Shown: piece by piece, positions 1 to 64,000 of the stretch
How the letters are laid out: the number at the start of each line of letters is the position of its first letter
Position numbering within the stretch: position 1 is the first letter of the stretch
Source: a virus
IMG/VR virus record: IMGVR_UViG_3300020451_000152
Coordinates: 1-64,000 of that record
DNA length: 64,000 bases
Reading direction: 5' to 3' (one strand)
Program-made: the position numbers and the translations under genes
Notes under the pieces: model-generated
What the model was told of the DNA's origin: nothing
Databases searched by the model: none
What the model saw: only the letters and a program-made list of their open reading frames with translations

Positions 1-824
1 GTGTCAACAGATCCTAAGAACTCACATTCAAACTCAACCTTAAACTGTTGTTCAGATGTGTTCTTAATAGTCTGTTCCTTCCACTTAGCATCCCTACCAG
101 GTACTTCTGACCAGTGGACTTCAGTAGCAGTGTATTCATTCTTACCTCTTTGTGCATCATGCCAATACCTATAGAAATGATTCATACCACATGGGGTAGA
201 AACCATTATGACTTTGGTTGATTTACCAGAAGTGATAGTAGGATATACTGAGGAAAAGAATGCCTCAGCAATATGATTAGGAACAAAGGCAAACTCATCC
301 AGAAAAATAATGTTAAAAGACATACCTCTAACTGCTGATGCAGAGGTAGATGCTGCAAGTATTTTAGATCCATTTTCTAACTCCATTGATCCTTTATTCC
401 ATGACAAAATACCTTGCTGCATCCACTTAGGTAAATTTTCATAGGCAGTTTGTAACCTACCTAATAGTTCCCTTGCAGTTGCTGCTTTGTTTGCCAGAAT
501 ACCTACATTAACACTATCATTAAAAACAATATAGTGCAATAGATATGAAACAGCAGTAGTGGATTTACCAGTCTGCCTTGGCATCTTACAGATATTAAAT
601 CTAGAATTATGGAAATTATTAATTAATTTTTCTTGGAAATCATACATCTTAAAGGGCACAAGACCTTCATCCAAAGATACAATTTTAATATAATTCTTTG
701 CAAAATATATTGGATCTTGTTTACATTTGATAAATTCCGCAATCTGTTTCTGACTAAACTCAACAGTTGTGTTTGCCTTTTTTAGATTGGGATTGCCAAG
801 ATAGATTTCATTTTGTGTAGGCAT
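1..824 (-). CDS. gp17: Terminase large subunit, N-terminal ATPase part (runs off the window's left edge)
   Basis: Manual translation from ATG at 824: MPTQNEIYLGNPNLKKAN...KMPRQTGKST (Walker A)...IIFLDEFAFV (Walker B)...VSTPCGMNHFY. Confidence 0.97.
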   Translation of the reverse strand, partial: MPTQNEIYLGNPNLKKANTTVEFSQKQIAEFIKCKQDPIYFAKNYIKIVSLDEGLVPFKMYDFQEKLINNFHNSRFNICKMPRQTGKSTTAVSYLLHYIVFNDSVNVGILANKAATARELLGRLQTAYENLPKWMQQGILSWNKGSMELENGSKILAASTSASAVRGMSFNIIFLDEFAFVPNHIAEAFFSSVYPTITSGKSTKVIMVSTPCGMNHFYRYWHDAQRGKNEYTATEVHWSEVPGRDAKWKEQTIKNTSEQQFKVEFECEFLGSVD

Positions 825-1285
825 TATTCTACTAGCGTACCGTGTGCTCTACGAATCTCTCTGAGTTCTTCAAAGTTTTTTTGTTTTGTTCCACCATCAT
901 ATGCCCAAGCGTAACCTTCTTGAATCATTAATTCGTTGAGTGATACATCAGCATCGCCAACATATATCCAACCAAGAAGCCTACCATACTTACCCATGCC
1001 ACCCTTAAGTTCGGTTCTAATAGTAAGTTCTTCATCGCCTTTAATTGTTTCTTCTAATTTTTGTTTCATCCACGCAGTAGCATCAAGACCCAATGCTTTC
1101 TCTTCTAAGTCTCTAGTTCTTTTCTCAGGAGTGTCCACACCAGCGATCCGTACCCTTTCTGTCTTCGCTATGTCAAATCCTAGATCAATAATGACATCAA
1201 TAGTGTCACCATCAACTACCTTCTTTATCTTCGTTACCCTGAAGTTGTAGCAGCTCTTCCTGCTTGGTGGTGTCATCGCTCCCAT
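824..1285 (-). CDS. Thermonuclease (SNase-like) family nuclease
   Basis: VVDGDTIDV, RIAGVDTPE, GKYGRLLG motifs; start MGAMTPP at 1285 preferred over 1300. Confidence 0.85.
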   Translation of the reverse strand: MGAMTPPSRKSCYNFRVTKIKKVVDGDTIDVIIDLGFDIAKTERVRIAGVDTPEKRTRDLEEKALGLDATAWMKQKLEETIKGDEELTIRTELKGGMGKYGRLLGWIYVGDADVSLNELMIQEGYAWAYDGGTKQKNFEELREIRRAHGTLVE

Positions 1286-1388
1286 TTGGCCAAATTTCAT
1301 CGTACTTAAATATGTAGTAGATTACGACACCTACTAATATTAAGAGAAATGCTACCATATTGTTTACGAACCAGACAACTTCATTCAT
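1212..1388 (-). CDS. Small membrane protein (58 aa)
   Basis: Manual ORF MNEVVWFVNNMVAFLLILVGVVIYYIFKYDE..., one hydrophobic helix, ATGA coupling to upstream gene. Confidence 0.55.
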   Translation of the reverse strand: MNEVVWFVNNMVAFLLILVGVVIYYIFKYDEIWPNGSDDTTKQEELLQLQGNEDKEGS

Positions 1389-1651
1389 GATACTTTACCA
1401 CCCCATTCAGAATTAGGATCTAATCTATCCATATAATTAAATCCACTGCCTTCTGGGTAAATATATTTTCCATTCTCATCAAAGTTTGGACCTACCTTCT
1501 TTGCAGGATATGTTGGATAAGGTCTCAACCCTGCTCTCATCTCATTACCCTTTCTTCTTCTCATCTCATTACCAGTCTCATAATCTTCGGGCATAGTAGG
1601 ACAAGAAGTTCCTAAAATCTTTCTGATATCTTCTTTAGTGTATCCTTTCAT
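1385..1651 (-). CDS. Hypothetical protein
   Basis: ORF track 1385..1693; ATG at 1651 overlaps the upstream TAA (TAATG) and is the likelier start. Confidence 0.65.
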   Translation of the reverse strand: MKGYTKEDIRKILGTSCPTMPEDYETGNEMRRRKGNEMRAGLRPYPTYPAKKVGPNFDENGKYIYPEGSGFNYMDRLDPNSEWGGKVS

Positions 1652-1956
1652 TAGTAATGATCCTCCAATCCTTCTTGTGGTACAGGTTTCCAATCCTTAC
1701 CATAGTATTTTTCTAAGATATTATGGTGCGGTGCATCTGTTCCTACTACTACCTTCTTAGGTGGTGGAGGTGAGAACATCTCCATCTGTATCTCAGGTAC
1801 AGAAAAGGTGTCACCACCTTTCCTGTGATGACACCAATAAAATGTACCGTCTTGTTTTTTAAATAAATGGTCTGCCTCGTGAGGACTAATCAAAACCATC
1901 TGAACTATCTTATCTCCTTTTTCAATCACGCTGCCTCCAATCATCAGACCTTTCAT
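1651..1956 (-). CDS. Hypothetical protein
   Basis: ORF track; tightly packed in operon; start may be GTG at 1929. Confidence 0.65.
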   Translation of the reverse strand: MKGLMIGGSVIEKGDKIVQMVLISPHEADHLFKKQDGTFYWCHHRKGGDTFSVPEIQMEMFSPPPPKKVVVGTDAPHHNILEKYYGKDWKPVPQEGLEDHY

Positions 1957-2221
1957 TGTGGAACCAGTCTACCACATCTTGTGGATCTCCGAAACCCCTG
2001 CGATGATGAGTTGAATCGGGGTCTCCAATGTTCAACTCATTCAGAAAAGAGTCTGTCGGGTCTGTACTAATTCTTCTTGCAGTGTTTAACATACCTCTAG
2101 CAGATGTATTCGACTTTGCCAATTTCTCTGCCCATATCATATCTTCTAAACTAACTTCGACTCCAGCACCTATATCTTTGCAGATTGCGGTTAACCTTAA
2201 ACGATATTGTGTTGATAACAT
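1922..2221 (-). CDS. Conserved cyanophage hypothetical protein
   Basis: MLSTQYRLRL...DWRQRD resembles a small protein common in cyanomyoviruses. Confidence 0.75.
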   Translation of the reverse strand: MLSTQYRLRLTAICKDIGAGVEVSLEDMIWAEKLAKSNTSARGMLNTARRISTDPTDSFLNELNIGDPDSTHHRRGFGDPQDVVDWFHNERSDDWRQRD

Positions 2222-2255
2222 ATGTTAATGTATGTAATTAATATAATTTATAATA

Positions 2256-2369
2256 CTATACCCATGCCTGTGCTGCAAGTGTTACTGCTAGTGATAAAGA
2301 TACTCCCATGATGGTGAGTCTACTCATCCACCACATTATCTCATGTTTGTTTTTTGTTATATTACTCAT
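2256..2369 (-). CDS. Small hydrophobic protein (37 aa)
   Basis: Manual ORF MSNITKNKHEIMWWMSRLTIMGVSLSLAVTLAAQAWV, ATGA overlap with upstream ORF. Confidence 0.5.
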   Translation of the reverse strand: MSNITKNKHEIMWWMSRLTIMGVSLSLAVTLAAQAWV

Positions 2370-2533
2370 GATTCTAGCAAGCAATATTCCGTTGAGTGAG
2401 GTCCGATCAAATCGGGGAGATCCTCTCTTGCAAACTGTATTGCTTGATATGCGTCATCTGCATACTCACAAATTTCTGCATGTTGATTATGATTATCGTG
2501 ATAACCAACCGTATAATGTTTAGTCAGGGGCAT
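2366..2533 (-). CDS. Small hypothetical protein (55 aa)
   Basis: Manual ORF MPLTKHYTVGYHD...EICEYADDAYQAI..., just downstream of a late promoter. Confidence 0.6.
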   Translation of the reverse strand: MPLTKHYTVGYHDNHNQHAEICEYADDAYQAIQFAREDLPDLIGPHSTEYCLLES

Positions 2534-2558
2534 GATCTTTCAATCCCATACTGTAACA

Positions 2559-2566
2559 TATTTATA
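2559..2566 (-). promoter_or_regulatory. T4-type late promoter TATAAATA
   Basis: Exact gp55 late consensus in an intergenic gap. Confidence 0.75.
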
Positions 2567-2623
2567 GCATAATTTGAGTAATTTTGCTTAGTTCAGTGTG
2601 GACTCCAACACTCAGTTAGGGGA

Positions 2624-3229
2624 TCAATAAAAACCTGCATAACTGTTGTTATACTTAACATTTGGCATACATGACCTCAATCTAAAATTCATCGATATAA
2701 CAGTTCTTTTAGCATCAGTTGGTGGGACTTTATGTTTCAATAATGATGGGAAAAATATCAACATATTATTCTCTGGTTTTATCTCTAAAGAGTTTTCAAA
2801 AATTATAGGTGCACAGTTATCTTCAACATCTACAAAATATACACAAGACATAACATCAGGAAAATGATCGTGCTCTTTTGTCCAATCTCCATCAACATAT
2901 TCCACCACCCACATATTAGAACAAATTAATTCAGCATCTGCATTAAAATGTTTTCTAGATAAAAAATTACATGCTTCTGTACAGACATCAACAAAAGGTT
3001 GAAATCTAGGATCTTTTTTATGGGTAAACCAATCACTCCTCCATGCTTGAACATTACTACGATATCCTTCTGGATATTGTCTCCTATGATCTTTGATTAG
3101 ATTTTTTAATGCATTCTCTTTCGAGGCTGTTTTAACAACAGCAATCTTAGAGTTGACTGCAGCAAGTTCAAGAGTTGTGGTAAAGACTGGTATGTCTTTT
3201 GTTACATTAGAAATTTCAAAGTTTGCCAA
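2624..3229 (-). CDS. 2OG-Fe(II) oxygenase-like protein
   Basis: HDH...SCVYFV...FFPSLLKHKV...RTVISMN double-stranded beta-helix motifs. Confidence 0.8.
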   Translation of the reverse strand: MANFEISNVTKDIPVFTTTLELAAVNSKIAVVKTASKENALKNLIKDHRRQYPEGYRSNVQAWRSDWFTHKKDPRFQPFVDVCTEACNFLSRKHFNADAELICSNMWVVEYVDGDWTKEHDHFPDVMSCVYFVDVEDNCAPIIFENSLEIKPENNMLIFFPSLLKHKVPPTDAKRTVISMNFRLRSCMPNVKYNNSYAGFY

Positions 3230-5257
3230 TTAGCATTTCCATTTTCTGAGTGCCAATGCCTTACGAGTGGGTTCACCGTTAGGTTTTTTCATCGGTCCTT
3301 TAACACCACCCATTCTAGCACAAAAAGATTTTTTTCTAGGTCCACCTTCAGGTTGTGGTGCTTTTAAATCGCTACCAGGATTTTCTCTCTCGTAAGATTT
3401 TCTACCTTTCTCATTTAGACCACCTGTCTTGTTCTTACCTTCCTTTCTCTGCCAAGCAGATTCCATAAATGAACTGAAATTTTTACTAGGAATAGTATCT
3501 TCGTTCTTAGGGTTCTTATTGAATCCCATTGAACCATCTGGATCAGTTGCCCTCATTGCCAATTTACCTGCTGCGTTTTTAACTCCCTTAGCTCTTTTGA
3601 TAGCTTTCTTTTTACCATCACCATCAAATGCTAAACGGTTTGTTGCTTTCTGAGTATAACTTAGTAGAGTTGAAGTCTTGAGTTCATTAAGATCTTCATG
3701 TGGAATTGTATTACCATCTTTATCTTTCTGATGATGTTCTACCTTATATGCTGGAACCTTTGCTCCTTTCTTACCTCTCCTTGCCTCATGTTCTTTTCTA
3801 CGAAGATCAATGGTCTTACCTCTCTTACCTGATGGGTCAAACATACCAGGATCACCGTGACCTGGTCCTTTTCTTCTGTAGTTCCTGATAGATGCTTTAC
3901 CGTAGTCACTACGACCTTTATCTACCTTTGCTTCAGTAACTTTGTCTTTCTTATGACGATGATCTCCATAAGTGATGCAAGGATCTTGACCACATCCACA
4001 ATTCTTTTCTTTTTTCTCTTCACCGACAAACTTAACAGGTGAGGAGACTGTGCCCTTACCTTTAACATACCTTGTAGTTCTAGGATTCTTAGGATCGTCA
4101 CTCTTAAAATCTTTATGAAGTTTATTGTATTCCTTACGAGTCATTTCGATCTCTTCCTTCTTAACACCACGCCTTGCTTCGTGATCTGCTCTTCTATCTT
4201 TTCTGATACCACCACCTAGTTCATGTGATCCATGAGGATTACCATATCTCTTATCTCTAACAGTTGCTCTCTTATAGTCTGGGGTCTTCATATCAACCTT
4301 TGCTTCAGCAACTTCTGCATTTTTATCATCATTAATATAATGCTCATGCATTTCACTAACAAGACTAGTTAACTTTTTAACAGGAACATTCTTTTCTACA
4401 CCATGACTAAACAATACATCATAATGTGTGATGTCACCATACTCATCAAGAGTATGCATTTCTTTGATGCAATCACCTATACCATACTCTTCATGTTTTA
4501 CTTTAGATGAGCAATCATGCTTTACCTTTTTCTTCTTCTTTGCTGCTTCTGCTCTCTTGTCAAGAAAATTTTTCATAGCACCTTTTGGTTTGCCATCTCC
4601 TTTATACAAACCATAAGATGTTCCTTCCACATTCAGTGTCTTAGGATAATCTTTATCTCCTTTTTTAGCAGGTGCTTCACCACGCTTTCTTTTTGCATGG
4701 ATGTTGTCCCATAGACCTTTTTTCTTCCCTTCTGCAAACTCCTGTCTCAAAACTTCTGCTTTGTTTAGAATAGATTCATAGGTCATGTGTTTTTTCCCAA
4801 CTTGAGTACTAAATTCTCCTTTCTTTGCTTTGAGTTTACCTGCGGTTGCACTCTTAGACTTTCCTAGTCCACCTTTTCTAGTGGCATGTAACTTAGCAGT
4901 TGAACTGCCTTTTTGTTTAACTAGAACTGAATCTTGGTTATGCTTTGCAGCAACCTTCTTCATATCCTTTTTAAATTTTCTTTTACCTTTCTTACCTGAG
5001 GTAACAAAATAAGATCTTTCTTTAACTTTAGTTTCCTTACCAGTCTTACTATCTTTCTCAGAATATGTACCTGTTGTTTTTTTAGGACCATATCCTCTAC
5101 CACGAAGATCTTTCTCTAATTGCTTAGAACGAGCTTTATTTTCCTTTTTGGATTTGTCACCTCTCTCAGCAGACACAGTTGCATGAGATTGTTTTTTATC
5201 TTTTGCTCTACTAATTACTCTAGAGAGACCACCTTCATCTAGTTTCATATTACACAA
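3230..5257 (-). CDS. Large Lys/Arg-rich modular protein, putative internal head polyprotein (C-terminal DUF6321-like module)
   Basis: Late promoter upstream; repeated hydrophobic-X-E junctions; two EAKVD...HEARRG modules; C-terminal AWQRKEGKN..GGLN..GR..SFCARM motif; start may be 5248. Confidence 0.7.
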   Translation of the reverse strand: MCNMKLDEGGLSRVISRAKDKKQSHATVSAERGDKSKKENKARSKQLEKDLRGRGYGPKKTTGTYSEKDSKTGKETKVKERSYFVTSGKKGKRKFKKDMKKVAAKHNQDSVLVKQKGSSTAKLHATRKGGLGKSKSATAGKLKAKKGEFSTQVGKKHMTYESILNKAEVLRQEFAEGKKKGLWDNIHAKRKRGEAPAKKGDKDYPKTLNVEGTSYGLYKGDGKPKGAMKNFLDKRAEAAKKKKKVKHDCSSKVKHEEYGIGDCIKEMHTLDEYGDITHYDVLFSHGVEKNVPVKKLTSLVSEMHEHYINDDKNAEVAEAKVDMKTPDYKRATVRDKRYGNPHGSHELGGGIRKDRRADHEARRGVKKEEIEMTRKEYNKLHKDFKSDDPKNPRTTRYVKGKGTVSSPVKFVGEEKKEKNCGCGQDPCITYGDHRHKKDKVTEAKVDKGRSDYGKASIRNYRRKGPGHGDPGMFDPSGKRGKTIDLRRKEHEARRGKKGAKVPAYKVEHHQKDKDGNTIPHEDLNELKTSTLLSYTQKATNRLAFDGDGKKKAIKRAKGVKNAAGKLAMRATDPDGSMGFNKNPKNEDTIPSKNFSSFMESAWQRKEGKNKTGGLNEKGRKSYERENPGSDLKAPQPEGGPRKKSFCARMGGVKGPMKKPNGEPTRKALALRKWKC

Positions 5258-5270
5258 TATGCTACAGATT

Positions 5271-5278
5271 TATTTATA
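5271..5278 (-). promoter_or_regulatory. T4-type late promoter TATAAATA
   Basis: Exact consensus overlapping the upstream stop codon. Confidence 0.8.
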
Positions 5279-5789
5279 TTAGGTTGAACGAGAAGATAGT
5301 TCTATGTGTATCACTAGTATTGTTAGGAGCCATGTGCATTATATTTGCAGGAAATATTATTAGGTCACCTTCTACGACTGATGGACTGAAGGATTTTCTA
5401 TGCCCATGAACATCTTGAAATGGTGAGAAGAATGTAGTGCTTCCATGTTTCTTTTCATCGTACTCTGCATAGAATATAGCAGAGTATCCTACACCACCAT
5501 GATCATGTGGTTGAAAATAATCTCCTTTGTTGTATCTTTGACACCACAATGCAGTTACATCATTAAATTTGTAATCTGATTTTTTTATAAAACTTTCTAA
5601 TTCTGGTCTAACAATAGACAGAAAAAGTTCACTATATTCGGGTATGTCTTTCTTAAAATAATCTGTGAATGATATATTATGATCTCTTAATGATGTATCT
5701 CCAAACGGAACCATAGAGAGTATTTTATCTTTTGCCCAAGCCCACTCTCTACAAAAAACTTTATGGTACTCTATATAAAATAGATTCAT
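5274..5789 (-). CDS. 2OG-Fe(II) oxygenase-like protein
   Basis: HDHG..YSAIFY...IIFPANIMH...RTIFSFN. Confidence 0.8.
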   Translation of the reverse strand: MNLFYIEYHKVFCREWAWAKDKILSMVPFGDTSLRDHNISFTDYFKKDIPEYSELFLSIVRPELESFIKKSDYKFNDVTALWCQRYNKGDYFQPHDHGGVGYSAIFYAEYDEKKHGSTTFFSPFQDVHGHRKSFSPSVVEGDLIIFPANIMHMAPNNTSDTHRTIFSFNLI

Positions 5790-5926
5790 CTAGGTGTTTT
5801 TTTGCAAAAATACTTCATGTGTCCCTGTATCATACCTTGTACTGACTTAGTTTGATGACCACAATTAGGACACTCGTAGACTGTTTCCCCTTGTTCATTA
5901 ATAATCTTCATGGGTAACCTCGTCAT
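5786..5926 (-). CDS. Small zinc-finger-like protein
   Basis: Manual ORF ...YECPNCGHQTKSVQGMIQGHMKYFCKK, C2HC pattern; ATGA overlap with next gene. Confidence 0.5.
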   Translation of the reverse strand: MTRLPMKIINEQGETVYECPNCGHQTKSVQGMIQGHMKYFCKKTPR

Positions 5927-5952
5927 AGTGCCCTCCGATTATAGCATACGGT

Positions 5953-6564
5953 TTAGGTGTAATACAAGTTTCCTGATATTGAGACCCTATCCTCCTCAGA
6001 ATTATAAAACGGATAGACACCGTGTCGAAATGATGATGGGAAGAATAGCATGTTGCCTTCCATATCTGGGTTCATTTTGTAGATATAAGAACTTATTACA
6101 CCAGATGTATCTATGTATGACATCTCAAAGTCAGATGCTACAGAGTTATGTACCTCTTTTAGGAATCCCTGACTATTCTGTTCAGCACTGGATGTTGGTA
6201 TCTTCATCCAAACCACAAAAGAGAATACTCCACCATGATCATGGGATGGATTGAACTCATGTTGTTTTTGTCTATTAACCCAAAAACCATTTAACTTCAA
6301 TCCATCAACCTTCATATGATTTAACTTCTTTGGTGTATATGGAAAATGTTTGTTATATTGATTAGCACATCCTATTAAAATATTTGAAAAATAATTATCT
6401 TTGTCTACTAAATCTAAGCTTGAAGATATATGTCCTGCCAATTGACCTTTAGCAGATCCTGATGCTACAGAGATTCTATCCCAAAGGTAACCTATAACTT
6501 CTTTATTCAATCCAACTTCCATCCACCCTGTTACAGGTGGACAAACAGGTCTACAAGAAAACAT
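5953..6564 (-). CDS. 2OG-Fe(II) oxygenase-like protein
   Basis: WVNRQKQHEFNPSHDHGGVFSFV...FFPS..RHGVYPF...RVSISGN. Confidence 0.8.
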   Translation of the reverse strand: MFSCRPVCPPVTGWMEVGLNKEVIGYLWDRISVASGSAKGQLAGHISSSLDLVDKDNYFSNILIGCANQYNKHFPYTPKKLNHMKVDGLKLNGFWVNRQKQHEFNPSHDHGGVFSFVVWMKIPTSSAEQNSQGFLKEVHNSVASDFEMSYIDTSGVISSYIYKMNPDMEGNMLFFPSSFRHGVYPFYNSEEDRVSISGNLYYT

Positions 6565-6567
6565 TAT

Positions 6568-6846
6568 TTAAAAGTTAGGAATACCAAATCCAACAGGACC
6601 GCCAGCAGCAGCATTCTCACCAACAGGTAGTGGTGATTGTGATGCTTGTGGTAGAGATGGCATCAAGTCATTTGATCCCAAACCTGGAATACTTGCTCCC
6701 AGAGATCCAGTAACAGCTTCCATAACTTGTGATTTAACTCCATCAACAATTGAATCTCTGTTGACATATACATATACCCCACTGCCAACAACGGCAAGAG
6801 ATACAACGCTAGACGCAACAGCAAGTACATTAATAATTTTTTGCAT
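6568..6846 (-). CDS. Hypothetical membrane-anchored protein
   Basis: N-terminal hydrophobic helix; resembles a recurrent cyanophage ORF (MQKIINVLA...). Confidence 0.7.
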   Translation of the reverse strand: MQKIINVLAVASSVVSLAVVGSGVYVYVNRDSIVDGVKSQVMEAVTGSLGASIPGLGSNDLMPSLPQASQSPLPVGENAAAGGPVGFGIPNF

Positions 6847-6848
6847 GA

Positions 6849-7247
6849 CTACATTTTGTAAGTTTCAGATTTTTTAGGTGACTCAGCAATTATTTTTAGT
6901 GGTGCTTGTTCTATCACAATTGTTTGTGTAGGACCACCATTTTTACCTGCACCACCATTACCATTCATCTTCATCGTTCCATCACCTTTCTTAGATGCAG
7001 TTTGAATTCCGAAGCTAGCTAAAACTCCTGTAAAAACTGAAGCTATAAAAGTTGGATCTATTTTCTGTTGAGGAACACCTGGAATGGCAACATAATTTAA
7101 AGTTAATATTCCTCCAGACCAAACCAACACCCCAAGACGAACAAATGTACTAATGATAGCAGCTTGCTCATCTTCATCGGGTAAGATTTTGTCTTTTAAT
7201 TTTCCGAGAACACCTTTTGGTTTGTCCTCTTTAACTTCTTCAGACAT
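6849..7247 (-). CDS. Hypothetical two-TM membrane protein
   Basis: Two hydrophobic segments, KIDPTFIASVFTGVLASFG motif. Confidence 0.75.
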   Translation of the reverse strand: MSEEVKEDKPKGVLGKLKDKILPDEDEQAAIISTFVRLGVLVWSGGILTLNYVAIPGVPQQKIDPTFIASVFTGVLASFGIQTASKKGDGTMKMNGNGGAGKNGGPTQTIVIEQAPLKIIAESPKKSETYKM

Positions 7248-7268
7248 TGTTTCTATTATAACACACCC

Positions 7269-7688
7269 CTATTTATCACCCATTAATCCTTGCTTGATGA
7301 GTTTCTGCAACTCTGCAGTGCTGCCAGTGAAAATAGCGTTATTAGTAACATTATTTGTAGTTTTATTTTTAGTCTCGTCAATTTCTTTTACCTTTTTTTG
7401 AAGATCCATCAGTTTATCTGCAATATCTGCAGTAGACTTTAATACCTGACCTGCTACTTCATATGCTCTTGGTGAACCAGAACTATCAGCAACATCCATT
7501 ACACCATTCAATACCTCTTGACCCTTTTCGATCAAAGTATATAACTGTGCTCTAGAGTATTGATAGTCTTTATCTATCTCTACACCATGATCTTTTTTCT
7601 CAGGTAGACTTTTATGTCTATTAAATTTTTGCACATACTCATGATCATCAGATGTAGTATTTAATGCATCATCTATTTCTTTAGTCAT
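7269..7688 (-). CDS. gp16: Terminase small subunit
   Basis: DYQYSRAQLY...SPRAYEVAGQ...FTGSTAELQK; position next to gp15. Confidence 0.92.
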   Translation of the reverse strand: MTKEIDDALNTTSDDHEYVQKFNRHKSLPEKKDHGVEIDKDYQYSRAQLYTLIEKGQEVLNGVMDVADSSGSPRAYEVAGQVLKSTADIADKLMDLQKKVKEIDETKNKTTNNVTNNAIFTGSTAELQKLIKQGLMGDK

Positions 7689-8494
7689 TAGACATCCTCC
7701 TGTCTAGTAGGACTGTACTTTTTAGAATCACCATACATTGTAGTGGTTTCACTGAATCCAAAGTCATCCTCAGGTCCAGCACTAATAGGATCAGGAGTCA
7801 CTGCATACCTCATCTCACGCTTAGCTGTTCTAGTATTAGTATCAGCATAGTAGTCAACCTGTGCCTTCTTAATAAGACCATCTGTGCTCTCAGCAACAGG
7901 ACCAAAGAGGTAAGTTTTAGCAGTAAAATTAAAAGTGTACATTAACACTCGTCTAGTTGTAAAGTCTCCCTCATACTCATCACTAAATGATATATTTTCA
8001 AGTACGACAGGTATATCTCTTTTTTCTCCAATAGAATCTACAAGATCAATTGTAATATTGTACGCTGGTTGGAAGAATGGAAGTATCTGTTCTACGATCT
8101 GTAACGCATCATCATTCAATTTTGTCATAACATTGAGTTCAAACCCAACATTATATGGAACTGGTAAATAAACTTTCTTTGTTTTTGTACTATCTGTTTT
8201 ATCTACTGCTTTAAAAGTTCTGGTAATACTACCTTTTCTACTAGGATCATAATTCATAGAAGACATTTCAAATGACATTCTAGGCAATGTAATAGCAGTT
8301 GCCTTTGTCAATTCTTCTTGCTGTTCAAGTTTTGCTAAAAACTTTTGCTTAGGACCATATATTAATGGAACCTTAGTTTCACTAATAGTTGCCCCACTCC
8401 TGTCATCATGGCGAACATTGATATCATTAAAAAGTGTACCAAATGAAATAACAGTCTTTCGTAAAATTTCGTGGTAAAAATAAGTACCTAACAT
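7688..8494 (-). CDS. gp15: Tail sheath stabiliser / tail completion protein
   Basis: YFYHEILRKTVISFGTLFN, LPRMSFE, PVPYN, QIVEQILPFFQP. Confidence 0.95.
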   Translation of the reverse strand: MLGTYFYHEILRKTVISFGTLFNDINVRHDDRSGATISETKVPLIYGPKQKFLAKLEQQEELTKATAITLPRMSFEMSSMNYDPSRKGSITRTFKAVDKTDSTKTKKVYLPVPYNVGFELNVMTKLNDDALQIVEQILPFFQPAYNITIDLVDSIGEKRDIPVVLENISFSDEYEGDFTTRRVLMYTFNFTAKTYLFGPVAESTDGLIKKAQVDYYADTNTRTAKREMRYAVTPDPISAGPEDDFGFSETTTMYGDSKKYSPTRQEDV

Positions 8495-10152
8495 TATACA
8501 TCTCCAAAGGGATTTTTCTCAGTAAAGTCGAGAAGTTCGTCTGCTGCTGCTTCAAACTCATCATTCATAAAGAATTCATCTCCTGAAGCTTGAGTACTCA
8601 AGTCATCAGAATAAGAGAACACTTGATATCTAGCAGATGATGCAGTTCCAGTAATATACTCACCAGACCTGAAATCACCTGTATTTATCGAAACTTCTAA
8701 TTTTCTATTAACAGAGTCCCAACTCTTAACATATGCTTCAGTACCAGAATCAGATCCAACTACCCTCTCATTAAGATGATATGTTCCTATACCTGTACTC
8801 AAAGGAGCAGAGATTGAAATAGTAGGAGTGTTCTCATAACCAGAACCTGCATCTGTTAGATATATTCTAAACATGCTGGAACCAGATAGAGTTGCAACAG
8901 CAGTTGCTTGTATCTGACCTGCCTTAGCACCAACCATAGCACCAGTACCAATAAAGGTTGTATTAACAGTGCCAGTACCTCCTATAGAAGTACCAATACC
9001 AATACTATTAGTACCAATAGAAGTTACAATTCCTCCACCAGAAAGTGTTACAGCACCAAGTGACTTGAAGTTAATAGTATGACCAATAGCAATATTTGCC
9101 ATAGTATTAATTCCACTGATCTGCATTGTTCCAGCAGTAGCAACACCAGTAAACTCATATTGCTTATCAACAAACTGAGGATGTTGAATAGTAATTAGAG
9201 GAGGAGTAACATAGTTAACACCTGGTTGAGTAATTCTAATAGATGAAATACCACTATTAGTTAATGTCGAAGTTGCAGCAGCACCGACACCTGGCGTACC
9301 AAATCCAATGATAGGTGGTTCAACATAAGCAAAACCAGGATTAGTTAGTGCAACGAAATCAATAGCATTTAGATTACCTTTACTTGTAGTAATAGCAACA
9401 CATTGACCCAATGATGTAGATACACCAGCAGGAGATGTCTGAACAATAACTGAAGGTGGTGTGGTATACCCAGAACCATCATCATTCAATGTAATCTTCT
9501 GTATTGAACCGTTTAGTGCAAAGGTATCAACAGATGCCTTAGCAGTCGATCCTATACCAGCAAGACTTACTGTAGTAATATATCCTTCTTCGCTTAGTCT
9601 GGTATCTATAGCAGCAACATTCGTATCGATAATTTCGTCTTGTAACTGGAAGAGTTCACATTGAAGTTCGTATGTATAGTTTTTACCTAACTGGAAAAAA
9701 GGACTCTCATGTTCTACCTGTTTAATTTCAAATAGTCTCTCTCCTAATGGGAAAAATATAAGATCTCCTTCTTTGGGTCTAGTACCAAAATCTATATCAC
9801 CGTCTAATGCACCTTGCAAGTTAGTAGAGTTAAATTGAAAAGGAGCAATAAAATCCTCAAATCTTTCTCTTGATATTGTTAAAGTAATTTCATTCTGTAA
9901 ATTTATACCAAACTTAGTCATTACATCACTACCCTTAGCATAACCCTCATAGTTGTTTAGGTATGCTTCGATAATATAATTATCGTTGAATTTTGATGAT
10001 TGAACTTCACCTAAAATATCATCAGTAACTATTTGTTTCCTAGGAATGTAGTAGCAATCTAAACCAAACATTCCAATCTGTTCATCAACAAGCTGCTGAA
10101 CTAATCGCTGCTCATCAGGTGAACCATGTTGGAAAAAAGGATTTAATGGCAT
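8494..10152 (-). CDS. gp14: Neck protein (with long Gly/Thr-rich insertion)
   Basis: EQIGMFG..CYYIPR, RPKEGDLIFFPL..LFEI..VEHE.PFFQLGK, C-terminal DFTEKNPFG. Confidence 0.93.
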   Translation of the reverse strand: MPLNPFFQHGSPDEQRLVQQLVDEQIGMFGLDCYYIPRKQIVTDDILGEVQSSKFNDNYIIEAYLNNYEGYAKGSDVMTKFGINLQNEITLTISRERFEDFIAPFQFNSTNLQGALDGDIDFGTRPKEGDLIFFPLGERLFEIKQVEHESPFFQLGKNYTYELQCELFQLQDEIIDTNVAAIDTRLSEEGYITTVSLAGIGSTAKASVDTFALNGSIQKITLNDDGSGYTTPPSVIVQTSPAGVSTSLGQCVAITTSKGNLNAIDFVALTNPGFAYVEPPIIGFGTPGVGAAATSTLTNSGISSIRITQPGVNYVTPPLITIQHPQFVDKQYEFTGVATAGTMQISGINTMANIAIGHTINFKSLGAVTLSGGGIVTSIGTNSIGIGTSIGGTGTVNTTFIGTGAMVGAKAGQIQATAVATLSGSSMFRIYLTDAGSGYENTPTISISAPLSTGIGTYHLNERVVGSDSGTEAYVKSWDSVNRKLEVSINTGDFRSGEYITGTASSARYQVFSYSDDLSTQASGDEFFMNDEFEAAADELLDFTEKNPFGDV

Positions 10153-10973
10153 TAGCCTATCATATCAAGAACTGGCATTTCATATGTATCTTGCATCTTC
10201 TCTTCTATTTCTCTTATCTCAAAATCAGCATCTTCGTATAATTGTCTACCATTAAGTTCTACACCACCTGGCAATTTAACACCTTGGAACTTTATAAGAT
10301 TTTGTCCCCATTGTTTTTTTGTTTTTGCTGTTAGATATTTTTTCAGGAAATGATCATTATAAACTGAACTGTAATTTGCTGGATCCATTATTCTATAACA
10401 CTCTATTAGAATGTATGTATTTTCTGTTATGGATGCCCAATCACAATCTATGTATAATCTATTATTTCTTTTATTATATCTTATTTGTGGAGTTGTTGTT
10501 AGAAGGAAATTAATATCTTCAAGATATGTTTTAGTCATTGAATAATTTAGAAGACCATTATATCCTAAATTGAATGCAATATCATTAAGGAACAATTGGT
10601 ATTTAATATTGTACATACCACTACTAATAGCATTATTATCAAATTGATGAATTCTTTCTATACCAATAACAGAGTCAGGTACAGTTATAAAATTAGAATT
10701 CTCTTCAAATGCATCAGTTCCTTGAGTTGTAGTTGTAATACCCACATCAAAACCACCACCTCTTGCTCTACCAGATCGTATATCCTCAGTGGTAATTTTA
10801 TACTTAAGTAATACCTTTTCAACTCCATCAAAATGTCTTTCATAAAACAATTGTAATGAATCATCTAATAAATCATCAAACTGTTCATCGGCAACATTGA
10901 TCTCCAATATAGGAGCACCTAATTGCCTAAAAACATAATCTTGTAATGTTAGTCTACTATTTGGTTTTGCCAT
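10152..10973 (-). CDS. gp13: Neck protein / head completion
   Basis: LGAPILEINV, QWGQNLIKFQGVKLPGGVELNG. Confidence 0.95.
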   Translation of the reverse strand: MAKPNSRLTLQDYVFRQLGAPILEINVADEQFDDLLDDSLQLFYERHFDGVEKVLLKYKITTEDIRSGRARGGGFDVGITTTTQGTDAFEENSNFITVPDSVIGIERIHQFDNNAISSGMYNIKYQLFLNDIAFNLGYNGLLNYSMTKTYLEDINFLLTTTPQIRYNKRNNRLYIDCDWASITENTYILIECYRIMDPANYSSVYNDHFLKKYLTAKTKKQWGQNLIKFQGVKLPGGVELNGRQLYEDADFEIREIEEKMQDTYEMPVLDMIG

Positions 10974-13900
10974 TAGAAGAATCCTCCATCGATAGAGTCA
11001 GACCATGTTGGAACTCCAGCAGCGTTCGTGGTCATAACATAGTTAGAAGTAGTTAGGAATCCAACTGTACTTGCTGTACTTACTAATCTACCATCTGCTT
11101 CAAAGTAACCCATACCATTAGGACCACTGTATCCAATACCAGTGCTTCCTCCTTGATCTGAGCGATAGTATAAACCGTTCTTAAATGTAGCGTAACCAAC
11201 AACATTAAAGTTATCTTGGATTGTTACTTGACCTGATGCAGAATCAAGAACAAGTTCTCCACTATTAGTTTCAATCTTAGTACTAGAACTACCTGCACCA
11301 ATCTTGATATCAGATATAGTAGCAACTCCACTAATGACAGTTAAGTTGAGTGTACTGATACCAGTTACATTTAAGTTTCTACCTTGAACTTCATCATAGT
11401 AAACATCACCAATTACATTCAAGTTACCAGCAACAAATACATCTTGCTGGAAGGTTGCTATACCAACAAAGGTAGAGAAACCAGCAAAGGTCATCTCAGT
11501 AGCAATACCAGTTTGAATCCTAGCGTTAGTAATAGCAAAGTTAGTTGCTAAACCAGCATTAATCTTAGCGTCAAGTACATCTAGATTAGTAACATCAATT
11601 GTTGTAATTGTTGCTGCAGTACCTGTAAGAGATGTTACAACACCTACATCAATAAATGCGTTAGTTGTAATAGCAACTCTAGTCTTAAGAGTATCACTAA
11701 CATACACGCCATAGTCTGTAGTTTCTAAGCGTTTTGTATTATCGTGGAAGAGCTCTACTCTAGAATCTGTTATAAAGTTGGCAAGATTCTCTCCATTTGT
11801 TTTTTGAAGAGAGATATAGTTATCAGATTGAATAATGAACTGTCCAGTTCCATCATCTCTGATGTAACTATTATCACCCGTATGGTAGATTTTTAAATCT
11901 TGTCCATGACCAAATGTAAGATTAGCAGAGTCAGCAAAGTGACCATCAGTTGCAAATCCAACTGTACCAGCAACACCTATGACAATATCGTCAACAAATG
12001 TAGATACACCTGTGACATTTAGGTTTGATGATATGTCTACATCTGCATTGATATCAAGATCGCCACCGTATGTTGAAACACCAGTTATATTAACACGCTC
12101 AAATTGAGCAGTATCTAAAACATCAAGTCTATCTCTAGGTGATGCAGTTCCGATACCCAACTTCTGATTGGCATCAAGACGCATACCTTCAACATTATCA
12201 GTGTTAAATCTGATAGTGCCATCACTACCAGAATCATCTAGAGCAATAGAGGTGTCATTTTTCTGGAACGCATCTAACTGAATAACTGTAGCAGTTAAGA
12301 TACCTAAGATGTTTACATCACCAGTGATGTTAATATCACCAGCACCAGCAGGATCAATATTAATATCTCCTGAAGTCGATTCAATACTGTTACCAGCAAT
12401 TTGGATATTACCAAATGTACCACTGTTAGGAGTAATCGTACTGTTGTTACTACCATCAGTTATTACTAGTGAAGATAGTGCTTGTAGACTTGTTACTTGT
12501 TGTGAGAATGATACTGTACCATTTTCTTGATCAACGAAGAACGCTTCACCAACTCTGAAGTCTCCTCTTTGGTCAATACTTACATAAGATACATCACCGT
12601 TATTAACTTCAGTAACTTCGTTCGCTTGTATCGCTAAGTTAGGATCGTTTGTAATATCTGCACCAGCACCAACTTGGTTGAAGTTGAGTGCAAACATTCT
12701 TAACGAAACACCTTCACCATCAGCGATAACACCCTTTTGACCATACTCAACAGCACAACCAACTGAACGCATGTCAGCACCGAACTGACTATAATCAGCA
12801 AGGATAACCTTTGTTGCAGTTCCAATTCCACCACCTGCTTGAGTGATGCGAATATCTTGATTGCGAACTATGTTATCAGTAGTTGTACTGATACCATTAG
12901 CACCGTTAAAGTTAAGTAGTAATCTAGTATCCTTATCACCTGTTAACTCAGCAGTAGGAGCAGTGAAGTTTGCTGTGTACTTAGCAACACCATACTCTAC
13001 TCTGAAATCATCAATCCAACCTGTTACATTATTGCTTGCTCCATCAAAATCAGCACCAATTACAAGACCTTTAGATGCACCATAATCTGTAGTGTCTGAA
13101 GTCTTGATACCTCTTTGTGTACCATCAACAAATAGTCTTGTGTTTGTACCACCTCTTGCAATTGCATAGTGCTTCCAAACTCCAGTAGCAATACCAGCAC
13201 CAGATCCAGTGATAGCAGTAGTTGTACCAACTCTTAGGTCAACTTCACCAGCAGCACGATATGCAAGACTTAGACCGTTAGTATCAGATCCATTATCTCT
13301 TAAGTCAAAGAGAGTTGCACTAGAGAGTCCAGTTGTATTTGAGTATGCCCAGAATTCAACTGTGAAGTCTGTGTTAGTTCCAAATCCAAGATCTCCACTA
13401 GAAGGAACACTAATAGAATCATTAGTACCATCTAACTTAAGTGATGCAGTACCAAACTTCTTAACAGATGTGTCTAGTTGAGCACCATCATTAAATGTTA
13501 CTGTCTTAGCGGTTCTAGCGTTAAGAACTTCAAATCCAGTTTGTTTGCCAGTTACCTCTAGGTATGTGCCATCATAGTTAGCAACAACTGCAGTACCTAA
13601 ACCAGTAGTTCCATCAGTATCAAATAGAGTAACAGTGTTACCAACACCAACTGTGGTAATACCAGTTAATCTTAATCTAGTCTTACCTGCAGAGTGAATA
13701 CCAAGAGATCCAGATACACCTTTGATCGCTTCAGATGCAAAGTATGTAAATGCATTCAAGTACTCTGAACGAGCACCGTTGGTTATTACAACACCCTGAC
13801 TGTTTGGTACGATAAATGTAACCTCATTGAAGAGCATCGCTGCCTCAATGGATCCTGCTGCCATTTCAGAACCATCTATGTATGCACCAGCACCAGCAAT

Positions 13901-16900
13901 ATATGATGATGGATTAGAATCAGCAGAATTATATCCATATGGATCAGTAGCAGTTACATTGCTACCTTTATTGAATACAGTTACACGCTGTACATAAGGT
14001 GATCTAGCAGTAACAGCAATACCAGGAGCAAACTTGAAAGCAAAACCTTCATTTGCTGATGTATTGAAGTACATCTCAGCAATAGTTAAGTCTTCAACAA
14101 CTGATCTGTCATTCAATAAGAATCCATCTTTCTGCTTAGTAGCAGTAGTTGGTTTAATTTTTGTCGCTCTAAGACCACTACCTTTAACAGTCAATCCAGC
14201 AGGAACTGTTAGTGGGAATACTTCTTCATATACACCACCACCAATGGTTAGAACTTCATTCTCTCCTATAATGTTTGGTGACTTACCAACATTAAGACTA
14301 AATGATGTACTGTTTATTACAGTAACAGCAGTTGTTACACCTGCAATAGGATCAGTTGCTCTTGGATAAGTATGGTTAGATCCATTATTATCTTTTGAAC
14401 ATGTGAATGTTAATGAATTATTATCAAGAGTGATAGTATCAGCAGTTGACAATCCATGAGCAGATCCAAATGATAATGTTAATTTACCTGTACCTTGTTC
14501 GTATACAGCACCGTTAGGCGTTTTTTCGTTTCCAGACTCAGCACCACTTTGTACATTGACAGCATTACTTGCTGCAGATACAAATGTATGATCGTAAATA
14601 TTACTTATTCTTGACAGTGCATAAGCAACTGTTTTAAATGGTCTATCGTCAGTGCGTCCACGAGAAGGTGCATTGTCATCAACACCATGTTTATCAACAA
14701 ACCATACATCTGTTGCTGCATTGATAGTAGCAATACCAATCTGTGCAGGTTCACGCCATGTTATTGTTCCAGCATCATCAGTACTTAAAATATGCTGAGT
14801 ATTGATACCAACGACTCCAGTAGAGTCATATAGAGAAGTTATATAACCAGCATTGATCTTAGCAGTTAATGCATCAAGGTCAGAAACATCAATTGTAGTT
14901 ATAGATGCAGCAGTACCAACGATGTCTGTGATAATACCAGAGGTAATCTTGACATCCTTAAGATCTGCAGTCTCAGTATCAAAGGTTGTGATAGTGGCAT
15001 AAGTACCAACTATTGATGTTATAACACCAGCAGTGATCTTAGCATTAACAATATCTCCTTCTTGTACATCGAGAGTTGTAATAGTTGCTGCAGTACCGAC
15101 AACATCAGTAACAGCGATTCCAGTAAAACTTAAGTTATCAGCACTAAGAGTTGTTATATGTGCTGTTGTGATAGTTGCGTAAGTACCAACCAATGATGTT
15201 ACAACACCAGCAGTGATCTTAGCATTTACTATATCTCCTTCAGTCGCATCAATCGTTGTGATTGTAGCAGCAGTACCAACAATGTCAGTAATGATACCTG
15301 AAGTAATCTTAACATCTTTAAGATCTGCAGTCTCAGTATCAAAGGTCGTAATGGTAGCATATGTACCAACCAATGATGTAATGATACCAGTTGTAACCTT
15401 AACATCGTTAAGATCAGCAGTCTCAGTATCAAATACTGTTATAGTTGCATAAGTACCAACTTGAGATGTAATGATACCAGCAGTAATCTTAGCATCTAAA
15501 ATATCAGCAGCATCTAAATGTGCTGTACCATCAATGTAAATATCTTTCCATTCTCTATCTGTAGTACCTAGATCGTGAGTGTCATCAGCAGCAGGATTGA
15601 ATTTTTGGTTAACAGTCCAAGCACCTCTTGTTAGATCCCACTCAATAGTTTTATCAGTAGTACCTTTTAAAGTAATACCACCACCAGAAGCGGAAGCATC
15701 TGAGGCAGATCCAGAAGTGGTTACACCAAGTTCAATGTTCTTATCATTGACCTGCATGATAGCACTTTGCAGGTATGATGTTGTTCCTTCAACATCAAGA
15801 TTACCCTTTATTAAAGTGTTACCAGTAACAGTTAGTGCTCCACCAACTCTTGCATCTCTTGTAACATCTAAGTCAGTGATAGTAGAATATGTACTGACTA
15901 AAGAAGTAACAACTCCAGCAGTGATCTTGCCGTAAACGGCATCCATGTAATCAAAGTCTGCTTGAGTATAAGTAACACCAAAACCAGATAGAGATGTAAC
16001 AACACCAACCGTGATATATGCGTTAGTTGTTAGACCAACTTCATTACGGAAATAAGTTGCATCAAAGTCAGTTGCTAAACCAGCAACAATTTTTGCTTGC
16101 TCAATATCTGCGTTGATAAAATCAACATTAGTAATAGTAGCAGCAGTACCAACTGTATCAGTTACAGCAAGTCCAGTTATATTAGTTTGCTTCGCATCTA
16201 GGGTCTCAATATCAACCACACTGATAGTTGAATAAGTACCAACATAAGATGTTACAACACCTACATCAATATAAGCATTTGTTATAATACCAACTTGATT
16301 GACTAAGTTAGTTACCGCTAAATCAGTAGCAAGACCAACTGTAATTTTAATATCTTCTACATCTACATCAACAAAATCAGCTCTGGTAATTGTTGCTGCA
16401 GTACCAGTTTGATCTGTAATAATACCAGTTTGAATCTTGGCATATGTGATTGCTAGATCAGTTGCTAAACCAGCAGTGATCTTGATATCCTCAATACCAA
16501 TATCATTAACATCTAATTGAGGTATAGTAGCAACACCAGTGATGTTGACATCACCATCTACATCGAGCAACGCTGTAGGAGTTGTGGTTCCAATACCAAC
16601 CCAACCGTCACTATTACCTGAAACCCACTTAACATCACCTGAACCAATTATTAACTGATCATCTTGCTCTGGATATCTAACATCTTGTCCTTTACCAATG
16701 ATAACATTGTTATTACCAGTGTTATTAGCACCAGCAGAATTACCAATGGCAACATTATCACTACCCATTACATTGTAAAGGGCAAATGCACCAATAGCAA
16801 TATTATTACTTTGGTTGGTTGATATACCAGCACCCCATAGTGCTTGTCTACCTATACCAATGTTCTGATCGTGATCTTCCTTACCACTATTTGTTGTGAT

Positions 16901-18202
16901 ACCAGCTCTTACTACTAAGAATCCATAGGTATCAGTTAATCCAATACTACCAGTTGATAGGTAGATAGCATCGTTTAGATCAGTTAATAAAGCAAAATTA
17001 TCCTGCCCCTTAACTGTAAACTGTTGACCAATTAATTTTGCTAGATGAGCATTAGTACAAGTACCAATGTTAAATGATAGGTTGCCAGTAACAGCATTAT
17101 TAATTGTTCCTAAGTCACCAAGACTCTGGATAGCAATTGCAAAGTCACCACCTTCTAGGTTAGCAAAATTATCTGTAGTACCATATACTCTGTAAGCATA
17201 TGGATCATTTGTTAGAGAACTAGTATCAGAGAATGAAATACTACTCGCATCACCAGTCTCACCATAAGTAATGACAGATTGAGAACCTAAATCCTGTCCA
17301 ACTTTATCACCAATATAGATGTTATGTGAACCTTCTGCTTCTTGTCCAGCAAAGTTACCTAAGAAAATATTAGATTCTGCTTTAGTTTGACCACCTTTTT
17401 GGAAGGCACTGTTACCAATAGCAATGTTTCTCTTAGTATCTGCTGCTAAACCAGCTTGATTACCAGCGTAGTTACCAATGAACATACCCTGACGGTCATT
17501 ACCATCAGTCTCTAATTTACCTGCTTCTCTACCAACTCTAATTAACTGAGTTCTGAAGTCATAGTTGTTCTCAATAGTTGAGATACCACTAATAGTTAAG
17601 TTCTTAGTAGTCGTAGCATGACTTACATTAATCTGCTCAAACTGTGCAGATGTAGCATTCCAATCATTATATGTACCAGCAACACCAGCAATAGCACTGA
17701 CAAGACCAACTCTGTTTGTAAAGTATGGAGTATCAAGTGTTGATGTAATGCCAAGAGTGGCAATAGTACCAATACCATTGATCTGAATATTTCTACCAGT
17801 TACCTCGTCATATGAAATATCTCCTGTTACATTTAACTGTCCACCTACTGTTAGGTCACCAGATACAGTGGCTGCAGATCCAACAACTAAATCAGTTTGA
17901 ACATTCCAAGATACAATTTGCCCTGAAGGGTTAAGAATAACCGCTTTAGATGCAGTTGGTTTACCAAAGTCTGCAGGGTTATCGGGCAGCATTTGTGTAT
18001 AGTACTCACCACCAATCGGTATGGGAGCTGCTGTATTACCCGAAGGGTCACCAATATATAATTTCTTGTAAGACTTACCAGCACCTACATTTGTAACATC
18101 ATAGGTGTAAACTAGTTCACCAAAAGATACACCAGTTCCAACTGGTGCTGCGGTTGGTGGAGAGGTTCCTTGCGTCCTCTTAATTAGAATAGTAGCAGAC
18201 AT
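10973..18202 (-). CDS. Long fibre / receptor-binding virion protein (2409 aa) with ~30-aa repeats and LamG-like domain
   Basis: N-terminal ILIKR..GELVY fibre head; tandem KITAG..T..VGT.ATIT..D repeats; DFTVEFW...WKHYAIAR...GWIDDFRV LamG motif; C-terminal IDGGF. Confidence 0.85.
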   Translation of the reverse strand: MSATILIKRTQGTSPPTAAPVGTGVSFGELVYTYDVTNVGAGKSYKKLYIGDPSGNTAAPIPIGGEYYTQMLPDNPADFGKPTASKAVILNPSGQIVSWNVQTDLVVGSAATVSGDLTVGGQLNVTGDISYDEVTGRNIQINGIGTIATLGITSTLDTPYFTNRVGLVSAIAGVAGTYNDWNATSAQFEQINVSHATTTKNLTISGISTIENNYDFRTQLIRVGREAGKLETDGNDRQGMFIGNYAGNQAGLAADTKRNIAIGNSAFQKGGQTKAESNIFLGNFAGQEAEGSHNIYIGDKVGQDLGSQSVITYGETGDASSISFSDTSSLTNDPYAYRVYGTTDNFANLEGGDFAIAIQSLGDLGTINNAVTGNLSFNIGTCTNAHLAKLIGQQFTVKGQDNFALLTDLNDAIYLSTGSIGLTDTYGFLVVRAGITTNSGKEDHDQNIGIGRQALWGAGISTNQSNNIAIGAFALYNVMGSDNVAIGNSAGANNTGNNNVIIGKGQDVRYPEQDDQLIIGSGDVKWVSGNSDGWVGIGTTTPTALLDVDGDVNITGVATIPQLDVNDIGIEDIKITAGLATDLAITYAKIQTGIITDQTGTAATITRADFVDVDVEDIKITVGLATDLAVTNLVNQVGIITNAYIDVGVVTSYVGTYSTISVVDIETLDAKQTNITGLAVTDTVGTAATITNVDFINADIEQAKIVAGLATDFDATYFRNEVGLTTNAYITVGVVTSLSGFGVTYTQADFDYMDAVYGKITAGVVTSLVSTYSTITDLDVTRDARVGGALTVTGNTLIKGNLDVEGTTSYLQSAIMQVNDKNIELGVTTSGSASDASASGGGITLKGTTDKTIEWDLTRGAWTVNQKFNPAADDTHDLGTTDREWKDIYIDGTAHLDAADILDAKITAGIITSQVGTYATITVFDTETADLNDVKVTTGIITSLVGTYATITTFDTETADLKDVKITSGIITDIVGTAATITTIDATEGDIVNAKITAGVVTSLVGTYATITTAHITTLSADNLSFTGIAVTDVVGTAATITTLDVQEGDIVNAKITAGVITSIVGTYATITTFDTETADLKDVKITSGIITDIVGTAASITTIDVSDLDALTAKINAGYITSLYDSTGVVGINTQHILSTDDAGTITWREPAQIGIATINAATDVWFVDKHGVDDNAPSRGRTDDRPFKTVAYALSRISNIYDHTFVSAASNAVNVQSGAESGNEKTPNGAVYEQGTGKLTLSFGSAHGLSTADTITLDNNSLTFTCSKDNNGSNHTYPRATDPIAGVTTAVTVINSTSFSLNVGKSPNIIGENEVLTIGGGVYEEVFPLTVPAGLTVKGSGLRATKIKPTTATKQKDGFLLNDRSVVEDLTIAEMYFNTSANEGFAFKFAPGIAVTARSPYVQRVTVFNKGSNVTATDPYGYNSADSNPSSYIAGAGAYIDGSEMAAGSIEAAMLFNEVTFIVPNSQGVVITNGARSEYLNAFTYFASEAIKGVSGSLGIHSAGKTRLRLTGITTVGVGNTVTLFDTDGTTGLGTAVVANYDGTYLEVTGKQTGFEVLNARTAKTVTFNDGAQLDTSVKKFGTASLKLDGTNDSISVPSSGDLGFGTNTDFTVEFWAYSNTTGLSSATLFDLRDNGSDTNGLSLAYRAAGEVDLRVGTTTAITGSGAGIATGVWKHYAIARGGTNTRLFVDGTQRGIKTSDTTDYGASKGLVIGADFDGASNNVTGWIDDFRVEYGVAKYTANFTAPTAELTGDKDTRLLLNFNGANGISTTTDNIVRNQDIRITQAGGGIGTATKVILADYSQFGADMRSVGCAVEYGQKGVIADGEGVSLRMFALNFNQVGAGADITNDPNLAIQANEVTEVNNGDVSYVSIDQRGDFRVGEAFFVDQENGTVSFSQQVTSLQALSSLVITDGSNNSTITPNSGTFGNIQIAGNSIESTSGDINIDPAGAGDINITGDVNILGILTATVIQLDAFQKNDTSIALDDSGSDGTIRFNTDNVEGMRLDANQKLGIGTASPRDRLDVLDTAQFERVNITGVSTYGGDLDINADVDISSNLNVTGVSTFVDDIVIGVAGTVGFATDGHFADSANLTFGHGQDLKIYHTGDNSYIRDDGTGQFIIQSDNYISLQKTNGENLANFITDSRVELFHDNTKRLETTDYGVYVSDTLKTRVAITTNAFIDVGVVTSLTGTAATITTIDVTNLDVLDAKINAGLATNFAITNARIQTGIATEMTFAGFSTFVGIATFQQDVFVAGNLNVIGDVYYDEVQGRNLNVTGISTLNLTVISGVATISDIKIGAGSSSTKIETNSGELVLDSASGQVTIQDNFNVVGYATFKNGLYYRSDQGGSTGIGYSGPNGMGYFEADGRLVSTASTVGFLTTSNYVMTTNAAGVPTWSDSIDGGFF
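14880..16500 (-). repeat. Tandem ~90-bp coding repeats in fibre shaft
   Basis: Near-identical DNA copies, e.g. ttaagatctgcagtctcagtatcaaaggt near 14958 and 15318, and aacaccagcagtgatcttagcatt near 15023 and 15203. Confidence 0.8.
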
Positions 18203-18418
18203 TTAGTATTCTCCTCCGTCAACAGTAGTGGTTGGCAGAGTGGTCTGTGTTACGAACTTAGCAGACGCTGAGTCGTAAACTAGAAAACTACCATTTGTTA
18301 AGGCATTAGCGTTTACATCGGATAGTAAAACTAGTTTACCTCCACCGCCTCCTCCTCCTAGTGATCCACTGGCAATAACCTTAACTTGGCTGCCAGTACC
18401 AATTCGTAATGATGGCAT
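18203..18418 (-). CDS. Small fibre-associated virion protein
   Basis: LSDV...NGSFLVYD...VDGGEY motif typical of fibre accessory proteins. Confidence 0.7.
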   Translation of the reverse strand: MPSLRIGTGSQVKVIASGSLGGGGGGGKLVLLSDVNANALTNGSFLVYDSASAKFVTQTTLPTTTVDGGEY

Positions 18419-18756
18419 TACCTTGTTACCCCTGCTCTAACATTGATCATTCCTTCAACGACCTTTACTTTAGAACCAGTATTGTCTGTCAAAACAACAT
18501 CATACAAATAGCGACCTGGTCTGATATCGGTTGTTATGCTTGATGCCATAGAGATTTGTATCTCTCCATCAGTGGCACTAGATATTGTCGAGGCAAACGC
18601 AACATAGCTGTTGCTACCTGCCCACTTCCGCAGTTGTGAATTTACTGAAAAACCCGACAGATTTAGGGTAGTATTGTTATCGTTATCACCAAGAGCAAAT
18701 AAATGTTCAAATTCAGTACCCGATTCTATCTGCAAGTTAGAGACAAAAACTGCCAT
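18418..18756 (-). CDS. Virion structural protein (BppU-like Ig fold)
   Basis: NLSGFSVNSQLRK...GRYLYDVVL...VVEG. Confidence 0.75.
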   Translation of the reverse strand: MAVFVSNLQIESGTEFEHLFALGDNDNNTTLNLSGFSVNSQLRKWAGSNSYVAFASTISSATDGEIQISMASSITTDIRPGRYLYDVVLTDNTGSKVKVVEGMINVRAGVTR

Positions 18757-18776
18757 CTTTAATGCTGACTATTATC

Positions 18777-18932
18777 CTATAAGGTATTTAGTTTCTTTAT
18801 CTCTACTAAAAGTGTATCCACCTTGTTTTCGAGTCTTTCTACACTAGCTTTTAGTATTTCTATATCATTAACTTCAGAAGGTCCAGCATCACCATAGTGA
18901 TATTTTAAAAATTCTGTGTGTCCGTCTCTCAT
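18777..18932 (-). CDS. Small coiled-coil protein (51 aa)
   Basis: Manual ORF MRDGHTEFLKYHYG...IEILKASVERLENKVDTLLVEIKKLNTL, ATGA overlap. Confidence 0.5.
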   Translation of the reverse strand: MRDGHTEFLKYHYGDAGPSEVNDIEILKASVERLENKVDTLLVEIKKLNTL

Positions 18933-19126
18933 AATTTCTCTACAATTTTTGCGAGCATACTCTTTATCTCAGAGATCTCTTCTTTCATACTATCTAGTTC
19001 AGCTCTCTCAAGTTGTTTTTTATTTTTTGCTTGCATGTAGGCAGTATAAGAGGAGCTATCGGTGTTTACGATAGCTCCTGATTTCTCGTCTCTATACAAG
19101 TGTGGGTGTCCTTCAACTCTCTGCAT
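18929..19126 (-). CDS. Conserved small protein downstream of VrlC-like gene
   Basis: VEGHPHLYRDEKSGAIVN motif plus coiled coil. Confidence 0.8.
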   Translation of the reverse strand: MQRVEGHPHLYRDEKSGAIVNTDSSSYTAYMQAKNKKQLERAELDSMKEEISEIKSMLAKIVEKL

Positions 19127-22100
19127 TATGCTAGTGCTAACGCCCTTACATTTTTAATGATAGGTATCTCTGCTTGATTAGTACCATTCATCACAACCTT
19201 AATAATAAATCCTGTGAAAGGTGCTAAATCGTTAGCAGTGTACTGATACTCATTCCATCTAGATTCAGGGTTAATAAACTTATCTGGATTACCGTCAGGA
19301 CCAGGTAGAGTAAGTCTTACCTTATCTCCAAACCCATCTCCATCAGTGTCTACCAAATTAAAGTAACCTGGGAAGAGATCAAATGATTGATCAACTTCAC
19401 TAGAATCACCTCTGATCAAACTATACATTACTCTGAAATCAACAGATGCAGGTCTAAAGGCATCAAAGATAACCTTTAATGAAGTTGCAGGTTGTTTGAT
19501 TTTAATAATCTTAGACATGTAATATGAAGTATGTAAATCTCCATAGATAACATTTGCTCTAGGATCAATTGAGTAATCTGCAATAGGTTTGTTAAGTCTA
19601 TTAGATGAGAATAACATCTTAGCAGTATCAAGGCATAACATTGGAGAACTCCAGAAGTTACCACCATTAGACATTGCGATTCTAGTTGTTAGAGATTTAT
19701 TTCTAAACAAACCAGTTAATTTACTTAACTCATTAACTTCAGATGCAACTATTCTTGTAGTGTCAAGTTTAGTTTCTTCATTAAGACCAACAGGAATAAA
19801 TCCAAGATCGGTGAATGAGGTCTCAGAACCATCTACACTAGTTCCACTAACAGTTCTAATGTTCACAGTAGCACTGTCAGAAGCACCAGGTGTAGTTATA
19901 TCATACAATGGGGTTATTGTATCATACTGGATGTTTTTGGACGCATGAGCAGCGATACCGCCACCAAAGACTTCCTCACTGAATGAGAGTTGAGGTACAC
20001 TGATACCAGAGATATCAACTGACCTACCTTCTCTATCAACTTTAATCAATAAATCATCCATATTTTTCTCTTGAGATTCTACATCATGTTCAGTATTAAT
20101 CTTGGTTAGAGAAACTCCACCAAACTCATACTTTTTGATAATAGAACCAGACGCATGGTTGATTGACTGGGTATTATTAATACCTCTTACAATACCACCA
20201 AGAGTATTGATACCAACGCTAGTATAAGATATAATTTCATTATTAATCAAAGCGTATGCAGTATTTGCTGCACTAACTAATACTCCTTCAAATACATCGA
20301 ATCCTGTACTATCTCCAATAGAAATATTGGTAGTAGTAGAATTGACTAAAGTAGATAATGTTGATGGTAAAGTATTAGGTTCAACGCCACTAATTGCAAC
20401 TTTGTTTCCTATACCATACATTCCGTGATTGAAGTAAGATACTCTTGCATACTCACCAGTGTAAACACTACCAGTAGCATCATATCTGTATACATCAGTT
20501 CCAGAATCAACAACTGTACCTGCCTCGTGGAAGTAAGTTAAATCACCACCAGCAGTAAACTCTTCTGCTTGAATACCAGTTAGATATAGAGTGTCAAGAC
20601 CTGCAATAGAATTGATACCGATTCTGACTCCAGAACCACTACCACTCATATCAGCAGTTACGACACCAACCATATCACCAACTTTATATCCATTACCAGC
20701 AACAGCAATTGTTGCAGCAGTAATTGTTGAGTTACCAGCACCAACTGTTACTCCTAACTTAAGTCCAGTTCCTTCACCAGTAATGTTGAAGGTTCTAACT
20801 TGTGCTATAGGTGTTCCATAATTAGATCCATTTGTGGTAATACCTACAACACCAGTTGCAGGACCACCAGCATCTTCAATAAATCCATAACGGTAACTAG
20901 CAGTGCTATCTCCTACCTTTCTACCCTGAGTGAATACTGTTCCAATCAATCCAGCATTTGTTGTGGTTGTAAAACCAACAGCAGCTTTCTTGGGAAGTGC
21001 TTCAATAGGATTTTTATTCAAGGCATTGAGTACACCATTATTAGGTCTAATTGGTGGGTTCTGGAATGTAACAACACCATCAGTAGAACTAAATTTCGCT
21101 CTATAAATCTTGAATGTCATGTCTTCAAATTGACATGGTGTCCATTCACGACCATTCTGTGACTTGTAAAGTGAACCAACTAAGAATTGGTTTGAATACA
21201 CTCTTCCAGAAGCATTAGGTAGAGATTGTGCGTTGATGGCAGTTTGACCCATTTCAGCAGTAAAGATCTCATATCCATTTGCAGGAGCACCAACAACTAA
21301 AGCATAAGGTTTAGCAGGTTCCAACCAAATTGGAGCAGGGAATGTAAATCTAGTCGCTACAGATGCATCAGTTGATACTTCTATATTTGCAGGATCTATC
21401 GATACATGTGCATCAGGCGTAAGGATTTCTCCTTTAGGGATGCCAAGTTCCATTGCTCTAATTTGAGCAAAAGGAGCACGAGTAGGATCGTTATCTTTAG
21501 TAGCAAAGAAAACATCAACAGCAGTTACATAAGCACCATGTTCATCCACAACGAATGATTGTGCAAGAGGATCATCATCCTGACTTTCTACAACAGGTAC
21601 TGGTACAGGTACTGGTACGGGAACAGGATTTGGAACAGGAACAATAACGGGCACAGGCACATTATTTGTAACCTCAACAATCTCCGTAACAGTATTATCA
21701 ATTATTGTAGTGTTCTCAATAATGACAGGAGGTGGTGGTGGAGGTGGTGGGGGCGGTCTTCGGTTAATAAAGGTCAGTCCGTAATCACGCTGTACTGTCG
21801 TAGTTTCTAGAGTTGTAACTCTAACATCAGTTTGTATTAGTCTTGTAGTTCCTACAGCAGTGTATATTGCAGATGCATTTGATATTAAACTACTACCTCT
21901 CAATCCAGTTGAGTTTGTATTACTAGATGTAATTCTAAATTCTCTTTCACCTGATCTAACTCTTGCCAATGGTATGGGTGATGAATTAGGATTTCTAATC
22001 CATACAGCTCCGTAGAGATCTCCCCAAGCATCAGTTCTTAAATCAAGATCTGAAATAGTTGCTTGAGCACCACTAGTCTCACCAGCAATAATAGTTCCTA

Positions 22101-25100
22101 CAGGTAAATATCCAAAGAAGTCTCCTTGTGCAGCATTAGTTAATGCAGCAAGGTCAATATTGATTGCAGTAGAACCTTGAGAATATGAATCAGGTAATGT
22201 CTCATCCCTGTTCAAAGGATTGGTTTCATAAGTTCTTGTTGGAGATGCAAATGGTCCTTCTTTATGATCTGGTCTGCAAAGTCTAAATCTATAAGTTTCT
22301 CCATTAACTAACGCTGTAATTGTTTCACCAACAGTGAAAGATCCTGTAACACCTTCTATTCCTATAACTTTAGGAATTACATCAACAGTGCTGATATCAT
22401 CAAAGAATATAAAGTATCTTGCAAAAGGTCTTAGACCAGTACAATCATATTGAATATTTCTAGACCTAATAAATGGATCAAATGTTTCACTTGCGATGAA
22501 TGTATTCTCAGAGCGAATATCATCTCTCTCAACACTAGATGACTCGTTGGTGCTTAGTGTCATTTCATCGTCACCAAATCCACCATCAACATTTGTTAAC
22601 GATAGTCTAGTATCATAAGAAGTTCTTCTAATAGTTTGAGTAAAGAGATTCTGTGTTCTTTCTGTATGAATCCAGTTATCACTAACAGGTGTAAGACTTA
22701 GATCACCGATAAACTTATGTACAAAGAATGGGTTTAGATTTTCAACTCTTGTAGCAAAGTTCTGCTGAACAAATAGATCATCCTCATAATCTAGTGTGAT
22801 CATTCTACCAGTCTTTCTAGTATTAGAATCTAATAAATCAAAATCTTGTGATAAATCTAACTGTTCAGGTGGTAGATTAGTTGCAGGTAGCAACTGCATA
22901 TCAATAGATTGTAAATCTCTAAGGGGTTTTAATTCTCCTCTTTCCTTATCAACATCAATAGGTGAAGATTCATCAACGAACATGGTTGATTTAAATGAAT
23001 CTGCAAAGAAACCACTCTTAAATCTATCAAGTCCATCAGCATCTTTAACTTGTAAAGTAGCAACTTTTTGTTCTAATAGAGATAGTGAAGTAACCTTTTC
23101 TAAGTTTTCTATTCTATCTTCAATCTTACCAATATCACGCATCGTATATCTACGATTGTCAATCAAATAAACTCTAACATTTTCAATATCATAGAGATAT
23201 GCTGGCATTACAATAGTTGCCAATGTCATACCTGTAGGACAATCTACTGGTGGTTTAGGATTAGCAGCAGGAGTTCCTTTTTCTACTATTAAAGCACCGC
23301 TTGTTTTTAATATTAATTTATCAATTCTACCCAAGTAATGTTTGAATCCAAATTCTGATGATTCGTTAGGAGTTGCAATCCTTCTAGGAGCATCAGCAAA
23401 TACTCTACTACCTTGATAGTAAGGAGAGAACGATGCTGAAGCAGGAGTAAAGACAGGAACTCTTGGTCTAAAATCTAGAGTGTCGCTAGATCTTGTTTGA
23501 CCTTTACCAATTCTAGGAATATCATGACTAAACCTATCTGAATCATAACTGCTGACAGTAAAGAAATCTCCAGTATCTGTAGATGGAACTTCATACCTAT
23601 CAAACACAACATATAATCTTTTAGATGGAATGTAACCATTATTAACTCTAACAATACTAGAGTAATCATAATATTGATCTTTTTGTCCTTTGTCTAAAAG
23701 ATATAGATCTGTAAGATCTTTATATTTGCCAGGTACAAATGCTTGAAGTGTAGCAACAGCATTTGACTCTTGGAAGTTTAAGGTTTCTAATAGATTGAAT
23801 TTGTCTTCAGTTTTAAATACGACTTCTATTCTACTATTACCAGAGTCAATAGATACAACTCTTGCAACAGCGTTTGTATTAGCACCTATAATATCTTCAC
23901 CAACAAGTGCTTCTGAGAATATACTATCAGTAGAAGTAAATACCAACCTATCTAAAACAGGAGCATTTTTATCTAATGATTCGTAGATAGAAATTACTTC
24001 ATTGACATCAGGATAATTTAAACATATCTTTTGATCTTGTACTCTAGTACCATATAGTTGACTATTAGTTAATCCATCATTTAAAGTTTGTCCAGCAGTT
24101 GTACCAGAACCTTCGTTATTTGAATATGTTACATCAATAGTTTCACTCTTTTGGAAGTTTTTAACTTTGTTCTTGATATTGCTCTTAGCAACAGTCACAT
24201 TAACTTTAACATTGCTTTGAGAGAAAGTTAGACCATTGATAGTTAAAGTATTAGAAGTAATTACTACTTGAGATGAATCAATCTGTGCAATAGTTTTGTT
24301 AGAATATTGTACTTGATATCTCTCTTGATCAAAGGCAACAAAAGTACAATCATCTATACCTACTGATGCAATAGGTACTACAAGAACACCATTAGCATCA
24401 GTGGATTCTCCTGTTACTTGCTCAGATAAAAGAATTTCAGATCCAGTAAAATCAAGATCAGAAATATGTTTCTTTGGTAGAGGTAAAAATAAACCAGTGT
24501 TATCTTGAGAACCTAAATCCTGAACACCTATCCTAAATTGTCCTTCATAGGTACTACCAGGCAGTCCACCATCAAATAGGTTACTAACATCATTAATTGC
24601 CACAACGGTCATATCAGAACCATCTGTAGCAACTAGAGATACAACATTCTGTCTTACTAAAGCAGAACCCTGCAATTGATATCTAATAATATCACCAGGT
24701 TTAAATCTTTCAAAAGTTCTACCAGGACAACTTACTACACCACCAGTAGTAATTCTGACTGAATCAGTAGGAGTAAATCCAAAAGGAACTTTATCAACTA
24801 ATTTTTTATTGGCAGTGAATGAATTTCCAGACTGTGAAATCTTAGAGACATCATCAATATCATAAGATTGAACTCTCTCAATAGTTCTACTAAGATTCTG
24901 TTTTCTACCATTAACAATTATTTGCTCACCTGCTTGGAAATTTCCAGATGTTTGAGTTACTGTTATTGAACTACTACCTGCACCACTAACAGCATACGCT
25001 GTAGCACCACTCTCATTACCTTCTATGAATGCAGAAACATTTACTTGATTTGCTGTTACATTATCATTCAACTCCAATACAGTATATGTTTGAACATCAA

Positions 25101-26457
25101 ATAAGAATAGATCAAAATCAGTAGATGCATTTTTATAACTATCATCTACTAAACCAAAGTTATATACTTTTGCCTCTCCAATTTTTATTGAACCACTTGC
25201 ACCATCTTGTCTTTCTAAATCAATAGTATTTCTAAATGTAGTAATACCAGCAACATTATTAACTCTGATTTGATTTCCCATTCTAAAGGAAAATGTTTCT
25301 CTATTAAAATCAGATGTAGTTCTTGGTTTATCTACATCAATAGTTTGTCCTGCTGTAGTCCATTCATAACCTTGAACATATGCTTTACCAGCAGATATTT
25401 TTACACACGCAAGATCATCATTGGGTGTATTACCTTCTTGAGTTACCTCATTATTATAGTAAATTCCATCATTACCTTGTCTATCATTGAGACTATTTTT
25501 AACATCAATAAAGAATGGATTTAGTGTATAATCACCTGACTCATCAGAAGTCCTTTTAGCAATGTAATCTCTAATTAAATTATAGTTTGTATCCTTATTA
25601 GTATGTGTTTCTACCTTACCTGCTCTGACCCTCATTATCTCAATGAAGTCAGTATCATTATAATCAAATAAATTTTTCTTAGTTAACTTAAGTTCTATTT
25701 TAAGTCTATCAGCACCTGGTGCTGCAAAGTTAGAAAATCCTTTAGCATTATCATATAGATCAGGATCATCTTTTGCGTTAACAGCACTCTCTACTACCTG
25801 CAATCCAATCCTATAAAAAGGACCATTAGAATATTGTTCTAGTATAATTGTTTGTTGATTGACCCTTACAAATGCCCCTCTTATAAAATAAACACCACTA
25901 GAAACACTCGCTGATGAACCAATAGTACAAGAGTCTAATGCAATTGTAGATGCAAATGTAGAACCTGCATTTAAAGTTGTATTACCATATATGATTGGTT
26001 CTTCTAACAATAAAAGCTCTGAGTCTTGGAAGAATGAAAAATCTCCACTAGGACCACATTGCTGATACTTGACGAATAATGTAGGTACTCCTTCATTAGA
26101 ATTACTAGAGGTTACATAGTCAACTACCTTTGCTGTAATCTGAGATGTTTCTCCTTTAATCCTTTTACCTATAAGTTGTTCTATATAAACTTCAACATCT
26201 GTTCCTAAATGTGTAGGATCTAATTTTACTGCAAAATATTGACCATCATAGGTAACACCACCAGGAACCACAACGGATCCCTCTTTAAACATATGACTAC
26301 CAAACTGCTCAACCTGATTCTGCATGATAGACTGCAGAGTCGTAAGTTCACGAGCTTGAACAGGAAATCCTGGTTTGAACAGAACTCTATGGTAATTGTC
26401 GGTTCTGTCAAAGTCGTCGTAATAGGGACTTATATTCAGGTTAGTCTGTTGTGGCAT
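19126..26457 (-). CDS. VrlC-like (DUF4815-type) large virion structural protein
   Basis: PYYDDFD...VLFKPGFPVQARELT.LQS, APGADRLK, YTMRDIGKIEDRI, DPLAQSF motifs. Confidence 0.9.
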   Translation of the reverse strand: MPQQTNLNISPYYDDFDRTDNYHRVLFKPGFPVQARELTTLQSIMQNQVEQFGSHMFKEGSVVVPGGVTYDGQYFAVKLDPTHLGTDVEVYIEQLIGKRIKGETSQITAKVVDYVTSSNSNEGVPTLFVKYQQCGPSGDFSFFQDSELLLLEEPIIYGNTTLNAGSTFASTIALDSCTIGSSASVSSGVYFIRGAFVRVNQQTIILEQYSNGPFYRIGLQVVESAVNAKDDPDLYDNAKGFSNFAAPGADRLKIELKLTKKNLFDYNDTDFIEIMRVRAGKVETHTNKDTNYNLIRDYIAKRTSDESGDYTLNPFFIDVKNSLNDRQGNDGIYYNNEVTQEGNTPNDDLACVKISAGKAYVQGYEWTTAGQTIDVDKPRTTSDFNRETFSFRMGNQIRVNNVAGITTFRNTIDLERQDGASGSIKIGEAKVYNFGLVDDSYKNASTDFDLFLFDVQTYTVLELNDNVTANQVNVSAFIEGNESGATAYAVSGAGSSSITVTQTSGNFQAGEQIIVNGRKQNLSRTIERVQSYDIDDVSKISQSGNSFTANKKLVDKVPFGFTPTDSVRITTGGVVSCPGRTFERFKPGDIIRYQLQGSALVRQNVVSLVATDGSDMTVVAINDVSNLFDGGLPGSTYEGQFRIGVQDLGSQDNTGLFLPLPKKHISDLDFTGSEILLSEQVTGESTDANGVLVVPIASVGIDDCTFVAFDQERYQVQYSNKTIAQIDSSQVVITSNTLTINGLTFSQSNVKVNVTVAKSNIKNKVKNFQKSETIDVTYSNNEGSGTTAGQTLNDGLTNSQLYGTRVQDQKICLNYPDVNEVISIYESLDKNAPVLDRLVFTSTDSIFSEALVGEDIIGANTNAVARVVSIDSGNSRIEVVFKTEDKFNLLETLNFQESNAVATLQAFVPGKYKDLTDLYLLDKGQKDQYYDYSSIVRVNNGYIPSKRLYVVFDRYEVPSTDTGDFFTVSSYDSDRFSHDIPRIGKGQTRSSDTLDFRPRVPVFTPASASFSPYYQGSRVFADAPRRIATPNESSEFGFKHYLGRIDKLILKTSGALIVEKGTPAANPKPPVDCPTGMTLATIVMPAYLYDIENVRVYLIDNRRYTMRDIGKIEDRIENLEKVTSLSLLEQKVATLQVKDADGLDRFKSGFFADSFKSTMFVDESSPIDVDKERGELKPLRDLQSIDMQLLPATNLPPEQLDLSQDFDLLDSNTRKTGRMITLDYEDDLFVQQNFATRVENLNPFFVHKFIGDLSLTPVSDNWIHTERTQNLFTQTIRRTSYDTRLSLTNVDGGFGDDEMTLSTNESSSVERDDIRSENTFIASETFDPFIRSRNIQYDCTGLRPFARYFIFFDDISTVDVIPKVIGIEGVTGSFTVGETITALVNGETYRFRLCRPDHKEGPFASPTRTYETNPLNRDETLPDSYSQGSTAINIDLAALTNAAQGDFFGYLPVGTIIAGETSGAQATISDLDLRTDAWGDLYGAVWIRNPNSSPIPLARVRSGEREFRITSSNTNSTGLRGSSLISNASAIYTAVGTTRLIQTDVRVTTLETTTVQRDYGLTFINRRPPPPPPPPPPVIIENTTIIDNTVTEIVEVTNNVPVPVIVPVPNPVPVPVPVPVPVVESQDDDPLAQSFVVDEHGAYVTAVDVFFATKDNDPTRAPFAQIRAMELGIPKGEILTPDAHVSIDPANIEVSTDASVATRFTFPAPIWLEPAKPYALVVGAPANGYEIFTAEMGQTAINAQSLPNASGRVYSNQFLVGSLYKSQNGREWTPCQFEDMTFKIYRAKFSSTDGVVTFQNPPIRPNNGVLNALNKNPIEALPKKAAVGFTTTTNAGLIGTVFTQGRKVGDSTASYRYGFIEDAGGPATGVVGITTNGSNYGTPIAQVRTFNITGEGTGLKLGVTVGAGNSTITAATIAVAGNGYKVGDMVGVVTADMSGSGSGVRIGINSIAGLDTLYLTGIQAEEFTAGGDLTYFHEAGTVVDSGTDVYRYDATGSVYTGEYARVSYFNHGMYGIGNKVAISGVEPNTLPSTLSTLVNSTTTNISIGDSTGFDVFEGVLVSAANTAYALINNEIISYTSVGINTLGGIVRGINNTQSINHASGSIIKKYEFGGVSLTKINTEHDVESQEKNMDDLLIKVDREGRSVDISGISVPQLSFSEEVFGGGIAAHASKNIQYDTITPLYDITTPGASDSATVNIRTVSGTSVDGSETSFTDLGFIPVGLNEETKLDTTRIVASEVNELSKLTGLFRNKSLTTRIAMSNGGNFWSSPMLCLDTAKMLFSSNRLNKPIADYSIDPRANVIYGDLHTSYYMSKIIKIKQPATSLKVIFDAFRPASVDFRVMYSLIRGDSSEVDQSFDLFPGYFNLVDTDGDGFGDKVRLTLPGPDGNPDKFINPESRWNEYQYTANDLAPFTGFIIKVVMNGTNQAEIPIIKNVRALALA

Positions 26458-26460
26458 TTT

Positions 26461-28032
26461 TTAGAACTCTAATACGATCTTGATGTCTTCTTTTTGACGA
26501 ACATTTCTTGTAATAGCAGGTCTATTATCAAGGTAGATGATCTCTCCACTTCTTTTATTTATCTCAGCATTTGCAACACCGTTCGTGAATTGCACACCGA
26601 GATCAACAACCTTACCAGAAGGTGTTGTTGTAGATATACCACTAAAGGTTTGATCTACATTGACACTGAATGAAGTACTAGTAACAGCGTCAGCAGTTGA
26701 TTGGAATTCCAATACTGGTGCTTGACCAGCAACATTAACACTATCCGTATTATCAAAGGTAGATTGGTTGAACACCAAACTTTGATCTTGGAAGTATTTA
26801 ATCACCTTAGTATCAATATCATATGATGCAACATAACCTCTAGCAGTTCCAACGCCAGAAATATTTTGTGTAATTGCTGTGCCAACTCCTAATACCTGTG
26901 AAACATCTCCTGTAAACTTAAATGCTTTTAGAGCAGAGAATTCAGAAGTTTGTAAGAAGTTTGTACCAGCAGCACCAATAGCAGTTGGATTTCTAATCAA
27001 TCCAACCTGTGCAAATATAGTATCACTTGCAAAATCATATGATGAAGCATCAAACCTAGTATAAATCAGAACTTTATCAGTTCCTAATTCCTTATAAAGA
27101 TCAAATCCATGACCCTTAGAAGGAGGAATAATAGGTGTTAATCTAGAAAACTTTGTGGCACTACCATTAATAGAAGAAAGGTCAACTCTTCCATAACTAT
27201 AACCTTTACCACCATTAGTTACTTGAGCAGAAATAACTTGACCATTTGTATTAGTCAAGATTCTAACTTTTCCTCCAGAACCATCACCAATAATATCAAC
27301 TTCGATAGGACTAGATAAGAAACTATATCCAGTACCAGTTTCATCAATTGATACGACCTTAATTTGATTGTTGTTAGTATCAGAATCACCATTGTCTCTA
27401 ACAACTGAAATATCGTTATTAGTTGATGTGCTCCATTCATTAGGAACAGCAATATATTCCGTAGAGTCAAATTTGACGATATCTGCAGGAGGAACCGTGA
27501 ACAAATATTTCCAAAGATAACCGTCACCACTAACACCAGCAGCAGATGGTTCTAGATCAGTGAATGTGGGTTCATCAAGAGATGCACTTGCAAGACTTGA
27601 TATACCAGCAGATCCATTATTGATACAAATATAGATTCTATAGTCCCTATTCATCACATAGTAGTTTGACGAATAAAGTCTACTAGAGTTAGAAACTAGC
27701 GATCTGTTATTTGTATTATAATCATGTCGATACATGTCATAGGATGTACCCTTTGTCCATGTAATCTTTTTGACTAATCTTCTAACATCACCAGGAAAAA
27801 CTTTACGACCAAAAAGCATAGTATCATACACATGGTTATTGTATTGAATACTATCCGTAGGTGATGGTGGTTGTAAAGTTGTACTATTCCATGTATCAGT
27901 CCGACCAAATCCAGCATATGTTGGGTTTGCTAGTCCTAAAAATGCATAGTAAGAATTATTTCCTGCCGTAACATCTTCCATGAAGTTATTGGCATTTATA
28001 ATTCTAAATTGGTCGGTTATAATTGCTGCCAT
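26461..28032 (-). CDS. gp8: Baseplate wedge subunit
   Basis: AIITDQFRI.NA, YDMYRHDY, DGYLWKYLFT, SGEIIYLDNR..EDIKIVLEF. Confidence 0.93.
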   Translation of the reverse strand: MAAIITDQFRIINANNFMEDVTAGNNSYYAFLGLANPTYAGFGRTDTWNSTTLQPPSPTDSIQYNNHVYDTMLFGRKVFPGDVRRLVKKITWTKGTSYDMYRHDYNTNNRSLVSNSSRLYSSNYYVMNRDYRIYICINNGSAGISSLASASLDEPTFTDLEPSAAGVSGDGYLWKYLFTVPPADIVKFDSTEYIAVPNEWSTSTNNDISVVRDNGDSDTNNNQIKVVSIDETGTGYSFLSSPIEVDIIGDGSGGKVRILTNTNGQVISAQVTNGGKGYSYGRVDLSSINGSATKFSRLTPIIPPSKGHGFDLYKELGTDKVLIYTRFDASSYDFASDTIFAQVGLIRNPTAIGAAGTNFLQTSEFSALKAFKFTGDVSQVLGVGTAITQNISGVGTARGYVASYDIDTKVIKYFQDQSLVFNQSTFDNTDSVNVAGQAPVLEFQSTADAVTSTSFSVNVDQTFSGISTTTPSGKVVDLGVQFTNGVANAEINKRSGEIIYLDNRPAITRNVRQKEDIKIVLEF

Positions 28033-28065
28033 TGCAATTTTTCTCTAAAGGTCTTACTATTTTGG

Positions 28066-28073
28066 TATTTATA
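28066..28073 (-). promoter_or_regulatory. T4-type late promoter TATAAATA
   Basis: Exact consensus at the gp7 stop, upstream of gp8. Confidence 0.8.
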
Positions 28074-31000
28074 ATGTTTTTCCAAGTGCTCCTGTATTAC
28101 GAAGACCAGTATTGGTTCTCTTTACAACAGGATAGTTATCTAAATCAGGGTTATAATCTAATCCCTTAACAGTTAGGGCAAGTGGGTATCCTACATTTCT
28201 AGTAGCACTAGAGAAGCGACCCCATGTAAATCTAGCAGCAGGGAAGGCAGTTGATCCAACACCAACTAATCCTGTAACATCAGTACCAGAGTGGATATTA
28301 CAAGTTATAACACCTGTTCTAGCACTTCCGTCCCAATGCAATCCATGTGCATAGTATATATTGTCAAGTTCAAAGGTACTAATACCAATTGAATCAGAAT
28401 CATGAGAGTCAACACTGGTTATCACACCAGCAGCAGGATTGATACCAGATGCAAATAATTTGAATGGATATCCTTCTTGGAACTGCTGAACATACGCTGC
28501 ATTTTGAGAGTTGACCAAAGCATTCATATCTAACTGGAATACTAGACCTAAATCAGTACCAATACCAGCAGATGTTGTAATACCAGTAACAACACCAGTA
28601 TAACCTTGAACATCTGTGTTCAATGGATCAATATCATTCCAAACTTCCCAGTTAACACCTGCTGTTGCTGTTGTTCCAATACCAACACCAAATACATAGA
28701 GTCCAAAATCACCAGTTAACTGACCATCAAGGTCTCTAAATCTTTCTACATGATCAACAAATAATTCTGTTGCAGTAGCAGCATAACCAGAAAGAACATT
28801 GGCAGTAGGAACAATCTGTGCTTCTAAAGTATCTCTTGCTTTAGAAACTAGAGCACCACCAAATATTTTATCTTCTTTTTGTTTATTCCATCTGAATGGT
28901 TTAAAGTTATCAGGGTTAACACCTGAACCTTGATAGAATGGAGTTTCTAAAACTGATGCACTTGTGATGTTAACGGCAATTCTTTCTTCTTGTTGTGCAA
29001 AGTTGGATGCATCAACAGCAACTCTATTCAATTCAAGTTCCTCACTCTTGAATAATTCTAGTGAGTCACCTATCTTAATAACTTCATTTACATCAAATAG
29101 TACACTATCATTACCTACTGTTCCTCTGTAGAAGAATATAAAGACATCATCCTCAACTGTAGGTGCAGTCTCAAAACTTACCGATGTACCACCATTGAAG
29201 GTATAGTGTACATTGGGTTCTTGAAGGATACCATTCACAAAAATCATAAGAACTGGTGCTAGATCAATTTCTCTAGAATCAGGATCATTATTATCAATCT
29301 CAAAACTAACTAGTTGATCTTGATAGTAAAGAGGATATCTTAGTCTATCTCCATCTTGGAAAGGTTTGATATTATCAATGTAATCAATATTACCAAACTG
29401 CCACGCAGATATATCATCATTAAAGATATCAATAACTTCAATTTCAAATGGTTCAAAAAGATCTCCTGCCTTTGGATCTGTAGATAGACCTGCTAACTCA
29501 AACTTATCACCTTTCTTAAATCCATAACCAAACTTAGTCATCTTCCAGATGTAAACTTGATTCAAGGAGAATTCTGGACTTGTTGACATACCAACATAGG
29601 TAGTTGATACACCAATAATATCTACTGTAATAGAAGCACCAACACCAGTAAGGGTAGTGCTACCAATACCTTCTCTATATTTTCCAATAATGCTAAGATC
29701 GCTTCCATTAGGATCTCCAACATCTAAAGATGCCGTATCACTGTAATTTGTTCCACCAGAACCAATATGATAAATTAATGTTCCACCAATACCAATAGTT
29801 GCAGTTATTGAAGCGTCAGTTCCAATACCACCATAATCATGTGTACATACTTCTAATTCTCCCATTAACTGATTATATCCAGAACCAAATGTTAGGTTAT
29901 ACCAAGGAGCAGCAGTACCACCAGTCACATAGTAGTGAGGTATAGTACTAACTCCAGCATTGACTCTAAATGTCTTAGTAGAAACAATTCCTGTAATATC
30001 TAATTCTTCATCGTAATCTGGGAATATATTGGTTGTAATACCAATTCTAACTTCACCACCACTTACATATTGATGTGCAACAGTCGATATACCAACACTA
30101 GTAGTAAACTTAGTAGAGTTGGTAACATTTCTAACTGTATAGAAATAACCTTGTACACCGCTAGGATAAGTTTTAGCACCATACACACAAGTTACTCCAA
30201 TTCCACTCAACTTAAAGTTTGATGGATTTACTAATCCATGATTCTCAGCAGTAATTTGTAAGACTCCTGATGTAGGATTGTACACTGCGTTTGTTGGAGT
30301 CAGAGCAGCACCAGACCAAGAATCAATGTAAATTGTACTTGATGCAGCACTGACAAATGTGTGAGCATAATTACCACCACGAACAACTGCTCCAGTTAAA
30401 GCACTTTGGAAACTATGGGCGTATCCACCACCAGTTATAACAGCGTTACTTGCTTCGTGTCCTGCCATAATATCATAACGATGCTCACTAGTATCAGTTG
30501 AAACACCAACTTGTAAAGTAACATATCCAGTCTGCTTTTTAATACCACCAGTAGTAGCACTAGAGAATATATGCTCGTATTGATCATTAGGTCCAGACTT
30601 TCCAACATCTACTGCAAATGTATCAACAGTAGTGCTTGCAATAGATACCCACTTAGCATGAACTGGATCTGATACACGAGGATATGCATGAGCGATTCTA
30701 TATCCATCTCTACTACACTTAAGTGATATTGCTCCAGTATCAAACTTAACTCTATCACTATTCATAAATCCATGACCAGCAACAGTAACTGTCATGATAC
30801 CTACATTAGGATCATACACTGCATTAGTTGCTGTATGAGAAGTTGATCCAACAGAATGAATACCAATAGGAGCATCAAACGCCTGATCTCTCTTCTGATC
30901 CATACTACCAACACCTGCTGCTTGGAAGGTATGAGTGTAAGGACCACCACCAACAATTTGTGATCTTGTAATACCACTTGCTATACCAGAAGAGAATATA

Positions 31001-34000
31001 TGATCTGATTTGTCAGGAGATACTCCAATATTTACTCTAAATGTATTTGTAGTAACATGTGATACCTGTGTCCACTTACCACTATAAGGATCAGTCTCTC
31101 TAGGATATGCATGTGTTGTGCAGTAGTTATCTTTAGCACAAGTAAATGTAACCGAACCAGTCTCAAATCTAACCCAATCACCGTTACTTAGATTGTGATT
31201 AGCAGATGTAACAGTCATGATACCTACAGTACCATCATACTGTGTACCAGTCTCAGCAGTTAATCCTGTATTTGGAACAAAGTGATGTGTAGAAATATTT
31301 GTAGAAGGTTGTGATGCTAAAACTTGGAATGAAATACTATCAGCAGTTGTTGAAGCAATTGAAACTGCAGTATTGTAACCAACAGTGTCAGTTGATCTTG
31401 GATAGTAATGTAGACTTTGATAAGTATCAAGACCACATCTAAATGCAAATGATTCAGGAGATAATCTTATACTTACTCCAGTCATGAAGTTATGATCACC
31501 AATTGTCGCAGTTACTATACCAGCAGTAGGATCGTAGATAGCACTAGAAATACTAAATGGTTCTGCAGTAGACTTACCAACATCAACTGAGAAACTAGTT
31601 GTTGTAATGCCTGTTATAGGTAACCACTTACCACTGACAGGATCAGATGCTCTTGGATATGTCTTAGTTGATGTACCTCCATCCATATCACACTTAAATG
31701 ATATTGAATCATTATCAAACTTGATCCAATCACCATCACCAAGTAATCTACCGCCAGGTACAACTGTTACTGTCATGATACCTGCATTGGCATCATAAGT
31801 TGCACCATTGACAGTTTGCGTATCAATAATATTTCTAGGATAGGTGTGAGTTGATATGTAACTATCTGTATTACATCTAAAGATCAAACCACCTTCTTTC
31901 AGTTTAATATTTGTGCCAGTTGCTAATCCATGCTGACCAATATTAAGATCAAGGAATCCAGTAGTAGGTGTATAAGTTGCAGTAGTAATACTGTAGTTAA
32001 CAATAGGAGATGTTCCTACAGTTATAGCAATACCAGTAGCAGTAGTAGAAGCAACAGATATTGCAGTGTCAAATACAGGATCAGTAATTCTAGGGTAAGA
32101 TTTAGTCTGACTATTACCATCCATATCACACTTGAAGAAGAGTGAATTATCTTTAATCTTGATGCTAGTACCAGCAACAATATTATGATTAGGAATAGTC
32201 ATTGTCATGATGCCAGCATTAGCATCATAGATTGCATTGGTAGGAGTAAATCCTACATTTGTTGTGATACCTACAAACACATCAAAAGTATCTGTAGTAA
32301 CATTCCTTACCTCAAGGAACTTATTATCCGCAGGATCACCTGCTCTTGGATAAGTGTGATTTGTATATTGACCATCCATCTCACATGTAAATGTAAGACC
32401 GTCTGTAGTAATAGCAACTTGACTAGGATCAGTAAATCCATGTGCAGCATCTGTTATGATTGTAGCAATACCACTAATATGATCATATACGAATGATGTT
32501 ATACCAAGAGTATTACCATATCCAGTACATGCAAATTCAAGTCCTTCTAACTTGACAGGATCACCAATTAAGAAACCATGATCACAGTCTGTACTTATTT
32601 CAATAATACCATTAATATTATTGTATGTGGCAGTACTAATACCAATTTTATGTCCTGATGTAGGGACACCTACAATATCAATAATATTACCTGCAGAGTT
32701 TATAACAGGTCTTACTTTCGCACCTACAAATGGAGCATATCCTCTACCTGGCGTAGATGCCACAGAAATTATAATACCACCCCTAGGCAATTGATTTTCG
32801 TTAATATCCCCTATGTCTATAATTGGATCCGTGAATCCAAAGGAACTAATACCAGTAAACTGCACACTAGCAATTCCAGCATTTTCAATTATCTTAAAGT
32901 TTGCATTAACATTATTTTCACTAAATGGTGCTTGGAAGATATTATTGATGAACAATACACCATTACCACCAGTAGTACCAATACCAGTTACGGCAGCACC
33001 AATAGAGGTAAGTGGATAAGTTGTTTCTAACCCATCAAAACTTTCAGATAGATCATCAAACAGTTGGTTCTTACTATAGTCATTTCTTAAGAATGTTCTA
33101 CCACCAAATGTTGCTCTAGCAAAAGGTAGATTATTAGGATTCAAAATACCAGTGTCACCACCAAGAGGTGCTTGAGTAAAATGAACCTGACTGTCTAGAA
33201 TCTGGAATGATCCTCTAAAGAGTCTTACTGTCTCTCCAGCAGCGTGTGGAGTAGCAGCAGTACCAACTGCTCCTCTTTCCACTTCAACGAGTGTCCAAGT
33301 ACCAATACCAACAGCAGGACCAATAGTAGTTGTACCAAATCCAACAGTTTTTACTATGGAATATTCATCTTCAATCTTAAGAAGATCACCAGATGTAATA
33401 GATGAAATACCACTCAATACAAATGCAGTTACAAAACCAGCAACAGGGACATCCAATTCATAACTTATAGATGTATATGATATTGGTTTTTGTACAAGAC
33501 CACTTAGAGATAACATAGATTTAGAATCTCTCTTTCTCATAGAGATTCTATGCTGGTTACCTGCACCAGAATCAGGAACAAAGGTTACTGCAAATCCTGC
33601 TCTAGCATCACTTTCTGATAATGCTAATCTAAACTGTCTGTTATTATCTTTGATACAGTAAACTGTTTCAGGAAGACGAGCAGTACCAACACCTGTATAG
33701 TATACAAGACCAGTTCCAGCAATACCAATAAGGTTAGAATCTGCCTTATAACTTAATTGCTCAAAGTTCATAAAGAAATGTTCTTGCTCAAATCTACCAA
33801 ATCCGTAGTTGATCTGAGAAGGATCAGAAATATTTGTCTCACGAGCATAAACTGGTACGCCTTTATATGTAAGATCAAATGATTTAATATCTCTATTGTT
33901 AATACCTAAGTATGTGTTTTGTGAAACAGATTCATATACTTGACCATAATTTAATTCTCCAACACCATCTAATGTACCATTAGGATCTTTCTCTTTATAA

Positions 34001-37000
34001 AGAATTTCATTATACGCTGTAATACTAACGATACCAGAAACAGAAGGATGGAACTCTAGGTTAAGGTGACCATCTGTTCTGTAGGTAGAACCAAATGTAC
34101 CAACTCCAGTTGTACTTCCAATAGCAGCAACTGCATATTCTGATATGAAAGATTGACTCTTTTCGGGATCAGATAATAAGTATATTTGATGAATTGATTG
34201 TGTCTCACCTATTGCAACATGGACTGTTGATTTTACACTCAAATCTCTAATACTTGCTATACCAACAATTGTTGATATACCTGCTTTTGCTTGACTAGTA
34301 ACTTCTAATCTACCTGTTCTTTCAGTTCCATCGGGTGTGAATGGAATCTTAAATCTATAATTTGTGTTTACTCCAACAGCAGAAGGATCAATAGCAATGG
34401 TCTTAAATTTAACATTTACATTTCTTTGACGACCATTTTCAAAGTTAAGTTTAAGAACACCACTATCAATCTCAGAACTAAATGTACCAATAAACTCAGG
34501 AGCAGATAATCCACTTAAATTTTGCTTAGTATTGAACGCTCCTAACTCAGTCAAATAAGTATCGGTTCCATCATGCATTACTGCATATTCTAGATAATCA
34601 ACTTGTTTTGTAGCAGATGAACCAGCACCAGGATTATCAATCGCTAAGAACTGCACAAGAGCAGCTTTCATGCTTGTAGTTGTTACACCTATAATATTTG
34701 TTGTACTACTAACTCCAAGTGTAGACGCAGCACCTGCCTGAACCAAACCACCATCTAATCTAATATGTCCAAACGCAGTTGTCCCAACACCCACAGAATC
34801 GGCAAAATTAGTCTGTAATGATTTGACTTCATAGTCAGTATCGAATGGTTCATTAGGTCTGAATATAAGTCTTGTTTTTGAGACACCAGCATCATACCGT
34901 GTATCAAATTCAGCATATCCTGTTCCTAAACCAACTTGATCAAAATTCTTAAGTTCTGCCTTCTGCATCAAGAATGTATCTTGATCTAGGGTAATAGAAA
35001 TAAATTCATTTATTTGATAATGATTTTTTCTAGGATCTTCCGCTTTGAAAACAGTTTGGGTTAAGAATCTTTGGAAATACCTTCCTGCAGGATATTGAGC
35101 GACTACTCTAAAATCACTTAGATCATTAGACTCATTAGACACAAATTGAGAACTAATATCGTCAAGATTTAAAACACGGTTAGTTTTGTTTAAAATAAAG
35201 TCAGATAGTCTAGTATTTCTTAATTCTACAAATTTGGAGATATTTCCAACTGATAAGAAGTCTCTAGCAAGGTCATATGGATATATTGAGTCCAGTCTCA
35301 TTGGATCTCCAATAAAGTCAAGAACTAGACCACCAGCATCTTCTGCAGGTTGTATAAAGTCACCAGGTGTACCTTCTGTTACAATCTCAGTATTTGCAAA
35401 GTTTTTAAGTCCAGTTGGGTGTACTATATCATTAACATAGTTAATTAAGTCTTCATATGTCTTAGGACTCTCAATAGCATAAGACATGTTCTGATAGTAG
35501 TCATTATCAGGTAATACTTGATTGGTATCGTTAATAATACCAATATTGTCTCTCCAACCAACTAAAGTCTTAACAGAAGAAGATAAATTAAAACTTCCAT
35601 CAAATTCAGTAATTTGAACAACTCTTGCTTCAGATCCACTTAATTTACCACTCAATACATCAGTAACTTCAATTGGTTCAGCACCACTAACAACTATCCT
35701 TGCACTATTGCCATCAATAAAGTCTAATTGTATATCAGCGTCTGCTTTATTATTTTTCTTGAAAGGTTCATTAGTTATGAATGTAGAATCAATTTTTATT
35801 GCTTCAAATCTAGCAACAAAATCATTTTTAACTAATTGACCAAATCCAAATGATACTGTAGCACCTGTGCCAGGATTTGTACTAATTCCATTTAAATCAA
35901 AGGTTACCTGCCTTGGGTTAACTGCATCATTATAATCTGTTACTGTGAATGGTGCAAATTTATAATCACCCGAATTATATCCATCACCAGATCCAGCATC
36001 AAAAGTTATACCTTCAACTAAGACTGCATCACCAATAGCAAATGGTTCTTCATCATATCCCAAAACAGGAGTACTAATCTTACAAGTTAACACACCTACA
36101 TCGGTCTGTACACTCATAATACTAATACCATTACTATTTCTTATTGGTGCAATGCCAAAATCATTATTTGACAATCCAACAGGTGATACGGAAACTTTTG
36201 CACTTACAACAGCAGAATCACTTAACTCGCAAGTTATAAGACCGTTATCTAAGATCTCACCAGTTGCTTTATCGTACAATGCTAGAGATGGAGCATTAAC
36301 ATAGAATTTACCACCAAAGAGAACATTAACTTGACCAATAGTTGCAAAATTATCAATATCAATTATTCTAGGAATAAATGCATCAGGTTTAAGAGTATTG
36401 TCTGAAGGATATCCATAAACATCTTCAGGAACACGCATTTCTTCCAATCTATTAATAATTGTTGATTCTGGTATTAATGTTGCGTTAATACCATTACCAC
36501 TAATACTAGAAATGCCAGGTAACTTAGAATACCCAAAACCACCACTAACTAGGTTAACAGTAGAGATACCACCAGTTGCATTGCTTGATTGTGTGTCATA
36601 TTCCAATATTTCACAATCAGAATTTTTATACTGTAAACTTTCTGGTGAAGATTTTAGATTAAAGGTAAATTCAGTATTTCCTATTGAAATAACACTATGA
36701 GTCCCATTATAGTTACTATCAACATATTTGATTTCACTTCCATTAATAACTGTTCTATCTGCAGTAGATAATCCGCTAGGACCAAAAACATTGTAATATA
36801 GAGTCTTAATATTATCAGAATAATTTAATTTTACTGTTGGATGACCATCAGAGTCAATTGCAGTGGATGCAATACCAACAGTTGCCAAAGTAGTGACTCC
36901 AACAACTTCAAATCCAAGACTTGTACCAGATCCAACAAATTCATTGAAGAAATTAGTGTCATAGAAGAACTTCAAATCATATCCACTCATGGATGGATGA

Positions 37001-40000
37001 CTCAAATCAAAATTAAGAGTATTATTCTTAAATGGTCTTATTTGAGGGTTAATTGGGTTGATACTCCAACCACCACTACCAGTGCTTGTAAAATCAATAA
37101 CTTCTGGTTTTTTAGCAATTGCTTGTTTTAATGTATCTGCTATTTGTAATGTATCATCATCAATTTTGATTACATAGTATTCTCTTTGCTCTACTCCACC
37201 TGGTAGATTACTTCCATAGTAGTAAACTCTATCACCAGTAATCAATCCATGATTTATTGAAGTAATTCTATTGGTACTAGTGTTAATACCAGATGCAGCA
37301 ACATTTAATGGATTGACAATCAAATAGTCATCAAGTATCTTTAATGCAACAGAAGAAGTTGTTCCAATACCAGTTGTTAGACCAGGTTTTACAATTAGAT
37401 CAATTCTGTCATCATCTTCTAATTCATGACTCTCTGATGTCTGGATAGTTCCAGTAATTCTTTGTGTTTTACCTGTAACTTGTGTATATTGTTTTTCTAG
37501 TAGATAATCATACGCATCACTACCACCACTGATAAAATGCAATTCATTTGATGATTTAGTGGTCTTTAGTCCAATAGTATCATCAGTTTTCCTTACAGCA
37601 TAGACAGTAGATGGTAAAGTAAAGGTTCCAGCATATATTGCTGATGTGGCAACAGATATGTTTGTTCCACCTGAAGGAATACTAAACTCAAGTGTATCAT
37701 TGGTTTTAAAACCATGATTCTCCAAAAATATTGATTGGGTAAGAATAGATCTATCAGCAGTAACTCCAAGATACTGATATGCCTTTGTTATAGTCTGTCC
37801 TACAGTTGTACCAAATCCTACTGCCTCTGATGGGTTGAAAAATACCTTTTCATCGGGATCAGACTCAAAATAATCAGTTCTAACTAAAACTTCGTACTGA
37901 TCAGGAACAAAGGATACTCCAATACCTAATTGACCTGTAGTTGCAACTCCAACTGATCTACGAATTCGTAATACACCATCATCATGATATACATTAAGAA
38001 CTTTAGCAGTTTCTGATCCAATACCAGCAGTTGTACCAAATCCAATAGTAGAACCTATGGATATTGATGCTGGAATAGATTGTACTCTAATATCAGTTAC
38101 AACTCCAACAAATCCATCATCTAAAAGTTTTGTACTAAACTCAATTTGATTAATTATATGACTACCATTCAATTTGTCAACTGCAGTTGATAAACCAGCA
38201 ATAACAATATCATCTTTTAACTTAAGATCATGAGATGGTTGAATATATCCAGTTACCCTATCTGCTCTCCATTTAAATACAGTATTTTCATAATTTAAAA
38301 ATTCTGTAGTAATTTTATTAATAGTTTTGCCAGATAATCTTTCAATATATGCACTTGCACCTGTACCACCAGTATCACTATTATCAAAGATAACATTTGA
38401 TCCAACACTATAACCTGTACCTACTGATGCTATTCTTACACCTGTTATAGGACCAGTTTGAAGTTTATCAGGTCTTGCAACTTGAGAAACAAAATTATAT
38501 GGTTGATATACAAAATCATAACCAGCACCCTCCCCAAACATCTTGTATGGGAATGTATTTCTTACTAATTTGGAATTTTCAAAATCAAATGTTGTTTGCT
38601 TGATTTTTTCACCAGCAACAGTATTAATTCTGATAGGACTTCCTCTAAATGTATCACCAATGTAGTATGGATACTGTGGATCATTATTTACATCTACAGA
38701 AGCATAATATGCATATATTCCATTAGGAAAATCAGGTGTTTTAGCAAATCTACCGTTATGTTCATCTAGATCACCAGAGGTATCATAATAATAGTCTTCA
38801 ATAAATGATCCTGCAGGCCAATCTGCTGTAGAAGGTCTATTATAAACTCTAGTTGAATCTAACTTATAAGATGTCAGTAATTTTCTTGATGAAGACTGAA
38901 TATCATCAATATCATCAAAACCATATGGTCCGTAAATGGGTATACCATCATATGCCCATCCAATAATAGGAGAATGACCACCACCATTGTCATTAAATGA
39001 TTCTCTAATGGTTTTACCATATCCTATTGACTCAACCGCCAAACCATCTTCTACTGGACCTAGATATTCACCATTTGTAGTTCCTGAGGTGGCATACTGG
39101 TTAGTAGATAGTCTTCTAACTCTTGTAGAGAATGTAGCAGCATCACCAGGTGATTTAACACTAACAGTAGTCCCTCCTGCAGTATAACCAATACCTGAAG
39201 ATATTACAATTACACTACCAATAGAATCTCCGTCCATAACAGCACGAAGTTCAGCACCAAATGCAGTTCCTGCTCCAACTACAGATATATCTGGAGGTCC
39301 ATCGTAATCTATACCACCACTTTGTACAAATGCGTCTAAAATTCTACCATTTATTATAGTTAAACCTATCTGACCAAATCTTCCAGATCTAATAGAAACT
39401 GAAGGTGCTTTTTCAAAATTAATTATATCTGAACCATAATTTAGACCTCTATCATACATGATAGTGTCTGTAATAGTACCACGAACTATTGGTGTTACAT
39501 TTAATGTTAATTGAGAGTCTAAATTAGTGATAACATTAAGATCAACTGTTACAGGAGGATAGAAGAAGTCCTGATAATCAGATCCTGAATCACCAAATCT
39601 TATATACTCTTTATTAGAGTAATTTGTAGTATTTGGAACTCTAGCAGTAGCGACACCTGACTCACACAGTCTAAATTTGTCAGTATCAATAGTTAATACC
39701 TGATATTGTGCGGTAGTTGATAATCCACTAATAACAGTTCCCCCAGTAGAAGAAATTCCGTAATGAACTACTTCTCCATCTTTGAATCCGTGGTTATCAA
39801 ACTGGATAAAATCTCGTGCTGTACTAATACCTGCAGGTAAGACTGATATCTTCCTGTTAGCATATCCTTCTCCACCATCGAGAACAGTAACACGAGAAAT
39901 TCTTCTCTTTGTTTCAAAATCCCTAAAAGCGTGAATTCCTGAATTTAGGTTAACAGCATCTGTGTTAAACCCAACAGTATTTACTCCAGCAACAGAGTCT

Positions 40001-42765
40001 GCTTTAGATCTGTATATTTGGAATATGGTAGAACTAGTGATACCAATATAATATGACTGATTTTCTACTAAACAAGTATCAATTCCAACATTAGCAGTAG
40101 TTGCTAAACCAACAGGATTATTATTATTTGGATTGTAGATTACTCTATCGCCAGTTTGATAAAAATGATTTTTGTTTAGAATAAATCTATTATCTACAGG
40201 ATCAATCGTACCACCATCATAGAAGGACTTTGCATTGAATTCAAATGTTCTATAATTTAATTCAGTGACTGCTTGTGCTTTAGCACCTTTACCATTACCA
40301 CCATGAATATCAACTGAGACTACTTTCTTAATTTCAAACTCTACTGGATCGATTTGAATACCAGTTATTGTACCAGCAATAGAAACTCTAGCAAAAGCAG
40401 TATTGACTCCAGTAGTATTATCCTCGATAGTTAGTAAGGGAGGATTTAATACATCATAGTTAGTACCTGAGTTAACTACATCTAATGCTTTTAGAGGTCC
40501 AAAAAAGATTGATTTGTCTGATTTATAATTACGAATCTCAACACCATTTATCAACATTCCAGTATTACCTGAAAGTGTCCTATCTGATGTTGTTCTTTGT
40601 TCTCTACCTACAGTAAGATCTTGCTCTAGAATATATTTCTTAAGTTTTCTACCTGGAAATATAGATCTTCTTGCTTGTTCTACTGAAACAAAATCATGTG
40701 TACCACTAGTTTTAGGAGCAACAAATTCTTGAGCAATACCCGATGGAATAAATGATCTAGATTGATATAACTTAATTTGGTTAGAAGGACTTAATACTTC
40801 AACAAAATAAGAGTTTCTATCTAATCCAGCAATAGGATCAGATCCAGATGAAGGGATATATACAATTTCATCACCAGTTCTAAATGGTACAGGATTAGTA
40901 AATGATATGATTGTAAATTTATCAGTTAATGTGTTATACCCTTGGAAGTTGCCACCAGATACTGTAGGATCTATTAATATAGAGTGAATTTTATCACTAT
41001 CAATTTGATATGAAGGTAAAGAGTTTGCAGCAACATACGCTTCTGCCTTTGTACTCTCGGTTTTGTTCTTATCTACAATATATGTGTTACCAATATCAGT
41101 TAAGATTTGATTTTGACCACCAATGATGGGAACTATACTACTAGTTGCTTTACTTTGTACTCTTCTAACATCATAAGATAATCCTTCTACTGTAGTGAAG
41201 GTTCCAGAGACATTTATAGAATTATTTGGAATATTTACATAAGATACGGTTAAATTGGATGCTTGAACAGTTTCTGTATTTCTAACAAGCAATTCAATCG
41301 AATCGCCAATCTTTAAACTAGAATCATAGATGATACCAGTCAAAGTAAATGTAGATCCAGTTAAATCTGATATTTCATACCTAGCACTAGTGTTATAAAT
41401 CCAAGAATTGAAGAATACCTGCTCATAAGTTTTTGTTAGTCTAGGATTAGTGATAAAGCGTCCTAAATTTTTAACTTTGATTCTAGATTCAGGATTTAGA
41501 CCAAATAAATCTTGATTGCTGTCAAATTCTCTTAAAACAGCAGTAATTCTCATGTTGACCCTTTTAGTTAGGTCGTTATCTTCAAAACCATAAACTACAG
41601 TTGGAGTAAAGACATTTGTAGTCGAAGGAATGTCAATACTAGTGGTTGTAACACCAATAAACTGGTTTACAGTCTTCTCAGAGTAATCTAATTTTTGATA
41701 ATGACTATCTGATACTTGACCAACTTCAAAACTACCAGTTTGACCAAAACCAATTGTGGAATCAACTGTTAATACAGTTGCACCTAGTCCAACTTGACCA
41801 ATAACCTGAGTTCTACCTGGAACAATGAATGTTCCTTGAATTAAAGCTCTCTCATCATAACCAATGAACACAGAAAGACGATAATAGTTGTCTCTAATCT
41901 GTACAACCTCTGAAATAGGTCCACTGGCAGCATTTATGTTAGGATTATTGATTTCATTGTCTTGAAATAGAGTTTGACCAATTAATTTCTCTGGATCACC
42001 TGATACCAACTCAACAGCAAAAGATTCCCTTCTTAGATAGTTTGCATAGGAGGGTTTTATGAGGTATTTTTCAAGATCATTGATTTTTGGTTCAATACCA
42101 AATAATGCTTTGAATAAAATCTTGAAAGATTCGTCTGTACCCTTAGATTCGTATAAACTTCTTGCTTCTTTGACAAAATTAACAACATCTAACTCAGGAC
42201 TTAATGGTACACCTTCTAAACCAGGTGTATACATCGATTTCAAGTTAGTGTATATCTCTGTTAGAAATAATGCACTTAAATTTTGTACCTTAGAGGACTC
42301 TGTATGCTCTCCAGCGACTGATTGAGACCATTCAAGATTACTAGGATCATTTATCTTGCGGTATGTAGTAATACCACTAAAACCCCTAACACAACCAGTG
42401 AAGGAGTTTGTAGTAAGACCACTATATGTAATAATCTCGTCATCAACCTTCAGTAGACCCCATTGATTAGGAAATCCTTTGGTACTAAATGTTCCAATAC
42501 CTATTTCAGTCTCTGTTGCACTAATACTAGATGCTAAGGCAACTTCTCCATGTATAACATCTCTAGTTAAGTTGTCAATACGAATATATTTGTCAATATT
42601 CTCTGCTATATCTACAACACCACCCTGAAACTCTTGAGATATGTAATATTGCTCAAGAAAATCTTCTAACAGAGGATTTTCTGTTAATGCAAATTCTGGA
42701 ACTGTATCCGCAACTACCTGATGAGTCTTGACTCTCGAAGATAGGGGACTATAGGTTTCTATCAT
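28069..42765 (-). CDS. gp7: Baseplate wedge initiator, giant (4898 aa)
   Basis: FLEQYYISQE, LYESKGT..SFKILF, HSPIIGWAYDG.PIYGPYG, DNDYYQNMSYAI..VHPTG; lies between gp6 and gp8. Confidence 0.9.
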   Translation of the reverse strand: MIETYSPLSSRVKTHQVVADTVPEFALTENPLLEDFLEQYYISQEFQGGVVDIAENIDKYIRIDNLTRDVIHGEVALASSISATETEIGIGTFSTKGFPNQWGLLKVDDEIITYSGLTTNSFTGCVRGFSGITTYRKINDPSNLEWSQSVAGEHTESSKVQNLSALFLTEIYTNLKSMYTPGLEGVPLSPELDVVNFVKEARSLYESKGTDESFKILFKALFGIEPKINDLEKYLIKPSYANYLRRESFAVELVSGDPEKLIGQTLFQDNEINNPNINAASGPISEVVQIRDNYYRLSVFIGYDERALIQGTFIVPGRTQVIGQVGLGATVLTVDSTIGFGQTGSFEVGQVSDSHYQKLDYSEKTVNQFIGVTTTSIDIPSTTNVFTPTVVYGFEDNDLTKRVNMRITAVLREFDSNQDLFGLNPESRIKVKNLGRFITNPRLTKTYEQVFFNSWIYNTSARYEISDLTGSTFTLTGIIYDSSLKIGDSIELLVRNTETVQASNLTVSYVNIPNNSINVSGTFTTVEGLSYDVRRVQSKATSSIVPIIGGQNQILTDIGNTYIVDKNKTESTKAEAYVAANSLPSYQIDSDKIHSILIDPTVSGGNFQGYNTLTDKFTIISFTNPVPFRTGDEIVYIPSSGSDPIAGLDRNSYFVEVLSPSNQIKLYQSRSFIPSGIAQEFVAPKTSGTHDFVSVEQARRSIFPGRKLKKYILEQDLTVGREQRTTSDRTLSGNTGMLINGVEIRNYKSDKSIFFGPLKALDVVNSGTNYDVLNPPLLTIEDNTTGVNTAFARVSIAGTITGIQIDPVEFEIKKVVSVDIHGGNGKGAKAQAVTELNYRTFEFNAKSFYDGGTIDPVDNRFILNKNHFYQTGDRVIYNPNNNNPVGLATTANVGIDTCLVENQSYYIGITSSTIFQIYRSKADSVAGVNTVGFNTDAVNLNSGIHAFRDFETKRRISRVTVLDGGEGYANRKISVLPAGISTARDFIQFDNHGFKDGEVVHYGISSTGGTVISGLSTTAQYQVLTIDTDKFRLCESGVATARVPNTTNYSNKEYIRFGDSGSDYQDFFYPPVTVDLNVITNLDSQLTLNVTPIVRGTITDTIMYDRGLNYGSDIINFEKAPSVSIRSGRFGQIGLTIINGRILDAFVQSGGIDYDGPPDISVVGAGTAFGAELRAVMDGDSIGSVIVISSGIGYTAGGTTVSVKSPGDAATFSTRVRRLSTNQYATSGTTNGEYLGPVEDGLAVESIGYGKTIRESFNDNGGGHSPIIGWAYDGIPIYGPYGFDDIDDIQSSSRKLLTSYKLDSTRVYNRPSTADWPAGSFIEDYYYDTSGDLDEHNGRFAKTPDFPNGIYAYYASVDVNNDPQYPYYIGDTFRGSPIRINTVAGEKIKQTTFDFENSKLVRNTFPYKMFGEGAGYDFVYQPYNFVSQVARPDKLQTGPITGVRIASVGTGYSVGSNVIFDNSDTGGTGASAYIERLSGKTINKITTEFLNYENTVFKWRADRVTGYIQPSHDLKLKDDIVIAGLSTAVDKLNGSHIINQIEFSTKLLDDGFVGVVTDIRVQSIPASISIGSTIGFGTTAGIGSETAKVLNVYHDDGVLRIRRSVGVATTGQLGIGVSFVPDQYEVLVRTDYFESDPDEKVFFNPSEAVGFGTTVGQTITKAYQYLGVTADRSILTQSIFLENHGFKTNDTLEFSIPSGGTNISVATSAIYAGTFTLPSTVYAVRKTDDTIGLKTTKSSNELHFISGGSDAYDYLLEKQYTQVTGKTQRITGTIQTSESHELEDDDRIDLIVKPGLTTGIGTTSSVALKILDDYLIVNPLNVAASGINTSTNRITSINHGLITGDRVYYYGSNLPGGVEQREYYVIKIDDDTLQIADTLKQAIAKKPEVIDFTSTGSGGWSINPINPQIRPFKNNTLNFDLSHPSMSGYDLKFFYDTNFFNEFVGSGTSLGFEVVGVTTLATVGIASTAIDSDGHPTVKLNYSDNIKTLYYNVFGPSGLSTADRTVINGSEIKYVDSNYNGTHSVISIGNTEFTFNLKSSPESLQYKNSDCEILEYDTQSSNATGGISTVNLVSGGFGYSKLPGISSISGNGINATLIPESTIINRLEEMRVPEDVYGYPSDNTLKPDAFIPRIIDIDNFATIGQVNVLFGGKFYVNAPSLALYDKATGEILDNGLITCELSDSAVVSAKVSVSPVGLSNNDFGIAPIRNSNGISIMSVQTDVGVLTCKISTPVLGYDEEPFAIGDAVLVEGITFDAGSGDGYNSGDYKFAPFTVTDYNDAVNPRQVTFDLNGISTNPGTGATVSFGFGQLVKNDFVARFEAIKIDSTFITNEPFKKNNKADADIQLDFIDGNSARIVVSGAEPIEVTDVLSGKLSGSEARVVQITEFDGSFNLSSSVKTLVGWRDNIGIINDTNQVLPDNDYYQNMSYAIESPKTYEDLINYVNDIVHPTGLKNFANTEIVTEGTPGDFIQPAEDAGGLVLDFIGDPMRLDSIYPYDLARDFLSVGNISKFVELRNTRLSDFILNKTNRVLNLDDISSQFVSNESNDLSDFRVVAQYPAGRYFQRFLTQTVFKAEDPRKNHYQINEFISITLDQDTFLMQKAELKNFDQVGLGTGYAEFDTRYDAGVSKTRLIFRPNEPFDTDYEVKSLQTNFADSVGVGTTAFGHIRLDGGLVQAGAASTLGVSSTTNIIGVTTTSMKAALVQFLAIDNPGAGSSATKQVDYLEYAVMHDGTDTYLTELGAFNTKQNLSGLSAPEFIGTFSSEIDSGVLKLNFENGRQRNVNVKFKTIAIDPSAVGVNTNYRFKIPFTPDGTERTGRLEVTSQAKAGISTIVGIASIRDLSVKSTVHVAIGETQSIHQIYLLSDPEKSQSFISEYAVAAIGSTTGVGTFGSTYRTDGHLNLEFHPSVSGIVSITAYNEILYKEKDPNGTLDGVGELNYGQVYESVSQNTYLGINNRDIKSFDLTYKGVPVYARETNISDPSQINYGFGRFEQEHFFMNFEQLSYKADSNLIGIAGTGLVYYTGVGTARLPETVYCIKDNNRQFRLALSESDARAGFAVTFVPDSGAGNQHRISMRKRDSKSMLSLSGLVQKPISYTSISYELDVPVAGFVTAFVLSGISSITSGDLLKIEDEYSIVKTVGFGTTTIGPAVGIGTWTLVEVERGAVGTAATPHAAGETVRLFRGSFQILDSQVHFTQAPLGGDTGILNPNNLPFARATFGGRTFLRNDYSKNQLFDDLSESFDGLETTYPLTSIGAAVTGIGTTGGNGVLFINNIFQAPFSENNVNANFKIIENAGIASVQFTGISSFGFTDPIIDIGDINENQLPRGGIIISVASTPGRGYAPFVGAKVRPVINSAGNIIDIVGVPTSGHKIGISTATYNNINGIIEISTDCDHGFLIGDPVKLEGLEFACTGYGNTLGITSFVYDHISGIATIITDAAHGFTDPSQVAITTDGLTFTCEMDGQYTNHTYPRAGDPADNKFLEVRNVTTDTFDVFVGITTNVGFTPTNAIYDANAGIMTMTIPNHNIVAGTSIKIKDNSLFFKCDMDGNSQTKSYPRITDPVFDTAISVASTTATGIAITVGTSPIVNYSITTATYTPTTGFLDLNIGQHGLATGTNIKLKEGGLIFRCNTDSYISTHTYPRNIIDTQTVNGATYDANAGIMTVTVVPGGRLLGDGDWIKFDNDSISFKCDMDGGTSTKTYPRASDPVSGKWLPITGITTTSFSVDVGKSTAEPFSISSAIYDPTAGIVTATIGDHNFMTGVSIRLSPESFAFRCGLDTYQSLHYYPRSTDTVGYNTAVSIASTTADSISFQVLASQPSTNISTHHFVPNTGLTAETGTQYDGTVGIMTVTSANHNLSNGDWVRFETGSVTFTCAKDNYCTTHAYPRETDPYSGKWTQVSHVTTNTFRVNIGVSPDKSDHIFSSGIASGITRSQIVGGGPYTHTFQAAGVGSMDQKRDQAFDAPIGIHSVGSTSHTATNAVYDPNVGIMTVTVAGHGFMNSDRVKFDTGAISLKCSRDGYRIAHAYPRVSDPVHAKWVSIASTTVDTFAVDVGKSGPNDQYEHIFSSATTGGIKKQTGYVTLQVGVSTDTSEHRYDIMAGHEASNAVITGGGYAHSFQSALTGAVVRGGNYAHTFVSAASSTIYIDSWSGAALTPTNAVYNPTSGVLQITAENHGLVNPSNFKLSGIGVTCVYGAKTYPSGVQGYFYTVRNVTNSTKFTTSVGISTVAHQYVSGGEVRIGITTNIFPDYDEELDITGIVSTKTFRVNAGVSTIPHYYVTGGTAAPWYNLTFGSGYNQLMGELEVCTHDYGGIGTDASITATIGIGGTLIYHIGSGGTNYSDTASLDVGDPNGSDLSIIGKYREGIGSTTLTGVGASITVDIIGVSTTYVGMSTSPEFSLNQVYIWKMTKFGYGFKKGDKFELAGLSTDPKAGDLFEPFEIEVIDIFNDDISAWQFGNIDYIDNIKPFQDGDRLRYPLYYQDQLVSFEIDNNDPDSREIDLAPVLMIFVNGILQEPNVHYTFNGGTSVSFETAPTVEDDVFIFFYRGTVGNDSVLFDVNEVIKIGDSLELFKSEELELNRVAVDASNFAQQEERIAVNITSASVLETPFYQGSGVNPDNFKPFRWNKQKEDKIFGGALVSKARDTLEAQIVPTANVLSGYAATATELFVDHVERFRDLDGQLTGDFGLYVFGVGIGTTATAGVNWEVWNDIDPLNTDVQGYTGVVTGITTSAGIGTDLGLVFQLDMNALVNSQNAAYVQQFQEGYPFKLFASGINPAAGVITSVDSHDSDSIGISTFELDNIYYAHGLHWDGSARTGVITCNIHSGTDVTGLVGVGSTAFPAARFTWGRFSSATRNVGYPLALTVKGLDYNPDLDNYPVVKRTNTGLRNTGALGKTL

Positions 42766-42768
42766 TCT

Positions 42769-44691
42769 TTATTTTCGCCTAGTGATGGTTCCGTTAGAGT
42801 AACTAGAGGTTACCTTGTATCCAATTCCAGATATTTGTTGTCCAGAAGAAATGGTGTCTCTCACGATATTTATCTTAGTATTTGACATGTCTAATTGAAG
42901 GTATAAATCCTTCAATCCAATAATATCATTAGATTCTGGATAAACTTGTATTTCAATCAATCCAGATGCAAGAGAAGACTCCGTAATCTTGATTGTATTG
43001 ATAATAATTTCACCTTTTACATAATCTACAGTACCAGCATTAGGAACAACAACCGTTGTTAGAGATTGTTCGATATCTGATAGTTGAACTACCGCAAGAT
43101 TACCAGTTTTTAGGTCTTCATTAGGAATATCAGAGAAATAAAGTGTTTCGTTATTACCTTCAACCTTAAATCCTGTACTTTTTATGTTTTTACCCCTAGG
43201 ATCAACATGAAATTCATTTCCAAAGCATAATTCATACTGAGCATAGGCATTTAGTATTGGTTTTAGATCTCTCCTAATCGTTAATTTAGTAATATTAGAT
43301 GTAATCGCAGAATTTGCATTATCAATGATAGATTGTGCTTCAGAATATTTAAATCTACCACCAAATGCGTTCAAATTAGTGTCAGTTCCATATGAAGTGA
43401 TAGCATTGATAACTTGTGCCTTCAATCCTTCAGTATCACTGTAAACATTTGGATTATAATATGCATTGACATTCAATTCAACATAAAGAATCTTAAGATC
43501 AACAATTCTTTGGTTTATTCCAGCAATTGCATAACTTTTTAGTCGTTCTAATATCAAAGACTTACTAAAGTCAGACAAATATGTAGCATTTCGAGGTTTG
43601 ATGCTCAATACTACGGTTCCAAATTCAGGTGGATCCAATTCTTCACCACCAATAACAGAAACAGACTCTGCATCAGGGAATATGCTCTGTATAATTGCTT
43701 CATAATCCTTTGTTGTAACCGCCCTGTACTGCGATGAATAGATTCTAGGTGCAATGTACTTAATAGACTCTACATCTTCGATCTCACCGCCTCCTTTAGC
43801 GGATTGAACAGTAGATACTACAACAGTTGTAGAAGAATCTATAGAATTACCAGCATCATCTACAGCATTACCACTATAGGCAAAGAATTTTCCGTCATTA
43901 CCTTCTTTTCCATCAGTGATAATATAGGTTACTTCAATAACATCACCACTATCGAGTTTTTTACCAAATAAACCATCACCAAACATCAATTCATATTGCT
44001 CATCCTTAACTTCTTGGATTAGGAATATGTTAGACTTCTCGTTAATGCCTGTAATGTTGTCTAAAAGTGAATATTCTAGTCCAGCACTCGCTCCTGCCTT
44101 AGTAACAAAGACTCTAATACTATCTGTATCAACAAATGAGTTCTGTAAGATAAATCTTTGATCTCTTGTTCCATCTACATTGAAAGTTTTCTTTAATAAT
44201 GTTCCCTGAAAGACATTTAGATTATTAAATGTAGCAGTTCTAGGAGGATTTATCGTAGTAGTGCTATTAGAATCAATAGGAGCAGGTACTGATACATCAT
44301 CTGGGATAGAAAATGTAAAAGATGTATTATCCTGAGCACCAACACACACCAAACCCTTCTTCAAAGTGACAGTATTACTATTTCCGTTAAATTTAAAATC
44401 AAAATTTATGATTGCCTTAGACGATTTGCGTGATCTAGGGACATATCCTATGTTTCTTGCTAATGAAACAACATTTTCTCTCAGTGTTGCTGAATCCAAG
44501 AAGGATTCATTGACCACCATGTTGCTATTGAACGCTGTAATATAAGTATTATACGCTAAAATGTCGATCAATACCGACATGTTTGACCCTTCATAGTCAA
44601 AATCAGTAAAATTTGAATTCGCACGAAGATAATCTCTTATTTGAGACTTAATTTGATCAAAATCTAAGTTTGTAAACTTCGTTACTGCCAT
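42769..44691 (-). CDS. gp6: Baseplate wedge subunit
   Basis: LDFDQIK...DYEGSNMSVLIDILAYNT, FLDSATLRENVVSLARNIGY.PRS, QYRAVT..DY. Confidence 0.96.
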   Translation of the reverse strand: MAVTKFTNLDFDQIKSQIRDYLRANSNFTDFDYEGSNMSVLIDILAYNTYITAFNSNMVVNESFLDSATLRENVVSLARNIGYVPRSRKSSKAIINFDFKFNGNSNTVTLKKGLVCVGAQDNTSFTFSIPDDVSVPAPIDSNSTTTINPPRTATFNNLNVFQGTLLKKTFNVDGTRDQRFILQNSFVDTDSIRVFVTKAGASAGLEYSLLDNITGINEKSNIFLIQEVKDEQYELMFGDGLFGKKLDSGDVIEVTYIITDGKEGNDGKFFAYSGNAVDDAGNSIDSSTTVVVSTVQSAKGGGEIEDVESIKYIAPRIYSSQYRAVTTKDYEAIIQSIFPDAESVSVIGGEELDPPEFGTVVLSIKPRNATYLSDFSKSLILERLKSYAIAGINQRIVDLKILYVELNVNAYYNPNVYSDTEGLKAQVINAITSYGTDTNLNAFGGRFKYSEAQSIIDNANSAITSNITKLTIRRDLKPILNAYAQYELCFGNEFHVDPRGKNIKSTGFKVEGNNETLYFSDIPNEDLKTGNLAVVQLSDIEQSLTTVVVPNAGTVDYVKGEIIINTIKITESSLASGLIEIQVYPESNDIIGLKDLYLQLDMSNTKINIVRDTISSGQQISGIGYKVTSSYSNGTITRRK

Positions 44692-44695
44692 GTTT

Positions 44696-45091
44696 TTACC
44701 TGGTTGCTTCTAATAAGAAGGAAAATTCTGTTATTGGTATCTCTTCACCTACAATATCAAAGGCAATTTTGATCTCAAATGCATTTTCATCGGGTCTGGG
44801 AACCGCTTGCACCTTAGTATTAGTCACTCTAGGTTCAAAAACCTTTAAAATATCAATAATTTGAGTTGCAATTATACTACCAGTTGCAACATCAACAAAA
44901 CCAAATAGACTATTAGTGACATCTGACCCCAAATCGGAATAAAATCTTTCTTTTAGACCAGTCTGAACCAAATTACGCACACTACGAACAATCGCTCTCT
45001 CATTTTTTAGTACATTTAGGTCTCCTGTAACAGGATTTGGTACAAATGAAAGATCTATATCCTTATATGAGCGAGATTTTAAGGTCGTCAC
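44696..45091 (-). CDS. gp25: Baseplate wedge subunit
   Basis: YKDIDLSF..NPVTGD, SVRNLV.T...ER, FEPRV. Confidence 0.93.
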   Translation of the reverse strand: MTTLKSRSYKDIDLSFVPNPVTGDLNVLKNERAIVRSVRNLVQTGLKERFYSDLGSDVTNSLFGFVDVATGSIIATQIIDILKVFEPRVTNTKVQAVPRPDENAFEIKIAFDIVGEEIPITEFSFLLEATR

Positions 45092-45116
45092 CAGTATTAA
45101 TAACAGGTATCAGGTT

Positions 45117-45124
45117 TATTTATA
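45117..45124 (-). promoter_or_regulatory. T4-type late promoter TATAAATA
   Basis: Exact consensus upstream of gp25. Confidence 0.8.
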
Positions 45125-45134
45125 CGCTATTTTC

Positions 45135-45518
45135 TCAATTCCATCTAGTGACAGTTAATTCAATGCTATTATCATCCATCTCCCACTCCTCTACTACCTG
45201 CCATCCTTCTTCCTTCATAGTATTATGTACAGTCATTCTGGCATATTGTTGAGTTACCTTCTCAATAAATCTTTTTGGTGGTACAGGACTTTTCCAAGTC
45301 TGTATATCTGCTACTAATTCATACTCTGTACCATTCCAACGGAATCCAATATCATTACCTATTGCTAGATCAACCTTTACCTTTTCATGTTGATGATCTA
45401 TAGGGTTAATTAATAGTTGATCCTCCTGTACATCGTACTGAAGGATCTCTAGTGCTTCGATTAAAGCAGGTTTATTTGTTATCTTAGTCTTTATCTTACT
45501 GAAATGCGACATTAGCAA
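45135..45518 (-). CDS. DUF1257 / Ycf35-family protein
   Basis: MSHFSKIKTKI...DIGFRWNG..YELVAD...VTQQYA. Confidence 0.85.
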   Translation of the reverse strand: MLMSHFSKIKTKITNKPALIEALEILQYDVQEDQLLINPIDHQHEKVKVDLAIGNDIGFRWNGTEYELVADIQTWKSPVPPKRFIEKVTQQYARMTVHNTMKEEGWQVVEEWEMDDNSIELTVTRWN

Positions 45519-45718
45519 CCTTCTGAGTCGTGTACAAATTCTTCAACTGTTTCAGTCTCGTAAAAGGCAGGAGTAAAATCCCTAAACAATACATTACCAA
45601 GTTCATCTTCTACACCTTTAGTTATTTCTAAACATTGACTACCAGTTACACCAGATGTCTCTACTGAGACTACACCATCTTGACGAATGGAATACTTGAC
45701 TGTTTGTTGTTTTGACAT
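45512..45718 (-). CDS. DUF2997-family protein
   Basis: IRQDG.V..E..GV.G..C...T..VE..LG.V.....T..FY; usual neighbour of DUF1257. Confidence 0.85.
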   Translation of the reverse strand: MSKQQTVKYSIRQDGVVSVETSGVTGSQCLEITKGVEDELGNVLFRDFTPAFYETETVEEFVHDSEGC

Positions 45719-45747
45719 AACTAAAAAAGTGGATGTGTGTTATTTAG

Positions 45748-45909
45748 TCACCAAGTTTTAGAGTGAGTGTTTACATCACCTTCAACATGGTTATGATCTA
45801 TCTCATCTATGTGAGCGTGTTCTATATTGAAATGCTCTAAAGCATTTGCAATTCGTTCGAGTGCATCAGCAATGCGAACTATTTCAAGTGTTTGATAATC
45901 TCCACTCAT
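45748..45909 (-). CDS. Small His-rich protein (53 aa)
   Basis: Manual ORF MSGDYQTLEIVRIADALERIANALEHFNIEHAHIDEIDHNHVEGDVNTHSKTW, ATGA overlap. Confidence 0.6.
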   Translation of the reverse strand: MSGDYQTLEIVRIADALERIANALEHFNIEHAHIDEIDHNHVEGDVNTHSKTW

Positions 45910-46115
45910 GAATTTGCTTCCTTCAATGCTTCAACTATAATTCTTTTAAGTTGATTTGCTTTTTTCTTACCAAGTCCTGCTCTTGTGTCTATCTTTACTT
46001 TGACCCAATAGAGTCCTATAAGAACAAGTACAAAAGGAATAGAATCTTCCCATGAGATTTCATTCCATGCTTCCACGACATTCAACATTGCCATGTATTC
46101 ACCTGGTCCAATCAT
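45906..46115 (-). CDS. Small membrane protein
   Basis: One hydrophobic helix followed by a basic tail. Confidence 0.65.
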   Translation of the reverse strand: MIGPGEYMAMLNVVEAWNEISWEDSIPFVLVLIGLYWVKVKIDTRAGLGKKKANQLKRIIVEALKEANS

Positions 46116-46255
46116 TTTCCTTGTCCTCTATAAGGTTTACGAGCCGAGTTTCGGGCGGTAGGGGAATTTTTTGTATTCTTAGAATTACCCTGTCTGGTCT
46201 TCTTTTGATGAGTTTGAATATGAGTCCCTGTTGGACTCGTGTACATTGTTGCCAT
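46112..46255 (-). CDS. Small basic protein (47 aa)
   Basis: Manual ORF ending KKTRQG...RKPYRGQGK, a motif recurrent in marine T4-like phages. Confidence 0.7.
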   Translation of the reverse strand: MATMYTSPTGTHIQTHQKKTRQGNSKNTKNSPTARNSARKPYRGQGK

Positions 46256-46409
46256 AAGTTTCGTGTGAAATAGAATCTGGGTGTGGATACCCTACCTCAT
46301 AATAACATTGAGATAGTTCCACCATTTTATCCATAAAATCCTCTTCAGAGAGATCTGTGTAGACCTCTCCGTCCTTGATAGTAATCTTATATAACTCGTT
46401 GCTTTTCAT
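46185..46409 (-). CDS. Hypothetical protein
   Basis: ORF track 46185..46433; likelier start MKSNELY at 46409. Confidence 0.55.
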   Translation of the reverse strand: MKSNELYKITIKDGEVYTDLSEEDFMDKMVELSQCYYEVGYPHPDSISHETYGNNVHESNRDSYSNSSKEDQTG

Positions 46410-47142
46410 GTCCCACTCTAATACGAGGGTCACACCAGATCTCGAATCCTGCTTCTAGAGCATCGAGACAGAATGATACATCTTCTCCACACATATCTTG
46501 TACCTCTCCAGACTCAAAGACTTGCATCTTAGGTGCGAACCAAGGATACTTCATCTCTTCATGTTCCCATACACCATTCTTGATGAGTACCCAACCAAAT
46601 CCTGTATAGTCTACAGTAAAAGGTTTGCGTCTCTTAGACATAGTTTCTCCAGTCTCATGATTCATAACTCCACCGTTGTTACGGAAGTTATCCTCATCCA
46701 ACCAGTGTGCTACAGAGGTAGTCTGACCATCTTCGGTCATATACCATCCTGCTGCGATATCCTGATCCATGAGAACGAGTTGAAGGAACTTCTCAGTGTT
46801 AAAGACAATATCACTATCGATCCATAACTGGTAGTCGTACTTAAGTTTACCATCCCAAGGAATCTGGTCTGGTCCTCTTAGTACATTTGCTCCAAGACAC
46901 TTACAACGAGCAAAGTTAACCATGCTGCTATAGTCTTGGGATATCTGAATACTAACTCCATGCTGAACTAAGTCAAAGCAGAGTTGTACAAAATTCTTTA
47001 AGAATACATATGAACACCCACGACCAGGCATGCAGAATACTAGGTTTTTACCCTTTAGCTTCTCCCATGCCAGATCATAGTCCCATTCTTGTTGTTGTTT
47101 CTTAGGCGGGTTTTTCGCCTTAACAGTAAATCCTTTAGCCAT
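46387..47142 (-). CDS. GT-A fold glycosyltransferase-like protein
   Basis: LWIDSDIVF (DxD), TGFGWVLIK, GEDVSFC, RVGH. Confidence 0.8.
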   Translation of the reverse strand: MAKGFTVKAKNPPKKQQQEWDYDLAWEKLKGKNLVFCMPGRGCSYVFLKNFVQLCFDLVQHGVSIQISQDYSSMVNFARCKCLGANVLRGPDQIPWDGKLKYDYQLWIDSDIVFNTEKFLQLVLMDQDIAAGWYMTEDGQTTSVAHWLDEDNFRNNGGVMNHETGETMSKRRKPFTVDYTGFGWVLIKNGVWEHEEMKYPWFAPKMQVFESGEVQDMCGEDVSFCLDALEAGFEIWCDPRIRVGHEKQRVI

Positions 47143-47164
47143 AATGTTTTACTAGGACATCATT

Positions 47165-47193
47165 ATTATAACAGATTATATATGCCTAGTCAA
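47165..47193 (-). promoter_or_regulatory. Sigma70-type promoter TTGACT-N17-TATAAT
   Basis: Near-consensus hexamers with 17-nt spacer upstream of the glycosyltransferase-like gene. Confidence 0.75.
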
Positions 47194-47357
47194 TATGACG
47201 CTTCATCGTAGTCATCTTCGGTTAACTTCACAATAGTAAGTTCATCATATTTGTTAACTCGCTCTTTAAGTTTTTGTATTAACTGATCTTCATCTAGATT
47301 AATTAGATCACTAACTGGAGTGCTATCCTTATCGTAGACATGGAATGAAGTATTCAT
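47190..47357 (-). CDS. Small acidic hypothetical protein (55 aa)
   Basis: Manual ORF MNTSFHVYDKD...DDYDEASY. Confidence 0.6.
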   Translation of the reverse strand: MNTSFHVYDKDSTPVSDLINLDEDQLIQKLKERVNKYDELTIVKLTEDDYDEASY

Positions 47358-47821
47358 TTTAGTTTAAACGCTAGTGTGATTCTCATGGGGCATGCTTGGT
47401 GCGAGAATGAATATCCTTTGTGAGGAATATTGCCGTCAAAGACTATGAGACGGTTCTGTACAGGTGGAATAATAATTTGTTCACTACCTTGAAGTAGTTG
47501 TGTGAATCCACCCCATTCAGGCAAACAAGGTACAATGTATAATAACACGGTTTGCTCACAATTATCTATATGAATAGTACCATCTCTACCTGGCCATTGT
47601 CCATTGAAGTATATCCTCTCTAATCTATTAGGTGTCTTAACAACTTTATCAATTTGCCCCTTTAAGTAACTATTATAATATTCTTGATCTGTAACATCAT
47701 ACTCTAAGAAATCTAAACCTGTACCATTGCTAGTTTGAATTCGCCATTGAACATCATTCGTATCTTCTATTACTCTCTCTAAATCTTTCGTACTTAAGAA
47801 GTTGTCATATTGTTCAATCAT
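47354..47821 (-). CDS. 2OG-Fe(II) oxygenase
   Basis: HID, WGG.T, NRLIVFDG.IPH, RITLAFK. Confidence 0.85.
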   Translation of the reverse strand: MIEQYDNFLSTKDLERVIEDTNDVQWRIQTSNGTGLDFLEYDVTDQEYYNSYLKGQIDKVVKTPNRLERIYFNGQWPGRDGTIHIDNCEQTVLLYIVPCLPEWGGFTQLLQGSEQIIIPPVQNRLIVFDGNIPHKGYSFSHQACPMRITLAFKLK

Positions 47822-47999
47822 CAGTCTCTAGATAAACACCATCACCTTGGAGTGATATAAAGATATCGGTATCTTCGTACCAATTCATTTCATTAACTAT
47901 TTGTTCTGGAATAGAAAGTATATATTCATCTGTTACTGAATCGACCCTGAGAGATATTTGTATTTTGGAATATTTTTTCACTATATCGTGGACTGACAT
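47814..47999 (-). CDS. AbrB/MazE-like small DNA-binding protein
   Basis: YILSIPEQIVNEMNWYEDTDI swapped-hairpin pattern. Confidence 0.6.
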   Translation of the reverse strand: MSVHDIVKKYSKIQISLRVDSVTDEYILSIPEQIVNEMNWYEDTDIFISLQGDGVYLETDD

Positions 48000-48235
48000 T
48001 ATGTTTTTATATATCAGAAATTTTTTTTATAGATTGATATCACTCTCTCGAATTGGGTCGTTTATAGCTTAAGAAGGTTCCTTCGTTTTAAACACGATAT
48101 AACATAAGAACGAAAAACACTGTGGTTCGTTGATACTTAGTGCGTCTCACAGTTCTTATAACATAAGACTGCTAATCACATAATGCTCGGTGTTACTTAG
48201 AGTGTCATGATTACCTCTGTTGTTTGTTATACTTT

Positions 48236-48264
48236 ATTATAACATAATACTCACAGACTGTCAA
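48236..48264 (-). promoter_or_regulatory. Perfect sigma70 promoter TTGACA-N17-TATAAT
   Basis: Exact consensus with extended -10 TG. Confidence 0.85.
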
Positions 48265-48341
48265 CAACTGTGCAGGTCTTATGTATTAACAATTGCATAA
48301 GGATTTAAAGGACTGTGTGTTACAAACTGTGTGTCCCCTAC

Positions 48342-48370
48342 TTGACATTCTGCGATCCTCATGTTACGCT
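48342..48370 (+). promoter_or_regulatory. Plus-strand sigma70 promoter TTGACA-N17-TACGCT
   Basis: Exact -35, 17-nt spacer, TGn extended -10; divergent from the 48236-48264 promoter. Confidence 0.55.
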
Positions 48371-48489
48371 CCCTTAACTAACAACATAATGACGCAATTA
48401 GACCCCTTAGAGTGTCATTTAGTGACCTTACAGTTAATAACAATAAACAACGCATATATGTTTATTTAAGTATTTAAAATAAATGCGTA

Positions 48490-48523
48490 GTTTTCCACAG
48501 ATACTTATTACATTGTGGAAAAC
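48490..48523. repeat. 10-bp inverted repeat made of two TTTTCCACA (DnaA-box-like) 9-mers
   Basis: gttttccaca-N14-tgtggaaaac beside an AT-rich tract. Confidence 0.6.
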
Positions 48524-48557
48524 ACTTATTGTTACTTAGTGGGGCAATCTCTCAAAC

Positions 48558-48830
48558 TCATTGTGTATCAAGGGGTCTGTACATTTGAGACTTATATGCA
48601 CTTAGTGTGGAATCTTCTGCGGTATTGTTGTTAACAACTAACTCGCAATCCTTCCATTGGTGAGTATACACTAGCATAGCAACTTTACAAGTTGGGAATA
48701 AACTATGCTCACAATGTGATGGTCTTTCACTAACACAAAAGGTTATGTAATCGTCTCCAACAAATTGTACATCACCTATAATATTATCATACTTGATTGT
48801 TACTCCGATTTGGAATTGTTCTCTCTGCAT
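48558..48830 (-). CDS. Hypothetical protein
   Basis: ORF track; C-terminal YKSQ..R..D.Q. Confidence 0.7.
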   Translation of the reverse strand: MQREQFQIGVTIKYDNIIGDVQFVGDDYITFCVSERPSHCEHSLFPTCKVAMLVYTHQWKDCELVVNNNTAEDSTLSAYKSQMYRPLDTQ

Positions 48831-48994
48831 GTTACTAACTGGTGTAAGGTAGATGATAATAAGTCTTCAACATGTGCAGGTAATGTTGTACCTTTTCCAT
48901 TCCAAATTGTTTGGTATTGTAGTAAGATAGCGTGGGTAAATGACAATTGATTGTGTGATAATTCAACTGTGTAATTAGATGTTTTAGATGTCAT
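48800..48994 (-). CDS. Hypothetical protein
   Basis: ORF track; AGGAG SD upstream. Confidence 0.55.
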   Translation of the reverse strand: MTSKTSNYTVELSHNQLSFTHAILLQYQTIWNGKGTTLPAHVEDLLSSTLHQLVTCRENNSKSE

Positions 48995-49155
48995 TTAGCA
49001 CTCCTATTCTTATAGGTATCATAATCGTTAGGGGGCGAAATCGGGCGTGACTCGGTGTTACTAACTGGATCATAGATATGATCTGGAAAGTGTTTAAAAT
49101 ACTCTAGGATTTGATCATAGTTAGTAATAAGAACTCGATCAGGATTAGTGTTCAT
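48991..49155 (-). CDS. Small hypothetical protein (54 aa)
   Basis: Manual ORF MNTNPDRVLITNYDQILEYFKHFPDH... Confidence 0.5.
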   Translation of the reverse strand: MNTNPDRVLITNYDQILEYFKHFPDHIYDPVSNTESRPISPPNDYDTYKNRSAK

Positions 49156-49199
49156 AGATTGTTAATTAGTTTAATTAATTAGTGTGTGATTGATAATAA

Positions 49200-49224
49200 T
49201 AAAGAGGGGGCAATATGCCCCTCT
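49200..49224 (-). terminator. Rho-independent terminator
   Basis: AGAGGGGC-atatt-GCCCCCTCT hairpin followed by T-rich tract, right after a stop codon. Confidence 0.7.
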
Positions 49225-49227
49225 AAA

Positions 49228-49524
49228 TTAACTCTCTGATAATGATTTTAACTCTAGGTTAATAACATCGAAGTCATTACTCATTATATCACATAGTTGG
49301 TTTAATTGCTTAACCCCACTAGCATATAAGTGAAACAATTGATCAACCTCGTCATCATCATCAACCATCACTATGTTACAATCTTCCTGCTCATATTTAG
49401 AAACAAAGTTAATAATAGATGCAGTAGATTTGTCATAGAAATCAACAAGAATCTCAGCACAATAACCATCAAAAAAGTTAATGTCTTTTGATAATTTGTC
49501 GAGGGTTAAAGAGTTTCTAGGCAT
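49228..49524 (-). CDS. Acidic hypothetical protein
   Basis: ORF track; GGAG SD. Confidence 0.7.
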   Translation of the reverse strand: MPRNSLTLDKLSKDINFFDGYCAEILVDFYDKSTASIINFVSKYEQEDCNIVMVDDDDEVDQLFHLYASGVKQLNQLCDIMSNDFDVINLELKSLSES

Positions 49525-49665
49525 GTAATTACTCTCCTACAAGTTCATTTAGTACTCGCAATACATCTTCACCAGTTTTACACTCATAGAAGAATGATTC
49601 AATGTCGATGTTAGCGAAAGGAACAGATTGTGCGAACATGATAATAAAATGAAACAACAAAAAAA

Positions 49666-49739
49666 CTGGACTTACACTCAATGATTGTTGGCAATGCTAA
49701 CTCCTTTGCGAAGTCTAATTATGCCCCATTGGATGCCAG
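49666..49739 (-). ncRNA. Candidate 74-nt structured RNA (helix-UAAGU bulge-helix; possibly abiF-like motif)
   Basis: Nested pairings CUGG/CCAG, CAAUG/CAUUG, GGCA/UGCC, GACUUC/GGAGUU, then a U8 tract; family assignment from memory only. Confidence 0.6.
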
Positions 49740-49744
49740 AAGAG

Positions 49745-50062
49745 TTAGTTTAAACCTAACTCAAAACCATTTACGAAATCTTCAGTAAGGTTCTTGTAAC
49801 CTACGAACCACTCAAATTGCTTTTGAAATACTCTAGCACCATAAGAAAACTCATCTAATAGTGCATTGAGTCTAGACTTAGTGGTGACTGACTGCCAACC
49901 GCCATCGAATAAAAGAATCGAATTGTCTTTAACTGTAGCAATGTGGTTACCATGAAGATAGATCATTGAACCAGTCTCATCAGATTTTACCATAGTGTTG
50001 GATGATGAGAAGTTAGAACGGTTTCTAACTGCTGAATTCATTTGTCTTTCGATCTTTCTCAT
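49745..50062 (-). CDS. Conserved hypothetical early protein
   Basis: LHGNHIA...GGWQSVTTKSRLNAL...VFQKQFEWFV; behind motif promoter. Confidence 0.8.
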   Translation of the reverse strand: MRKIERQMNSAVRNRSNFSSSNTMVKSDETGSMIYLHGNHIATVKDNSILLFDGGWQSVTTKSRLNALLDEFSYGARVFQKQFEWFVGYKNLTEDFVNGFELGLN

Positions 50063-50093
50063 AGAGTTGTGAATGATGTTTGTTTATACTATT

Positions 50094-50153
50094 ATTATAG
50101 TGGGTTTTGGGGGTCAGTGGGGTGAGTGTGTACCACTTTGTCCACTGGCACAC
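50094..50153 (-). promoter_or_regulatory. Palindromic-motif early promoter, copy 1
   Basis: GTGCCAG-N8-GTGGTAC then TATAAT. Confidence 0.75.
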
Positions 50154-50467
50154 TAGACCCCTTGGTCTAGCAATAAATCTTTAAGATAGTCCTCGGCACA
50201 CTCTTGTGCTTCGTAGATATCATAAAATTGACCTAAGTGCACACTGTCACCAGTTAAGCAACCGTTATAAGTGTAGTTCATTGTCTGAACTACAAAACGA
50301 TCTGCACCATAGTGGTAGATCGCTAGATTTGGATCTAGATCATTATTTCTAGTATATTTGTCAAACATATTTGAAGAGAATGTTTTCTCATACTCAAAAT
50401 TGAGATAGTCATCAGTTAAATCGATTGACTGAGAGAAGAGAGATTTAGTTGTATTTGAATTGTTCAT
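50153..50467 (-). CDS. Hypothetical protein (probably leaderless)
   Basis: ATG 6 nt after TATAAT; the ORF-track extension to 50581 crosses the promoter. Confidence 0.7.
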   Translation of the reverse strand: MNNSNTTKSLFSQSIDLTDDYLNFEYEKTFSSNMFDKYTRNNDLDPNLAIYHYGADRFVVQTMNYTYNGCLTGDSVHLGQFYDIYEAQECAEDYLKDLLLDQGV

Positions 50468-50473
50468 ATCTCT

Positions 50474-50533
50474 ATTATACACACAAAAGGGGTCAGTTTG
50501 GGGGATTTGTGTGCCACTTTGTGCACTGTCACC
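50474..50533 (-). promoter_or_regulatory. Palindromic-motif early promoter, copy 2
   Basis: GTGACAG-N8-GTGGCAC then TATAAT. Confidence 0.75.
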
Positions 50534-50768
50534 AACAGGGGTCATCTTCCTCCTCAAATGATATAGGATTAAAAGAATCAAACTCTAGTTTGTATCCTAT
50601 AACTTTTGCATCTTCATATAGTTGGGTGTTCTTATCATAGTATGAAACATTACTATCAAGATATTCCTGGATATGTTTGCATAGTTGATAGGGGTTAATC
50701 TTATGATCATCGTTATCATTATTATCTAATGATATTCTTACATTAAGATTAACAAAATTGTTACTCAT
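50529..50768 (-). CDS. Hypothetical protein
   Basis: ORF track; start MSNNF at 50768 behind GGAGG. Confidence 0.65.
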   Translation of the reverse strand: MSNNFVNLNVRISLDNNDNDDHKINPYQLCKHIQEYLDSNVSYYDKNTQLYEDAKVIGYKLEFDSFNPISFEEEDDPCW

Positions 50769-50931
50769 TAACAGCAACCTCCCACATATCACAATAAACT
50801 GTTAACCAGTTTCTTTGATCTTCTGTTAGAGTATCATCAGTGCATAGTAAATCATCAGCACTAATAAACTCTTTATTTTCTAAAGTGCACCAGTCTGATA
50901 ACACTTCAGTCATAAATTCCATTTTGCTCAT
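50761..50931 (-). CDS. Small acidic hypothetical protein
   Basis: Manual ORF MSKMEFMTEVLSDWC...SADDLL...WEVAVNE. Confidence 0.6.
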   Translation of the reverse strand: MSKMEFMTEVLSDWCTLENKEFISADDLLCTDDTLTEDQRNWLTVYCDMWEVAVNE

Positions 50932-51110
50932 TGACATAAATCCTCAAATCGTTTGGTGGTTTCTATCTCAATATCAGGGATAGTGCCTGTTTTTGAATTT
51001 TGTTCAAGTGCATATAACTGGTCATCGGTTAAATTGTTCTTGTTTCTATATTCTATCCATACTTCATCATAGATTGTTTCTAATAGTGTTTCATGATGTA
51101 GAACTGACAT
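50928..51110 (-). CDS. Hypothetical protein
   Basis: MSVLHHETLLETIYDEV...RFEDLCQ; GGAGG SD. Confidence 0.7.
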   Translation of the reverse strand: MSVLHHETLLETIYDEVWIEYRNKNNLTDDQLYALEQNSKTGTIPDIEIETTKRFEDLCQ

Positions 51111-51326
51111 TTATGCAACCTCCATAGTTCGATAGTCATTGACAACAGTTTTTTTACCATAGTTATCAATCAGAATTGTTCGATTAGTCTTAGGGGTGTA
51201 ACCATGTTTGTCAGTTTCCCCTATGATGTAATTTACTAAAACTAAATGCTCTGTTTTGTAACCAGTTTCATCAGTCATAATAACAACATCACCAACACCG
51301 ATCTCTTTAGGTGAATTGTATTTCAT
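51111..51326 (-). CDS. Hypothetical protein
   Basis: ORF track; GGAGG SD. Confidence 0.65.
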   Translation of the reverse strand: MKYNSPKEIGVGDVVIMTDETGYKTEHLVLVNYIIGETDKHGYTPKTNRTILIDNYGKKTVVNDYRTMEVA

Positions 51327-51544
51327 TATGCAACCTCCCTGATATATCCATTTTCTGATTTTATGAACTGGTCTAGCATAGGAATATGTAGATCTGGATC
51401 ATCAAAATCGATCTTAGCACATCCATCAACACCCCACTCTGCTAACTCTTGAACGAACTCATCCCAATTAGCACAACAGCATGCCATATTTTGAAAATTG
51501 TCAACTTCGAGGATTCTGTTGATGATTGTTTGAGTTTTTGTCAT
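51326..51544 (-). CDS. Hypothetical protein
   Basis: Start MTKTQ at 51544, downstream of motif promoter. Confidence 0.65.
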   Translation of the reverse strand: MTKTQTIINRILEVDNFQNMACCCANWDEFVQELAEWGVDGCAKIDFDDPDLHIPMLDQFIKSENGYIREVA

Positions 51545-51571
51545 AGTTTCTGAATTTCTTTGTATACTATT

Positions 51572-51630
51572 ATTATAGTGTATTTTGTGACCTATGCGAG
51601 GGATGTTGTGACACATATTTAACTGTCCTA
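51572..51630 (-). promoter_or_regulatory. Palindromic-motif early promoter, copy 3
   Basis: AGGACAG-N8-GTGTCAC then TATAAT. Confidence 0.7.
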
Positions 51631-51888
51631 AAAGAATGATGGTGTTTTAGGTGTTACTGGTAATTCTACCTTAGTAAATAATCTGTTCATGATATCTCTA
51701 ACTCTCTCTCTGTCTAGTGAATCACCATTGCCCCATGTATAATCGGTTACATGATCTGATGCACACATATCTAAGTGCATTAAAGTAGCGTATGCAATTT
51801 GTTCTTTAGTTCTCTGGTTCTCAGGGTAGATGCCATCTTTACCATAGAATGAAAGTACATAGTCAAGAAATTCTGCAAAGTTGTTCAT
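51628..51888 (-). CDS. Hypothetical protein
   Basis: FLDYVLSFYG..GIY...GDSLDRERVRD; AAGGAG SD. Confidence 0.75.
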   Translation of the reverse strand: MNNFAEFLDYVLSFYGKDGIYPENQRTKEQIAYATLMHLDMCASDHVTDYTWGNGDSLDRERVRDIMNRLFTKVELPVTPKTPSFF

Positions 51889-51912
51889 GTTTCTCCTTTG
51901 TTTGTTATCTTA

Positions 51913-51971
51913 ATTATAAAGGACTATGTACTAAATTAGTGCTATGATGTGACACTTTGATGACTGGCACT
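51913..51971 (-). promoter_or_regulatory. Palindromic-motif early promoter, copy 4
   Basis: GTGCCAG-N8-GTGTCAC then TATAAT. Confidence 0.75.
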
Positions 51972-52115
51972 AGATGCTGCTATTTTATCAAGTTTGGTGA
52001 TAATATCCTCTAGATCATCAAGTTCAACTTCAGTCAAATCTATTGCCATTTGTTCAATACACCATAGCAAGAGATCCGCTTGATTTCGATCAACAGTGAT
52101 TTCTGTTTGTGACAT
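51942..52115 (-). CDS. Hypothetical protein
   Basis: Start MSQTE at 52115, behind a TTGATA-N17-TATAAT promoter. Confidence 0.6.
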   Translation of the reverse strand: MSQTEITVDRNQADLLLWCIEQMAIDLTEVELDDLEDIITKLDKIAASSASHQSVTS

Positions 52116-52156
52116 TTGGTGATTTACCTGATTTTTGATTGAGTTTGTATTATACA

Positions 52157-52288
52157 TCATAAGAACTCAAATATCAAGTAGTCCAGTGTAACATTTAATT
52201 GTTTACATTGAACTTCAAAATGTTCAAGTGATTCGATGTTAGTTTCTAGATCAAAATGATCTGTTTGAATAATAAATTCACTAGGCAT
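52157..52288 (-). CDS. Small hypothetical protein (43 aa)
   Basis: Manual ORF MPSEFIIQTDH...CKQLNVTLDYLIFEFL. Confidence 0.5.
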   Translation of the reverse strand: MPSEFIIQTDHFDLETNIESLEHFEVQCKQLNVTLDYLIFEFL

Positions 52289-52532
52289 GATTAGACCAGT
52301 AAATTGCATTAACCTCGGCAATGTTTAGATAATCTTTATCATGATAGGTCATTACATCAACATCTTCATAATCAAAAATGAACTCTTCACAAAAATGCTC
52401 AACAGATGCAAGTTTTTGATGTTCAATACATCTTAGCATTTCACCTATTTGATAATCATCCATGTCACATTCATCGATGCAAAATGCAATGTTTTTCTCT
52501 AATTGTGTTGTGTTCATTGATTTGCAAGACAT
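52281..52532 (-). CDS. Hypothetical protein
   Basis: ORF track. Confidence 0.65.
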   Translation of the reverse strand: MSCKSMNTTQLEKNIAFCIDECDMDDYQIGEMLRCIEHQKLASVEHFCEEFIFDYEDVDVMTYHDKDYLNIAEVNAIYWSNHA

Positions 52533-52873
52533 AAAAGTTTACCTAGTAAGAGTGAATTAGTACGACAAGTTTCATCATCTTTGTATTCTTTTTTAATCTC
52601 ATTGAATACAAGTTCAATTAACTTTTCATACTCATCAATCTGTAGATCAGTGGAATCATCAAAGATTTGCTGACTCCATGCGAACTGAGTTTGTTGATCA
52701 GTTGGTTTCATTAGTTCCTCAATTACTACTTTATCAATATACTCGTTATCGGGTGAGTATTCAACCCCTCTTGTGTCAGTTTGTTGACTGTCATCAGGTG
52801 GCATCCAAATTCCCTCTCCTGTCATATAATAACCTGCATCTATCATTTCTTGATACGATGATACTTTAGTCAT
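52514..52873 (-). CDS. Hypothetical protein
   Basis: N-terminal YQEMIDAGY.MTGEG.W motif. Confidence 0.7.
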   Translation of the reverse strand: MTKVSSYQEMIDAGYYMTGEGIWMPPDDSQQTDTRGVEYSPDNEYIDKVVIEELMKPTDQQTQFAWSQQIFDDSTDLQIDEYEKLIELVFNEIKKEYKDDETCRTNSLLLGKLLCLANQ

Positions 52874-52877
52874 GATT

Positions 52878-53009
52878 TTAGTAGGTTAGTTTATCAAAGA
52901 ATGTTTCAATCTCTTTAGGTAGATCATCAATCATACCGTTATCTCTCAAGAGATCATATAATTTAATGAGTTGATATTGCTCATCAAATGTAATTTCAAA
53001 TGTGTTCAT
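52878..53009 (-). CDS. Small hypothetical protein (43 aa)
   Basis: Manual ORF MNTFEITFDEQYQLIKLYDLLRD...; AAGGAG SD, TAATG coupling. Confidence 0.6.
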   Translation of the reverse strand: MNTFEITFDEQYQLIKLYDLLRDNGMIDDLPKEIETFFDKLTY

Positions 53010-53236
53010 TATGCTCCTTTAAATGATATTGAGTTTGAGTAATTTAGTTTATTAAATATACACGATTGATGTATATTAAAGAGTAAATCGAAGTTAACTC
53101 CCTCCCAATCTGTCCACTCTGAAACATAATCAGTGACATCAAAATCACCTGTTCCGTTAACATTTAGTGGGCATGATTTGAAATCATTGTTATCATCAAC
53201 CCAGAATAATCTACCGAATTGTTCACTACTATACAT
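53009..53236 (-). CDS. Hypothetical protein
   Basis: Start MYSSEQ at 53236 with GGAGG upstream. Confidence 0.65.
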   Translation of the reverse strand: MYSSEQFGRLFWVDDNNDFKSCPLNVNGTGDFDVTDYVSEWTDWEGVNFDLLFNIHQSCIFNKLNYSNSISFKGA

Positions 53237-53238
53237 GA

Positions 53239-53385
53239 TTAATTGTCCCTCCAAGGTGAATTAAAGTATGCTTTATTTACAGTATAAATTGTGAAGATTG
53301 CAACAACAATACCAGCGAAACCAAGTAGTAAAATTGGGGATTTGGGGATGTCATACTGAGGAATAGAGGTGAGTAAAATGTTCAT
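53239..53385 (-). CDS. Small membrane protein (48 aa)
   Basis: Manual ORF ...SPILLLGFAGIVVAIFTIYTVNKAYFNSPWRDN. Confidence 0.55.
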   Translation of the reverse strand: MNILLTSIPQYDIPKSPILLLGFAGIVVAIFTIYTVNKAYFNSPWRDN

Positions 53386-53421
53386 TGAATGTTAATTAAG
53401 GTTTGCAATTAGTGGTGATGA

Positions 53422-53832
53422 TTATCTCAAATAGAGATAACCACCTGCCCAATCTGTAAAGTTTGGATCATGTAATTTAGCACGATCATTAATAACTCTC
53501 ATGTCAAATCGTACATACTTTGTGTGAGGTGATTTCCATGATGCTGGTTTGTAAACTTGACCAGTCTCTTTATTAACAAATGCGTGTACACTACCATCAC
53601 GATACTCATTTCTATTTTGAAATGTATCAAAATCTTGCTGAATGATTTTGTAGTATTTTCTACCTGACTCAACTTTGAATCTCATCAAGTTTTCACGATC
53701 TGTGTAACCTTGACGAGTATGATACAGTCTATAATTTTCTGTAATGGTCGCAGCATATCTTTCTGTCCATTCTTGTACTCTTGTTGTGAGTGTTTTTGTT
53801 TCATACTCGGCACTTGTAAGAGTTGTAGTCAT
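53422..53832 (-). CDS. Conserved hypothetical protein of T4-like phages
   Basis: GRKYYKI...SVHAFV...TGQVYKPASWKSP...DWAGGYLYLR. Confidence 0.8.
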   Translation of the reverse strand: MTTTLTSAEYETKTLTTRVQEWTERYAATITENYRLYHTRQGYTDRENLMRFKVESGRKYYKIIQQDFDTFQNRNEYRDGSVHAFVNKETGQVYKPASWKSPHTKYVRFDMRVINDRAKLHDPNFTDWAGGYLYLR

Positions 53833-53858
53833 GTAGTTCTCTGTTTGTTTATACTACT

Positions 53859-53918
53859 ATTATACATCCCCTAGAGCATCAGTGAGTGCGTTTTGTACCA
53901 CTTTGTTAGTTGGCACAC
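53859..53918 (-). promoter_or_regulatory. Palindromic-motif early promoter, copy 5 (inside the MTase 3' end)
   Basis: GTGCCAA-N8-GTGGTAC then TATAAT. Confidence 0.7.
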
Positions 53919-54834
53919 GCTCATCGATTAGTGTAGAATATTCTTCATGCAGTTCACATCCTATGTAATGCCTACCCAAATCTTTAGCAACCATCGCAGT
54001 GGTTCCCGATCCTATGAACGGATCTAATATAATATCACCTTTTTTGCTCCCTGCCTTAATGCAAGGTATAATTAAATCAGGTGGATATACTGCAAAATGT
54101 GCACCTTTATAAGGTTTGTTTGTTATTGACCAAACAGACCGCTTGTTTTTTGTAGGATAAGACTTGGATAACCCACTATGAGGAACCAGACCAGTGCCAG
54201 GATTATGGTACTTACCTTTAGTGCGGTCTCTTGTACCCCAGTCTTTTGCTGGTTCTTTGATTGCTTCATTGTCATAATAGTATTTTTTGTTTTTACTTAG
54301 TAGGAACAAATATTCATGTGATTTAGTACATCTATCTCTAACAGATTCTGGCATAGGATTAGGTTTATGCCAAATAATATCTTGCCTTAAATACCATCCA
54401 TCTTGCCTTAATGCAAATGCTAACATCCAAGGGATGCCGATTAAATCTTTCTCTTTTAATCCATCTAATTTATTACCTCTACGAGCACATTTATCTGGTA
54501 GATCTTGTTTAGTATTAGAAACAGTTTGTTTAACTAATGCTTGACCTTTTCCTGGTCTATAGTTATAATAACTATCACCAATATTCACCCATAATGTACC
54601 ATCATCAGTTAAACAGTTTCTAACTTCTCTGAATATATCTACTAGATTAGATATATATTTTTCTGGTGTATCTTCCTGACCTATTTGTTTATCTTCACCA
54701 CCATAATCTCTTAGTCCGTAGTATGGTGGTGATGTAATACACATCCTAGGTTTATCACATATACCAGTAGTAATGTGTCCTTTTAAAATGTCAAGAGTGT
54801 GACGACAATCACCATATAATATAGTATCTTTCAT
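53860..54834 (-). CDS. DNA methyltransferase, N4-C/N6-A beta class
   Basis: Motif IV TSPPY precedes motif I DPFIGSGTT. Confidence 0.93.
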   Translation of the reverse strand: MKDTILYGDCRHTLDILKGHITTGICDKPRMCITSPPYYGLRDYGGEDKQIGQEDTPEKYISNLVDIFREVRNCLTDDGTLWVNIGDSYYNYRPGKGQALVKQTVSNTKQDLPDKCARRGNKLDGLKEKDLIGIPWMLAFALRQDGWYLRQDIIWHKPNPMPESVRDRCTKSHEYLFLLSKNKKYYYDNEAIKEPAKDWGTRDRTKGKYHNPGTGLVPHSGLSKSYPTKNKRSVWSITNKPYKGAHFAVYPPDLIIPCIKAGSKKGDIILDPFIGSGTTAMVAKDLGRHYIGCELHEEYSTLIDERVPTNKVVQNALTDALGDV

Positions 54835-54983
54835 CAGTTAAGATTCACTCTCTTGATATCTACATCACCATATTGTTCTCTTACTGTTCTCTCAGCAGCA
54901 GCATAATTTGTTGCTGGAACTTCAACATCAATTAAACCCATATCGTTACGATAAAATGTAACTGTAGCAGTACGATAAGACAT
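54834..54983 (-). CDS. Small hypothetical protein (49 aa)
   Basis: Manual ORF MSYRTATVTFYRND...EVPATNYAAAERTVREQYGD. Confidence 0.6.
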   Translation of the reverse strand: MSYRTATVTFYRNDMGLIDVEVPATNYAAAERTVREQYGDVDIKRVNLN

Positions 54984-54985
54984 AG

Positions 54986-55162
54986 TTAGTTAGAAACAGG
55001 GGGAACAGTTGTTAAACATTTAATTACTTCAATCTCAGTACCACCAAGATTAGTTTGAATTAAATTCTTTGCAGCATTTGGTGTGCTTGCAGTAACTTCT
55101 TCAGTAAAATGTTTTCTACCATTTGGAAGTTTACGATAGGTTACTTGTTGAACATAAGACAT
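54986..55162 (-). CDS. Small hypothetical protein (58 aa), probable paralog of its neighbour
   Basis: Manual ORF MSYVQQVTYR...EEVTASTPNAAKNLIQTNLGG; AAGGAG SD. Confidence 0.6.
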   Translation of the reverse strand: MSYVQQVTYRKLPNGRKHFTEEVTASTPNAAKNLIQTNLGGTEIEVIKCLTTVPPVSN

Positions 55163-55188
55163 AGTTAGATTCTCCTTTAATGTAATAT

Positions 55189-56361
55189 TTATCGGGTTAC
55201 AGTTGATATTGCTGGTAACCCTTGATTGAAAATAGTATCAACAACTGCTTCAACTTTTCTTGCAGTGCTAATACCAACTTTTGAATAAACTGGTACACAT
55301 ACCATACCATAGACCTTATCAGCATTGCCTGTACGGATAACTCTACCTATTGTTTGACTGATACCTATGTAATCCATAGATCTCATAAACAACACTGCTT
55401 CAAGTCCATTGACATTGATACCTTCTGATAGTATGCTATGATGCAATACAACAAACTTTGTATTGTCAGCACCCCATGTATTCAATGTTTTAAAGAATAC
55501 ATCACGAGATACTTTCTTACCATTGATGACTGCACCAGTTTTGGATGTAATATACATCCAAGAATAACCTCTATTTGATAACTCAATACAAAAATCTGAT
55601 TGAGATACTAATTGAGTAATTTGTTTTGTAGATTTAGCACATATTAGTACTTTATCTTTTTCTAAATTATCAATTGCCTCTAGCATATTGTCAGATTCTA
55701 CCTCTGCATAGATCTCATCTTTTTTCATTAGATCTCTTTTGTATACTTCAACTTTTGGTGGTAGAATGTAACCCTGCTCAACTAATTGAGGTGCTGGTAC
55801 ATTACAAATAACATCACCAAAAATATCAGTGTCATTCATACCTATTTTGAATGGACTCAAACTATGCTTAGGTGTAGCAGTAAAGAAGTATGATCTCTTA
55901 GCATATATTGAAAGATGCTCAACTGCTTCAATAAAGTTTTTTTGTACACTATTGTGTGCTTCATCAAAGTATATTGTATCAACTTCAATATCAAGTGATT
56001 CAGATACTCTATGCAATGAATGATATGTTGTGAATATCAATAGATTATTTCTGCTATTGTTATACCAGTGCTCCAATTCATCAGTTTTTGTTGTACTATT
56101 ATACTTTGTATCACCACTATGTACATGAATAACTTCTGCATCAATAAACTGTAGAAATTCTTCACATAATTGATGTGCTAATAGTATACGAGGTGCAACA
56201 ACTACTACAGTATGTGCAAACTTCTCATTTCTAGCAAATAGTCTTTTAGTATCTTCAATCATACACATTGTTTTACCACCACCTGTAGGAATGATAACCT
56301 TACCTTTAGGTGTGTTTGACATTGAGTCTAGAGCGTCAATTTGATGTGGTCTTAGTTGCAT
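55189..56361 (-). CDS. Superfamily-2 DEAH helicase (type III restriction Res-like)
   Basis: LRPHQ, PTGGGKT, FDEAH, TATP, LSEGIN, QTIGRVIR. Confidence 0.9.
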   Translation of the reverse strand: MQLRPHQIDALDSMSNTPKGKVIIPTGGGKTMCMIEDTKRLFARNEKFAHTVVVVAPRILLAHQLCEEFLQFIDAEVIHVHSGDTKYNSTTKTDELEHWYNNSRNNLLIFTTYHSLHRVSESLDIEVDTIYFDEAHNSVQKNFIEAVEHLSIYAKRSYFFTATPKHSLSPFKIGMNDTDIFGDVICNVPAPQLVEQGYILPPKVEVYKRDLMKKDEIYAEVESDNMLEAIDNLEKDKVLICAKSTKQITQLVSQSDFCIELSNRGYSWMYITSKTGAVINGKKVSRDVFFKTLNTWGADNTKFVVLHHSILSEGINVNGLEAVLFMRSMDYIGISQTIGRVIRTGNADKVYGMVCVPVYSKVGISTARKVEAVVDTIFNQGLPAISTVTR

Positions 56362-56381
56362 AATGAATTTCAATTACCTTA

Positions 56382-56438
56382 ATTATAGCATAAAAAAAGA
56401 CCCCCGAAGGGGTCTTGTGACAGTTATTTGATTGCCAC
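56382..56438 (-). promoter_or_regulatory. Palindromic-motif early promoter, copy 6 (terminator in spacer)
   Basis: GTGGCAA-N8-CTGTCAC then TATAAT. Confidence 0.7.
56392..56416 (-). terminator. Rho-independent terminator with cUUCGg tetraloop
   Basis: AAGACCCC-TTCG-GGGGTCTT followed by T tract. Confidence 0.9.
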
Positions 56439-56723
56439 TCTCTCTGGAACTTTAACATCTAGATTTTGTAGGAAATTAACTACAAATGCTTCCAGATAGA
56501 TCAAAGGGAGTATAACAAAATCAATACCTCTAAGTTTTGTGAATTTAGAGTAATCAACTGTTTTAACTTCTTCATTGACATTTAGTGTCAATGTTTCTGC
56601 TTTAACTTCTTCAGTCACAATTGGTTTAGCAACTGGAGTATTTAGAGTTTTAGTAACAGTTGTTTTACGAGTGCGTCTTTTGCGAGGAGTTGTAACTTTC
56701 TTCGCTGTAGATGCAGTTGGCAT
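56424..56723 (-). CDS. Hypothetical protein with basic N-terminus and hydrophobic C-terminal segment
   Basis: ORF track 56424..56738; start MPTAS at 56723. Confidence 0.7.
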   Translation of the reverse strand: MPTASTAKKVTTPRKRRTRKTTVTKTLNTPVAKPIVTEEVKAETLTLNVNEEVKTVDYSKFTKLRGIDFVILPLIYLEAFVVNFLQNLDVKVPERVAIK

Positions 56724-56745
56724 AGAATAATAATGCAATGGATGG

Positions 56746-57101
56746 GCGAAACATTAAGGGTAATGTAATTTTAATTCAACATCATGTCTCTACTTCTTGT
56801 TTGAGAGGAGTGGGGCAATGATCTGGGTTTCACCCAGTTGCCCAAATTTACCTACTGGGAATCGCTTACACCTGTACCCCCAAACTTAATCGGGGCAGTA
56901 GAACCACATATCCAAATGGGACTTACAACTTCAAAACTGTCTTTTCAGATGTCCGAGGACATCAGCAGTACTAGAGGTCTCCAAACATAAAGAGCAGTTA
57001 TCCACAGCGTGATCAAAGATCATCTGAATTGTTGCTCACCCCTGCCTAGCGTTTGCCCATTCTCAAAACTGTTAGAGTAGTTGAACCCTTAACTGTTTCG
57101 C
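56746..57101 (-). ncRNA. Candidate ~356-nt multi-domain structured RNA
   Basis: Starts ~7 nt after TATAAT; the two ends form a 16-bp helix; many internal helices; no minus-strand ORF in the track. Confidence 0.75.
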
Positions 57102-57107
57102 TCTTCT

Positions 57108-57165
57108 ATTATAACGCATCTAGGTCACTGTGCAATCGTCGTTGTGACACTTTATCAACTGGTTC
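57108..57165 (-). promoter_or_regulatory. Palindromic-motif early promoter, copy 7 (drives the structured RNA)
   Basis: GAACCAG-N8-GTGTCAC then TATAAT. Confidence 0.7.
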
Positions 57166-57285
57166 TTCAATGAATGTTCTTTCTTTACCATCTTCAGTGA
57201 GAATAACCCTAGATCTTTCTGTACTACCTGCCTCCCTTACATATATTGTAATGCCACCATCGGGTGATTCATAAATTTTTGGCAT
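57109..57285 (-). CDS. Small hypothetical protein (58 aa)
   Basis: Manual ORF MPKIYESPDGGITIYVREAG...; TAATG coupling. Confidence 0.7.
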   Translation of the reverse strand: MPKIYESPDGGITIYVREAGSTERSRVILTEDGKERTFIEEPVDKVSQRRLHSDLDAL

Positions 57286-57497
57286 TAGTAAAACCTCGGT
57301 GCAGTTGGATAATTTCTTAATTCTAATTCAATTTCATCAAATATTCTATTGAGTGATCTTGCATAATCTCTATATGCACTACCAACATAAATTTGACCTG
57401 CTACAACTGAAAATGTAGCAATGCCCCAGAATAGATAGTAAAATTTACTTTTTACTTGTGCTCTTAGTTTTTCTTTAACTTGCATGATTGTCTCCAT
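57285..57497 (-). CDS. Small membrane protein
   Basis: One TM helix; preceded by TTTACA-N17-TATAAT. Confidence 0.7.
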   Translation of the reverse strand: METIMQVKEKLRAQVKSKFYYLFWGIATFSVVAGQIYVGSAYRDYARSLNRIFDEIELELRNYPTAPRFY

Positions 57498-57541
57498 CCC
57501 CGATATTATACCATTTTATGAGATGGATGTAAACCCTATCG

Positions 57542-58258
57542 TTATTTGTTGTAATTAATATTGTAGATATGGAACATCATACCATGATAACCAGAATTAT
57601 ACTTTTTACCACTACCTTTCATTTGTAGATGAAATAGTTTTCTACCATCCTCTAATCTAAACTCTAGTGTAGTATTATTTAATGTCCATCTACCCTTCTC
57701 AACTTGTTTCTCCATCATATTTACTGCTACCATCCTGAGTAAATCAGATCCTTTAGTATGCCATATAATAGTATCAACTGCATCACCTTCAAATCCTCTT
57801 CTAACAATAACATCAAATATTGAACACTTGTTTTTATTCATCCATGTTACAAATGAACTGCAAACTTTCTTCTCTATATTATTTTTATACACCCTATTTT
57901 GATGTATCTCTTTTTCACTAAGATTTAAATCAGGATGTCTCTCTTGTACAATAGATTTTAATTCTGGATTAGGATAACCAAAGAACATTCTAAGGAATGA
58001 CTCACTATGTCCTTTAATCTTAAAGTGTTTGATAAACTTCTCAGTTGATAGTAATGCTACTTGAGTATGATTCTTTGATATACTCTTGATAGAATATTTT
58101 CTCTTACTAGTCTCTTCATACATATCTACCTTAGTTTGTGGTCTCCCATCAACTTTATGCTCACCACCAAATAATTGGTCGAATAGAGCAGCAAGTTTAT
58201 GTTCAAACTCATGCCCTGCTTTCTTTGCTTTTTTACCAGCAGTTATAGATGCAGTCAT
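57542..58258 (-). CDS. Putative PD-(D/E)XK endonuclease, HinP1I/MspI-like
   Basis: AKKAGHEFE, KVD, YSIK, HTQV, LQMKG motif order resembles this restriction-enzyme family; ATG 58282 overlaps the -10 box, so 58258 preferred. Confidence 0.6.
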   Translation of the reverse strand: MTASITAGKKAKKAGHEFEHKLAALFDQLFGGEHKVDGRPQTKVDMYEETSKRKYSIKSISKNHTQVALLSTEKFIKHFKIKGHSESFLRMFFGYPNPELKSIVQERHPDLNLSEKEIHQNRVYKNNIEKKVCSSFVTWMNKNKCSIFDVIVRRGFEGDAVDTIIWHTKGSDLLRMVAVNMMEKQVEKGRWTLNNTTLEFRLEDGRKLFHLQMKGSGKKYNSGYHGMMFHIYNINYNK

Positions 58259-58280
58259 TTCAGATCGTTTAGGTATCTTC

Positions 58281-58337
58281 ATTATATTCTATTAGTATTG
58301 AATAAACAATGGATGTGTGACAGTTATTTGATTGACC
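58281..58337 (-). promoter_or_regulatory. Palindromic-motif early promoter, copy 8
   Basis: AGGTCAA-N8-CTGTCAC then TATAAT. Confidence 0.65.
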
Positions 58338-59682
58338 TTATATCAAATGTTAGTTCACCATGTACCTCATTTAAATCTACATGAGGTGCTAATAATGGGA
58401 ACTTGTCAGCATAATCAGCACCCATACCATAAGACCACTCTACAAAATCTTTATAATTACCTGCAAAGTTAGGTAGGTCATGTCCAATATAATCATGTAT
58501 TTTACCATAGATAAAATCTTGAGTCAATTTAGGGTCATTTGCAATAATATTATAAAAGTCATCGGTAAAGTTTTGATCTTTATTTAATATACTGAAATTC
58601 ATAATTTCTTTAGTGTTTAATAAATTCTTAGAATCTTTAACAATATTTCTCCAGAATGGTGAATCATACTTAGAACCAAAATGATATATCCATGCCATAT
58701 TTTTATACCAGTCATCAACAACTGTTTCATAATACCAGTCATTCAAATGATTAACTAGATCTTGATCATGAGGATTCCCAGTAAGTGCATAATCACATAT
58801 TTGATTTGAAATATAATCATAATACATACCTGCCAAAGATTCTAATGGATCAATAAATCCAATAGCATTGCCATTACGAATATATCTACCACTATGATGC
58901 ACCATATACTTTGATAGTCTAGGTGTCCATTTAAATTTCTTGTATGGATAACCTAGTGCTTCAGGTATTATAGTTCTAAAATCTTTTAATGCCTCCTCCT
59001 CAGTTGTAATATTATCATTATAAGCATATCCAAATGTTCTCCTTGATTGTAATGGTATTCCAAACATCCACCCATTTTGATGAGCATATGATATAGTACA
59101 ACCCCAATCTGCTGTTTCAGGTAATCTTAATGCTAATACACTATTTACAGTTACTAATATAGAATCCAAATAATTATTATCATTCAGCAGTGATTTACCA
59201 CCAGTACAATCAATAACAAAATCAAATCTTTGTTGATATAATTCTGACTTAGATGATGATAGATATACACCATCATGAGTAAACTTAATATCTTTTATAC
59301 TCTCATCCCTTAGTGTCAAATTAGGTGTAAATTTTGGTAGGTAATCTAAAAAGAATTCACTAAAATATTTTGTATCAAAGTGCATACCCACTGAGTGTGG
59401 GTCTAACCATCTAACAAAATTGTGTTTTTTACCCCATCCAATAAACTTATTACCAAACTTAACTGTAGTATCAAAATATTTCTTAAAATGAGGTACTGCT
59501 AGTGTTGTAGTATGTGCTATTTGTGATGGTAGGTCAGGTGTAGTTGACTCACCTATACCAAATATATTGACATCGGAGTCATATATCCATGTCAATTCTG
59601 TATCAATATCTCTCTCATCAATTAACCTTAATAGACAATTGATGCCAACAACACCTGCACCTATTACTGCTATCTTTTTCAT
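58324..59682 (-). CDS. Flavin-dependent (tryptophan) halogenase family protein
   Basis: GAGVVG, GIGESTTP, VKFG (catalytic Lys position), WMFGIP, FIDPLESLAG. Confidence 0.88.
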   Translation of the reverse strand: MKKIAVIGAGVVGINCLLRLIDERDIDTELTWIYDSDVNIFGIGESTTPDLPSQIAHTTTLAVPHFKKYFDTTVKFGNKFIGWGKKHNFVRWLDPHSVGMHFDTKYFSEFFLDYLPKFTPNLTLRDESIKDIKFTHDGVYLSSSKSELYQQRFDFVIDCTGGKSLLNDNNYLDSILVTVNSVLALRLPETADWGCTISYAHQNGWMFGIPLQSRRTFGYAYNDNITTEEEALKDFRTIIPEALGYPYKKFKWTPRLSKYMVHHSGRYIRNGNAIGFIDPLESLAGMYYDYISNQICDYALTGNPHDQDLVNHLNDWYYETVVDDWYKNMAWIYHFGSKYDSPFWRNIVKDSKNLLNTKEIMNFSILNKDQNFTDDFYNIIANDPKLTQDFIYGKIHDYIGHDLPNFAGNYKDFVEWSYGMGADYADKFPLLAPHVDLNEVHGELTFDIRSIK

Positions 59683-59683
59683 A

Positions 59684-61069
59684 CTAATATGTTTTATATC
59701 CTATGGTTCCAAATTCCTCTGGTGAATAGCAATGATCTAACATATTAAAACGATCTGCATATGGAGCACCTAGTCCAGTTGCTAATTCAGAAAATAATGT
59801 ACGATCATTCATTATCACAAATGGCACAACTCTTTGTCTACCACCTATATCTTCAACATCATTATCAATGTGAATGAGTTTTTTATAATCCTCATCAGTC
59901 CATTCATCATTCAACACTTCATCTAACCAAGGTTTTCCTGGAAAAAATGCAGGATGTAAATATCTCTCTTGAGATAAGAACTTTCTTGCTTCTACTTTAA
60001 TATCTTTCCAAAATTTTGTATCAAATCTTGAACCATACATGTACATGAATGATAGGTGTGATTGATAATCCATTGCCAATAGTTCATAATATGTCTCTTC
60101 AACATGTTCTTTAATTTTCTCTATCCCCGATCCATCTTTATGAATGAAATGAGTGTACATTGCAATTGACTCACACATAACATGAACGCACTCATGATGA
60201 CATGCAGTTAGTGGCATAATATCAATCAATGACGACCCATTTCTAATATATCTACCAGTAGTGGGACAAATAACATAATTAGATACTTTAGGAACCCAAT
60301 TTCTTTTCTTAAACTTCCATGTACTCACATCATCATCAGGAAATGCTTCCTGAATATCTTTCATAATTTCTTCATCAGTTGTATCTTTACGATGTATTGA
60401 ATCATACATGTAAATCCATAACTGTTTACTCTTAAGAGGAATACCAGTCATGTGACCATATTTACCTGCATATTCAATACAATAATCCCAGTGACCTGCT
60501 TCTGGTTTTTCTAGAATGATAGCAGTATTTACTGGTCTAAGACTAGGATCACCATAAGCATTACTATCAAAGAGTGGATTTTTCTCTGTACAATCAATAA
60601 CATAATCATAATTAACACCATTGATAATTGCAGCATCAGGATTAATTAAAACAGAATCAATTTTTTCCTCTATAATCTTTACACCATCACCAAAACATTT
60701 ACCACCATCTTTTACCATTGCAGTTCTAAACATTTCAATATCAAAGAACTTTGCAGTTTGTGAATGAAATGATAATTGAAAATTCTTATCACTTTGACCC
60801 CATCCAATATATTTGTACCCATGACAATCTTTAGCATCAGCATATTTTTCCATCCACCTTTTAGTCACATTTGACAATACTTGTAGACCATCAAAAAATG
60901 CAGGATTTGTACCTGACATCATTTCAGGGTAAACTTTATCAGGATCATGTATTAATACATACTCATCATCTTTAAACATAGAGTATAAATTATATTTTGT
61001 GAGTTGTAACGATGCTAACTGTACAAAACCTGCTGCACTAGCACCCACCACTGCAATTTTTCTTGTCAT
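59684..61069 (-). CDS. Divergent halogenase-like paralog
   Basis: Same architecture (KYIGWG, YVIDCT, GIPL.S, RYIRNG, YGSRFDTKFW) but degenerate motifs. Confidence 0.75.
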   Translation of the reverse strand: MTRKIAVVGASAAGFVQLASLQLTKYNLYSMFKDDEYVLIHDPDKVYPEMMSGTNPAFFDGLQVLSNVTKRWMEKYADAKDCHGYKYIGWGQSDKNFQLSFHSQTAKFFDIEMFRTAMVKDGGKCFGDGVKIIEEKIDSVLINPDAAIINGVNYDYVIDCTEKNPLFDSNAYGDPSLRPVNTAIILEKPEAGHWDYCIEYAGKYGHMTGIPLKSKQLWIYMYDSIHRKDTTDEEIMKDIQEAFPDDDVSTWKFKKRNWVPKVSNYVICPTTGRYIRNGSSLIDIMPLTACHHECVHVMCESIAMYTHFIHKDGSGIEKIKEHVEETYYELLAMDYQSHLSFMYMYGSRFDTKFWKDIKVEARKFLSQERYLHPAFFPGKPWLDEVLNDEWTDEDYKKLIHIDNDVEDIGGRQRVVPFVIMNDRTLFSELATGLGAPYADRFNMLDHCYSPEEFGTIGYKTY

Positions 61070-61620
61070 TTTGAATAATTTATACTTGGGGTATTTAGAT
61101 AGTTGATATTTAATAGTAACCTTCTATCTGTAGTTGGTGGTGAACCAGCATGTAATACATTTGAAGGGAACATAATTAATCTACCTTGTTTAGGTGTTAC
61201 TGAGTCAAGTATATTATGGTTGTGATCAAACATAAATGTGTTACCAGTAGCATCATGTGGATAGTATATAAAACTATATGCTTTATTATTAGTATTATCT
61301 ATATGTGGAATATAATGCTCTGGTTTATCTGGAACTGGTGTCTGTAATATTGCTCTAGTTCTATAATGATATCCTTGAGGACATAATTCATCTTTAATTT
61401 TAGATAGTAACCCACATATTAAATTGTGTAGTAAATGGTCATTAACATTCTGCTCTTTATCATATACTGCATGTACAAATTGTGAATAACCTTTATTATT
61501 CTCATCCATGTATGGTTGATAACACCAATGTGTCTCAGGACTCATTATAAAATCCCTGATAACAGATTGATATGTTGGTGTTATAAAATCATCAAATACT
61601 TTAAACTTAAGAGGGGTCAT
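61066..61620 (-). CDS. 2OG-Fe(II) oxygenase
   Basis: PHID, GRLIMFPSNVLHAG, RLLLNIN; start MTPLK at 61620. Confidence 0.85.
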   Translation of the reverse strand: MTPLKFKVFDDFITPTYQSVIRDFIMSPETHWCYQPYMDENNKGYSQFVHAVYDKEQNVNDHLLHNLICGLLSKIKDELCPQGYHYRTRAILQTPVPDKPEHYIPHIDNTNNKAYSFIYYPHDATGNTFMFDHNHNILDSVTPKQGRLIMFPSNVLHAGSPPTTDRRLLLNINYLNTPSINYSK

Positions 61621-61879
61621 CCTTTTTATATAATGAATTGATAGGTATGATCTTATCGTCAAGTAAGAAATCAAAATTACGATCAGGATCTTCAAAGTTC
61701 TCTTCTACATTATCAATGAATCCTTTTAAGTCTCTAATTAATTCCCAACATGAGTCTACCTCAAGTCTCTCCTCAGGTGATAGATCATCAAATCTACCCA
61801 TACGAGCATAATAATTATATTTGGCAGTAATGTACTCCCTGACTTTAATAAAGTCTTTAAATGTTGCTACTGCTGCCAT
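61607..61879 (-). CDS. Hypothetical protein
   Basis: ORF track; overlaps both neighbours. Confidence 0.7.
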   Translation of the reverse strand: MAAVATFKDFIKVREYITAKYNYYARMGRFDDLSPEERLEVDSCWELIRDLKGFIDNVEENFEDPDRNFDFLLDDKIIPINSLYKKDDPS

Positions 61880-63033
61880 TGTTTTACTACTGTAATGTTT
61901 GCTTTTCTAAAATCGTCATCGACAAACTTTAGTGCTGTACCGTTATATGATACCACATAACCCTCTGGTTGTGAAGGTCTATTGTCAACAAATGTCTTGA
62001 TATCAGTAACCTTATTAAGTTGATTGATAATCATTTTCTTTGCTAAACGAATTGATAGATATGATGCAACGGTAAAATATATATCCATTTCATACTTAGC
62101 AATGAACGCAATACCCATACTCTTCATATGCTCATATCTTTTCTTACCCTTTTCTGATTTCTTACTAGCAATCTCCTCATCCATCTTAGTTGAGTAGAAC
62201 TTAGCAAACTGTTGAGCAACATTTCTAACACTACCTAATCCTTTACCTGATCTGATAACCTGATTAAAGAACTGTTTGAATAATGTTGCCATCACAAATT
62301 TAGACTCACCATACTCTTGAATGATATCAAGAAACTTAGATGAACGCTTGAGTGATCCTTGTGCTTTGTTGATGATAGCAGTATACTTTGCTGAATCTCT
62401 AACATCAAAGTTTGACATACCAGTATAAACAGAACTAGCAACCCATACATCTTTAGTGCTATTGTATTGTGGTGCTTTATTATATACTGCAGTAGATCCA
62501 GCGATAGTATCACCTTGATATACTGTATGGAATACTATACCTAACTCAGATGGTATAACTTGCTCACCTAATGGTGTGTTTGCCTGTATAGCATATCTTA
62601 GAGCGTTAGGTTGAAATGTAACATATTGAGTATCACCTATACTACCCCATGAACAATCACCTTGAGTGAATAATAAATCACCTTGAATAATACCTTTAAT
62701 ATTAAGTTGAGGAAGATATTTAAGACAAGTCTTTAGTTTATCTCTCAATATATTTGACTGATAGTATCGATCAATATCTGTATCATCATAACATACTTTA
62801 GGTGTAACTTTATTGAATACAGATTTAGTACCAACAAAGAATCTACCAGTAACAGGATCAGTGCCACATACAATTGCTGGTGCACCATCCCATTTAGTAC
62901 TGATAGTTAGAGTGCTCTTTCTACCTGATAAAACATAACCAAATTGTCTTAGTAAATCTACAACCTCAATACCACCAGCAGTGCCAGTGTTAAGAATATT
63001 ATCTTCGAGGTGCTCTAGGTGTGTGTTTTTCAT
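61867..63033 (-). CDS. Conserved marine-phage protein (DUF6267-like)
   Basis: MKNTHLEHLED, KWDGAPA, FFVGTKSVFNK, QGDLLF, PEGYV; start 63033 is 6 nt after TATAAT. Confidence 0.8.
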   Translation of the reverse strand: MKNTHLEHLEDNILNTGTAGGIEVVDLLRQFGYVLSGRKSTLTISTKWDGAPAIVCGTDPVTGRFFVGTKSVFNKVTPKVCYDDTDIDRYYQSNILRDKLKTCLKYLPQLNIKGIIQGDLLFTQGDCSWGSIGDTQYVTFQPNALRYAIQANTPLGEQVIPSELGIVFHTVYQGDTIAGSTAVYNKAPQYNSTKDVWVASSVYTGMSNFDVRDSAKYTAIINKAQGSLKRSSKFLDIIQEYGESKFVMATLFKQFFNQVIRSGKGLGSVRNVAQQFAKFYSTKMDEEIASKKSEKGKKRYEHMKSMGIAFIAKYEMDIYFTVASYLSIRLAKKMIINQLNKVTDIKTFVDNRPSQPEGYVVSYNGTALKFVDDDFRKANITVVKQWQQ

Positions 63034-63039
63034 ACCCTT

Positions 63040-63097
63040 ATTATAGTGCATGACAGGGTTTTTGGGGGGTTTTGTGGACAGTTTGTAATGTGTCACC
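63040..63097 (-). promoter_or_regulatory. Palindromic-motif early promoter, copy 9
   Basis: GTGACAC-N8-CTGTCCAC then TATAAT. Confidence 0.7.
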
Positions 63098-63644
63098 GAA
63101 ATGCTTTCCCTGCTAAGTGTGCAACCATAGATCTCCTGATACCACGAGTAACAGGTGTAATCCTATGCAAACAAAAACTAGGAAATACAATCAATGTACC
63201 CTTATCTCTAGGTAAATCATCAAACAACTCTGTGTGATGTATTTGTAGATCACCACCATCATATTCATTACCATTACTAAGTTGTAATGAGAATCCAATC
63301 TTTCTTTGTGGTGCATCATCACTCAAATCATTATCTACATGCCAATTATAATGACAACCATCATCTTCATATCTTATATATTGTAAATTCTCAAATCCTT
63401 CAGCATCAAAATGATACCATCTACTATTAATCTCTCTAGCAATATCACCAATACGATTATAAATCCACTCTACATCTTTATCAAATGCTATAAATGAGTT
63501 CCAAGATTTACGAATAGGATTAATAGAACTGACATCAATTCCTGACATTTTGACACCAATATCCTCACCAATTTGTGTTATTTTATCACACTCTTCATTG
63601 GTAAAAGCATTTGGTATGCAATGTGGATCTAATCTTGGATTCAT
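63093..63644 (-). CDS. 2OG-Fe(II) oxygenase (prolyl-hydroxylase/PKHD-like)
   Basis: WHVD, RKIGFSLQL, YDGGDL, FPSFCLHRITPVTRGIRRS. Confidence 0.9.
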   Translation of the reverse strand: MNPRLDPHCIPNAFTNEECDKITQIGEDIGVKMSGIDVSSINPIRKSWNSFIAFDKDVEWIYNRIGDIAREINSRWYHFDAEGFENLQYIRYEDDGCHYNWHVDNDLSDDAPQRKIGFSLQLSNGNEYDGGDLQIHHTELFDDLPRDKGTLIVFPSFCLHRITPVTRGIRRSMVAHLAGKAFR

Positions 63645-64000
63645 TTAAATGGTGGTCCCACTAACCATACTACTAAACTTCTTCTAACACCTCTAGTCAC
63701 TGGTGTGACCTGATGTAAAACATAACTTGGAAATACAACTGTTAAACCTTTTTCTTTAGGTGCAGTTGCTAACCTAGTTCCATGCAATTGGAAATCTCCA
63801 CCATCATACTCTGTTGGATCTGACAATTGAATTGTCAACGACAACTTACGAGGTGGTGCATCACCTTTGACCGCACCATCTGTGTGCCATCCATAGAATG
63901 AACCTGAGGAATCATACTTAGTGAACTGTAGGTCTTCATTAAACCCACTTATTTCAAATCTCCAGTGCAATCCATTCAGATTTCTAGATATACTCGCAAT
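63641..64000 (-). CDS. 2OG-Fe(II) oxygenase (PKHD-like), N-terminus beyond the window
   Basis: WHTD, RKLSLTIQL, YDGGDF, FPSYVLHQVTPVTRGVRRSLV. Confidence 0.88.
   Translation of the reverse strand: MASISRNLNGLHWRFEISGFNEDLQFTKYDSSGSFYGWHTDGAVKGDAPPRKLSLTIQLSDPTEYDGGDFQLHGTRLATAPKEKGLTVVFPSYVLHQVTPVTRGVRRSLVVWLVGPPFK

What the first reader, a model, noticed from the sequence alone, without database searches (positions are those of the whole stretch)
49666..49739. Second RNA shares a helix-UAAGU-bulge-helix module with the long RNA: possible antitoxin-RNA mimics
Seen: the 74-nt element reads CUGG-CAUC...GAGUG-UAAGU-CCAG, and a domain of the long RNA (57060-56916) reads AUGGG-CAAAC...GUUG-UAAGU-CCCAU. 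Both keep GGCA on the 5' side and UGUAAGUCC on the 3' side, the closing pairs differ compensatorily, and the enclosed arms are unrelated. That is the pattern expected of a protein-binding RNA module. From memory (unverified), this resembles the abiF RNA motif, whose bacterial members accompany AbiF HEPN toxins and which has been annotated in some cyanophages. No AbiF-like ORF is evident in this window. Inference: orphan antitoxin-like RNAs used as early anti-defence decoys, one free-standing and one embedded in a larger scaffold.
Basis: partly seen in the sequence, partly recalled or inferred. Interest (0 to 1): 0.78.

Follow-up and report, generated by a model that had tools for sequence, protein, structure and literature searches.

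The report
Portable UAAGU-bulge RNA stem in cyanophages

Summary
Both loci read NNGG-C-A...G-UAAGU-CCNN on the minus strand. In this window alone the match is no better than chance, but related phages settle it.

- **Strand bias:** the same base was found 24 times in sense and 0 in antisense around long-RNA cores, and 11 versus 0 behind Gp96 genes.
- **Conservation:** G3, G4, C5, G, UAAG and CC are invariant. The outer two pairs covary and the distal arms are swapped freely.
- **Unbiased sample:** in a subfamily chosen without looking at the bulge, 14 of 14 members have UAAG(U/A)+CC.

The AbiF interpretation fails.
- Rfam RF03085 does not match, although the same tool finds it in phage S-CREM1.
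- The virus record has no Abi_2 gene.
- Picocyanobacterial Abi_2 genes carry an RF03085-like hairpin, not this module.

The element is best described as a portable adaptor stem of an uncatalogued family of modular cyanophage leader RNAs. It ends about 26 nt before a conserved 36-aa acidic ORF. In P-SSM2 and many metagenomic phages the homologous ORF is preceded by the long RNA or other modules. The stem is probably a recognition or architectural element that defines RNA boundaries or tunes downstream expression, but its partner is unknown. Earlier work in this scan noted the same bulged stem on other cyanophage DNA.

The parts
49666..49739 (-). 74-nt free-standing UAAGU-bulge adaptor hairpin, subfamily 'a' (GGCAUCCAAUGGG...AUCAUUGAGUG-UAAGU-CC)
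   Evidence: Sequence. Scores 58.7 bits against model R1, which was built from 23 family members including this element, so that score is by construction. 13 other distinct IMG/VR homologues share the stem and bulge but carry different distal arms.
49736..49739 (-). Outer helix H1, 5' strand (CUGG). Pairs with 49666-49669 (CCAG).
   Evidence: The inner G-C/G-C pairs are invariant. The outer two pairs covary across 23 aligned members: UA, CG, GC, AU.
49734..49735 (-). C5 (pairs with G at 49675) and the conserved A6
   Evidence: C5 and its partner G are invariant. A6 is present in 21 of 23 members whether or not a Watson-Crick partner is available.
49670..49675 (-). G (49675) plus the 5-nt bulge UAAGU (49674-49670)
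   Evidence: G, U, A, A, G are invariant in alignment A2 and the fifth base varies. Among the 82 descriptor-positive contexts it is U 51, A 30, G 1. 14 of 14 in the subfamily chosen without the bulge.
49697..49720 (-). Distal cargo arm AAUUAGAC-UUCGCAAAGG-AGUUAG
   Evidence: The same arm recurs in other adaptor stems (L020, L031, L167) and inside the P3 insert of a long-RNA core (L188).
49640..49665 (-). 26-nt U/A-rich spacer (U7-GUUGUUUCAUUUUAUUAUC) between the hairpin and the next AUG
   Evidence: Comparable spacers ending in UUAUUAUC/UUUUAUU precede the homologous ORF in L106, L144, L193, L240 and P-SSM2. The consensus scan does not call it a terminator.
49529..49639 (-). 36-aa acidic ORF (MFAQSVPFANIDIESFFYECKTGEDVLRVLNELVGE)
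   Evidence: Aligns with the PSSM2_071 family (FAE...G.(D/E)(V/I)L.VL..V; 25-42% identity). A family member lies within 700 nt downstream of 23 of 96 long-RNA cores, against 0 of 105 in the same span upstream.
49745..50062 (-). Upstream gene, Kyanoviridae Gp96 (PF23790). Its stop codon lies 5 nt before the hairpin.
   Evidence: Pfam E = 2e-44. Adaptor hairpins of other subfamilies follow or precede Gp96 homologues in L019, L020, L026, L031-L033 and L037-L042.
56914..57062 (-). Embedded adaptor stem (H1 of 7 bp, GAAUGGG/CCCAUUU) carrying a ~130-nt multi-hairpin cargo, subfamily 'd'. Inserted in the 5' strand of P1 of the long RNA.
   Evidence: Sequence. The same domain is placed 3' of the core in AG-345-L05, L121, L159 and L183, and stands alone in the scaffold in L403. 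It is absent from the closest relative, L196.
56921..56925 (-). UAAGU bulge of the embedded copy
56798..56912 (-). Conserved three-way-junction core of the long RNA (P1a, P2, P3, P4). The invariant 16-mer GGUGUAAGCGAUUCCC lies at 56872..56857.
   Evidence: The consensus fold has 36 pairs, 14 of them with compensatory changes. No Rfam match.
56746..57101 (-). Whole long leader RNA: outer scaffold helix plus the adaptor domain plus the core
   Evidence: The scaffold is shared with L196 (cargo = core only), L403 (cargo = adaptor domain only) and L394 (a different cargo). The bins holding it have the highest summed contig depth of the 7.7 kb laid in RNA library X1. These are contigs only, so this is a weak hint.
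56424..56723 (-). 99-aa protein with a conserved N-terminal Arg-rich motif (TPRKRRTRK) and a hydrophobic C-terminus. Its AUG lies 22 nt after the long RNA.
   Evidence: 25 IMG/VR relatives. The motif is nearly invariant in most of them, and 7 of the 25 had a core or adaptor upstream by the automatic scan, more by eye. It is a candidate partner only; this is untested.

Best explanation
The 74-nt element belongs to an uncatalogued family of cyanophage RNA hairpins defined only by their base.

**Defining features**
- An outer helix whose inner end is G-G/C-C.
- A C-G pair and a conserved A on the 5' strand.
- A 5-nt bulge UAAG(U/A) on the 3' strand.
- Everything distal to this base is exchangeable cargo, from a 3-nt loop to a 130-nt multi-hairpin domain.

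**Role**
The base acts as a portable adaptor stem for cis-acting leader and intercistronic RNA modules in the early region. Here it starts 5 nt after the Gp96 stop codon and ends 26 nt before the AUG of a Shine-Dalgarno-less 36-aa acidic ORF. A second copy carries a large domain inside the long leader RNA in front of an Arg-rich protein gene.

**Mechanism (inferred, not shown)**
The invariant bulge is a sequence-specific recognition or architectural site, bound by an unidentified host or phage factor. That site would define or protect RNA boundaries (processing, end protection or read-through) and so set expression of the downstream gene. The arms add further functions. It is not an AbiF antitoxin mimic.

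**Confidence by part**
- About 0.9 that it is a real RNA-level module of this family and not abiF.
- About 0.35 for the factor-bound boundary or expression mechanism.
For: - **RNA-level and strand-specific:** 24 versus 0 and 11 versus 0 sense/antisense hits, with G-U pairs in the helices.
- **Invariant base with covarying closing pairs:**
- **Arms swapped between members of one subfamily:** five or more unrelated arms sit on the same GGCAUCCAAUGGG/AUCAUUGAGUG stem.
- **The same arm occurs in different contexts:**
- **The module is placed 5' of, inside or 3' of the long-RNA core:** it is present or absent between closest relatives.
- **Recurrent grammar of module, 20-30-nt A/U-rich spacer, then AUG:** seen in the window, L106, L144, L193 and L240 before the same acidic ORF family. 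That ORF lies downstream of 23 of 96 cores and upstream of 0 of 105.
- **Placement after stop codons:** modules begin 4-7 nt after stop codons in five unrelated loci.
- **Too short for RNase III alone:** minimal members are 25-35 nt, too short for generic double-stranded RNA recognition, which points to recognition of the bulge itself.
- **Uncatalogued:** no Rfam family and no literature describe it.
Against: - No binding partner, cleavage site or expression effect has been observed.
- The only transcript data are assembled contigs, which cannot show RNA ends.
- When nested inside the long-RNA core (P3 inserts), a cleavage site would cut that RNA. That context favours an architectural role over processing.
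- About 5 of 14 subfamily members are followed by a U-run, so termination may contribute.
- The invariant nucleotides give no covariation to fix the bulge geometry. C5 could pair with either G.
- Much of the descriptor-based sampling required pairing by construction. This is controlled only.
Confidence: 0.45

Rival explanations
1. One reading: orphan abiF-like antitoxin RNAs that act as decoys for host AbiF/AbiD HEPN toxins.
For: - Abi_2 proteins do exist in a minority of the host family, 15 of 301 genomes.
- An RF03085 hit has been reported in one cyanophage, S-CREM1 (PMC9964418; reproduced).
- AbiF is neutralised by a structured RNA (bioRxiv 10.1101/2025.04.15.648962).
Against: - No RF03085 match at E <= 10 at either locus, with a positive control in place.
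- The consensus sequence and structure are unrelated to this module.
- Cyanobacterial Abi_2 loci carry RF03085-like hairpins upstream and no UAAGU module.
- The module sits in cis next to start codons and inside leader RNAs, in far more phages than the 5% frequency of Abi_2 among hosts would explain.
Confidence: 0.03
2. The 74-nt element is only an intrinsic terminator for the Gp96 transcript, and the shared 9-mer is coincidence.
For: - U7 follows the closing helix.
- U-runs follow about 5 of 14 subfamily members and the AG-345-L05 copy.
- In the window alone the 9-mer is not above chance.
Against: - The terminator scan did not call it.
- A 4-bp basal helix interrupted by a 5-nt bulge makes a poor terminator stem.
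- Many members have no U-run. They abut a promoter -35 box, a further RNA module or a start-codon leader instead.
- Bulge invariance and placement inside other RNAs are not explained.
Confidence: 0.07
3. A purely RNA-architectural motif: a hinge or docking element, like a kink-turn or tetraloop receptor. It orients cargo arms or docks onto other modules and needs no protein.
For: - It occurs nested in P1 and P3 of the long-RNA core, where cutting would be harmful.
- Invariant nucleotides flanked by variable helices are typical of three-dimensional RNA motifs.
- The core's invariant strand contains a look-alike, GUGUAAGC.
Against: - Free-standing 25-35-nt copies have no RNA partner nearby.
- No covariation links the bulge to any loop.
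- It fits no known motif by sequence: no tandem G-A pairs for a kink-turn, and the wrong strand polarity for the 11-nt receptor (from memory).
Confidence: 0.2
4. A DNA-level recombination joint, as with PeSL cassettes of T4-type phages. The conserved stem would provide micro-homology for modular shuffling rather than an RNA function.
For: - Presence/absence polymorphism occurs exactly at module borders (window versus L196 and L403).
- A contig from run X4 (library type not on record) diverges from the window exactly at 49740.
- PeSL-like promoter-plus-hairpin units lie next to modules (PMC2839356, PMC4122927).
Against: - Strict strand bias, and compensatory rather than identical closing pairs, argue for selection on RNA folding.
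- Only about 12 conserved nucleotides are available as homology.
- This reading is not exclusive of an RNA function.
Confidence: 0.1
5. A nut/boxB- or TAR-like site for the Arg-rich small protein encoded just after the long RNA. An arginine-rich peptide would bind the bulged hairpin and modify transcription read-through or translation.
For: - The TPRKRRTRK motif is nearly invariant in most of the 25 divergent relatives.
- The gene often sits directly behind arrays that contain adaptor stems.
- Arginine-rich peptides classically bind bulged hairpins (textbook knowledge: lambda N, HIV Tat).
Against: - P-SSM2 has the modules, but its flanking genes are not Arg-rich.
- Several relatives of the protein have no module upstream.
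- The basic patch followed by a hydrophobic tail also fits a small membrane protein.
- Earlier unchecked notes report the stem in unrelated cyanophages.
Confidence: 0.07

Closest known systems
abiF RNA motif (Rfam RF03085), antitoxin of AbiF/Abi_2 type III-like systems
   Same: A small hairpin RNA with conserved unpaired nucleotides. One copy is annotated in a cyanophage (S-CREM1).
   Different: - The sequence and structure consensus is unrelated.
- There is no covariance-model match and no adjacent Abi_2 gene.
- Host Abi_2 loci use the canonical motif.
manA (RF01745) and wcaG (RF01761) RNA motifs of T4-like cyanophages (PMC2864571)
   Same: Conserved structured RNAs of unknown mechanism, found in leaders of marine cyanomyovirus genes and abundant in marine metagenomes.
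   Different: - No model match.
- Here the conserved part is a minimal two-helix base with exchangeable cargo, not a fixed multi-stem fold.
T7/T3 early-region RNase III processing hairpins (R0.3-R1.3)
   Same: Intercistronic bulged or internal-loop hairpins between early phage genes. They leave protective end structures, and their position relative to stops and starts is similar.
   Different: - Minimal members (25-35 nt) are too short for RNase III.
- Conservation lies in a specific 5-nt bulge sequence.
- No cleavage has been shown.
- Details of the T7 sites are recalled from memory, not tested here.
PeSL (promoter-early stem-loop) cassettes of T4-type phages (PMC2839356, PMC4122927)
   Same: Repeated intergenic stem-loops in hyperplastic early regions that coincide with gene-shuffling joints.
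   Different: - The module has no promoter.
- It has a conserved asymmetric bulge and covarying pairs.
- It also occurs inside long non-coding RNAs.
- PeSL-like units occur next to it as separate elements.
Kink-turn and other helix-bulge-helix protein-binding platforms (lambda boxB/N, HIV TAR/Tat)
   Same: Two helices separated by a short conserved asymmetric bulge. They are reused in many RNA contexts and are typically read by a protein.
   Different: - No tandem sheared G-A signature.
- The bulge is 5 nt of fixed sequence.
- No partner is known.

Membership tests
abiF RNA (RF03085) | Match to the Rfam covariance model at or above the gathering score of 37 bits | tested here: not met
   No hit at gathering score or at E <= 10 at either locus, and none at E <= 1 in 9 related loci. 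Positive control: S-CREM1 scores 52.2 bits.
abiF RNA (RF03085) | Consensus hairpin CCCGCCA-AGCCUC...GCUCAAAUC-GGCGGGU | tested here: not met
   The module reads NNGG-C-A...G-UAAGN-CCNN and shares no block with the consensus.
abiF RNA (RF03085) | Lies next to an Abi_2/AbiF gene, or plausibly mimics the host's cognate RNA | tested here: not met
   No PF07751 match in the 74-kb record, which is a 35%-complete fragment. Host-family Abi_2 loci carry RF03085-like RNA and no module.
UAAGN-bulge adaptor stem (uncatalogued; defined here and in earlier notes of this scan) | Outer helix ending in GG/CC with covarying outer pairs | tested here: met
   23 of 23 aligned members; UA, CG, GC and AU at the outer pairs. 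Permutation control.
UAAGN-bulge adaptor stem (uncatalogued; defined here and in earlier notes of this scan) | C-G pair, conserved A, and a 3'-side bulge UAAG(U/A) | tested here: met
   Both window copies. Invariant in A2. 14 of 14 in the sample chosen without the bulge.
UAAGN-bulge adaptor stem (uncatalogued; defined here and in earlier notes of this scan) | Exchangeable distal cargo and occurrence on the sense strand only | tested here: met
Intrinsic (Rho-independent) terminator | Uninterrupted GC-rich stem directly followed by a U-tract, as a family-wide property | tested here: inconclusive
   U7 is present here, but the stem is 4 bp followed by a 5-nt bulge and the scan does not call it. 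A U-run follows about 5 of 14 relatives.
PeSL cassette | Sigma-70-type early promoter fused to a stem-loop | tested here: not met
   No promoter within or in front of the element. PeSL-like units are separate neighbours in relatives.
RNase III processing hairpin (T7 type) | About 20 bp or more of double-stranded stem, and cleavage in the internal loop | not testable with these tools
   Minimal members have about 9-12 bp. No raw-read RNA data were available, only contigs.
Kink-turn | 3-nt bulge followed by tandem sheared G-A/A-G pairs | tested here: not met
   The 5' strand offers only C-A between the helices, and no GA/AG tandem exists in any register (the motif definition is from memory).
manA / wcaG cyanophage RNA motifs | Match to RF01745 or RF01761 | tested here: not met
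   No hits. Both are detected in the S-CREM1 control.

The most novel reading that the evidence does not exclude
The UAAGN-bulge stem is the universal handle of a plug-and-play RNA system in ocean cyanophages. A dedicated factor would read the bulge, possibly the arginine-rich small protein encoded beside the long RNA, or a conserved cyanobacterial RNase or RNA-binding protein. Any RNA domain mounted on the stem would then be processed, stabilised or recruited in the same way. That would explain why whole RNA domains are shuffled between leaders much as protein domains are.
Probability: 0.12. Interest if true: 0.8.

Novelty: new variant of a known kind. Interest (0 to 1): 0.58.

Why it matters
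T4-like cyanophages are among the most abundant viruses in the sea. Their early regions turn out to hold a large, uncatalogued vocabulary of conserved RNA modules.

- A minimal, portable stem that carries unrelated RNA cargo and sits next to Shine-Dalgarno-less start codons suggests a shared RNA-level control or processing step in early phage gene expression.
- The exact 16-mer of the associated long-RNA core occurs in more than 117 viral contigs.
- P-SSM2 is cultured and carries at least two copies of the stem plus the long RNA, so the question can be tested directly.
- The result also removes a tempting but wrong anti-defence annotation (abiF).

Tried and rejected
**Checks that returned nothing useful**
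- ARAGORN found no tRNA or tmRNA.
- Rfam found nothing at the gathering threshold or at permissive E-values.
- The MFE z-scores of the element and of the long RNA are not significant.
- blastn and nhmmer of the 74-nt element against phage records and Gp96 loci found no full-length homologue, only the inner arm and the downstream ORF.
- The raw pattern GGCR..GTAAGNCC in five complete relatives that lack the module was not enriched over the reversed control.
- Covariance model R1 was built from 23 members. It recovers the 74-nt copy but misses the embedded copy with its 130-nt insert, so it is not a generic detector and was not used on host genomes.
- The descriptor scan of 786 kb of cyanobacterial 16S-rRNA-anchored loci plus three Abi_2 loci (L247-L369) gave 6 hits, four of them the two strands of perfect-palindrome hairpins, and no conserved host instance.
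- BLASTP between the 36-aa ORF and PSSM2_071 gave no alignment. The family link rests on the multiple alignment.

**Sequencing runs**
- Only Logan contigs were available. They give no ends, strand or level, and the holes in cover mean nothing.
- The high summed depth over the long RNA in X1 is only a hint, and shares of relatives' conserved parts are mixed in.

**Structural analogies considered from memory and dropped**
- The ribosomal protein S8 site of 16S helix 21 (UUAAGUC): the opposite strand lacks the three extra nucleotides.
- The 11-nt GAAA receptor: wrong polarity.
- A T-loop: the fifth base is mostly U.
- UAA/GAN: that motif needs two strands.
- A tRNA-Leu(UAA) anticodon loop.
- RNase P CR-I (AAGUCC).
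- A RegA operator: RegA binds unstructured RNA at the start codon.

**Literature**
- Searches for a described cyanophage RNA of this kind found none.

Full report
**1. What is in the sequence**

The window is a fragment of a T4-like cyanomyovirus. It comes from an IMG/VR record of 74 kb, about 35% complete. Its nearest cultured relatives are Prochlorococcus and Synechococcus phages. All genes around the finding lie on the minus strand.

- The 74-nt element (49739..49666) reads CUGG-C-A-U...GUG-UAAGU-CCAG.
- It begins 5 nt after the stop codon of a 105-aa gene, which is Kyanoviridae Gp96 (PF23790).
- It is followed by U7 and an A/U-rich spacer.
- 26 nt after the hairpin comes the AUG of a 36-aa acidic ORF.
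- The long-RNA domain (57062..56914) reads GAAUGGG-C-A-AAC...GUU-G-UAAGU-CCCAUUU.
- TGTAAGTCC occurs only at these two places in the whole record, both on the minus strand.

So the description is accurate. Judged on the window alone it is not significant. The 8-mer is found twice against 1.45 expected, and the fold energies are ordinary.

**2. Comparative evidence that the module is real**

Behind Gp96 homologues in IMG/VR, several phages carry hairpins with quite different interiors but the same base:
- UAGG-C-A-...-G-UAAGA-CCUA (L020, L032, L033)
- CUGG-C-G-GUCU...AGAC-G-UAAGA-CCAG, 35-37 nt (L038, L040)
- GGGG-C-A...A-UAAGU-CCCC (L019)
- GUGG-C-A...G-UAAGA-CCAC (L031)

A descriptor requiring GGC, a pair to the base before TAAGNCC, an outer helix of at least 4 bp and an inner helix of at least 2 bp gave these counts:
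- 11 sense and 0 antisense hits in the Gp96 loci.
- 24 sense and 0 antisense hits in 84 kb around long-RNA cores.
- 41 distinct sequences in all.

An alignment of 23 members of 25-76 nt has G3, G4, C5, G, U, A, A, G, C and C invariant, and A6 present in 21 of 23. The two outer pairs take the forms UA, CG, GC and AU.

That sample was chosen by pairing, so I ran two controls.
- All RTAAGNCC words were taken by sequence alone. The flanks pair with an upstream NNGGC in 82 of 215 cases, against 39.7 +/- 5.1 after flanks were permuted among instances.
- The element's own subfamily was fetched with a pattern covering only the inner stem (GGCATCCAWTGGG...ATCAWTGAGTG). All 14 distinct members have TAAG(T/A) followed by CC, and 10 of 14 have both outer pairs complementary.

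It is, so the module passes that test.

**3. What the long RNA is, and how the module relates to it**

The 3' part of the long RNA is a strongly conserved core of about 115 nt.
- BLAST finds the same core in the unannotated gap between PSSM2_070 and PSSM2_071 of P-SSM2, in P-SSM5, and in single-cell-derived marine viruses.
- Its consensus fold is a three-way junction of 36 pairs, 14 of them with compensatory changes.
- No Rfam family matches it.

The adaptor stem recurs around this core in every position.
- It lies 5' of the core, for example in the window, L109, L116 and L147.
- It lies inside the P3 loop (L171, L178).
- It lies 3' of the core (L121, L159, L166, L183, L196), sometimes as two copies in tandem.

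The window's 143-nt domain sits after the core in AG-345-L05. It is absent from the closest relative of the window's RNA, L196, whose scaffold holds only the core. In L403 it is the only cargo of the same scaffold.

The cargo arms are also shuffled.
- The 74-nt element's arm AAUUAGAC...GUUAG recurs on other stems (L020, L031, L167) and in a P3 insert (L188).
- Its inner stem carries five or more unrelated arms in other phages.

The 74-nt element is therefore a free-standing copy of a peripheral module of a large modular RNA family.

**4. Context and grammar**

Free-standing copies start 4-7 nt after a stop codon in five unrelated loci. They end next to a promoter -35 box, a further RNA module or a start-codon leader.

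The 36-aa ORF behind the element aligns with a family of small acidic proteins that includes PSSM2_071 (shared FAE...G.(D/E)(V/I)L.VL..V).
- In L106, L144, L193 and L240 that ORF is preceded, at 25-30 nt, by a UAAGU stem.
- Elsewhere it is preceded by the end of other modules.
- A family member lies within 700 nt downstream of 23 of 96 cores, and within the same span upstream of 0 of 105.

The long RNA of the window ends 22 nt before the AUG of a 99-aa protein with a conserved Arg-rich N-terminus, through a similar UUAUUAUUCU leader.

The recurring pattern is a structured module, then about 25 nt of A/U-rich leader without a Shine-Dalgarno sequence, then AUG.

**5. The abiF hypothesis**

- RF03085 does not match either locus at E <= 10, nor nine related loci at E <= 1.
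- The same tool finds it at 52 bits in S-CREM1, the cyanophage where it was reported (PMC9964418).
- The abiF consensus is a different hairpin.
- The virus record has no Abi_2 domain.
- In 301 sampled genomes of the host family, 15 have Abi_2 above the cut-off. All three loci inspected have an RF03085-like hairpin (29-31 bits, below the gathering score) immediately upstream of the gene, and nothing resembling the module.

A decoy for AbiF would be expected to mimic that RNA, and this module does not.

**6. Mechanism**

*Shown:* an RNA-level, strand-specific, conserved helix-bulge-helix base with exchangeable cargo, placed at gene boundaries and inside leader RNAs.

*Inferred:* the invariant bulge is the functional site, and it is probably read by a factor.

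| Reading | For | Against |
|---|---|---|
| Generic RNase III site | Intercistronic position | Minimal members are 25-35 nt, too short |
| Cleavage site in general | Position at gene boundaries | Nested copies in P1 and P3 would cut the long RNA |
| Plain terminator | U7 after the stem | 4-bp basal helix below a 5-nt bulge; many members lack a U-run |

My best estimate is a recognition or architectural element that marks or protects RNA boundaries and tunes the downstream gene (about 0.35). The rivals are:
- a protein-free hinge or docking motif (0.2);
- a DNA-level shuffling joint like PeSLs (0.1, and not exclusive);
- a plain terminator (0.07);
- a site for the neighbouring Arg-rich protein, on the lambda N or Tat model (0.07);
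- an AbiF decoy (0.03).

Transcript data were limited to assembled contigs. The long RNA's bins have the highest summed depth of the 7.7 kb in one marine metatranscriptome, but RNA ends cannot be read from contigs.

**7. Novelty**

Neither the module nor the long-RNA core is in Rfam 15. Neither appears in the literature searched, including a 2025 review that lists cyanophage small RNAs as abiF, wcaG, manA, glnA and CfrI.

Earlier notes of this scan describe the same TAAGT-bulged stem and the modular long RNA on other cyanophage DNA. I re-derived these observations independently here. I also add the abiF refutation with host-side evidence, the bulge test on a sample chosen without the bulge, the scaffold and cargo comparisons, and the link to the small acidic ORF family.

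Noticed in passing
L003:1816-2015, also L005-L007, L021, L028, L036, L040 (behind Gp96 homologues): A near-consensus TTGACA-17-TATAAT promoter runs directly into a GC hairpin plus U-run, like a PeSL unit. A conserved non-coding stretch containing CCCTAACCTACAAAGGTTCCCCA follows. No Rfam match in L003, L028 or L040.
   Followed up: partly
window 49529-49639 (-); P-SSM2 PSSM2_071; L106, L109, L144, L240 and others: A family of 35-42-aa very acidic early proteins (FAE(F/C)...(D/E)(V/I)L.VL(D/E)D.V) is almost always encoded 25-30 nt behind a structured RNA module. Its function is unknown.
   Followed up: partly
window 56424-56723 (-) and L386-L410: A small protein has a conserved N-terminus MPTASTAK.(.)TTPRKRRTRK and a hydrophobic C-terminal segment. 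Its gene is frequently preceded by long arrays of RNA modules. No Pfam or PHROG family matches.
   Followed up: partly
L387:1110-1200, L388, L406, L196:3901-3990 (3' of adaptor stems): Another recurrent RNA module reads CACACAACAACGAGGAGAUGGAUGUGCCUCGUGGAUCGCAACC...ACAUCCCUAUAG. It has a hairpin and a possible pseudoknot (GGAUGU/ACAUCC). I first misread it as a Shine-Dalgarno sequence plus AUG.
   Followed up: no
L367:2213-2264, L368:2206-2259, L369:2186-2230 (minus strand): Picocyanobacterial Abi_2 genes carry, directly upstream, a hairpin matching RF03085 at 29-31 bits, below the gathering score of 37. This is probably a divergent cyanobacterial branch of the abiF RNA that Rfam thresholds miss.
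   Followed up: partly
window 49740 (junction between the Gp96 gene and the hairpin): A contig from run X4 (library type not on record) matches 49526-49740 and then diverges. A contig from run X3 has a 2-nt insertion at the same point. This suggests strain-level recombination exactly at the module's 5' edge.
   Followed up: no
L121 (cores at 1275 and 2184); G012:C1:91613-91824: Two long-RNA cores lie about 900 nt apart in one contig, and two adaptor stems lie in direct tandem in another. Arrays of these modules can be multi-copy.
   Followed up: no
   Followed up: no

What the first reader, a model, noticed from the sequence alone, without database searches (positions are those of the whole stretch)
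56746..57101. Promoter-driven ~356-nt structured RNA with paired ends in the early region
Seen: on the minus strand a motif promoter (TATAAT 57113-57108) would start transcription at about 57101, exactly where GCGAAACAGUUAAGGGU begins. This pairs with ACCCUUAAUGUUUCGC at 56761-56746 (16 bp, one bulge). The closing helix continues inward (UUCAAC/GUUGAA, UUUGAGA/UCUCAAA) into a multibranch core. Core elements: AAUGGG/CCCAUU enclosing GAGCA/UGCUC, UGAUC/GAUCA and GAUGUC/GACAUC; CUACUG/CAGUAG enclosing CCCCGA/UUGGGG; and GGGCAA-CUGGGU-gaa-ACCCAG-UUGCCC. The stretch is visibly GC-richer than its flanks and non-coding in an otherwise tightly packed genome. Inference: a large phage ncRNA made early in infection (decoy, scaffold or ribozyme), or a very large leader for 56424-56723. 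I could not match it to tRNA, tmRNA, RNase P or intron signatures.
Basis: partly seen in the sequence, partly recalled or inferred. Interest (0 to 1): 0.88.

Follow-up and report, generated by a model that had tools for sequence, protein, structure and literature searches.

The report
Nested three-module cyanophage early RNA
The gene-free 356 bases encode a real, strongly conserved folded RNA of an ocean cyanobacterial virus, built from three separately conserved building blocks nested inside one another; none is in the RNA catalogue searched (Rfam 15), and what they do is untested.

Summary
The stretch has no credible ORF, is 43% G+C against about 32% in its flanks, and folds better than all 100 shuffles.

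It is not one monolithic RNA. It is a composite of three independently conserved modules:
- An outer frame "O", which includes the paired 5'/3' ends.
- Module A (about 145 nt).
- Module B (about 110 nt).
A and B sit side by side at the apex of O, and A is inserted into B's closing stem.

Each module recurs in 44 to more than 117 marine viral contigs, alone or in other combinations, and each keeps its helices through many compensatory changes. B and A are single-copy per phage genome. B was found in essentially no cellular genome.

Nothing matches Rfam 15, tRNA/tmRNA, T4 rnaC/rnaD or the cyanobacterial boxA. The downstream genes differ between phages (46 clusters) and no expression platform is visible, so a gene-specific riboswitch or dedicated leader is unlikely.

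My best reading (about 0.4) is a nuclease-protected, early-made multi-domain RNA whose modules each dock a conserved host or phage factor. Function is untested.

This scan has already found the same RNA class in at least eight other cyanophage genomes.

The parts
57108..57113 (-). -10 hexamer TATAAT of the presumed early promoter; transcription start inferred at about 57101-57103
   Evidence: Read directly. The same 'GTATAATAGAAGAGCGAAAC' context is kept in relatives L166, L179, L195 and L199. It has no -35, so the consensus scan did not call it.
56746..57101 (-). The whole composite RNA (356 nt): frame O enclosing modules A and B
   Evidence: G+C is 43.3%. There is no Rfam match.
57068..57101 (-). 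Module O, 5' strand (terminal helix strand, UCAAC, CUCUA, ACAGU loop)
   Evidence: Found in 24 distinct complete O frames among the fetched loci. Of 26 pairs, 98% of cells are canonical and 9 pairs show compensatory double changes.
56746..56799 (-). Module O, 3' strand (CAAGAAG loop, UAGAG, ACAUGAU bulge, GUUGA, 14-nt A/U-rich loop, terminal helix strand)
   Evidence: The signature AAGAAGYAGAGACATGAYG occurs in 57 IMG/VR loci. Covariation is shown.
56800..56806 (-). 3' strand (UCUCAAA) of the payload stem; its partner UUUGAGA lies at 57061-57067. In relatives this stem is B's own P1.
   Evidence: L092 has the same frame with B only, and L166 with A only.
56916..57060 (-). Module A (P1 AUGGG/CCCAU, P2 GCUAGG/UCUAGU, P3 GAGCA/UGCUC with inner hairpin, variable P4 hairpin, invariant joining strands)
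   Evidence: R2 hit at 56911-57068, 178.7 bits. Of 33 pairs, 89.7% are paired against 54.9% or less when slid, 15 pairs have double changes, and 0 of 500 shuffles reach this. There are 44 true IMG/VR loci.
56807..56914 (-). Module B (split P1, P1b GUGG/CCAC, P2 CUACUG/CAGUAG enclosing the P3 hairpin and the invariant GGUGUAAGCGAUUCC hairpin, J GUAAAUUU, P4 GGGCAA/UUGCCC with GUGAAAC hairpin)
   Evidence: R1 hit at 56799-56919, 128.5 bits, E 6e-38. Of 34 pairs, 97.9% are paired against 54.5% or less when slid, and 14 pairs have double changes. More than 117 IMG/VR loci hold it.
56424..56723 (-). Downstream ORF in the same unit: a 99-aa protein with an N-terminal Arg-rich motif (TPRKRRTRK), a disordered linker and a conserved C-terminal helix. 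Its ATG lies 22 nt after the RNA.
   Evidence: No Pfam or PHROG family. 104 metagenomic relatives. Alignment. The AF2 model is mostly disordered.
56397..56416 (-). Intrinsic terminator (8-bp stem, UUCG loop, U-run) closing the unit; the next promoter follows directly

Best explanation
Shown:
- 56746-57101 (minus strand) is a non-coding, structured RNA gene segment of a T4-like Prochlorococcus-type cyanomyovirus. It lies directly behind an early-type -10.
- It is a nested composite of three independently conserved RNA modules.
- Module O pairs the 5' and 3' ends into a long interrupted stalk.
- At the apex of O, a 7-bp stem opens into a junction that carries module A and module B side by side.
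- Each module is single-copy per phage genome, is found only in phage DNA, and has many invariant unpaired nucleotides.

Inferred mechanism (about 0.4):
- The RNA is made in the first minutes of infection.
- Its 5' end is buried in the terminal helix, so it resists 5'-end-dependent host RNases.
- It acts through itself rather than through the gene behind it. O works as a display stalk, and A and B are separate docking sites or decoys for conserved host or phage factors (proteins, or possibly small ligands).
- It may also stabilise the short mRNA it heads.

The broader claim, that this is a real, functional, modular structured RNA, I hold at about 0.9.
For: Structure and strand:
- Structure is real for all three modules. 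B: 34 pairs, 97.9% paired, 14 pairs with compensatory changes, 0 of 500 shuffles. A: 33 pairs, 15 with compensatory changes, 0 of 500. O: 26 pairs, 98% paired, 9 with compensatory changes.
- Invariant G.U pairs (B columns 33-84 and 66-74; A columns 19-103 and 24-98) would be A.C on the other strand, so the transcribed minus strand is the one that folds.

Independence of the modules:
- B occurs in more than 117 viral contigs, A in 44 and O in 57, and only 12 loci hold both A and B.
- O carries a payload of 72 nt (none), about 153 nt (B), about 197 nt (A) or 301 nt (A+B, seen only here).
- In contig G003, A and B lie 108 kb apart.

Copy number and host range:
- P-SSM2 (252 kb, complete) has one B and no A. 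The window has one of each.
- Only 1 hit turned up in 185,579 species genomes, on a 1.9-kb contig binned in an archaeal MAG, which I take to be mis-binned phage DNA.

Not tied to one gene:
- The first ORF downstream of 173 units falls into 46 clusters.
- There is no terminator or U-run after the terminal helix, and the ATG is 22 nt away and unpaired.

Expression hint:
- The stretch is present in marine metatranscriptome assemblies of several studies.
- In run X1 the unitig across the window-specific A/B junction has depth 28, against 3.5-4.4 on the downstream ORF.
Against: - No transcript end, stability, partner or phenotype has been measured.
- The metatranscriptome data are contigs only. The higher depth over the RNA may come from collapse of conserved sequence shared by many phage variants, or from DNA carry-over.
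- The modules were always found inside a transcription unit that also encodes a small ORF, never as a stand-alone gene with its own terminator. A cis role is therefore not excluded.
- High sequence conservation could partly reflect recent horizontal spread of cassettes rather than binding constraints.
- No candidate partner was identified.
Confidence: 0.4

Rival explanations
1. A cis-acting 5' leader. The structured body protects the 5' end and tunes the stability or translation of the small early ORF it heads (here the 99-aa Arg-rich protein), with no function of its own.
For: - The helix starts at or within a few nt of the inferred start site.
- An ORF follows within about 20-30 nt, with no terminator in between.
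- The unit ends in a terminator after the ORF.
- From general knowledge, 5'-terminal stem-loops stabilise bacterial mRNAs.
Against: - Only one of about nine early promoters in this window carries such an RNA.
- A simple hairpin would be enough for protection, yet about 50 positions of B are invariant across more than 28 divergent copies, including loops and junctions.
- The modules precede 46 unrelated ORF clusters.
- The ATG is not sequestered.
Confidence: 0.25
2. One or more new riboswitch aptamers sense a host metabolite and gate early gene expression.
For: - Multi-helix junctions with invariant joining strands resemble aptamers.
- Cyanophages are known to carry riboswitch-like motifs such as glnA, manA and wcaG (PMC2864571).
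- Some relatives have a U-run right after a module's closing stem.
Against: - This locus shows no expression platform. There is no terminator or anti-terminator, and no pairing with the start region.
- The downstream genes are functionally unrelated.
- An alternative pairing noted by other readers (GGGCA with the upstream UGCCC) is not kept where P4 covaries, as in alignment A1 rows L026, L033 and L070.
Confidence: 0.1
3. A processive antitermination signal (lambda nut/N-like or HK022 put-like). The nascent RNA, perhaps together with the Arg-rich protein encoded just downstream, modifies RNA polymerase so that it reads through the terminators of the early region.
For: - The layout (early promoter, structured RNA, small Arg-rich disordered protein, terminator) parallels pL-nutL-N-tL1.
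- The Arg-rich ORF family follows these RNAs in 19 units with six different module combinations.
- Module A holds UGCUCUUUA, the first nine bases of E. coli rrn boxA as I recall it.
- Earlier scan notes report host boxA in freshwater cyanophage leaders.
Against: - The cyanobacterial boxA (GAACCUUGAAAA, recalled from memory) is absent at up to 2 mismatches.
- The 9-mer is expected about 0.9 times per window by chance, and it lies in an invariant stem.
- In 66 loci chosen by the protein, only about 15 have A, B or O upstream.
- The next gene has its own promoter.
Confidence: 0.08
4. Self-processing RNA: one or more modules are new self-cleaving ribozymes, or O is a nuclease processing stalk (as in T7 early RNAs or pre-rRNA) that releases the payload or trims the mRNA.
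For: - The paired 5'/3' ends form a long interrupted duplex of the kind RNase III uses.
- The cores are highly conserved.
- RNA-library contigs from two runs of one study stop at 56743-56746, the 3' end of the stalk.
Against: - No known ribozyme class matches.
- Contig ends are not RNA ends, and a third run reads through.
- The minimal O has almost no cargo yet keeps its own invariant loops.
Confidence: 0.07
5. A DNA-level or selfish element: a recombination cassette, a replication-origin primer region or a mobile repeat, whose RNA fold is incidental.
For: - The modules are distributed as a mosaic and nested within each other.
- The locus lies in the shuffled early region near a helicase gene.
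- Promoter/terminator cassettes are known to drive shuffling in T4-type phages (PMC2839356, PMC4122927).
Against: - The modules are single-copy per genome.
- Compensatory changes with strand-specific G.U pairs show selection on the folded RNA strand.
- There is no GC-skew switch at the locus.
Confidence: 0.03

Closest known systems
manA (RF01745), wcaG (RF01761) and PhotoRC-II (RF01717) motifs of T4-like cyanophages (Weinberg et al. 2010, PMC2864571)
   Same: These are also orphan, covariation-supported structured RNAs. They occur almost only in marine metagenomes and T4-like cyanophages, in 5' UTR-like positions, and their function is unproven.
   Different: There is no sequence or structure match, even at E up to 10 on the region and at gathering score on the window and 18 related loci. 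Those motifs are tied to particular gene classes. A, B and O are not tied to any gene class, and they are nested and swapped as modules.
GOLLD and ROOL large non-coding RNAs of phages/prophages (from my own knowledge; both are Rfam families)
   Same: They are also large, ornate, phage-borne RNAs of unknown function, with a conserved core and variable parts.
   Different: There is no Rfam match. Those are single large folds of 500-800 nt, often next to tRNA genes. This RNA is a 356-nt assembly of three small autonomous modules at a transcript's 5' end, and the window holds no tRNA gene.
Lambda nutL-N and HK022 put antitermination RNAs (from my own knowledge)
   Same: The position is the same, immediately behind an early promoter. 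Here the RNA is also followed by a small, disordered, Arg-rich protein and a terminator.
   Different: No host-type boxA is present. The modules are two to five times larger than nut or put. Protein and RNA do not reliably co-occur.
PeSL promoter-early/stem-loop cassettes of T4-type phages (PMC2839356, PMC4122927)
   Same: They lie in the same genomic setting: hyperplastic early regions made of promoter, small ORF and terminator units that are shuffled between related phages.
   Different: PeSLs are short promoter-plus-terminator DNA motifs repeated many times per genome. A, B and O are 110-145-nt RNAs with multi-helix junctions, are single-copy, and are under RNA-level covariation.
T4 stable RNAs rnaC and rnaD (species 1 and 2)
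   Same: They are small stable RNAs of similar length (139 and 119 nt) and unknown function in a T4-type phage.
   Different: They lie in the tRNA cluster and are tRNA-like at the 3' end. Model R1 finds nothing in them.

Membership tests
Any Rfam 15 family (including riboswitches, ribozymes, group I/II introns, RNase P, 6S, Y RNA, manA, wcaG, PhotoRC, GOLLD, ROOL) | Covariance-model score at or above the curated gathering score | tested here: not met
   There are 0 matches in the whole window. On 56600-57250 at E up to 10, only three chance-level hits of 12-15 bits appear. There are 0 matches in 18 related loci, 144 kb in total.
tRNA / tmRNA | Cloverleaf or tag-peptide architecture detected by ARAGORN | tested here: not met
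   0 genes in the window.
Modular early-leader RNAs of marine cyanophages (undescribed class already met by this scan) | Conserved, separately recurring modules with compensatory changes, nested or chained | tested here: met
.
Modular early-leader RNAs of marine cyanophages | Starts at or next to an early-type -10 promoter | tested here: met
   TATAAT ends 7 nt before G57101. The same holds in relatives. No start site has been mapped.
Riboswitch | An expression platform: a terminator/anti-terminator or sequestration of the ribosome-binding site, coupled to the aptamer | tested here: not met
   There is no terminator between the RNA and the ORF, and the ATG is 22 nt beyond the last pair. The candidate alternative pairing is not conserved.
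Riboswitch | Association with functionally related genes | tested here: not met
   46 downstream ORF clusters, all of unknown function.
Riboswitch | Ligand-dependent structural change | not testable with these tools
   Needs in-line probing or SHAPE.
nut/boxA-type antitermination leader | A copy of the host's boxA | tested here: not met
   GAACCUUGAAAA is absent from the RNA at up to 2 mismatches. This host consensus is taken from memory, because no host genome was at hand. The E. coli-type 9-mer is present but within chance expectation.
nut/boxA-type antitermination leader | Obligate pairing with an Arg-rich RNA-binding protein gene | tested here: inconclusive
   The protein gene follows the RNA here and in 18 other units. 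However, only about 15 of 66 protein loci show A, B or O upstream. Action in trans is not excluded.
T4 rnaC / rnaD | Sequence/structure similarity and location in a tRNA cluster | tested here: not met
   With filters off, R1 gives only chance-level hits in the T4 tRNA region (best E = 0.07, outside rnaC/rnaD); within rnaC/rnaD the only hit scores 4.2 bits (E = 4.9). The window has no tRNA genes.
Protein-coding gene | An open frame kept in relatives, with indels in multiples of three | tested here: not met
   The longest sense ORF is 30 aa. It carries 1-3-nt indels in relatives and a compensatory rather than synonymous substitution pattern.

The most novel reading that the evidence does not exclude
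The modules are a mix-and-match kit of new functional RNA domains: aptamer-like decoys for different host factors, or new ribozyme or riboswitch classes. Ocean cyanophages would assemble them on a display stalk (O) at the head of their first transcripts. That would make them an RNA counterpart of the rapidly shuffled anti-host protein arsenals of phages.
Probability: 0.3. Interest if true: 0.85.

Novelty: new variant of a known kind. Interest (0 to 1): 0.72.

Why it matters
T4-like cyanophages kill a sizeable share of the ocean's Prochlorococcus and Synechococcus, yet their earliest transcripts are almost entirely unexplained.

This locus contains three undescribed RNA families. Their covariation support is as strong as that of many accepted Rfam families. 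They are single-copy, restricted to phages and present in marine metatranscriptomes. They combine in an unusual nested, interchangeable way.

If each module docks a host factor, or is a new ribozyme or aptamer, the modules would open a new layer of phage takeover biology and supply new RNA folds for structural work. At 356 nt, this copy is large enough for cryo-EM.

A cultured system exists for module B: P-SSM2 or P-SSM5 on Prochlorococcus NATL1A/NATL2A. The question is therefore directly testable.

Tried and rejected
- **Rfam:** searched at gathering score and at relaxed E-values. Nothing matched.
- **ARAGORN:** no tRNA or tmRNA.
- **T4 rnaC/rnaD:** no similarity.
- **Host-type boxA:** absent. 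The E. coli-like 9-mer in module A is within chance expectation.
- **Replication-origin idea:** no GC-skew switch at the locus.
- **Alternative-pairing switch in B:** not conserved.
- **Dedicated leader of the Arg-rich ORF:** rejected as a gene-specific reading.
- **Arg-rich protein:** AF2 gives a mostly disordered model (pLDDT 61) with one C-terminal helix. It was not worth a fold search.
- **Downstream ORF cluster representatives:** only DUFs and PHROGs of unknown function.
- **Cellular genomes:** one hit for B, in a short contig binned to an archaeal MAG, most likely mis-binned phage DNA.
- **Metatranscriptome contigs:**
  - Parts of the flanks without cover, and contig ends at 56743-56746 in two runs of one study, are not evidence of RNA ends.
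  - Runs X2-X4 hold only short or related parts.
- **Literature:**
  - No paper in the library prints the signature 14-16-mers.
  - Searches for cyanophage structured RNAs, early promoters and ocean small RNAs gave nothing that describes these modules.
  - The 2023 catalogue of more than 10,000 viral candidate RNAs (PMC10690425) has no supplement held here. I cannot exclude that it lists them under an unnamed id.
- **Tool problems:**
I used the search for related loci instead.
I reran it with references.

Full report
**Observation**

On the minus strand the window reads TATAAT (57113-57108), six bases, then GCGAAACAGUUAAGGGU from 57101. This pairs with ACCCUUAAUGUUUCGC at 56761-56746. The stalk continues inward through UCAAC/GUUGA, CUCUA/UAGAG and UUUGAGA/UCUCAAA.

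The 356 nt fold to -105.7 kcal/mol, z = -2.6, and none of 100 shuffles folds as well. G+C is 43.3% against 33.1% and 31.6% in the flanks. The longest sense-strand ORF is 30 aa. The flanking genes are a 58-aa ORF ending at 57109 and a 99-aa ORF starting at 56723. An intrinsic terminator lies at 56416-56397.

The two-hexamer promoter scan did not call the site, because it has no -35.

**What it is**

The window is 64 kb of a 74-kb IMG/VR contig of a T4-like cyanomyovirus. Its nearest cultured relatives are Prochlorococcus phages.

blastn against phage records found only the 3' third of the RNA in P-SSM2 and P-SSM5. It found both inner parts in a single-cell viral contig, but there in the opposite order. 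That showed the RNA to be composite. I distinguish three modules.

*Module B* (56807-56914)
- In 28 distinct simple copies, 34 predicted pairs are 97.9% canonical, against 54.5% or less when the partner is slid.
- 14 pairs show changes on both sides, and no shuffle in 500 reaches the observed covariation.
- About 50 positions are invariant. They include the hairpin GGUGUAAGCGAUUCC, the joining strand GUAAAUUU and the GUGAAAC loop.
- The P3 hairpin is an insertion hot-spot. In many relatives it is replaced by other modules, flanked by a GAA/AGUA internal loop.

*Module A* (56916-57060)
- The signature GGCAGGGGTGAGCAAC occurs in 49 contigs. Five of these are unrelated GC-rich chance hits.
- With a structure I set by hand, 33 pairs are 89.7% canonical (54.9% or less when slid), 15 pairs show double changes, and 0 of 500 shuffles reach this.
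- P1 differs completely between copies (UGGG/CCCA, GUGGAG/CUCCAC, GAGGG/CCCUC and others), while the core strands are invariant.

*Module O* (57068-57101 with 56746-56799)
- The 3' signature occurs in 57 contigs.
- In 23 distinct complete frames, 26 pairs are 98% canonical and 9 show compensatory changes.

Invariant G.U pairs in A and B would be A.C on the opposite strand. The minus strand, the one read from the promoter, is therefore the folded one.

**Architecture**

The distance between O's two strands is:
- 72 nt (no cargo)
- about 99 nt
- about 153 nt (B only, for example L092)
- about 197 nt (A only, for example L166)
- 249 nt
- 301 nt (A plus B)

The window is the only A+B case among the 24 frames. 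In O[B] relatives, the payload stem UUUGAGA/UCUCAAA is simply B's own P1. In the window, A is inserted between the GAGA and GGA halves of that P1. Accordingly, the R1 alignment flags the two outermost P1 pairs as unmatched.

Only 12 fetched loci hold both A and B, usually in the order B then A.

Covariance models give these counts:

| Genome | B (model R1) | A (model R2) |
|---|---|---|
| Window | 1 | 1 |
| P-SSM2 (complete, 252 kb) | 1 | 0 |
| P-SSM5 | not searched with R1 | 0 |
| Large contigs G001-G003 | 1 each | 0 or 1 each |

In G003, A and B lie about 108 kb apart. The modules are thus independent single-copy RNA units. This phage has fused them into one transcript segment.

A pattern scan of one genome from each of 185,579 prokaryote species found B once. 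That hit is on a 1.9-kb contig binned to an archaeal MAG, most likely mis-binned phage DNA.

**Context**

Among 214 RNA units in the fetched loci, 173 have an ORF of at least 35 aa within 700 nt downstream. These ORFs fall into 46 clusters. The largest clusters are:
- a roughly 40-aa acidic peptide like PSSM2_071 (26 units)
- the Arg-rich protein seen here (19 units, behind six different module combinations)
- DUF7717, DUF6267 and PHROG families of unknown function

A homologue of the adjacent ResIII/DEAD helicase lies within 4 kb on the same strand in 74 of 204 loci. The locus therefore belongs to a syntenic, shuffled early region.

When loci were chosen by the Arg-rich protein instead, only about 15 of 66 had A, B or O upstream. 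That protein has no family assignment and is predicted to be disordered apart from one C-terminal helix.

**Expression**

Fourteen RNA-library runs from several studies hold parts of the stretch. In one marine metatranscriptome, error-free contigs tile 56578-57480. The unitig across the window-specific A/B junction has depth 28. The downstream ORF has 3.5-4.4 and the upstream ORF has 9.

These are assemblies, not reads. Conserved RNA sequence shared by many phage variants can inflate the depth, and DNA carry-over is possible. I count this as a hint only.

**Mechanism**

The following is shown:
- It is a non-coding, structure-constrained, modular RNA at a transcript's 5' end.
- The modules are single-copy and restricted to phages.
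- It is independent of the identity of the gene behind it.
- This locus has no visible expression platform.

The rest is inferred. The buried 5' end should resist 5'-end-dependent decay. The many invariant unpaired bases in each module point to specific tertiary folds or binding surfaces. The free recombination of modules points to units that each work alone.

I therefore favour a stable early RNA whose modules dock or decoy conserved factors, with O as a display stalk (about 0.4). The rivals are:
- a plain stabilising or translational leader (0.25)
- riboswitches (0.1)
- nut/put-like antitermination, perhaps with the Arg-rich protein (0.08)
- self-processing (0.07)
- a DNA-level element (0.03)

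For antitermination, the layout parallels lambda pL-nutL-N-tL1. Against it, the cyanobacterial boxA is absent, the boxA-like 9-mer in A is within chance, and the RNA and the protein do not reliably co-occur.

**Comparison and novelty**

Nothing in Rfam 15 matches the region, the window or 18 related loci. This includes manA, wcaG, PhotoRC, GOLLD, ROOL, introns, ribozymes and riboswitches. There is no tRNA or tmRNA. T4 rnaC and rnaD are unrelated. No paper in the library prints the signature sequences. The 2023 catalogue of viral candidate RNAs could not be checked, because its tables are not held.

The closest known things are the orphan cyanophage motifs of Weinberg et al. 2010 (PMC2864571). 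For the genomic setting, the closest are the PeSL cassettes of T4-type phages (PMC2839356, PMC4122927).

Earlier agents of this scan reported the same modular RNA class in at least eight other cyanophage genomes. My tests were run independently on this window and agree with them. I found no host-type boxA here, unlike the freshwater cases they describe.

**Verdict**

- These are undescribed RNA families in an unusual nested arrangement.
- Function is open but testable in culture.

Noticed in passing
window 49665-49741 (-), with ORFs 49745-50062 (-) and 49529-49639 (-): A second, different module of the same general kind sits in the window. It reads CUGGCAUCCAAUGGGG ... CAUUGAGUGUAAGUCCAG, followed by a run of seven U. 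It lies between a 105-aa ORF and a 36-aa acidic ORF related to PSSM2_071, so it is inside a transcript rather than at its start. Eight relatives among the fetched loci keep the closing stem through compensatory changes. On its own, its fold is not better than shuffles (z = -1.35).
   Followed up: partly
window 56424-56723 (-): This is a 99-aa protein family known only from marine metagenomes, with 104 clusters and no Pfam or PHROG family. It has a conserved N-terminal Arg-rich motif (TPRKRRTRK), a variable disordered linker and a conserved hydrophobic C-terminal helix. It recurs behind six different module combinations. The layout recalls lambda N, but the coupling to the RNA is facultative.
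   Followed up: partly
many loci, e.g. L092:3821-3905, L001:2431-2490, window 56919-56927: Several otherwise different modules share a closing frame of the type UGGGCA... / ...GUAAGUCCCA, and B has the related GUGUAAGCGAUUCCCA. This recurrent GUAAG(U/C) element near the 3' side of the closing stem may be a common recognition or tertiary motif.
   Followed up: no
L013, L022, L114, L035 and others (B copies with inserted P3): Where other modules are inserted into B's P3 hairpin, the junction is a conserved CCC-GAA ... AGUA-GGGG internal loop. This looks like a loop-E/sarcin-ricin-type motif.
   Followed up: no
L001:2360-2430 and 2855-2905; L002:1820-1875; window about 57120-57150: A conserved element AACTGGCACA, then a G+C-rich hairpin, then TATAAT (terminator plus early promoter) flanks the small-ORF units.
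   Followed up: no
L168 (CAZRCY010000231.1, 1896 bp): The only copy of module B in 185,579 species genomes lies on a short contig binned into a Candidatus Poseidoniales archaeon MAG. This is most likely a mis-binned cyanophage fragment.
   Followed up: no
window 55189-56361 (-) and 74 related loci: A ResIII/DEAD-type helicase gene lies within 4 kb of the RNA modules on the same strand in 74 of 204 loci, either upstream or downstream. The RNA modules therefore mark a syntenic early region around this helicase.
   Followed up: partly
window 56988-56996 (-): Invariant UGCUCUUUA in module A equals the first nine bases of the E. coli rrn boxA as I recall it. It is kept as CUCUUUA in a divergent A subtype (L143, L017). 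Statistically it is within chance for this window, and it sits in a proposed stem.
   Followed up: partly
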